DNA of 64,000 bases from Eledone cirrhosa (taxonomy: Eukaryota), in the NCBI GenBank assembly GCA_964016885.1, contig CAXHJY010001328.1, forward strand, positions 80,787-144,786, read 5' to 3'. The stretch's first letter is position 1. The number at the start of each line of letters is the position of its first letter. Positions 1 to 64,000 of this stretch are shown in pieces. Below the pieces are notes generated by a model that did not search any database, was not told the origin of the DNA, and worked only from the letters and a program-made list of their open reading frames with translations. Position numbers and translations under genes: made by a program.

Positions 1-165
1 GTCCACACTGTAAATATGGTTGGCATAAGGAAGGGCATCCAGCCATAAAAACCAAGTCAAAATCAGTTCTGTATGAGCAAGACACGGTTACCTGATTTGG
101 CTTGTTTCACTCGTCTAACCCATGCTAGCATGGATGAATGGTCGTTAAACGGTGATGATGATGAT
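1..165 (+). mobile_element. 3' tail of RTE LINE or RTE-tailed SINE
   Basis: Same motifs as the RTE 3' UTRs at about 2440-2600 and 26770-26948 (aagggcatccagc...aacccatgctagc...cgttaaac(gat)n). Confidence 0.85.
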
Positions 166-217
166 ATATATATATAGATATAGATATATATAGAATAAGA
201 AAATGTGAAGTAGTTTC

Positions 218-298
218 AGATGTTAAAGTCCCATATTTCAATGATGACAGTGGGCATGTGGTTCCGCATACCCAGTGCCATGCTCTCATCAGACAGCT
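218..298 (-). ncRNA. Degenerate type I hammerhead candidate with long stem II
   Basis: Minus strand: agctgt-CTGATGA-long hairpin (atggca/tgtcat, tgggtatg/catgccca)-GAAA-...-TA-acatct. Stems I and III are imperfect. Confidence 0.4.
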
Positions 299-704
299 TC
301 TTACATAATAAGGTTACGTTCCTGAGGCAATCCAAATTGAAACGACAAGGGAACGAACAAAGATGATGTTCTTGAATCCCTCGCCCATTCCCTTGTGAGC
401 CCTAATTTTCCTCCACAGCTTTGTGCAGGCGCAAATGTGAAGGAAGTTGATCATCTAACTACTACTCCTAAACACAACGAAACTAGCCTAGGCAAGTCCC
501 CCACCACCAATCAATCACCCCATCCAGACCGGTAAGGTAACACGGTCATAGGGTTCATGCCAGCCAGTAAGTTGTAGTTTACTGCTAGTACTACGTCCAG
601 TGGTAGCCGACTGAAACTTTGTGGTAGTGGAAGAGTATAAGTTTCAATAGGTTTCAATGCTACCCTAAATTATGCTTGGACAATAGAATTGACCATCACC
701 CATG

Positions 705-741
<37 letters not shown>

Positions 742-742
<1 letters not shown>

Positions 743-2598
743 CATCCTTAACTGCTACAAGGGTAAAGGAGATGCCCTAGATAGGAGTAACTATAGAGGC
801 ATTAAATTAATCGACCAGGTCATGAAGGTCACGGAAAAAGTAATAGCGCAACTAATCAGAGAGAGAATTGATCTAGATGAAATGCAGTTCGGGTTTGTGT
901 CAGGCAAAAGTACCACAGACGCTCTTTTCATTGTACGACAACTACAGGAGAAGTACCTAGCTAAAAGTAAACCCCTATACTTAGCTTTTGTCGACTTGGA
1001 GAAAGCCTTCGACAGAGTCCCCCGTTCCATTATCTGGTGGGCTCTCAGAAAACTAGGTGTTGATAAATGGCTTGTGAGAGCTATACAAGCCATGTATAAA
1101 GAAACAGTCAGCAAGGTTAGAATTAACAACGAATATAGTGAAGAGTTTAGCGTAAAAGTTGGTGTTCATCAGGGCTCTGTTCTCAGCCCCCTACTATTTA
1201 TTATTGCCCTTCAGGCTATAACAGTGGAGTTCAAGACCGGCTGCCCATGGGAACTCCTATACGCAGATGATCTAACGCTCATAGCTGAATCAATGGCCGA
1301 ACTAGAGAAGAAATTCCAAACATAGAAACACGGCCTAGAAACAAAAGGCCTTAAAATTAACCTGGCTAAGACTAACGTTCTAGTTTGTAGGAAGGAAAAT
1401 AGGGCGCCGGTCCCATCCGGGAAATGGCCATGCTCAGTGTGTAGGAAAGGAGTAGGTAGAAACTCCATTTTATGTCCCAAATGCAAAGTATGGGTGCATA
1501 AAAGATGTAGTGGGATCACAGGTAAGCTAACTAAGAACATAGATTTTACATGTGGCCGATGTTCTGGTGCAATAAGTAGCAGCAAGTGCCCACAAAATAC
1601 TAGCTCTTTCAATTGCGCAGAGGGTTCTATAGAAATAGTGGACAGCTTCCGTTACCTGGGTGACAAGATCAGCAGTGGGGGAGGGTGCTCTGAAAGTACA
1701 GTAGCTAGAGTCAGAACTGGATGGAAAAGTTCAGAGAGCTTATACCACTATTATCCGCTAAAGGGTTCTCCCTAAAAATGAAAGGCAGGCTGTATGATGC
1801 CTGCATACGAACAGCAATGTTGCATGGCAGTGAAACCTGGGCATTGTGTGCAGAGGATATACGCAGACTAGAGAGGAACGAAGCTTGTATGCTCCGCTGG
1901 ATGTGTAATAGTAATATACGTGAACGGCAAAGCATTAACGAACTAAGGGAAACATTAGAAATAAGAGGGATCAGATGTTGTTTACTCGAGAGAAGGCTAC
2001 GTTGGTATGGTCACGTGATGTGCATGAAAGACGACAGCTGTATAAAAAAGTGCAGGGCAATAAAAATAGACGGTAGCCACGGAGTAGGCAGACCCAGAAA
2101 AACCTGGGACGACTTGATAAATTCCAACCTCACACACTTACACCTCTCCAAGACAATGTCACTGGACCGAGATCTTTGGTGGTACTCAGTAATAGAGAAG
2201 ACCCGCCTTACCTAAATACAAAGTAAAACCTACTACAGTCAGTAGGCACCTCTAACAAAATACACCCCCGTCCCACTACCCCCACCCTATCCACACAGCC
2301 CCTTTCAATGTAAAGTTATGTTGGTAACACAACATCCAGGCCGAAACAAATGAGGTCGTGTAGGTGTCACGACAAAAAAAACACACAGTCCACGCTGTAA
2401 TGTGGCCATGTAGGTAACACGGTAAAAACCTCCCAGTTCCACACTGTAAATGTGGTTGGTGTTAGGAAGGGCATCCAGCCGTAGAAAACCCGCCAGACAG
2501 TCCTATGCGAGCAAGACAACCACTCTTGCCTCAAGTGGGAAAACTCCCGTCCAAACCCATGCAAGCGTGGAATATGGACGTTAAACGATGATGATGAT
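742..2598 (+). mobile_element. 5'-truncated RTE-clade LINE (RT pseudogene)
   Basis: ORFs 702-1325, 1437-1775 and 1721-2215 give RT motifs (FVDLEKAFD, GVHQGSVLSP, YADD), broken by a TAG at 1323 and a frameshift near 1720. (GAT)n tail; flanked by (TA)n. Confidence 0.95.
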
Positions 2599-3534
2599 AA
2601 TATATATATATGTATATATATATATACCAGCGTACTTAAAACATTCAAACATTAACTAAATACGAACTCAATACATGTAAGTAAAGTGTAAGATTTGTTG
2701 AAGAGAAAAGTGGCAGTGACTTTGAAGTATAATAAAATCGAAGTTTTGGCTGTGGCCAAGCTAACAATATACAATTAGGAATGTGCAGCAAAGCACTTGA
2801 TAAGGTTGTGTCACCTTAGAGTAATAACATACGTTAGATAGCTTGACAAATTGAAAACTGCAACAGGTGAGCCCAGCCACATAATACCAAAGCAACAAAA
2901 ATCCAATCAGATCAGATAAATAAACCTGGACCATCTTGAACGATATTAAGCAATACCTCCGATAGGTTTCTATGAATCCAAAATCAACAATCCTACTTGC
3001 GCAATATGCAAGTTTATGGTATTCGATGACCGAACTGTGGACTCATGTTGTCAACAGGCTTCTGTTGTGCCTCGAACCGGTGTGAAGTGTAGCAGTAACC
3101 CACTGCCAATGGTAGCAGTCAATGTTTCACTATCACGTGCTTCTTCCCCAATAAGGGAAGTAACCCCCGGTTTTTGGTGGGCAAATTCAAAGTGTGAACA
3201 AAGGAATTGATTCCATCCCACAAACCGAATAATTATTACTATATATATATATATATAATTATTATTATTAAAAAACATTTCTCAATGCAGTTACTTGCTA
3301 CCTAAGGTTTCAAAGCGTACTCTAGCACAGGTAATAGAGACACTATATATGCTTGTGTTGCTTATCTTTCAGGTAGGAATAAAATGATCTCGTTTGATGA
3401 TCCTGCAAGTGCGCAGGTGAAACTCCAGAGTAACAAGGCTAAATACTTGGCCATTAAATGAATATATATACATATATCATCATCATGATTTCCTCTCCAT
3501 TGTTTCATGCTTACATGTGTGTGTGTGTGTGTAT

Positions 3535-3866
3535 ATCATCATTTCATTTTACGTCCGCTTTTTCCCTGCTTGCAAGGGGTGGGACGGGAACTGATTCTGG
3601 CTTGATTTCTACAGCTGGATGCCCTTCCTAATACCAACTTCATTTACAGTGAGTGCTGGGTGCTTTTTTGCTGTGGCACCTCCACGTCTACTTTGCAGTG
3701 GAATGATATGGACCCCAGTCCCTATCATCTCATTTCTACAGATGAGTAAACTGAAGCAATGTGAAATAAAGTGTCTTGCTCAAGGAAACATCACCCGGTC
3801 TGAGAATTGAACTCACAATCTTTCGATTGCAAGGCCAATGCTCTAACCACTAAGCCATGTGCCTCC
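3535..3866 (-). mobile_element. tRNA-derived SINE with CORE-like middle and RTE-derived tail
   Basis: Reverse complement of 22486-22829. A box TGGCTTAGTGG, B-box-like GTTCAATTC; the tail matches the RTE 3' UTR at 26680-26830. Confidence 0.9.
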
Positions 3867-4809
3867 ATGTATATGTATATATACACACACACACACAATT
3901 ACTGTAAGGAAGCAAATTTGTAGATTCATTAGAACATTGGATAGAATGCTTTGTTCTATTTGTTCTGGCTCTCTCCACTCCGGGTTCAAATCACACAAAA
4001 ATCTCAACTTTTCCTCAGGGTTAATGAAAAATATCAATCCTGTACTGAAGTTGATGTTTTCCTCTATATCTCTTTCTTTCCTTCTCTGGAAAAGACCCAG
4101 AGTTATGGGTCTATACACACATATACTTACTGTACATAGATACTTACTCTCTCTCTCAATATATATACTTATTGCCTTTTTCTATTGTGTGGTCAACATA
4201 GCTATTATATCTTCCCACTTCAATACTTCATGTAAACTGTCCATCTTTTTGTAGCTTTACATTATTGTTGTTGTTTTTGCCAATCCTGTTGTAAACATTA
4301 AACACTGCAGGTATTTTTCATTTCTTCATACACCATTATATGTATTGTCTGTCCAGTGTAAACACAATTCTGTATAAACAGCCATTAACACATTAGCTTG
4401 TGTAAATAACAACTTATTAATTGGTGGTTGTTAAAAACAAACAAATAGCAGTCATCTGTGATCAATGGTATCCAGGTAACATTGATTTACCAAGAGGACA
4501 AATATATGGTCATCTGTCCTGTTAGATCTAGCAGTGGACACAGCATGGTCAAATTTAGGTAAATGATAGATTTAAATATAATGATCAACTAAAATCATGA
4601 ATAAACAAGGGGCCTTTTGTTTGAAGTACAGCCAGTGATCTGAAATCAAATAAGATACAGGTGTGGTTAAGTAGTTTGCTTCACAATTATAAGGTTCTAG
4701 GTTCAATCTCAATGCATTGCCTCTGGGGTAAATGTTATTTACTATATGCTTGGGTCAATCCAAACCATTTAAGTGAGTTGGATAAATGGAAACTGGAAGC
4801 TTGTTTGGT

Positions 4810-5100
4810 GGACTGTACCTGTCTGTAATTCAAAGAGCTAGCCTTTTCACACACTGTGCCATGCTGAATCTCCCTGAGAATTACATTCACAGTAAATATA
4901 TCAGTGAAATACACAGCCACTTACTCTGTAATACAAGATGGACTGTGTGTGAAATTCAAAGGTCCAATCTTGACACACACTGTCATGCCGAATCTCCTTG
5001 AAGGGTACATTAAGAGTACATATGTCAGTGGAATACTCAGTTACTTATACTATAATACAAGATGGACTCTACCAGCCTTGTCACACACAATCTCCCAAAG
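4810..5100. repeat. Degenerate ~125-bp tandem repeat (about 3 units)
   Basis: Recurring tggact...cacacac...aatctcc...taatacaagatggact. The third unit is interrupted by the MITE at 5107. Confidence 0.6.
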
Positions 5101-5106
5101 AATTAA

Positions 5107-5314
5107 CCCTTTACCATTTACATTACTCTATATATACTATTGTATTTTCACAGTAAAAGCTTTACCTCACATAATATCGAATCTATGAGATTTTGTTATT
5201 ATCTATTTTGAGAACAATACCTTAACATCAGTATGAGTAGCCAGTTATGGCTGGTTTGAACAGAAAGAGGTGAGAGAATTCAGGCTGGATATGGCCGGTT
5301 TAAATGCTAAAGAG
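5107..5314. mobile_element. piggyBac-type MITE
   Basis: TTAA at 5103-5106 and 5315-5318; imperfect TIRs ccctttaccattta / taaatgctaaagag. Confidence 0.7.
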
Positions 5315-5975
5315 TTAAGGGCACATGTGTCCCTGGAATGTACAGCTTCTTGCACATTAATTTCAGGAAGAGTAATTTGGTAGGGAAAGTCAATTACACT
5401 GGTTCTTCATTTTATCAAACTTGGAAAGATGAAAATCAAAGTTGACCTTAATCAGATTTGAACTCAGAATGTAAAAGGCTGTTACTAAATGCTACAATAC
5501 ATTTTATCCGATGCTCTACTGATACGGTCAATCCACCTCCCATAAGATAAAATAATAAAAATATAAATTTTAAAACAAAGAAAAAAACCATTAAATGGTT
5601 TTTTTTTCTAGTTTATCTTCTCTGGAAAGATGAAAGGCAAAGTTAATCCTTTTGGGAATTGAACTCAGAATGCTGGAAAATAACAACAACAATAAATAAT
5701 AATTTCTTTATTGGCCTCAGAGCCTCATAAATACATAGAAATTTTTTTATATGAAATGGCTAGAGTTATGTCACCCATACACAGATATTCCAAGAGAAAT
5801 TACATGGGAAAAGATAAAAATATAAAACAATTTGATAGAAAGGGAAGTGGATGTTGTAAGAAACATCTAAAATGGTTGGTGCCAGGAAGAACATCTGGCT
5901 GTAAAACAGTGTTTCAATAAAGGACTCATGATAAGTACGGGGTCTGCAACACTTTAACAGGAAAACTTACTTTAA

Positions 5976-6199
5976 CCCTTCTGTTACCAGCCTGGACCAA
6001 ACTGGCTCTGTTTCTATGAAATAAAATCACCCATTTTAAATGTTTCCAATTTAAATTAAAATCTTCCAACATAATTTTATATAAGAACCTAAGTTACTCT
6101 CTTAGTAATGAATTAGTTGATAATTTTAGTAAATCCCTCAAAATTCTTCATTAATTCATTGAAATAGAATGTATTTTATTAGAAATAGTTATGAAAGGC
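5976..6199. mobile_element. Decayed piggyBac-type MITE
   Basis: TTAA-cccttctgttacc ... agttatgaaaggc-TTAA; degenerate TIRs. Confidence 0.4.
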
Positions 6200-6250
6200 T
6201 TAACATGCTTGTTATTAATTACAGAGATACAACACTGTATATTCTATTTA

Positions 6251-6328
6251 TATATAACCCACACTGTAACAGGGGTGGTACCACAGTAATTACTGTGGTA
6301 CCATTCCTGTTACAGTGTGGGTTATATA
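6251..6328. repeat. 78-bp near-perfect palindrome (foldback or mini-MITE)
   Basis: Arms pair fully around the centre agtaattact, with only two G-T oppositions. Confidence 0.85.
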
Positions 6329-6846
6329 TTGCAGCTATTGTTTTGTACTTTTCTAGAATTTCTTGCTAATGAGGTTTCATTTGGTTTGTTAATTCAAATG
6401 TTTATAGTATCTTTACTAGTGAACAAATTGCAGTGAAAAATTGTAGTATTAAAATAAAGACTTTAATTTTTAATATAATGCAGTCATAGTGCTGTTTTGT
6501 ACTTTTCAAGAATGTCTTTTTAATGTGGGTTCATGAAGTACAGGACATTAAGAGTTAAAAAATAGTCTTCCACCGCTTTATCTCTGTATATTATGAAATA
6601 GTATTGTTTCAAATTTTCTTAAAATCTTCTAAAGTTTTATTGAAAATTTTGCCAAAAATTTTCTCAAATATTTCATGAAAATGTTTCCACAAAATTTTAC
6701 CAAATATTTTTCTCAAAGTTGTTTTAAAAATCTTCAGCAAAATTTTTGCATGTCCTAAACAATCGTTTTCTTCCCCTCACTGCAGTTTCCACCATCACCT
6801 TCACATCTCCATTATCTCCTCTATTGTTATCATCCATCTCAATGAG

Positions 6847-8260
6847 TTAAATGCACCATTCATCTTCTCTTTTGAGCCAGATGTAGTAACTCACTTTCTC
6901 AGCTGCCTCACATAATGCCCCCAAAAAGTGTTTCCTCTCTGTTGCCAACAGTCCAAGGCCCCTGAAGAGTGAGTCAACCTTGGTTCCGACAAATCCTTTG
7001 ACTAATATCTCTATAGGGAAACAAGAGACCTCCCATCTGCAGCTTTCACAGAGTACAACCAGCTCACTGTACATCCTGGCCTTACTGTTAAATGTTCACT
7101 TCCCAAGTGAAGAAAGCTCCCCCATCTTCACCACCTTCCTTTCCTTGCTCCACAAGACATGGTTGGGTCTTTTAATGGTAATAAGGGGAAAGTGGTATTT
7201 GCTGTCCAAGTCAACTGAGACCACCCAGATAACCTCCCATTTTGGGTCAGTCTTCTTTCGTACAGTGTTCTCCAGCCTGTTGGTCAGAGTAGGACACTTT
7301 TTGTGAACTTTGTATGGCACTCCTTCCTGGCTAGACACACTCTTAGATAATGTTTTTCTGATAAGTCCCAGATTTCCTTTATTCAAAGGTCATCAAGGTC
7401 AAATTGTGTTCTGGGTGCTATTAACATTGGTATCCTAGCATTGTTGACATCGGGATATCTTGGAGATTATCACTATATGCATTGCACAAGTGTGACTCCA
7501 GTTCTTCCTTGCTGCATGTCAGGTTACCATTTCTGCTCTCCCAGAACAGTAAGGATCTTTGACAACTCTCCTTTGTCTCTGTTGCCTGAGCCATCTCCTT
7601 TCCTTTCTTCTCTCAATTCGCACCAGCTGGCAGAGGCACTTCTTATCATTACAGCATTTTTAAAGGTGTTTTTTCTACTTCCCTTGCTTCAATCCATCTG
7701 CTCCTTAACAACTCCCTTTTCACCTCTTCTATGAGGCAACTCCTCTTGCTTTTGCCTCCTAGTAATTCTTACCATCTCTACTTAGTGTACCAAACCATTC
7801 CTCACCTGTGTGGTAGATTGAAGCAGCAAGTATCTAGAGCTCTTTTACTGACAGTCACTTCTTCATTTTGCCTTCCATCTTCTTCAGTGCTGCCCATTTG
7901 AACTCCTTGTAGGTAGAAAGTTCATTTTCTTTGGGTCATCTGATCTTCATTAACTTGCCCCCACTATCTGTGGTGTGCTTCTTGAGCACTATCAATGCTT
8001 ATCATCTGATTGACATTGCAATGCTGTATATACAATCTCTACCCATGAATCCGAAGCCCTTTCAGTGTACTAAACTGCTTCCTACAGCACATCTGCTCAA
8101 GCTTTTCAGAACTGCAGAAGTTTAAGTCACTATCAGTTTTCATGTCCAAGTTCATTTCTGGTTCATTAATGATATGACCAGTAGCCCTTATTCTCCCTCA
8201 ATTTCCAGAGCAATGAGGGCATACCTCTATATTTTCTTTTGTTGCATGAAGTTTTGTTAG
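6847..8260 (-). mobile_element. Decayed non-LTR retrotransposon with restriction-like endonuclease (HERO/R2-group-like)
   Basis: Fragments KRPNHVLWSKERKVVKMGELS and YSELVVLCESCRWEVSCFPIEILVKGFVG resemble the RPD..LWS..K....ELT.PWE / KY..L...GW....P.EVG.RGF REL motif. The boundary near 8260 is uncertain. Confidence 0.7.
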
Positions 8261-8489
8261 GTGAAGAGGTGCAGGCATGGCTGAGTGTTTAAGAAGTTAA
8301 TTTTTCAGCCACATGGATTTTGGTTCAGTCACATTGCATGGTACCTTTAACAAGTGCCTTCTACTAGAGCCTTGGCTTGACCAGAGTGGAATTTGTTAGA
8401 CAGTAATATAAATATATAGGTTATGAACTAACAGCACCAGTTGTTAAGCAATATAAACATAAACACAGATATATTCAGGAACCAATAAA

Positions 8490-8586
8490 CACATATACAT
8501 GTGTACACATGTATATGTGTACACATGTATATATGTAAACATGTATATGTGTACACATGTTTATGTGTACACATGTATATGTGTGT
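8490..8586. repeat. 16-bp quasi-palindromic minisatellite (acacatgtatatgtgt)n
   Basis: About 6 directly visible units. Confidence 0.8.
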
Positions 8587-9854
8587 GAACCTTTTAACAT
8601 CATGACTGTGCTTGCCCCCATGTGTGAAATAAAGTGGGAAAATGCATAAATAAAACAACTAAAAAAACTCAGATTAATTACATATTCATTCAGGTAGAAC
8701 ATTGTTATGTAGCTGATCAAATTTAGTAACCATAGCATCCAAATCGATTTTAATACACATTATGAAGTGGATAGATATTTTTACTGAATCGAAACTTATT
8801 GATGTTTTCTACCCGTTTTTCATTCCCTACTGGATCAACAACTCAGGTAGTTTTAAGTTTACCTGTCTACATTGGCCAGGTGAAGGTTGGAAAGCGGGTG
8901 CTCCTTGGGTCAGGTGGTTAGCTGTGGCAATTGGCACCTACGTGGAATTTGAACTCAACATGTAAAGAGCTGGAATACATATTTAAGGAATCTTGTCCAA
9001 TACACTAACAAATTTCATGAATCCATTGCTCAGGTCAGGTATTTTATTTATTGACCTTGAATAAAATAAGGGCAAAGTTTGACTTAGGTAGAATTAGAAC
9101 TTAGAGCAGAGAACTAGAATGACTACTACAAAACATTCCATACAATGCTTTAACTCTGCCAATTTACCACTTTACTCACTGAACACCTCCATAATTTAGA
9201 GACATAAATGTTATGACAGAAATGTCCATTTTTAAACACATCAAGACAACTGTGTTATTTCCTATCACAAAATTTTGCAGTGAAGTGACATTTGTTACTT
9301 TAGTATGACATACAATATTCAATGATTGTTTAGCAAACCAGTAACCAAAGAAGTTCCAGTTTGTCCTAAGTAAGGAGCAGGTCTCATGATGGAAAGTTTG
9401 ATGTAGTTCAGGGCCAGGTTAAGGCTTGCATGGAAAATATGAAGATAAGAACAGAGAATGTTTAGGAAGTTGGCAGAGTGATTAGGGGACAAAATAGTTT
9501 GCAGTATTTCTTCTGGATCTCTGAGTTCAAACCTTGCAAGGATCAACTTCGCCTTTGGGGGTCGATAACATAAAGTACCAGTCAAAGGCAGTGAATTGTT
9601 AGGTCAGATGAGTTATGTAAGGAAGGAGATATGGATATGAACATTTTGATCAATCTTGGAAAGGCATTGATCTCTAGCAAGACATGGTACATTATATTAA
9701 ACAGGTAGAGAACACACACACATACGTGCAGACACACACACACACACACATTGAGATCTGATCTGCAGATTAGAGCAGCTCAGAAGTGAGAAAAAATTCA
9801 ACATTAAAGACAGAGTATTGTATAAATAGATTTATTCATATTCTTACAATATAT

Positions 9855-9925
<71 letters not shown>

Positions 9926-10321
9926 CACACACAAATAATAACATTCAAGAAGTTATAAAGGTCCAATAATTGAGAGAGAGAAATTTAAAATTGTGAAGTT
10001 CATGCATTTCATAATGAGTAATAATGTAGAGGAGAAAAAGGAAGTATCTGAAATTAAGGTAACAAACTATGTTAAAGACCTGTTTTTCAAGGGAGCTTAC
10101 TGGTCAACAGCAGACACACACGTAGAAATATCTGGAGTGAAAAAAGAAAAAGGATAGCAATACTCAATCGGGAAGAGGGCTGATAGATTATATTATTTAT
10201 TTAGGTTCATACACGGAATTAAATTTTGATCCCTCTTATATTCTGGTGATATAATCAATGTTGGGCCTTGAAACCTTAGGTAGCACTTTTGTTCTGTGTA
10301 TGAAAATCAATAAATAATATA

Positions 10322-11000
10322 ATACATGTAATAAATGACTAATAACTTTCAAAAGACCAGTTCAATGTGGTATAAATATAGAAAATAAAACAAAGTAATG
10401 AGAGTTCAGGACTTATACCATCTTTTCAAATGTGAAATGGAAATGGTTCAAAACAAAAATGAATGATTGATGTGTTCTTCCTTAACTGCATGAGAGCATT
10501 TGTGTTCTACAAGTCACATGTAAAAAAATGTAGCTCCTTGTACATCAGAAGTACTGTCTGGATGCTGCACATACGGATCAAGGAGCATATGACAACAAAA
10601 GCTTCTTCTGTTAAAAAACATCTTGTTAGATGACACAGCCAAGACATTGAGGTCACCATAGAGGCAACGGAAAGGAATGTGAGCAAGTTAAGAATCAAAA
10701 AGGCCATTATCACCAACAAGAAAAAACAGAGATAAATAATAGAGTGGAAATACGCGAAACAGATTGGCTACTATAACCTTTCTACACTTGTGTATTTCAG
10801 ACATGTAGACCAGTTAAGGAAGAACACACCAGTTGTTTGTTTTTGTTTTCAACCATTTCCATTTCACATTTGAAAAGAGAGTATTACCCTGAAATATGTT
10901 GAAATATACTGAGTAAAACATTGTTTGGTTTGTAATCCTTTGCCCATTATTTCAACCACATTGTAATAACCTTTAGAAACTTAGTCATTTATTACATATC
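10322..11000 (+). mobile_element. Old 5'-truncated PLE: GIY-YIG remnant with inverted pLTR
   Basis: 10507-10750 translates as LQVTCKKCSSLYIRST..LHIRIKEH...VKKHL...KLRIKKAII. 10322-10488 is an imperfect inverted copy of 10811-11000. Confidence 0.7.
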
Positions 11001-11034
11001 TCACAATACTTTGTATTAATTAACTATTCTAACA

Positions 11035-11197
11035 TCGGTAGAGGGTCGGACGTCATGCTTTGCAGCAAAGAGTTACGGATCTTTATGGTCTGAGTTCAAA
11101 TCCTGCCGAGGTTAACTTTGGCTTTCATCCTTACGAGGTTGATAAAATAAAGTACCAGTAATGCACTGGGATAATTGTCGGCCTTGTGCCAAAAGTA
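11035..11197 (+). mobile_element. tRNA-derived SINE, second family (Meta/MESC-like core)
   Basis: B box GAGTTCAAATCC followed by gaggttaacttt..ctttcatcc...gataaaataaagtaccag. Relatives at about 5400-5540, 9465-9585, 28784-28963 and 53828-53965. Confidence 0.8.
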
Positions 11198-11322
11198 TAT
11201 ATACATATATACATATATATATATACATATATATATACATATACACATATACATATATACATATATACATATACATATATATATACATATACATATATAC
11301 ATATATATATATATATACATAT

Positions 11323-11397
<75 letters not shown>

Positions 11398-11438
11398 CAT
11401 ATATATACATACATATACATATATACATATATATATAT

Positions 11439-11969
11439 AGAAGACCCGCCTTACCTAAATACAAAGTAAAACCTACTACAGTCAGTAGGCATCTCTAACA
11501 AAATACACCCCCGTCCCACCACCCCCACCCCATCCAAACCGCCCCTTTCAATGTAAAGTTATGTTGGTACCACAACATCCAGTCCGAAACAAATGAGGTC
11601 ATGTAGGTGTCACGACAAAAAAACACACAGTTCACGCTGTAATGTGGCCATGTAGGCAACACGGTAAAAACCTCCTAGCCCCACACTATAAATGTGGTTG
11701 GTGTTAGGAAGGGCATCCAGCTGTAGAAAACCCGCCAGACAGTCCACGCTGTAATGTGGCCGTGTAGGCAACACGGTAAAAACCTCCCAGCCCCACACTG
11801 TAAATGTGGTTGGTGTTAGGAAGAGCATCCAGCTGTAGAATACCCGCCAGATAGTCCTATGCGAGCAAGATAATCACTCTTGCCTCAAGTGGCAAAACCC
11901 CCATCCAAACCCATGCAAGCGTGGAACACGAACGTTAAACGTTGATGATGATGATGATGATGATGATGA
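11439..11969 (+). mobile_element. RTE LINE 3' fragment with internal ~118-bp tandem duplication
   Basis: Near-identical to 2197-2598. The block cacgctgtaatgtggcc...cccgccaga occurs twice. (GAT)n tail. Confidence 0.9.
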
Positions 11970-11974
11970 TATAT

Positions 11975-12005
<31 letters not shown>

Positions 12006-12012
12006 CATACAT

Positions 12013-12043
<31 letters not shown>

Positions 12044-12064
12044 TACATACATATACATATATAC

Positions 12065-12127
<63 letters not shown>

Positions 12128-12329
12128 TACATACATATATACATATATACATACATATATACATATATACATATATATATACATATATATATACATATAT
12201 ACATATATATATACATATATACATACATATATACATACATATATACATATATATATACATATATACATATATATATACATATACATATATATATATACAT
12301 ATATATATATACATATATATATACATTTT

Positions 12330-12411
<82 letters not shown>

Positions 12412-13651
12412 TACATATATATACATATATATATATATATACATATATATATACATATATACATGTATATACATATATATATATATATATATATACATAT
12501 ATATACATATATACATATATACATATATATACATATATATACATATATACATAATTAACACTTAACATTTAATATTCTATCATAGTATTTCATTATAATA
12601 CCATTATAAATTTTAAAGGATTGTAAATAAAACGAGTAAATCAGACAAAGTTGGAATTCCTCTTATTAATATAATCTTCTATACACAATCATACACACCC
12701 GTGTATATTTATCTATCTCTCTCTATATATATTCCTATTGTGTATATGCCAACATGTCTGGAAAGCAACAAAATAAATCAACAGAATCAGAAAGAATTCT
12801 AAAGGAGATATCATCGAAATTATCAACACTTATCACGATGATTGACACACAATCCTCTATTTTAAAGGAAATAGAAAAACAATCTACAGACGGAAAACTT
12901 ATAACTGAACATATAAAGTCTGAAATTAAGAATGTAGCTGAAATTATACCAACAGTTATCAAAGATACAAGAGAAAACCTACCACAACCCCCTTGGATGT
13001 CAGAACTAAACGAAAGAAATTTGGAAAACAAAACACTTTGAATAAGAAAAGAAATGTGGAAGACATGGAAAACATTTCTTAACATAAGAAAACAAAACTT
13101 CTGGAAAGCATACAAATGCGAAAAATATGTCGAAACACATTCGAAATGGCTCTCTCTAACGGCACCCATACTCCCTCGTAAATACCTAATTACAGAAATT
13201 GCAGGAGAACCAGAAGAAGAAACAAAACTCCGATGGGAACTTACATTGACAAAATTCAGGACCGACATCTCCATTTCTCAATGTAAACAATCCCGCTACA
13301 AAGCCAAATATGAAGCTGTAGCAGTTGCCTCCCCTGTGACTCACAACCCCAATAGATTAACAACATCTAGACGGGAAGTAGAACCCTTTCTGTAACTTCC
13401 GGTCAGAACCCTATAAAACTAACAACTTTAAGTTCTCACTCTCTCATTTGCCCTTCCGGCGCCTGGCCTTCGCCAGGCGTCTTCTGCCAGCCTGCGTTTG
13501 CCTGGCAATCAAAACGGTAACTACTAACTTTGCTCCATTCTTTCGTTTATTCATTGACATGTCAACTATACTGTTAAATTGTTGATTAAATATTATACAC
13601 ACAAACCATGTCTCCTTGTTACATTCATACAACCCAGTATCTCCGCTATAT

Positions 13652-13669
13652 TGGTGACCCCGACGTGAT
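13652..13669 (+). promoter_or_regulatory. Primer-binding site for tRNA-Trp
   Basis: TGGTGACCCCGACGTGAT is complementary to the 3' 18 nt of eukaryotic tRNA-Trp (ATCACGTCGGGGTCACCA). Confidence 0.9.
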
Positions 13670-14115
13670 AATGTGTCTGCAATTATGTTGTGCGAACCGG
13701 CAATGTGCTGGATATCGTTTGTAAATTGTGAAACGTAGTCCAGGTGCCTTATCTCTCTGGGCGAATATCTGTCGGCTTTGGCCCTCAAAGCGAAGGTCAA
13801 CGGTTTGTGGTCGGTAAAAACCGTAAAATTTCTCCCCTCAAGGATATGAAAGAAATGTTTCACCGACAGATATATGGCTAGTAATTCCCGCCCAAACGTG
13901 CTATAACGCGTTTCTGCTGGTTTCAACTTCCTCGAGAAAAATGCCAAAGGTTGTTGGTTTTCCGCGTAAGACTGCTGTAAAACTGCTCCCACAGCGGTAT
14001 CAGATGCATCAACACAAAGCGAAAGCTTGGCCTCTGGTACCTGGTGGGCTAGCAAAGAAGAACTAGCGAGGGCTGTCTTGGCAGACTGGAAGTCCTGAAG
14101 CTGTCCTTGTGTCAA
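13663..14115 (-). pseudogene. Ty3/Gypsy RNase H fragment, antisense to its host LTR element
   Basis: VDASDTAVGAVLQQ..PLAFFSRKL..ETRYSTFGRELLAIY..FTDHKPL..NIIADTLSR. Confidence 0.92.
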
Positions 14116-17100
14116 GGAAATGTCTTCATTCTTCTTACGACGATTTTTTTAAATGTCAGTAAGGGAAGATAACCAATTAGCACAAGCCAGAGAATTTATT
14201 TTTGCAGCACTCTTCCTGTGAGAAAATCCATTCGGAGGTTGGAAATTTCACGACATACCACAGAACAGAAACCACCTGCATTCATTCTCTGGAACACACT
14301 TTCTTTCCTGCTGTCATGTGATTGCACACCTGTGAACTATATTTTGTACATTTGAACTTTGAGCTCTTCTCTTACTTTATTACATTGTATCTTTGGGTGA
14401 TGGATAGATAGATGTCCAGCCGTTCTCTGGCCAAGAGCGGTTGGCTACCTTGACATCTATCATTGATTTTTGCAAACATTCTTTTGTCGTAATTTTCATG
14501 CCTGTTACAACATTCTCGCCAACTTGCTACATATTTCATTCGATTTTTATATTCTAAAATTCTGGCGTGAGGTTATGTAGCAGTTGCCTCCCTTGTGACT
14601 CACAACCCCAATAGATTAACAACATCTAGACGGGAAGTAGAACCCTTTCTGTAACTTCCGGTCAGAACCCTATAAAACTAACAACTTTAAGTTCTCACTC
14701 TCTCATTTGCCCTTCCGGCGCCTGGCCTTCGCCAGGCGTCTTCTGCCAGCCTGCGTTTGCCTGGCAATCAAAACGGTAACTACTAACTTTGCTCCATTCT
14801 TTCGTTTATTCATTGACATGTCAACTATACTGTTAAATTGTTGATTAAATATTATACACACAAACCATGTCTCCTTGTTACATTCATACAACCCAGTATC
14901 TCCGCTATAAAGCTATCGATGACCAAATTGAAGTTGAAATGTCAAAGCTAACGACTGGTATTATAGCTGAAAAACTACGAGAACTATGGATCAGAGATAT
15001 CTCAAAAGAAGAAAACAAATCAAGAAAGGTATGGCAGCAGAAGCAATTATTTCTCGACGAATATGCTGCAAATTACGGTAAAGACTCGGGAACCCTGAGA
15101 AAAAGCATTAAAAGTGGACAATCTCACCAACACAACATACGCCAGAACACGTGCCAACACAAACACTCACCTTACCTTGAATCAAAGAAGAACTGCGGTA
15201 ATAACTCTTCGTTTTTTCTACAAAAACACCCTATCGCACACAACATGAACAAAAAGCACAAACACGATAGATATTCCTTTGACCAGACCATGAGAAGTAG
15301 TAAAACCAGGAGATCATTCTCAAGATCTCAACAGAGACTACCCACAAGGAATGTGGAAACAAAACGTAGAATAACCAGATCACTCTCAAGATCTCAACAG
15401 AGATTACCCACAAGAAATGGAAAAATAATATACATAATACCAAAAATAGGACAAAATACATAACGAAACCAAATATAATATCACGACCAAAAGTTCATCA
15501 AGCGAACACCAACAGGAATATAAATCCTGAACAGAGAAAAATCCATTTTTTAACGTCAGGACAACAAAAACTGGAAAAAGAAAAACTCCAGAAGGAAACA
15601 TACCCAAAACAACTGTACCCGTAGATCCTAAAATAATTAATTTATCCAAAAGAGATCTTGACAATGATGAAATGCAAATTCTGTCAAAAGGACTGAAATT
15701 CACACCGACTCCTACAGTCAACCACCAAGAACTGAAGGAGGATACCCAAGAATTCTGTCGAAAATTACGTCTTGTAGAATTCTTCGCTGATAAAAGTAAT
15801 GAGAGTGATGAATCACTAGTAAAGAATAAATCAAATTTCACTCCCCCAAAAGGAAGAAATATCTATCTCGACCAATACATTGATATCCTGTTTAAATTTC
15901 CTCTTAGACGTAATACTAATGTTAGACCAAACATTAACAAATCAGAAATGTCTGCACTTAAACGTATACAAAATGATAAAACAATAATAATTAAACAAGC
16001 AGATAAAGGGGGTGCAGTTGTTATAATGGATGCTGAATACTACAAGGATTTGGTTGAGGAACAACTGAAAGACACAACATTCTATCATGAAATACCGTCA
16101 AATATAGACCACAACATCATGAAGAAGATCAACAACCTGGCTTCAAAATACCACAACTCACTTACTGATAAGGAAAGAGACTACATCACTAATTTTGAGC
16201 CAAAACCCAGCAACCTGTATGGCCTACCGAAAGTTCATAAGTCAAAAGAAATACAACTGGCAGTAAGAGAACAAAACAGTGAGTACATTAAATTACTACA
16301 CCCAAAAGACTTAAAACTTAGACCTATTATAGCTGGTCCAACATGCCCACCCACCGTCTAAGCAATTTTGTTGACATTATTTTGAAACCACTATGTATTC
16401 ACATAGCCAGTTTCATCCGGGATGATATCGACTTCCTGTCCCATCTTCCCAAAACCACGGAAACGAATTCACTTCTACTTAGTTTTGATGTGGTAAGCCT
16501 TTACACCAACATTACACATGATTTAGGAATAAAGGCGGTTAAATACTGGGTGGAAAAACATAGAGAAGTGATTCCCATCAGATTCACAGCGCCATTTATA
16601 TTAGACGCAGTTAAACTTATTCTGGAAAACAACACGAAGTTTTCTCCCGTTTACGCGAACTCTGTAATGGGATACTTAGAACAACAACTCTACCAAGAAA
16701 TAGAGGAAAAATATAGTACTGACTTTAGAAAGTACATTGAAAAATCTTGGAAGAGATACCTTGACTACTGTTTCATCATCTGGACAGAATCTCTAGATAC
16801 TCTGGATGAGTTCAATATCCTCCTGAATAACCTACACCCATCTCTCCAATTCACAAAAGAGATGAGTAGGACCAAATTACCATTCCTAGATATAATGATA
16901 ATCAAAAACGACACCACCATTACCACGGATATATATTATAAACACACAGACACCCATCAATATCTGAATTTTAAGTCGTGCCATCCACCTCATACAAAAC
17001 GCAACATCCCATACTGCCTAGCCAGAAGAATTTGTACCATTGTAGAAGATACGAATACCATGTACAAACGCCTAACAGAACTAAGAGAATTTTTGCTCAA

Positions 17101-17194
17101 ACAAAAATACCCATCTCTACTTATAGAAAATGGCATACAGTGGGCTTTAAAAATACCTATACAACAACTTAGGACAACCCAAGGAAGAAGAAAC

Positions 17195-19325
17195 TGTAGC
17201 AAGAGTTGCCTCCCTTGTCATGACAATCACATCACCGCTCTCTAGACAGGAAGTAGCTGGAGTTACTTCCCGTTGGAGTGATAGAACCCTTTTTGTCACT
17301 TCCGGCCGGACCCTATAAAAGGAACAGGTTAGGACGATCTCTCCCTCTCGCCTCCTGAATCCCAAAGTGTTAGCAACACCTGTGACCTTGTCATGAAATG
17401 ATTCCTCTCTCATTTGCCTTTTCGGCCAGGCGTCTTCGGCCAGCCGCGTTCGCCTGGCAACCAAACGGTAACTAATAACTTTGCTTCATTCTTTCATCTA
17501 TTCATTGACATGTCAACTATACTGTTCTATATAACCACAAATTGTTGATTAAATATTATACACACAAACCACGTCTCTCTTGTTATATTCATACACACCA
17601 GTAAATTGCTATAAGTGGTGACCCCGAAAAAAAGAAAAAAATAGCAGAATCTGGTGTTGTGTGAGTAACATTACGAATACGCAGCAAATTGTATTGACAA
17701 ACTAGGAAAATACGCAGACACAGAAATGAACACACGCACATGTGAAATTCTCGTTCAGGCAGACTCTTTTTCTCTTACAAACGTGTCGTACATCAACTAA
17801 CTCTCGCATTTCACTGTATATATATATATAAGAAATTTGTTTTTTTTTACACATTTCAACATGAACATTTATTTTCGATGAATCTCAACTATTGCCTTTT
17901 TTCATCGTTTTCTTCATCGTTCAAGTTTTTTTCATCGTTCACAAAAAGAATTGAACTCGCCATATTTGTTATACTAAGTGAAGCCTTTCTTTCTTTTTCA
18001 TCATATTGTCACTTTCACACACACATTTTTTCAAAATGGCTGCCAACGACCTGTTGCACTATCATTTTCGCGCCATTTTCTCGCGCAATAGAAATATTTT
18101 TTTTTCAACTTAACCTTGTTTTGGCACGTGTAGGCAGCACAATTCTCGACTCACGGAGATAACCACACGCCACAGATAACGTTTCTCGCCAAGGATTCTC
18201 CAGCCTTAAGCTATATTCTCCTATTTGCCGGTTTAAAAATTTACCACGTAAATTTGCCGTTGAAAACTACGCATTTATTCAGAATGCTTATTTCTTTGGT
18301 CGCTGGCCTCTTGACTCTTCCAGGTCAACGCATTCTCAACATCGACCATCAACTTCGGCTGTTATTTCTAGCACTTTTCGCAACTCATTTTTTCTTGAAA
18401 ATTTTTTTACTGTGAATTTAAACATCGAATACGCTCACTCCGCGAGACAACTACATCAACAGCAAGACAGCTTCATCAACAACCAAAAACCAGCAGAACA
18501 AGCCAGAGAATTTATTTCTGCAGCACTCTTCCTGTGAGAAATTCCCTTCGGAAGTTGGAAATTTCACGTTATACCGCAGACCAGAAACCACCTGCATTCA
18601 TTCTCTGGAACACATTCTTTCCTGCTGTCATGTGATTGCACACATGTGAACTGTATTTTGAACATTTGATCTCTTCTCTTACTTTGATTACATTGTATCT
18701 TTGAGTGATGGATAGATAGTTCTCTGGCCAAGAGCGGTTGGCTACCTTGATATCTATCATTGATTTTTGCATGCATATATTTTACGGTTTTCCTTTTATT
18801 GCAAATATTATTTTTTCTCATAATTTTCATGCCTCTTACATGCTCGCCATCTTACTCCATGCATGTTTCATTCGATTTTTATGTTTTAAAAATCTGGCGG
18901 AGGTAATGTAGCAAGAGTTGCCTCCCTTGTCATGACAATCACACCACCGCTCTCTAGACAGGAAGTAGCTGGAGTTACTTACCGTTGGGGTGATAGAACC
19001 CTTTTTGTCACTTCCGGCCGGACCCTATAAAAGGAACAGGTTAGGACGATCCCTCCCTCTCGCCTCCTGAATCCCAAAGTGTTAACAACACCTGCGACCT
19101 TGTCATGAGATGATTCCTCTCTCATTTGCCTTTTCGGCCAGGCGTCTTCGGCCAGCCGCGTTCGCCTGGCAACCAAACGGTAACTAATAACTTTGCTTCA
19201 TTCTTTCATCTATTCATTGGCATGGCAACTATACTGTTCTGTATAACCACAAATTGTTGATTAAATATTATACACACAAACCACGTCTCTCTTGTTATAT
19301 TCATATACACCAGTAAATTGCTATA
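17195..19325 (+). mobile_element. Non-autonomous Ty3/Gypsy LTR element B
   Basis: 419-bp LTRs at 17195-17613 and 18907-19325 (about 11 differences by eye), TSD AAAC, 12-nt tRNA-Trp PBS at 17616-17627. The 3' internal region is homologous to that of element A. Confidence 0.95.
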
Positions 19326-20299
19326 AAACCAAGAACTGGTCATACCATTTATAATGACACACAACCCATGTCACCAGAATATCTTCAACACTGCCAAATA
19401 AACCTACCGATCATTGCTCAAAGTAATGAATTAAAAGGCTTAATCACAGATCGATCTTTGACTCTTAGTAAAAGACAGCCGAAAAATTTGAAGCAATTAC
19501 TAACAAAAGCAAAGTTTGACCTTAACAACAAAGACCAATCATTCACTGTATCTAAATGCAATGATAGTCGATGCGGCACATGTCAATCCATACACGCCGG
19601 GAATATATATGAAAACAAAAACTGGAAAAATATTCCCAAATGCAAATATGAACTGCAAAAGCAGAAATCTAATTTACTGCATTAAATGCCCGAATTGTGA
19701 AGAACTATATGTCGGTCAAACTGGAAATGCACTATCGGAACGTGCACGGGTACACCATCAGCAAATCAGAGACCCAAATGTCCGTCAGATACCCCTAAGT
19801 AACCATCTAGCAACATGTGGTCAGGGAATATTTATAATATTCCCATTCTACAAATTACACAGCCCAAGTGAAATCAAGAGAAAAATCAAAGAAAAGAATT
19901 TTATTGATAAATTCAAACCCAAGCTAAATGAACAATAATAATGCTAAGGGGTATTACTTCTACTATGACTATGACTACGACCACTAACAACAACAATAAT
20001 AATAATAAAAGTGATGTTGATGGTGATGATTACTAGAAAATGCTATTTTCATCATTTCTAAAGATAGCAAAACAATTGATGCTTTGGATAGGATCAATTA
20101 GTGGTCGTTAGACATGCTCAACCAACCGTGACGCCTAAATCAATCAGCTTTAGTAATTCAGTGAAACTACAGACCGATTGGTCGAAATACAGTTTGCAAG
20201 ATTTAGCATTCTGGAGCCACTTTTCACTGTATATAAGGTACAAAATTTACCCATCTCATTTCAGTTGAAAATTGCAAACTTGACTGACACCACACATTA

Positions 20300-20338
20300 T
20301 GAACCTGAAGATTGCGAAAGCATGAAAGTACTTGTTCA
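20300..20338 (+). ncRNA. Minimal type I hammerhead ribozyme at the PLE 3' pLTR
   Basis: tgaac-CTGAAGA-t-tgc gaaa gca-t-GAAA-gtac-TT-gttca; palindromic stem III AGTACT. Confidence 0.85.
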
Positions 20339-20502
20339 ATTAACACTTAACATTTAATATTCTATCATAGTATTTCATTATAATACCATTATAAATTTTA
20401 AAGGATTGTAAATAAAACGAGTAAATCAGAATAAGTTGGAATTCCTCTTATTAATATAATCTTCTATACACAATCATACACACCCGTGTATATTTATCTA
20501 TC

Positions 20503-20535
<33 letters not shown>

Positions 20536-20699
20536 TTGTATTTGTATTAATTTGTATTAATAATTACATATATATATATATTTGTAATTTATATTTGTAT
20601 TAATCTCCAGAGTCTAGCTATTGAGCAGTTAATTTTATTGATTTTTTCAGTTACTTATATTGACTGTTGAATAGCTCTGTTATATTTAACTAGTCTGTC

Positions 20700-21181
20700 G
20701 AGAGTTTTATTCGATTTGTAATATTTTGCATTCTCGCAATAATACACAACTGAATCATTCGCTTAATAGAGGTGTTACCTCCCTTGCCGAATCCCACGAG
20801 GGGTCAGTAATAGCCACACTTTCTATAACATCTTGGAGTAAAACCCGGTGATAACACGACTTCCTTGTTCATCATCTCACCAGAAGCCCAACATTCTTTA
20901 TGTAGGCGGACAGTACCTGATTTTGGAGTCGCAGAAACCAATACTGGATTTTACCATCAGTCCAGGGTCCGGGAAAGTATCAACACATATATTTTTATTG
21001 TTTGACCCGAATTACTTGGTCGTTTTGTTTTGGCTGAGCGGATGATATGTTTAACCATCATCTCAGTGTGTTTGGCCCTTAACGTATGTTGTAGCTCTGA
21101 TTCATATGATTCATCGAGCGCTTGCCACACATATCGGACGTTGATTTTCGTTAATTCCTGAGCTGAAAACGATTCTCACTA

Positions 21182-21185
<4 letters not shown>
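20700..21185. repeat. Unclassified non-coding interspersed element, copy 1
   Basis: Colinear with 62590-63065 (ctcccttgc, gcagaaacc, gggtccggg, tgacccgaat, gccacacatatcgga, cgttaattc.tgagctg). Confidence 0.7.
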
Positions 21186-21249
<64 letters not shown>

Positions 21250-21280
21250 AGTGTAATTTTCTACACAAAGCGAAGGTTAT

Positions 21281-21551
21281 AGAGAAAATTGAGGTTGGTA
21301 ATGGCACATGGAATATATAAGAGACAGAATACTTTTTTGTGAAAAAACATAATTTTATAAGGTAAGGAAATAATAAAGGGTATAAAAAATGACCGGTTTC
21401 GATGGGTCTGCAAAAGCCATCTTTTCAAATGTTGATTAATATTAAGAAAAATTAATAATACGAAGAGTTAAAATTTGAGACTTGAAAATTCAAGTATAAA
21501 ATTCATTGTGGGATTTCATAGCAGTTTTGGATGTATGTGTATGTATATATA

Positions 21552-21602
<51 letters not shown>

Positions 21603-21665
21603 ATGTGTATATATATATATGTGTGTGTGTGTATGTATATGTATGTGTGTGTGTATGTATGTGTG

Positions 21666-21704
<39 letters not shown>

Positions 21705-22197
21705 GTATATGTATGTATGTGTGGATGAAGGTATGTGTGTATATATAGGTGTAAGTGCACTAAATCCCTTTCTATCACGCTCCACTCTCCTACCCATCAC
21801 AGGAAGATATGTGTATGTATATTGCTTCCACCTCCTCACTGACCAGCAGCTGGCGATTGCTAAATCTGACCTTTATAAAATAACCCACACCCCAAATAAC
21901 TTCTCATTCATTACCAGAAAGGGACACAGCAGTCAACCTGTTGTTGCTACCAAGATGAAAACTGCTATGAAATCCCACAATGAATTTTATACTTGAATTT
22001 TCAAGTCTCAAATTTTAACTCTTCGTATTATTAATTTTTCTTAATATTAATCAACATTTGAAAAGATGGCTTTTGCAGACCCATCGAAACCGGTCATTTT
22101 TTATACCCTTTATTATTTCCTTACCTTATAAAATTATGTTTTTTCACAAAAAAGTATTCTGTCTCTTATATATTCCATGTGCCATTACCAACCTCAA

Positions 22198-22205
<8 letters not shown>
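21281..22205. mobile_element. PLE pLTR remnant as inverted repeat (arms 21281-21528 and 21958-22205)
   Basis: ~248-bp near-perfect inverted arms, each containing a hammerhead motif. Confidence 0.85.
22053..22100 (+). ncRNA. Hammerhead ribozyme, U3/A8 core variant (mirror copy at 21386-21433, minus strand)
   Basis: aacat-TTGAAAA-gatgg..ccatc-GAAA-ccgg-TC-atttt; stem I is weak. Confidence 0.7.
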
Positions 22206-22273
<68 letters not shown>

Positions 22274-22295
22274 ATATATACATATATATATATAC

Positions 22296-22473
<178 letters not shown>

Positions 22474-22485
22474 ACATATATATGT

Positions 22486-22829
22486 GGAGGCACATGGCTT
22501 AGTGGTTAGAGCATTGGCCTTGCAATCGAAAGGTTGTAAGTTCAATTCTCAGACGGGTGATGTGTTGCTTCCTTGAGCAGGTCACTTTATTTCACATTGC
22601 TCCAGTTTACTCAGCTGTAGAAATGAGATGATAGGGACTGGGGTCCATATCATTCCACTGCAAAGTGGTCGTGGAGGTGCCACGGCAAAAAAGCACCCAG
22701 CACTCACTGTAAATGAGGTTGGTGTTAGGAAGGGCATCCAGCTGTAGAAATCAAGCCAGAATCAGTTCCCGTCCCACTCTTGCAAGCAGGGAAAAAGCGG
22801 ACGTAAAATGAAATGATGATAATGATGAT
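22486..22829 (+). mobile_element. tRNA-derived SINE with CORE-like middle and RTE tail
   Basis: A/B boxes, ccttgagcaggtcactttatttcacattgctccagtttactcagctgtagaaatgag, RTE 3' UTR, (GAT)n. Confidence 0.9.
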
Positions 22830-22839
22830 ATATATATAC

Positions 22840-22872
<33 letters not shown>

Positions 22873-22885
22873 CATATATATATAC

Positions 22886-22932
<47 letters not shown>

Positions 22933-22933
22933 C

Positions 22934-22964
<31 letters not shown>

Positions 22965-23221
22965 CATATATATACATATACACATATATATATACATATA
23001 TATATATATACATATATATACATATACATATATATATATATATATACATATATATACATATACATATATATACATATATATATACATATATATACATATA
23101 TATATATACATATATATATATACATATATATAAACTAATATGTATGTGATGAAACACAGATACCAACACATCTGTATATATATTATACATATATATACAT
23201 ATACATATATATACATATACA

Positions 23222-23506
23222 TATTGTTATACTTTGGGAGGGTCATGTTGCCAATAAGAAACACACGCACCAGTTGCTTTCACTTCAATTTATTATAATA
23301 AATTTATAAATTTATAAATTTATAAATTTCTGGTTGGTTGGTTGGTTCCACAACCAGATAGTTGTTTATATATTGTCATAGTTCTTTCGTCACACACTCT
23401 GTGACCTCTTCAGTGACTGGGGATTCTGAGGTCACAGAGTGTGTGACGAAAGAACTATGACAATATATAAACAACTATCTGGTTGTGGAACCAACCAACC
23501 AACCAG
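23222..23506. mobile_element. Solo pLTR of the PLE at 60.3-62.0 kb, folded back
   Basis: 23222-23426 matches 60338-60545; 23428-23506 is an inverted partial copy. HHR at 23375-23417 on the minus strand. Confidence 0.9.
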
Positions 23507-24632
23507 GAGGATGCAGAACAATTATATGAAAGACGTAAAATAAAATTTTAAAAATTAAAAATTAAAAATTAAAAATTAACTTACTTACTACCTAGGTACT
23601 ATGACATAACTTATGTATTTGCTAGCATTAGTGTACATCTGTACGCATATGCTGGTAAATATACTAATTCTCTATATTTATCTCCAAATTATTTATTTGT
23701 CGAGCAAACTTGCCAAATCCACTACTAATTCATTGTAGTGGTAGTAGGCTTTTGTCATTATACCATCCCACTCCTTCTGACTAGCCTCAGTGTCACGTGA
23801 TTGATTCTTTAGAATCTGCCATTTGACCAGAGACAGTGAACTTTTTCAGTGCTATGGAATTCAGTCCCCGCTAGCTGTTCCATCCACCGAATTATTATTT
23901 TTATATGAGTCCCTAGTGTCCACGCATTGCCTGGAGTCTTAGCTGAGAATAGACTCCCCGATGACGTAATGAATTCTCGATGGTTACATTGCGTAACTCT
24001 CTTTATCCCATTACAGAAACTAATTAGTTGGAGTGAAAATTTTAGTAAGTAAGTTAATTTTTAATTTTTAATTTTTCTTATTTTACGTCTTTCATATAAT
24101 TGTTCTGCATCCTCCTGCATTGAACCACCTAGGTACTATGACATAACTTATGTATTTGCTAGCATTAGTGTACATCTGTACGCATATGTTGGTAAATATA
24201 CTAATTCTCTATAATTATCTCCAAATTATTTATTTGTTGAGCAAACGTGCCAAATCCACTACTAATTCATTGTAGTGGTAGTAGGCTTTTGTCATTATAC
24301 CATCCCACTCCTTCTGACTAGCCTCAGTGTCACGTGATTGATTCTTTAGAATCTGCCATTTGACCAGAGACAGTGAACTTTTTCAGTGCTATGGAATTCA
24401 GTCCCCGCTAGCTGTTCCATCCACCGAATTATTATTTTTATATGAGTCCCTAGTGTTCGCGCATTGCCTGGAGACTTAGCTGAGAATAGACTCCCTGATG
24501 ACGTAATGAATTCTCGATGGTTACATTGCGGAACTATCTTTATCCCATTACAGAAACTAATTAGTTGGAGTGAAAATTTTAGTAAGTTAATTTTTAATTT
24601 TTAAAATGTTCTTATTTTACGTATTTCATATA
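23504..24632 (+). mobile_element. Retrozyme-like element: ~2 tandem 537-bp non-coding units with HHR, plus a 5' inverted piece
   Basis: cctaggtactatg at 23591 and 24128. HHRs at 23953-24034 (core CCGATGA, mutated) and 24490-24571. 23504-23590 is an inverted copy of ~24043-24117. Confidence 0.85.
24490..24571 (+). ncRNA. Type I hammerhead ribozyme with extended stem II
   Basis: actcc-CTGATGA-c-gtaatg...cattac-a-GAAA-ctaattag-TT-ggagt; palindromic stem III. Confidence 0.88.
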
Positions 24633-24668
24633 TATACATATATATATATACATATATAGATATACATA

Positions 24669-24736
<68 letters not shown>

Positions 24737-24757
24737 CATATATATATATGTATATAT

Positions 24758-26948
24758 AAACAGGAGGTATTCAAGATTGCGAGGCAGCGTGTCAGAGATA
24801 GTTGTGATGTCATTGGAGAGAAGTGTATCCGGAATGATAAAGGTGAGCTTGCCCTCACAAGTGCTGAGAAGAAAGATGCATGGAAGAGTCATTATGATAC
24901 ATTACTAAATGAGGAGAATGCATGGGAAGAAGAGACCCTACCCCAAGTAGACCCTATAGAGGGACCAGCAGTACAAGTCAGCAGCAGCGTAGTAAGTAAG
25001 GCAATCAAAGATATGAAGATGGGGAAGGCAACCGGTCCATCGGGTATAGCTGCCGAGATGCTGAAGGCATCTGGGTCTGTAGGTCACACTATAACCACAC
25101 GTATCGTTAACCAGGTAATACTAGAAGGGGCCATACCAAAAGATTGGTGCAGTAGCATCATTGTCAACTGCTACAAAGGCAAAGGCGATGCACTAGATAG
25201 AGGAAACTATAGAGGTATAAAGTTGATGGACCAGGTCATGAAAGTAACAGAAAGAGTTATAGCACAGCTGATTAGGGACCGGGTGAATATAGACGAGATG
25301 CAATTTGGGTTTGTACCAGGAAAAATCACCACTGATGCCCTCTTCCTTGTGAGGCAATTACAGGAAAAGTACCTAGCTAAAAGTAAGCCACTCTACTTGG
25401 CATTTGTCGACCTTGAGAAAGCCTTTGACAGAGTTCCACGTGCTGTAATCTGGTGGGCTCTTAGAAAACTAGGAGTAGATGAATGGCTTGTGAAAGCGGT
25501 ACAAGCCATGTATAGGGGAGCAGTCAGCAAAGTTAGGATTAGCAATGAGTATAGCGAGGAATTTAGCGTACAGGTTGGGGTCCACCAGGGCTCTGTTCTT
25601 AGCCCTCTCCTGTTCATCATAGTCCTGCAGGCAATAACGGAGGAGTTTAAGACCGGATGCCCATGGGAACTCCTGTATGCTGATGACCTCGCACTCATAG
25701 CTGAATCTATGGTAGAACGAGAGAATAAATTCCAAACCTGGAAGCAGGGACTAGAGAGAAAGGGTCTCAAAGTCAACATGACCAAGACTAAGGTCCTTGT
25801 AAGTAGACGAGAAAACAGAACCCAGACCCCCTCGGGGAAATGGCCTTGCTCAGTATGTAGGAAAGGTGTAGGTAGGAACTCCATTCTCTGCCCCAAATGC
25901 AAACAATGGGTACACAAGAGATGTAGCGGGATCTCAGGAAGCTTAATTAACAATGTAGGATTCACATGCAGCAGCTGTGCTGAAATAGCAAGCAGTAAGC
26001 AGCCACAGGAAACAATTACCACCAATCTCTGGGAGGGCCCTGTAGAAACAGTAGACAGCTTCTGCTACCTAGGTGACCGAATTAGCAACGGAGGTGGGTG
26101 TTCAGAAAGTACAATAACTAGGGTAAGAACGGGATGGAAGAAGTTTAGGGAACTACTACCACTGCTAGCTGCAAAAGGCTTCTCCCTCAGAATGAAAGAC
26201 AGACTGTATGATGCATGTATCCGAACAGCGATGTTGCATGGTAGTGAGACCTGGGCGCTGAAGGTGGAAGACTTACGTAGATTAGAGAGAAACGAAGCCT
26301 GCATGTTCCGATGGATGTGTAACAGTAATATACGTGAACGACAAAGCATAAATGAATTGAGAGAGAGACTGAGCATAAGAGGAATCAAATGCTGTGTGCA
26401 GGAGAGGCGGTTGCGCTGGTATGGACATGTGATGCGTATGAAGGATGACAGCTGCATAAAAAGGTGCAGAGCACTAGAAGTTGATGGAAACCGCGGAGTG
26501 GGGAGACCCAAGATGACCTGGGATGAGGTGATAAAAGCCGACCTTACCCAATTACACCTCTTAAAGACAATGACACATGACCGTGACTTCTGGCGTCATG
26601 CAGTAATACAGAGTACCCGACCTCCCATGGGTACATGCTGAAGCATATAAACAATATGCCCCCACACCCCCCACCGCAAGGTGGTCGTGGAGGTGCCACG
26701 GCAAAAAAGCACCCAGCCCACACTGTACAGTGGACGTGTAGGCGCCACGAAAAAGCACCCAGCACTCACTATAAATGAGGTTGGTGTTAGTAAGGGCATC
26801 CAGCTGTAGAAATCAAGCCAGATCAGTTCCTGTATGAGCAAGGCATGGTCAGCCGACCAGACACTGCACACAACAGGACAACCCGTCTAACCCATGCTAG
26901 CGTGGAAGAACGGACGTAAAACGGTGATGATGATGATGATGATGATGA
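24758..26948 (+). mobile_element. 5'-truncated RTE LINE with an uninterrupted RT reading frame (24758-26641)
   Basis: The 542-aa ORF extends open upstream to the (TA)n junction. It has all RT motifs and no APE domain; 3' UTR and (GAT)n tail follow. Confidence 0.96.
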
Positions 26949-27059
26949 TATATATATACATATATATATATACACATATATATATATACATATATATATA
27001 TATACATATATATACATATATATATATACATATATATATATACATATACATATATATAC

Positions 27060-27172
<113 letters not shown>

Positions 27173-27237
27173 CATATATATATATATACATATATATATA
27201 TACATGTATATATATACATATATATATATATACATAC

Positions 27238-27269
<32 letters not shown>

Positions 27270-27272
<3 letters not shown>

Positions 27273-27700
27273 AACAATTAAGTTAAAGTGTACATCTACA
27301 TATGTATACGGAAGTATTAGTATGCATATAAATACACATATGTATACATATGTACATGTACCGAGCTTTTCACTAGACACTTTGCAGTGAGTGTCCAGCT
27401 AGTCTGTATGTAAACACACAGACGAACCGGGTTTTAAAGTCATACGGGTTTTCAAGGAAACACACTTCCTCTATTCTCCAGAGAGCCAGACAGGAATATT
27501 GGACTAGTTTCGATGTTATTACATCTCATCAGCAATATATACCTATCTTCTGGCTTCTCCGGAGAATTGTAAAAGCACATATCGTTATATGCTTTTTCTA
27601 TGAAAATCAGTAGTGGGCAGACTAATTTGCATAGAACGTGAGTCATTGTACGCGCCGGTTCAGCGGAAACGATAAAAACAAATAACGAATATATACATAG
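27270..27700 (-). mobile_element. Short non-coding HHR-bearing insert (retrozyme monomer or solo pLTR)
   Basis: ~430-bp island in (TA)n with a canonical HHR and long flanking self-complementarity. Confidence 0.7.
27496..27538 (-). ncRNA. Canonical minimal type I hammerhead ribozyme
   Basis: atattg-CTGATGA-gatgt aata acatc-GAAA-ctag-TC-caatat. Stem I is extended by attctcc..agccaga / tctggct..ggagaat. Confidence 0.92.
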
Positions 27701-27753
<53 letters not shown>

Positions 27754-27761
27754 CATACATA

Positions 27762-27797
<36 letters not shown>

Positions 27798-27848
27798 CAT
27801 ACATATACATATATAAATATATACATATATATATACATATATATATAC

Positions 27849-27911
<63 letters not shown>

Positions 27912-27967
27912 CATATATACATATATATACATATATATACATATATATACATATATATACACATATA

Positions 27968-28003
<36 letters not shown>

Positions 28004-28004
28004 C

Positions 28005-28067
<63 letters not shown>

Positions 28068-28140
28068 CATATATATATACATATATATATACATATATAT
28101 ATAGATATATATACATATATATATATACATATATATATAC

Positions 28141-28175
<35 letters not shown>

Positions 28176-28444
28176 CATATATATATACATACATATATAT
28201 ACATATATATATATACATATATATATACATATACATACATATATATATATACATATATATATATACATATATATACATATATATATATACATATATATAT
28301 AAACATATATATATATATACATATATATATATACATATATATATACATATATATATATACATATATATATATACATATATATATATACATATACATACAT
28401 ATATATATACATATATATATATACATATATATACATATATATAC

Positions 28445-28584
<140 letters not shown>

Positions 28585-28783
28585 ATTATTAAAAAAATAA
28601 TGAATAAACAATGAAACAGTTCCTTATATTAAACAAAAAAAGTTCATTATTTTACGATCGTTTCTAGGACATATATGTGTTAGAATAGGTATGCATATTC
28701 AAAAGATCTATATACAAAATTATACAAACTATCAGAGAGAATATACATACCTTCACATATATATGCTGTCTTCAGAAATAATT

Positions 28784-28963
28784 GTTTCTACTTTTGGCAC
28801 AAGGCCAGCAATTACCCAGTACATTACTGGTACTTTATTTTATCGACCCCTTAAGGATGAAAGGCAAAGTTAACCTCGGCGGGATTTGAACTCAGTATGG
28901 CAAGGGCCTTAACTATGCGTCAAAGCATGGCGTCCGACCCTCTACCGAAACTGCCAATCCACC
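28784..28963 (-). mobile_element. Full tRNA-derived SINE with ~18-bp TSD
   Basis: TSD ctgtcttcagaaataatt at 28766-28783 and 28965-28982. The empty site is visible in the other arm near 33790. Confidence 0.9.
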
Positions 28964-29241
28964 GCTGTCTTCAGAAATAATTATGCTAGTTTATTGATAA
29001 TAACGACAATTCAAAATAATAGGTCTGTTTGGGAACAGATTTTAAATAGACCAATGAAATAAGGATTGAGATACCTAAAAATTTATCAAGAAAATACAGT
29101 TAGGTATGTGTATATGTATGTAAATACGCTCACAGATGTGCATAAAAGAGTATGCTCATATGTATACGTATTTTGAATAAGTGTATGTAAATATAAAAAT
29201 TTAGGGATAATGTATCCATATGTCTATAATCAACAGACAGA

Positions 29242-29356
<115 letters not shown>

Positions 29357-29615
29357 TACACATTATTATTATAAATATATGGATATTGAGGCGCTCACAT
29401 AAACACGCCCACACACACTTACATTTAGATGCGGAAGTAAAAGAGGTAAGGGAATATAGTAATTAAAGGAAAGTGTCAATCTCGACATACTTATAAAAGT
29501 GTATCCATAAATTAGAAATAAAAAAAATTTTTTATGGAAGGAAAAACTCAAAAAAAGAAGACAAAAAAGACAAAAAAAGGGGAAATTTTGCTAATTATTC
29601 CAATATCTGATTTGG

Positions 29616-31493
29616 ATAAGACTTATATGTCCCTCCAAATCAGATATTGGAATAATTATCAAAAAATGTTTAGATAGAGTCATCCCACAAATAAGAAAAC
29701 ATGTTAATTTACCACTCTGGGAAAACACTTCCCAGGTAATTAACTGGTTTAATAATATTAGATGTAAATCTTCTGCTTCATTTCTACAATTTGATATAGA
29801 TAATTACTATTCTTCTATATCACCTATACTCCTGAACAAAGCTTTGATATTTGCTAAAAATAGATCTAACTTAAGTTTGGATGACATTAATATTATTACA
29901 CATGCTAGACTAACACTTATTGAATTTCAGAATGAATACTGGACCAGAAACACATATAGTAATCTATTTGATATTAGTATGGGCTCAAGCGATTCTGCCC
30001 AAATTACTGATCTTGTGGGCCTCTTTCTCCTTTTTAACATAAATGCTTCCTTTCCCCACCTTAAAGGTGGTTTATATCGTGATGACTGTCTTCTTCTTTC
30101 CAACAACCTTAGCCTCTCAGAAATAGAAAAAAACAAAAAGCTTATTAGAACTTTCCTTAAAGACTATTATAGTCTAGATATTACTTTTGAAAACACAAGT
30201 AAAGTAGTTAATTTCCTAGATATAACTTTAGACTTGGCTATGGGTATCTACCAACCTTACCATAAACCCAACCAAAACTTACACTACATACACTCACAAT
30301 CTAATCACCCTAAATCTATCCTTAAAAACCTTGCATATAATATATCACTTAGAATTTCTAACCTTTCGTCTAACCAAGATGTATTTGATAAAAATGCGAG
30401 CTTCTATAACGAAGCTCTAGCTAGAAGTGGCCACAAAAATAGATTGGAATATATACCTTCTACCAATAACACTATAAACATACAACCTAATATTACCAAC
30501 AAACACCAAATGAAACGTACACACCTAAATGCCACTCACACTATACCCCAAAATACCAACATAAAACTAAATTTCTCTAACTCCTCTAATATAAAGTATA
30601 GTAACTCTCAAAAAACTACTCATAATACAACTCTAATAAATGTTAATAATAAAACACCTAATAAACAAGCTAAAACACCTAAATCAATAAATCTAACTAA
30701 AAACGTGCGTCGAGAGGTCATTAACAATAATCCTCCTAGTAAACATCAGGATGCATCCTATAAAAACAATAAACAACATAGAAACCGTAATAGACGAATC
30801 ACTTGGTATAATGCTCCATTTAATTTACAAATTAAGGATAATATACCTAAAAAAATTTTTAATATCCTAGAGAAAAACTTCCCGCCAAACCACAAATACC
30901 ATCAAATCTTAAATAGATCAACAGTTAAATACTCATACTCAACAACCAAAAACATAAAACAAAATATAAGTGCCTATAATGCATATAAGTGTAAAAAAAC
31001 CATAAGTATACCACCAGTACATCAAACTAGCCATAATATCTCCTCAAATACAGAATTAACGAAAGGTTGTAACTGTAGAAACAAGGCAAACTGCCCATTA
31101 AAAGGAAATTGTCTTGTTAACAACATAGTATATAAATGTAAAGTTAAAACTAAGAATTCTATTTGCTCATATATAGGAGCTACTTCTAACAATTTTAAGG
31201 TAAGATTTAATACCCACAAACATAGTTTTAAAAATGCCGCACTGGCTAATACAACATCTCTAGCAGAAAAAATTAATAGTTATAGAAATAAGAATATAGA
31301 ATATGATATGACCTGGAGTGTGCTCAAAAGAGCCACCCCTTATCAAAATAATAGAAATGAATGTAGATTGTGTTCCCAAGAACTATTTGAAATAATGAAA
31401 TCTAAGGATATCCTATTAAATAAGCGACAGGAATTAATAATATCGTGTAATCATAAACTGAGAAAAACATTTAAATATTATAAACCTAATTAA
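29616..31493 (+). CDS. PLE reverse transcriptase + GIY-YIG endonuclease (N-terminally truncated, no internal stops)
   Basis: FDIDNYYSSI, FDISMGSSDSAQ, GLYRDD, CNCRNKANCPLKGNCL, NIVYKC..YIGAT..FKVRFNTH. Confidence 0.85.
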   Translation: MRLICPSKSDIGIIIKKCLDRVIPQIRKHVNLPLWENTSQVINWFNNIRCKSSASFLQFDIDNYYSSISPILLNKALIFAKNRSNLSLDDINIITHARLTLIEFQNEYWTRNTYSNLFDISMGSSDSAQITDLVGLFLLFNINASFPHLKGGLYRDDCLLLSNNLSLSEIEKNKKLIRTFLKDYYSLDITFENTSKVVNFLDITLDLAMGIYQPYHKPNQNLHYIHSQSNHPKSILKNLAYNISLRISNLSSNQDVFDKNASFYNEALARSGHKNRLEYIPSTNNTINIQPNITNKHQMKRTHLNATHTIPQNTNIKLNFSNSSNIKYSNSQKTTHNTTLINVNNKTPNKQAKTPKSINLTKNVRREVINNNPPSKHQDASYKNNKQHRNRNRRITWYNAPFNLQIKDNIPKKIFNILEKNFPPNHKYHQILNRSTVKYSYSTTKNIKQNISAYNAYKCKKTISIPPVHQTSHNISSNTELTKGCNCRNKANCPLKGNCLVNNIVYKCKVKTKNSICSYIGATSNNFKVRFNTHKHSFKNAALANTTSLAEKINSYRNKNIEYDMTWSVLKRATPYQNNRNECRLCSQELFEIMKSKDILLNKRQELIISCNHKLRKTFKYYKPN

Positions 31494-32400
31494 TAATAAT
31501 ATATATTTTAGAAATTAATATATAAATTAATTTTAATGTAGTTAACCTATAATTTTAATTTAATTAAAATTCTACTACAGATGAAATTAAAAAAATATCG
31601 TATAATCATAAACTGAGAAAAACATTTAAATATTATTAACCTAATTAATATATACTTTGGAAATTAATATATAGATTAATTTTAGTTTATTTAACCTATT
31701 ATTAAAATTCTTTTACAGATGAAATACAACAAAATATCGTGTAAATAAAAAACGGAGAAATACTTTTTAATATTATAAACCTAATTAATATACAATTTAG
31801 AAATAAATATATAAACTAATTTTAATTTAGTTAACATATAATTTTAATTTTAATTTAGTTAGCTTATAATTAAAATTCTAATACAGATGAAATGCAAAAT
31901 ATCGTGTAATCATAAACTGAGAAAAACTTTAAATATATACCTAATTAATATACACTTTACAAATTAATATATAGATTAATTTTAATTTATAACCTATAAT
32001 TAAAATTCTACTATAGATAAAATACAAAATTTTGATTTAATTATTATAAACCTAATTAACATATACTATAGAAATTAATATATAATTTTTAATTTAGTTA
32101 ACCTATAATTAATAATCTACTACCGATGAAATACTTAATTTGGCTTTCCCTCTTACAAAATTCATTTCCTAAAATTTATACCATCATGTAAATATATGTA
32201 ATTATTTTTAATTTAGTTATGCTATAATTAATACTCTACTACAGTTTAACTTCAAAATTCCGCTTTAAATATTATAAACCTAATTAGTATACACCTTAGA
32301 AATTAATATATTAACTATTTTTATTTTAGTTAACCTATAATTAATATTCTACTTATATTAAAATACATAATTTAGCCTTCCTTCTTACAAATAACTTTTC
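31439..32400 (+). repeat. Degenerate ~140-165-bp tandem array in the PLE 3' UTR
   Basis: aatatcgt.taatcataaactgagaaaaac recurs near 31439, 31595, 31733 and 31898, then decays. Confidence 0.8.
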
Positions 32401-32644
32401 CTAAAACTGATACCACTAAGTAAACACACATAATGATTTAACGGCAGATTAGTATTCTAAGTTCCTTGAAATCTATATATTTACTATTTCCCACTAATAA
32501 ATTTAATCCCCCTCCCCCCCAATAATTATATGTATTTGTAAGCGTGGATGTGTGTATGTGTATGTAAGTGTGTATGTATGTTTGTGTGTTTGTATGTGAG
32601 TATAAAAATACATATGTGCGCATGTATATGTATATATATGTATG

Positions 32645-32753
<109 letters not shown>

Positions 32754-32950
32754 GTATGTGTGTGTGTATGTATATATATGTATGTATATGTATATGTAGA
32801 GATGTGTGTATGTATGTGTATGTATATGTGTGTATATATATGTATATGTGTCTGACTGTGTATATATGTGTGTGTATGTCTCTATATATATGTATGTCTG
32901 AGTGTGTGTGTGTGTGTGTGGTTGTGTGTATATATACATGGGTATGTGTG

Positions 32951-33017
<67 letters not shown>

Positions 33018-33489
33018 GTGTATATTTATATGTATGGATATATGTTTTACTTATTTTTATGTGTGTGCATACAAACAGGTCAATATGCGTGAGCGTAAGT
33101 ATGTGTATGTGTGTGTGTGTACGTATGTATGTATCGAACGTATGGATGTGTAAATGTGCGTGTGTATATAAGCATGTATATTTTATGTCTCTCCTTTATG
33201 TTTTTTTATGTTTTTTTATATTTCTTTTGTGAGACATGCGTGTCTGTGTATGTATGTACCCCCCCCCCTTTTTGTCTTTTTTGTCTTCTTTTTTTTGAGT
33301 TTTTCCTTCCATAAAAAAATTTTTTTTTTCTAATTTATGGATACACTTTTATAAGTATGTCGATATTGACACTTTCCTTTAATTACTATATTCCCTTACC
33401 TCTTTTACTTCCGCATCTAAATGTAAGTGTGTGTGGGCGTCTTTATGTGAGCGCCTCAATATCCATATATTTATAATAATAATGTGTAT

Positions 33490-33529
<40 letters not shown>

Positions 33530-33787
33530 TGTCTGTTGATTATAGACATATGAATACATTAGCCCTAAATTTTTATATTTACATACACTTTTTCAAAATA
33601 CGTATACATATGAGCATACACTTTTATGCACATCTGTGAGCGTATTTACATACATATACACACACCTAACTGTATTTTCTTGATAAATTTTTATGTATCT
33701 CAATCCTTATTTCATTGGTCTATTTAAAATCTGTTCCCAAACAGACCTATTATTTTGAATTGTCGTTATTATCAATAAACTAGCATC

Positions 33788-33924
33788 ATTATTTCTGAAG
33801 ACAGTATATATATGTGAAGGTATGTATATTCTCTCTGATAGTTTGTATAATTTTGTACATAGATCTTTTGAATATGCATACCTATTCTAACACATATATG
33901 TCCTAGAAACGATCGTAAAATAAT
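33788..33924 (+). ncRNA. Hammerhead ribozyme with ~100-nt stem II (mirror copy at 28646-28782, minus strand)
   Basis: attattt-CTGAAGA-[tatatgtg/cacatatg-like, aggtatg/catacct, tatattc/gaatatg]-GAAA-cgatcg-TA-aaataat. Confidence 0.82.
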
Positions 33925-34090
33925 CAACTTTTTTGTTTAATATAAGGAACTGTTTCTTTGTTTATTCATTATTTTTAAAATAATTTAACTTGACTCTGTT
34001 TTCCGTTTATCTTTCACCGAAAGTGATTTTTGAATGCATCTCTTCTTTTCATGATATCCGGATTACATTTTGGTAGATTTATCTACATAA

Positions 34091-34237
<147 letters not shown>

Positions 34238-34294
34238 TATACATATATACATATATATATATATATACATATATATATACATATATATATATAC

Positions 34295-34353
<59 letters not shown>

Positions 34354-34999
34354 CATATATATATATATACATATATATATACATATACATATATATATAT
34401 ATACATATATATTTACATATACACATATATATACATATACACATATATATATATACATATATATATATACATATATATATATACATATATATATATACAA
34501 ATATATATACATATACATATATATATACATATACATACACATATATACATATACATATATATACATATACATATATATACATATACCTATATATACACAT
34601 ATATACATATACATATATATATATATAGTTAGAGAAGCAAAAAATTGCTTATTGTGATCCAGTTTTTGGTTAAGAAAGCCAGTTTCATGGATGGTTTCAA
34701 CGTACGGTTAGGGGTAACTCCACAAGTTTGAGTAAGAATTCCGTTCAATCTTGGAGTATAAATTATAAAAGAGAAAACACAGGTAAGCATTAAGAGAAGG
34801 ATTTTATCCAGGTATTTACGACCGTTTCATTGGTAAGTGCAACCTTATATTGCTATACTGCAAATAGCAGCCACTCAATTATTATATATATATATATACA
34901 CATATACATATATATATATATATACACATATACATATACATATCTATACACATATATACATATATATATATACACATATATATATATACTTATATATAC

Positions 35000-35035
<36 letters not shown>

Positions 35036-35253
35036 ATACATATACATATATACATATATATATACATATATATATATATATACATATATACATATATATA
35101 CACACACACATATATATATACATATATACATATATATACACACATATATATATACATACATATATACATATATATACACACATATATATATATACATATA
35201 TATATATATACATATATATATATACATATATATATACGTATATACATACATAC

Positions 35254-35334
<81 letters not shown>

Positions 35335-35601
35335 TATATACACACACATATATATATATATATATACATATATACATACATATATATATATACATATATA
35401 CATACATATATATATATATACATATATACATACATATATATATATATATATACATATATATATACACATATATATATACATATACATATATATATACACA
35501 TATATATACACATATATATATACATATACATATATATATACACATATATATATACATATATATATATACATATATATATACATATATACATATATATATA
35601 C

Positions 35602-35643
<42 letters not shown>

Positions 35644-35645
35644 AC

Positions 35646-35730
<85 letters not shown>

Positions 35731-36090
35731 TATATACATATATACATATATATACATATACATATATATATATACATATATATATACATATATATACATA
35801 CATATATATATACATATATATACATACACATATATATATCTATGTATATATGTATATATGTATATATATATGTATATATATATCTATGTATATATATATA
35901 TACATATATATATATATACATATATATATACATATATACATATATACATAGATATATATATATATATATACATATATATATACATATATACACATATATA
36001 TATACATATACATATACATATATACATATATACATACATATATATATATATATACATATATATAAACATATATATATATATATACATATA

Positions 36091-36638
36091 TATAAAGAAT
36101 TAGTATATCTCCCGACATATGTATACAGATGCATACCTATGCTAGCAAATATATATGTTTTGTCTTAGTAACTTTGTGGTTCTATGCAAGGGGATGCAGA
36201 ACAATTATATGATATACTAATTCTTTATAATTATCTCCAAATTATTTGTTGAGCAAAATTTGCCGAAATTACTACTGTGATTAATAGTAGTGGCTAGGCT
36301 CTGTCTTAATAGCACCCCCACTCCTGGCTGATTAACCTCAGTGTCACGTGATTGATTCTTTTGAATTTGCCACTTGACCAAGTAGGCAGTGAATTTTTCA
36401 ATGTCTTGGAATCTAGCCCCGCTCGCATTTTTTCATCCACTGAATTATTTTTATATAAGTTCCCACTGTCCTCGCATTGCCTGGAAGCTTAGCTGAGAAT
36501 AGACTCCCTGATGACGTAAGGCTTCTCTATGGATACACTCCGTAACCATATTTATCCCCTTACAGAAACTAATTAGTTGGAGTGAAATGTTAGTAAGTAA
36601 GTCAATTTTCATAACTTTCTTATTTACGTCTTTCATAT
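36091..36638 (+). mobile_element. Divergent copy of the 537-bp retrozyme-like unit, permuted and with a 5' inversion
   Basis: 36213-36638 is colinear with the unit; 36091-36212 is inverted. HHR at 36503-36583. Confidence 0.85.
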
Positions 36639-36640
36639 AT

Positions 36641-36733
<93 letters not shown>

Positions 36734-36781
36734 TATATACATATATATACACATATATATATACATATACATATATATATA

Positions 36782-36824
<43 letters not shown>

Positions 36825-36866
36825 ATACACATATATATATAAATATATATATATATACATATATAC

Positions 36867-36955
<89 letters not shown>

Positions 36956-37106
36956 CATATATATACATATATATATATATACATATATATATACGTATAT
37001 ACATATATATACATATACATATATATATACATATATATACATATACATATATATATACATATATATATATACATATATATATACATATACATATATATAT
37101 ATACAA

Positions 37107-37148
<42 letters not shown>

Positions 37149-37186
37149 TTATATATATACATATATATATACATTTATATATATAC

Positions 37187-37223
<37 letters not shown>

Positions 37224-37436
37224 CATTTATATATATACATATATATATACATTTATATATATACATATATATATATATACATATATATATATACATATAT
37301 ATATATATACACATATATATATATATATACATATATATATACATATATATATACATATATATATATACATATATATATATACACATATATATATATATAC
37401 ATATATATATACATATATATATACATATACATATAC

Positions 37437-37497
<61 letters not shown>

Positions 37498-37526
37498 CAT
37501 ATATATATATACATTTATATATATAC

Positions 37527-37559
<33 letters not shown>

Positions 37560-37599
37560 CATATATATATACATATATATATACATATACATATACATA

Positions 37600-37659
<60 letters not shown>

Positions 37660-38199
37660 CATATATATATATACATTTATATATATACATATATATATAC
37701 ATATATATATATACATATATATACATATATATACACATATATATACATATATATACACATATATATATACATATATATATACATATATATATACATATAT
37801 ATATATACATATTTATACACATATATATATACATATATATATACATATATATATATACATATATATACACATATATATATACATATATATATACATATAT
37901 ATATACATATATATATACATATATATACATACATATATATATACATACATATATATATACATATATATATATATACATATATACATACATATATATATAC
38001 ATATATATATATATACATACATATATATATATATATACAGATATATATACATATATATATATATACATACATATATATATAAATACATATATACATACAT
38101 ATATATATATGTAGGATGTGAGTTTTATTGTAGTACAATAAAGCAATGCAGATATCGGATAAGAAGCACTCTACAGTTTGTAGGACTGGAGTATACATA

Positions 38200-38536
38200 A
38201 TATATAAGATCAAAAGATGGTTAAAAGAGTTCCATGTATTTTATTATGCGCATTTCAAAAACAAATATCATCATGCAATAATATTTGTGTTTTCATCAGA
38301 TAAAATAGGAAGACATGATATGAAGGTTAAAAACACTTGTGGATAGTGCAGTTTTAAATTAACATTTCATGTTAATTTAAAACTGCACTATCCACAAGTG
38401 TTTTTTAACCTTCATGTGATGTCTTCCTATTTTATCTGATGAAAACACAAATATTATTGCATGATGATATTTGTTTTTGAAATGCGCATAATAAAATACA
38501 TGGAACTCTTTTAACCAACTTTTGATCTTATATATT
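38200..38536. mobile_element. Head-to-head palindromic pLTR pair of the PLE at 45-48 kb
   Basis: Arms ~38200-38365 and ~38369-38536 match 48165-48322. HHRs at 38237-38307 (-) and 38428-38498 (+): tattttat-CTGATGA-stem II-GAAA-tgcgca-TA-ataaaata. Confidence 0.9.
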
Positions 38537-38553
38537 ACATATATATATATATA

Positions 38554-38640
<87 letters not shown>

Positions 38641-38644
<4 letters not shown>

Positions 38645-39261
38645 AAAAAGAGATGAAATCGAAAATCAACTGGAGTCTTATTTTTTTTTTAAATATATAT
38701 ATTTATTCGGTTCCTTTACCGGTTTCGCAGTTCTTCTGCTTTTCAAAAGGTGAGTTGAGATGGAGGGTCTGTGGTTTTTCTCACATCTGGTTGGTTTCTG
38801 AATGTTACTTGTTTTATATGGAAAAAGTGGCTCGAAATGCCAGGTTTTTCGAGAAGTAATTTGATTGGTTTGTCAATAATTATAATAGATTTCGCGCCAG
38901 TTCGCGTTATAATAGTTCTTCAAATAAGAGAGGGGGTTGTCACAGGTTGTTTTTTCATATATGGGTGTTTGAATTTCTTTTTTCTTGAAAAAAGGGACTC
39001 ACGAAGGCTTTTTTTTTGGTTGGTTATAAATGAAATTATGGCTGTCACGTGAACAAGTATTCAATAAATTTTCGTGCCCTTATTTGGAAATCCATTCTGT
39101 AGCCTTTTTAGAGAATTTTATGATAAGTGAAAGATAATGGTCAAGAGAAAGGGATGGGAGCATTGTTCTGGTTCAGTGAATATTGTTAGTTCGCTGGGGT
39201 GTCAGAATTCAGATTTTCTATTGAATAAAGACAGTAAAGATATGTATGTTTATTTGTGTGC

Positions 39262-39350
<89 letters not shown>

Positions 39351-39664
39351 AATTTCTTTACTTAAAAAAAGGTGGCTCACGAAGGCTTTTTTTAATAAAC
39401 GTGATTTGATTCGTTATAAATGAAATTTGGCTGTCACGTGAACAAGTTTTCATTACATTTTTGCGCCCTTATTTGGAAAACTATTCTGTAGCCTTTATAG
39501 AGAATGTTATGACAAAGGAAAGATAGTGGTCAAGAGAAATGGGATTGGGAGAATTGTTCCGGTTCAGTGAATATGGTTAGTTCGCTGGGGTGTCAGAGTT
39601 CAGATTTTCTATTGAAGTAAAGATATGTATGTTTAATTGTGTGCTTGTGTGTGTGTGTGTGTGT

Positions 39665-39739
<75 letters not shown>

Positions 39740-42683
39740 TGGAAGATGATTCTATTAGTAGAAATGGGGGAGGGAGTTGTGTGTGTGTGTATATATGGGT
39801 GTTATGTGTGTGTGTGCGAGTATGTTAAGATGGAGAGAATATATATTTTGTGTGTGTGTGTATATGTGTGTAGGAAAGTGGTTCTATTAGTAGAAATGGG
39901 GGAGGGAGTTGTGGGTGTGGGGGTTATGTGTGTGTATGGGTGTTATGTGTGTGGGAGTATGGTTAGCATGTTAAGATGAAGAGAATATATATATATATAT
40001 ATATTGTGTGTGTGTGTAGGAAAATGATTCCTTTAGTAGGAATATTTTTGAATGAACATATTTTCCTTACTTATTCGTATTTGTTATGTTGTATTGTCAG
40101 TGCAAACGTATATTAAGATTTATTTAGTTCGGGTTTTTATTTTCTAAAGTAGAAGGTGTTATGTGTGTGTGTGTATGTCATATTATGGTGTTGGCATAAT
40201 GTATATTAAACCATATTTAATGCTGGTCTATATTTTTGAATAAACATATTTTCCTTATTTATTCGTATTTGTTCTGTTGTATTGTTAGCGCAAAGGTAAA
40301 ATGGGAAGACTTGGAATTTGGGTGTCTTATTACTTGCGCAAATGTCTAGATGTGCACTTAGTGGCATCTGTCTCGTGGTTGGATCTCGTAATTATTGGCG
40401 ATGAACTGTCATTCTGTTTCTGAGTGTGAGTTTAGTTTGTCCTATATAATCTTCATTGCATCCTTTACATTTAATGGCATAAATTAGATTTTTTGATGAG
40501 CAAGTGAAGTGATTTTTTACAGTAAAATTTTGTCCTGATTTAAATGTATACGTATTGCCTTCAATGAGGTGAGTGCAGGTTCCACAATTAGAGCGACCAC
40601 ATTTTTTGATACTTGGTTGTGGGTTTGTGGTAGGTAATTTGGCATTGGTGAGTAATGTTTTCAGTGATTTTGGTTGTCTTTTTGCTTTTGATTATTTTGT
40701 GTGTTTCAAGGACTTTTTTCATTCTTGGTTTTGTTTTAGTAGTGGGATGTTCTTGTGAATAGTGTTGTAAGCTTCCGCATTTCTTGGGTTGTGTGTTGAG
40801 ATATATGATAGAATATTGACGTACCTTGAATTTGTTTCTGTTTCCGTAATTCATCAATGCCTATTGCTTTAGCCCTTTCTATTCCATTATTTATTAGTAA
40901 TAGTGGGTACTCTCTCTCGAGTAGAATTTCCTTTAATTCTTGAAGTCTTTTATTTCGCGTTTCATAATTGGAGACAATTGTGCAAATTCTTCTTGCTAGG
41001 TTAAAAGGAATGTTCGTCTTCATGTGCTTTGGATGGTTGGAGGTGAATAGCAGATATTGTTTGGAATCTGTTGGTTTGTAGTGTATGTCAGTTTCGATAT
41101 TTGTGTCTTTTTTTAAGATTAAGATGTCCAGAAATGGGAGTTGATCTTGGCTGTATTCCATTGTGAATTGGATGTGGTTATTGATGCCGTTTATTAAGTT
41201 TTTGAAATCCTTCAGTTGGTCGAGTGTGTGGGACCAAAGAATAAGGCAATCATCCAAGTAGCGTTTCCAATTCTCTGATAAATATTTGTGGAAGTTCAAT
41301 CCGTATTTTGATTTGGACTGTTCATATATCTGGACTTCTAAGTATGCCATGACTAAGTTGGCATAAGTTGGAGCGGCTTTTGTACCCATCGCAGTCCCCG
41401 ATATTTGCTTGTAAGTATTGCCATCGAAATCAAAAAAGTTGTTCTGTAAGATGAATTTTAATCCCTCGGTGATGAAGCTTTTTTCTATTCTGTCAGGTAT
41501 CTCATTGGGATATTTCTCTAGCCAGAATCCTATTGCTTCTAGTCCGTATTGGTGTGGGATTGTTGTGTAGAGATTCACTACATCGAAAGACACAATAATA
41601 GTGTCGTTGTTGACATGTTTGGGGAGGTGGTTTAAGAGGTCCAGATCGTCTCTTACAAGGCTTGGTATGTGTTTCAGAATTGGTTTCAGTAGTATGTCTA
41701 TAAAGTTGCTCAGTCTGTGTGTTTCACATTGTGGGCCCGCTACAATTGGTTTTAATTTAAGGTCTGTGTGGTATTGTGTGTTCACGCAGGCTGAGGTGGA
41801 TTGTTTACAGGCATCGTTGATTATTTTACACTTGTGGATCTTCGGAAGTCCGTAAAGGTTGCTGGTTTTGTATTCAAAATTTGTTAAATAATCGCGTTCC
41901 TTTTTAGTTAGGTCTTCCTGGTATCGATAAATCAGTGTGTTTAATCTAGTCATTATTTTTGATTGCTGGTATTTTTTTACTCTTTCATAGTAATTAGTAT
42001 TTTGTAAGAGAGAGAACATAGAATTTTTTATATTTTTCAGCCTCCATAATGACAACAGTACTTCCCTTGTCCGCTTCCTTAATTATAATGTCCGTATTGT
42101 TTTTTAGTTCATGGATAATCTCCCATTCCCTTCGACTCGTGTTGGGTTTGGGTTTAGGTTGCGGTAGTTCATGCATGGGAAGGTAGCTATGTGGTCACAA
42201 AATTTGTCCAGAACTCTGTTTCTACTTTTTGTTGGGTTGTAGCTGCTTTTATTCCGTACAATTGATTCGTCGTTATTCTCCTTGTCAAAGAATTCCTCTG
42301 TGAGACGTAATTTTCTACAGCAGTGTGAGATATCGTCATTTATCTCATTGGGGTTAGAGTATTGTGGTGTTGGTGTGAATTTCAGTCCTTTAGAGAGAAT
42401 TTTTACTTGTTGGGCTGAGAGGTTTGTATTTGAAAGGTTAATTATTTTCGGTTTTTCAAAATCGGTTTGTGCCACCGGGTGTCGTGAGTCCTGTAGCCTT
42501 GGTCTAAAAAATGATTTTTCTGGAATGTTTTTTCAATGGTATTATTGTATCTATATATATACACACGCACAAAATATATATTCTCCTCCATCTTAACATA
42601 CTCGCACACACACACATAACACCCATATATACACACACACACACAACTCCCTCTCCCATTTCTTCTAATAGAATCATCTTCCA

Positions 42684-64000: not shown

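Follow-up and report, generated by a model that had tools for sequence, protein, structure and literature searches.

Animal non-LTR retrozymes are described, in the accessible text of two reports (PMC7229834; bioRxiv 10.64898/2026.07.22.740005), as non-coding tandem units that each carry a type I hammerhead motif and co-occur with PLEs. PLEs were put forward as strong candidates for moving retrozymes (Cervera and de la Pena 2020, PMC7229834), and on the grounds of pLTR homology and co-occurrence it was argued that animal retrozymes are non-autonomous PLE sequences (Li, Clavereau and Pollet, bioRxiv 10.64898/2026.07.22.740005). Arguments about which enzyme mobilises animal retrozymes have thus far drawn on co-occurrence, common ribozymes and homology of pLTRs. 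An inverted copy and a one-sided tail are features of PLEs (Craig et al. 2021, PMC8557442), and in vitro a PLE protein nicks both strands and extends them, with synthesis beginning at two internal RNA positions that delimit the tail; this two-start-site signature is termed unique to PLEs in the available part of that study (Frangieh et al. 2024, PMC11167929). EN+ PLEs with a Neptune/Nematis-type linker are reported with tails of 30-40 nt (PMC8557442, PMC11167929). Non-autonomous Chlamys PLEs, for example MRC1, are non-coding, occur in many head-to-tail copies and are moved by PLEs; in the portion of the source consulted, they generally share 3' sequence with an autonomous family and are without canonical hammerheads (PMC8557442).

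We analysed a 64,000-nt stretch of Eledone cirrhosa DNA (the window), in which an end of a PLE, family PLE61, is fused to a hammerhead repeat with a period of 537 nt, RZ537. In order, the locus comprises (TA)n, an antisense and then a sense PLE arm, CAG, an antisense retrozyme arm followed by two sense units, and (TA)n again; both flanks, in which a target-site duplication would lie, are degenerate (TA)n. Its features, and the second PLE61 copy of the window, are as follows.

22828..23224, no strand: left target, degenerate (TA)n/(TACA) microsatellite (TRF).
23221..23426, minus strand: PLE61 arm to the short (untailed) 3' end, PLE positions 753-960; 97.6% identical to 60338-60545, matches 62030-61826.
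23375..23417, minus strand: predicted minimal type I hammerhead motif of the PLE pLTR, CUGAAGA core, CUA triplet (sequence reading; features as given in the accessible part of PMC4209133).
23428..23506, plus strand: opposite PLE61 arm, positions 771-849, ending before its own 3' end and tail; 100% identical to 61844-61922.
23504..23506, no strand: CAG microhomology at the PLE-retrozyme junction, fitting both sides (sequence comparison).
23504..23590, minus strand: RZ537 inverted arm, unit positions 457-532, without the outer ~100 nt and tailed end; reverse complement of 24043-24117 at 85%, with one 12-nt indel.
23587..24123, plus strand: RZ537 unit 1, hammerhead core U4 changed to C (sequence).
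24124..24632, plus strand: RZ537 unit 2, stopping at the short end (unit position ~513); 96.4% identical to unit 1.
24490..24570, plus strand: predicted type I hammerhead motif of RZ537, stem I ACUCC/GGAGU, palindromic stem III, GUU triplet (motif scan and sequence).
24628..24762, no strand: right target, (TA)n-type microsatellite (TRF).
60280..62030, plus strand: second PLE61 copy, a stand-alone head-to-head fragment with only a GIY-YIG remnant; tailed left arm 60280-61073, short right arm 61074-62030.

A first-pass annotation had described the pLTR as joined to the inverted end of the array through the CAG at 23504-23506, with no (TA)n between them, and the PLE as turning back on itself. Sequence comparison confirmed both observations, the sense piece 23428-23506 following the antisense piece 23221-23426 after a single untemplated T. 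The annotation had further assigned the pLTR to a GIY-YIG-encoding PLE at 60-62 kb; the family is indeed the same, but that copy is a fragment of two arms, 5'-truncated, which lacks an RT and whose GIY-YIG frame is broken. The 33-nt junction sequence occurs once in the 3.0-Gb assembly, with 0 control matches. Since a shared stretch of at least 3 nt is expected at 6.8% of random breakpoints between PLE and retrozyme sequences, the CAG overlap is a weak sign of microhomology use, and microhomology is common to both deletion repair and RT jumps. The inverted RZ537 arm matches neither sense unit exactly and is therefore not a fold-back copy.

RT and GIY-YIG frames of the PLE61 family were found at two further loci (L074 and L075), the observed copies being interrupted, with profile matches to RVT_1 at E=1.8e-5 (below the curated cut-off) and to GIY-YIG at E=4.4e-5. 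The order is RT, CX4CxxC linker and C-terminal GIY-YIG, and the family, which targets (TA)n, has a pLTR hammerhead motif, inverted 5'-truncated arms and a one-sided tail. By its motif alone the linker is of the Neptune/Nematis type as defined in the accessible text of PMC8557442, and in all the other listed features, too, PLE61 resembles EN+ PLEs (PMC8557442, PMC11167929). A 19-nt motif from the PLE61 3' end has 28,967 exact matches.

RZ537 arrays contain up to about 6 units (52 natural units are each 520-579 nt long) and are non-coding, the longest stop-free frame in a dimer being 83 codons; a 22-nt core piece has 9,169 exact matches. A motif scan predicts a type I hammerhead with palindromic stem III, a kind described in the available part of PMC4209133 as needing dimers; its stem II region is 50 nt long, GAAA is preceded by one additional A, and the triplet is GUU. 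Across 55 units the hammerhead core columns are 99.1% conserved, versus 95.6% elsewhere. An Rfam scan gave no match for either hammerhead of the locus among the matches listed (150 of 202), which were nearly all microRNA models on simple repeats. Judged by its sequence, RZ537 belongs with the non-LTR retrozymes as a further family, and its insertions have the PLE signature described below. It shares with the described animal retrozymes the non-coding tandem units, the hammerhead motif in each unit and the co-occurrence with PLEs, but it differs, as far as the accessible text of PMC7229834 and bioRxiv 10.64898/2026.07.22.740005 goes, in these three hammerhead details, in lacking pLTR homology to the fused PLE, and in its head-to-head (TA)n insertions, which are tailed on one side. 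An older copy in the window (36098-36630) is 80% identical and has an intact hammerhead core and an inverted arm. Three fused or broken copies (L061:1900, L174:2698, L280:~1790) stop near unit positions 170-185, away from the standard ends.

No significant similarity was found between RZ537 and PLE61 (blastn versus L074/L075; best E=0.18 over 13 nt), and we rejected RZ537 as a non-autonomous derivative of PLE61, the two having no pLTR or 3' sequence in common. We also looked for a PLE that combines a shorter stem II with the hammerhead loop of RZ537; of 45 matches, 20 were fetched, 19 of these being copies of RZ537 subfamilies, and no fetched match was located in a PLE end. RZ537 is non-coding and multicopy like the Chlamys PLEs but, unlike what is generally described for these in the consulted part of PMC8557442, it shares no 3' sequence with the PLEs tested and has a hammerhead motif.

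To describe insertions family-wide, loci were fetched around both families, and removal of duplicates and of blocks touching a locus edge left 173 RZ537 blocks, 144 of them with microsatellite on both sides. Two 3' ends recur, at unit positions of about 513 and about 95. Each lies a short distance downstream of the site where cleavage is predicted; the second adds a tail of about 120 nt, and older subfamilies, about 69-80% identical to the young consensus, retain the same two ends. Both ends could be typed in 73 of the 144 blocks, one end only in 63 and neither in 8. Among the typed two-arm blocks, 72/73 have one short and one tailed end, the remaining one (1/73) having two long ends. Head-to-head units of PLE61 likewise pair one short end with one end bearing a 58-nt tail (35/36), so that the single-family units pooled over RZ537 and PLE61 give short plus tailed in 107/109. 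Both tails exceed the 30-40 nt given for EN+ PLEs in the available text of PMC8557442 and PMC11167929, and the near-strict pairing of short and tailed ends, as counted here, is a further difference from what is described there.

Because RZ537 insertions show the two-start-site tail signature called unique to PLEs, RZ537 is probably moved by a PLE RT-endonuclease that targets (TA)n. The proposal in the first-pass annotation that PLE machinery mobilises the repeat therefore gains from the family-wide anatomy (72/73), which does not name a specific PLE family. RZ537 adds a mechanistic footprint tied to in vitro PLE biochemistry, in that start sites are fixed at two places downstream of the ribozyme and each insertion has a single tailed end, and this footprint names two RNA sites accessible to an in vitro priming assay. 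The PLE signature of RZ537 is thus a testable addition to an existing hypothesis. The main text of PMC7229834 has 0 occurrences of the word "inverted"; that of bioRxiv 10.64898/2026.07.22.740005 has 0 occurrences of "tail", and "inverted" appears there solely within a reference. In the accessible parts of the non-subscription literature we found no description of one-sided tails with head-to-head anatomy in retrozyme insertions, or of PLE-retrozyme fusions.

The first-pass annotation went further and proposed that such a junction would identify the autonomous partner of the repeat. In a census of the sampled loci, with fusions classed by eye, 17 RZ537 blocks directly abut another repeat (16 from the block set plus L023; L029 and L297 were left out as uncertain), 9/17 of them joined to PLE ends of five families. 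PLE61 is the partner at the focal locus, L061 and L280; a sister family, 63% identical to PLE61 in protein, at L023; and a family whose GIY-YIG frame was read in L165, at L165 and L197. Two Hydra-type families (CxCX5C linker, also in the window) account for L183 and for L227 and L296, the family at the latter two being assigned by contiguity in the window. The other partners are SINE-like and other repeats and, at L055, another hammerhead element, while PLE61 itself is fused to the other hammerhead element at L086/L087. L183 has the same four-part layout as the focal locus, with an unrelated PLE family. Among 120 blocks sampled by genome position there were five PLE fusions from four families, PLE61 occurring once (L280). 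PLE61 lies just across the microsatellite from RZ537 at 5/316 ends, that is, 5/72 identified neighbours by script, or 7/74 with two added by eye. Its share of the fusions in these sampled loci, 3/17 versus 5-7 of 72-74 adjacent neighbours, is not an enrichment (p 0.18-0.66), and a two-family query gave no second locus with both families in the best 40 of 1,767 and the best 40 of 351 candidates. Hence PLE61-RZ537 fusions are in no excess over what adjacency predicts in this sample, and the junction does not name PLE61 as the helper. More generally, one chimeric junction in a (TA)n hotspot is not enough to identify an autonomous partner.

Breakage at (TA)n and repair through microhomology are familiar processes, and we consider two adjacent insertions followed by a deletion at the 3-nt microhomology the likeliest origin of the focal junction, though with only modest confidence. 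Each family would have inserted separately in (TA)n as an ordinary head-to-head unit: the PLE RT-endonuclease would nick both (TA)n strands and prime at two internal RNA sites, also on the retrozyme, which may travel as circular or multimeric RNA. A later microhomology-mediated deletion would have removed both tailed ends (about 170 nt from the PLE and about 100 nt from the retrozyme) together with the intervening (TA)n. The focal locus has two short ends and two inversion centres, each native to its own family: the stand-alone unit L091 restarts its PLE61 arm at the same position, and the retrozyme centre of the stand-alone L187 lies at almost the same place. The locus therefore corresponds to two units side by side, one of L091 type and one of L187 type, minus both tailed ends. 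Precursor layouts are present at the microsatellite-separated ends counted above; no undeleted allele was seen. Six fusions were typed at both ends, three being short plus tailed (L055, L227, L086) and three not (focal, L023, L197), which is the expectation for random pairing by deletion and differs from the 107/109 of the single-family units (Fisher p=0.0008); short and tailed ends are here putatively equated between families by their position relative to the hammerhead, which tempers this argument for deletion. A fold-back origin of both centres was rejected: there is no microhomology at them, and in PLE61 units the tailed arm is often the shorter one. What may count against the deletion is that fused PLE61-RZ537 pairs look age-matched, their nearest-neighbour identities differing by 0.2, 0.6 and 1.2 points versus 0.4-13.8 in adjacent or nearby pairs (p=0.024, n=3 vs 8; small numbers, from a locus sample enriched for copies like the focal ones). 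The frequency of fusions relative to adjacency (17 vs about 74) also counts against it, being demanding for deletion alone. Moreover, two other fusions fit RT template switching better than deletion: L055:3188-3590, where 198 nt of RZ537 lie at the centre of a short-plus-tailed element of another hammerhead family with a CTAAT overlap, and L280:1599-2360, where one full RZ537 turn plus about 20 nt is colinear with a tailed PLE61 3' end. No other locus is as good a candidate as L280 for a true template switch between PLE61 and the retrozyme, or for a template that was circular.

Template-switch chimeric retrocopies (U6-L1) join two RNA-derived sequences directly at a microhomology and are colinear, having one centre, and L1 twin priming gives inverted arms. 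The focal joint is likewise direct at microhomology but is tail-to-tail with two centres, L280 representing the colinear form. A single integration event with one RT jump, as the first-pass annotation had proposed, would require an RT primed on PLE61 RNA at a broken (TA)n end to fold back and jump to retrozyme RNA at the CAG, its product being joined to retrozyme cDNA primed from the other end. The 3-nt microhomology, the short 18-nt loop at the PLE centre, the youth of both pieces (nearest neighbours 97.9% and 98.1%), the apparent age match of fused partners and the RT jumps in the genome suggested by L055, L227 and L280 are all in keeping with such an event. However, it needs two extra steps, the PLE centre is without fold-back microhomology, and the locus keeps both native centres where one is expected and has two short ends, which breaks the pairing of short and tailed ends seen in 107/109. 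Nor is there recurrence specific to this partner, the junction being unique and PLE61 taking part in 3/17 fusions. We regard one jump at this junction as possible but the less probable account, and even if true it would mean that the RNAs met, not that PLE61 is a dedicated helper, because five PLE families are fused to RZ537. On a wider reading, which we consider rather doubtful, PLE RTs would prime both (TA)n break ends at two fixed sites on unrelated non-coding hammerhead circles and jump freely between PLE and retrozyme RNAs; the focal locus, L055, L227 and L280 would be single-event fossils of a promiscuous trans-mobilisation pool, with the tail signature as its genome-only marker.

Nested insertion of one element into the other is very improbable: insertions into RZ537 do occur (L042), but here neither element resumes beyond the other, which largely refutes it, and the junction is neither a (TA)n target nor a standard end of either family. 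There is a slight chance of an assembly or chimeric-read artefact, the focal contig (C1355) being one of the small, numbered, unplaced ones. No contig listed spans the junction, nor does any read among the pieces listed from four runs over 23430-24030, and a 1,851-nt flank query for the second haplotype found only the window itself at full length in the best 40 of 6,314 candidates. Against an artefact, both families stop at their exact biological ends on the outer sides of the locus, and the same fusion classes, the four-part layout included, lie on chromosome-scale contigs (L183, L280, L055, L197). The focal 33-nt junction is unique and a later deletion, which the first-pass annotation had named among the explanations that would undo its proposal, is the somewhat favoured origin, but fusions of its classes recur elsewhere. 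Two RAD-seq runs (X8, X9) show apparent joints between 23506 and positions in the array, but these lie at AATT words where many molecules end; they were read as library ligation products and not counted. Such joints are mistakable for natural PLE-retrozyme chimeras.

Other hammerhead and PLE elements lie in the same window. A 310-nt tandem array (57598-58893) has its own type I hammerhead motif (CGCG loop), is placed head-to-head in (TA)n and has two different ends about 30 nt apart, and appears to be a second retrozyme-like family. A small hammerhead element (57114-57316, L055, L086, L292) forms mostly short head-to-head units with a tail of ~85 nt, and no coding parent was seen for it at these places. 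Two more PLE RT frames (14849-17614 and 40736-42500) have 49% mutual identity and no blastp match to the PLE61 frame tested. Three PLE frames, at 29595-31493, 45388-47292 and 54577-55700, have a CxCX5C linker, which the accessible part of PMC8557442 gives as the Hydra-type motif. Furthermore, type I hammerhead motifs occur at 20305, 27480-27550, 38209-38526 and 48157-48314, their stem III loops being palindromic (GTAC, CTAG, TGCGCA) and the one at 27480-27550 matching Rfam HH9 below the gathering score.
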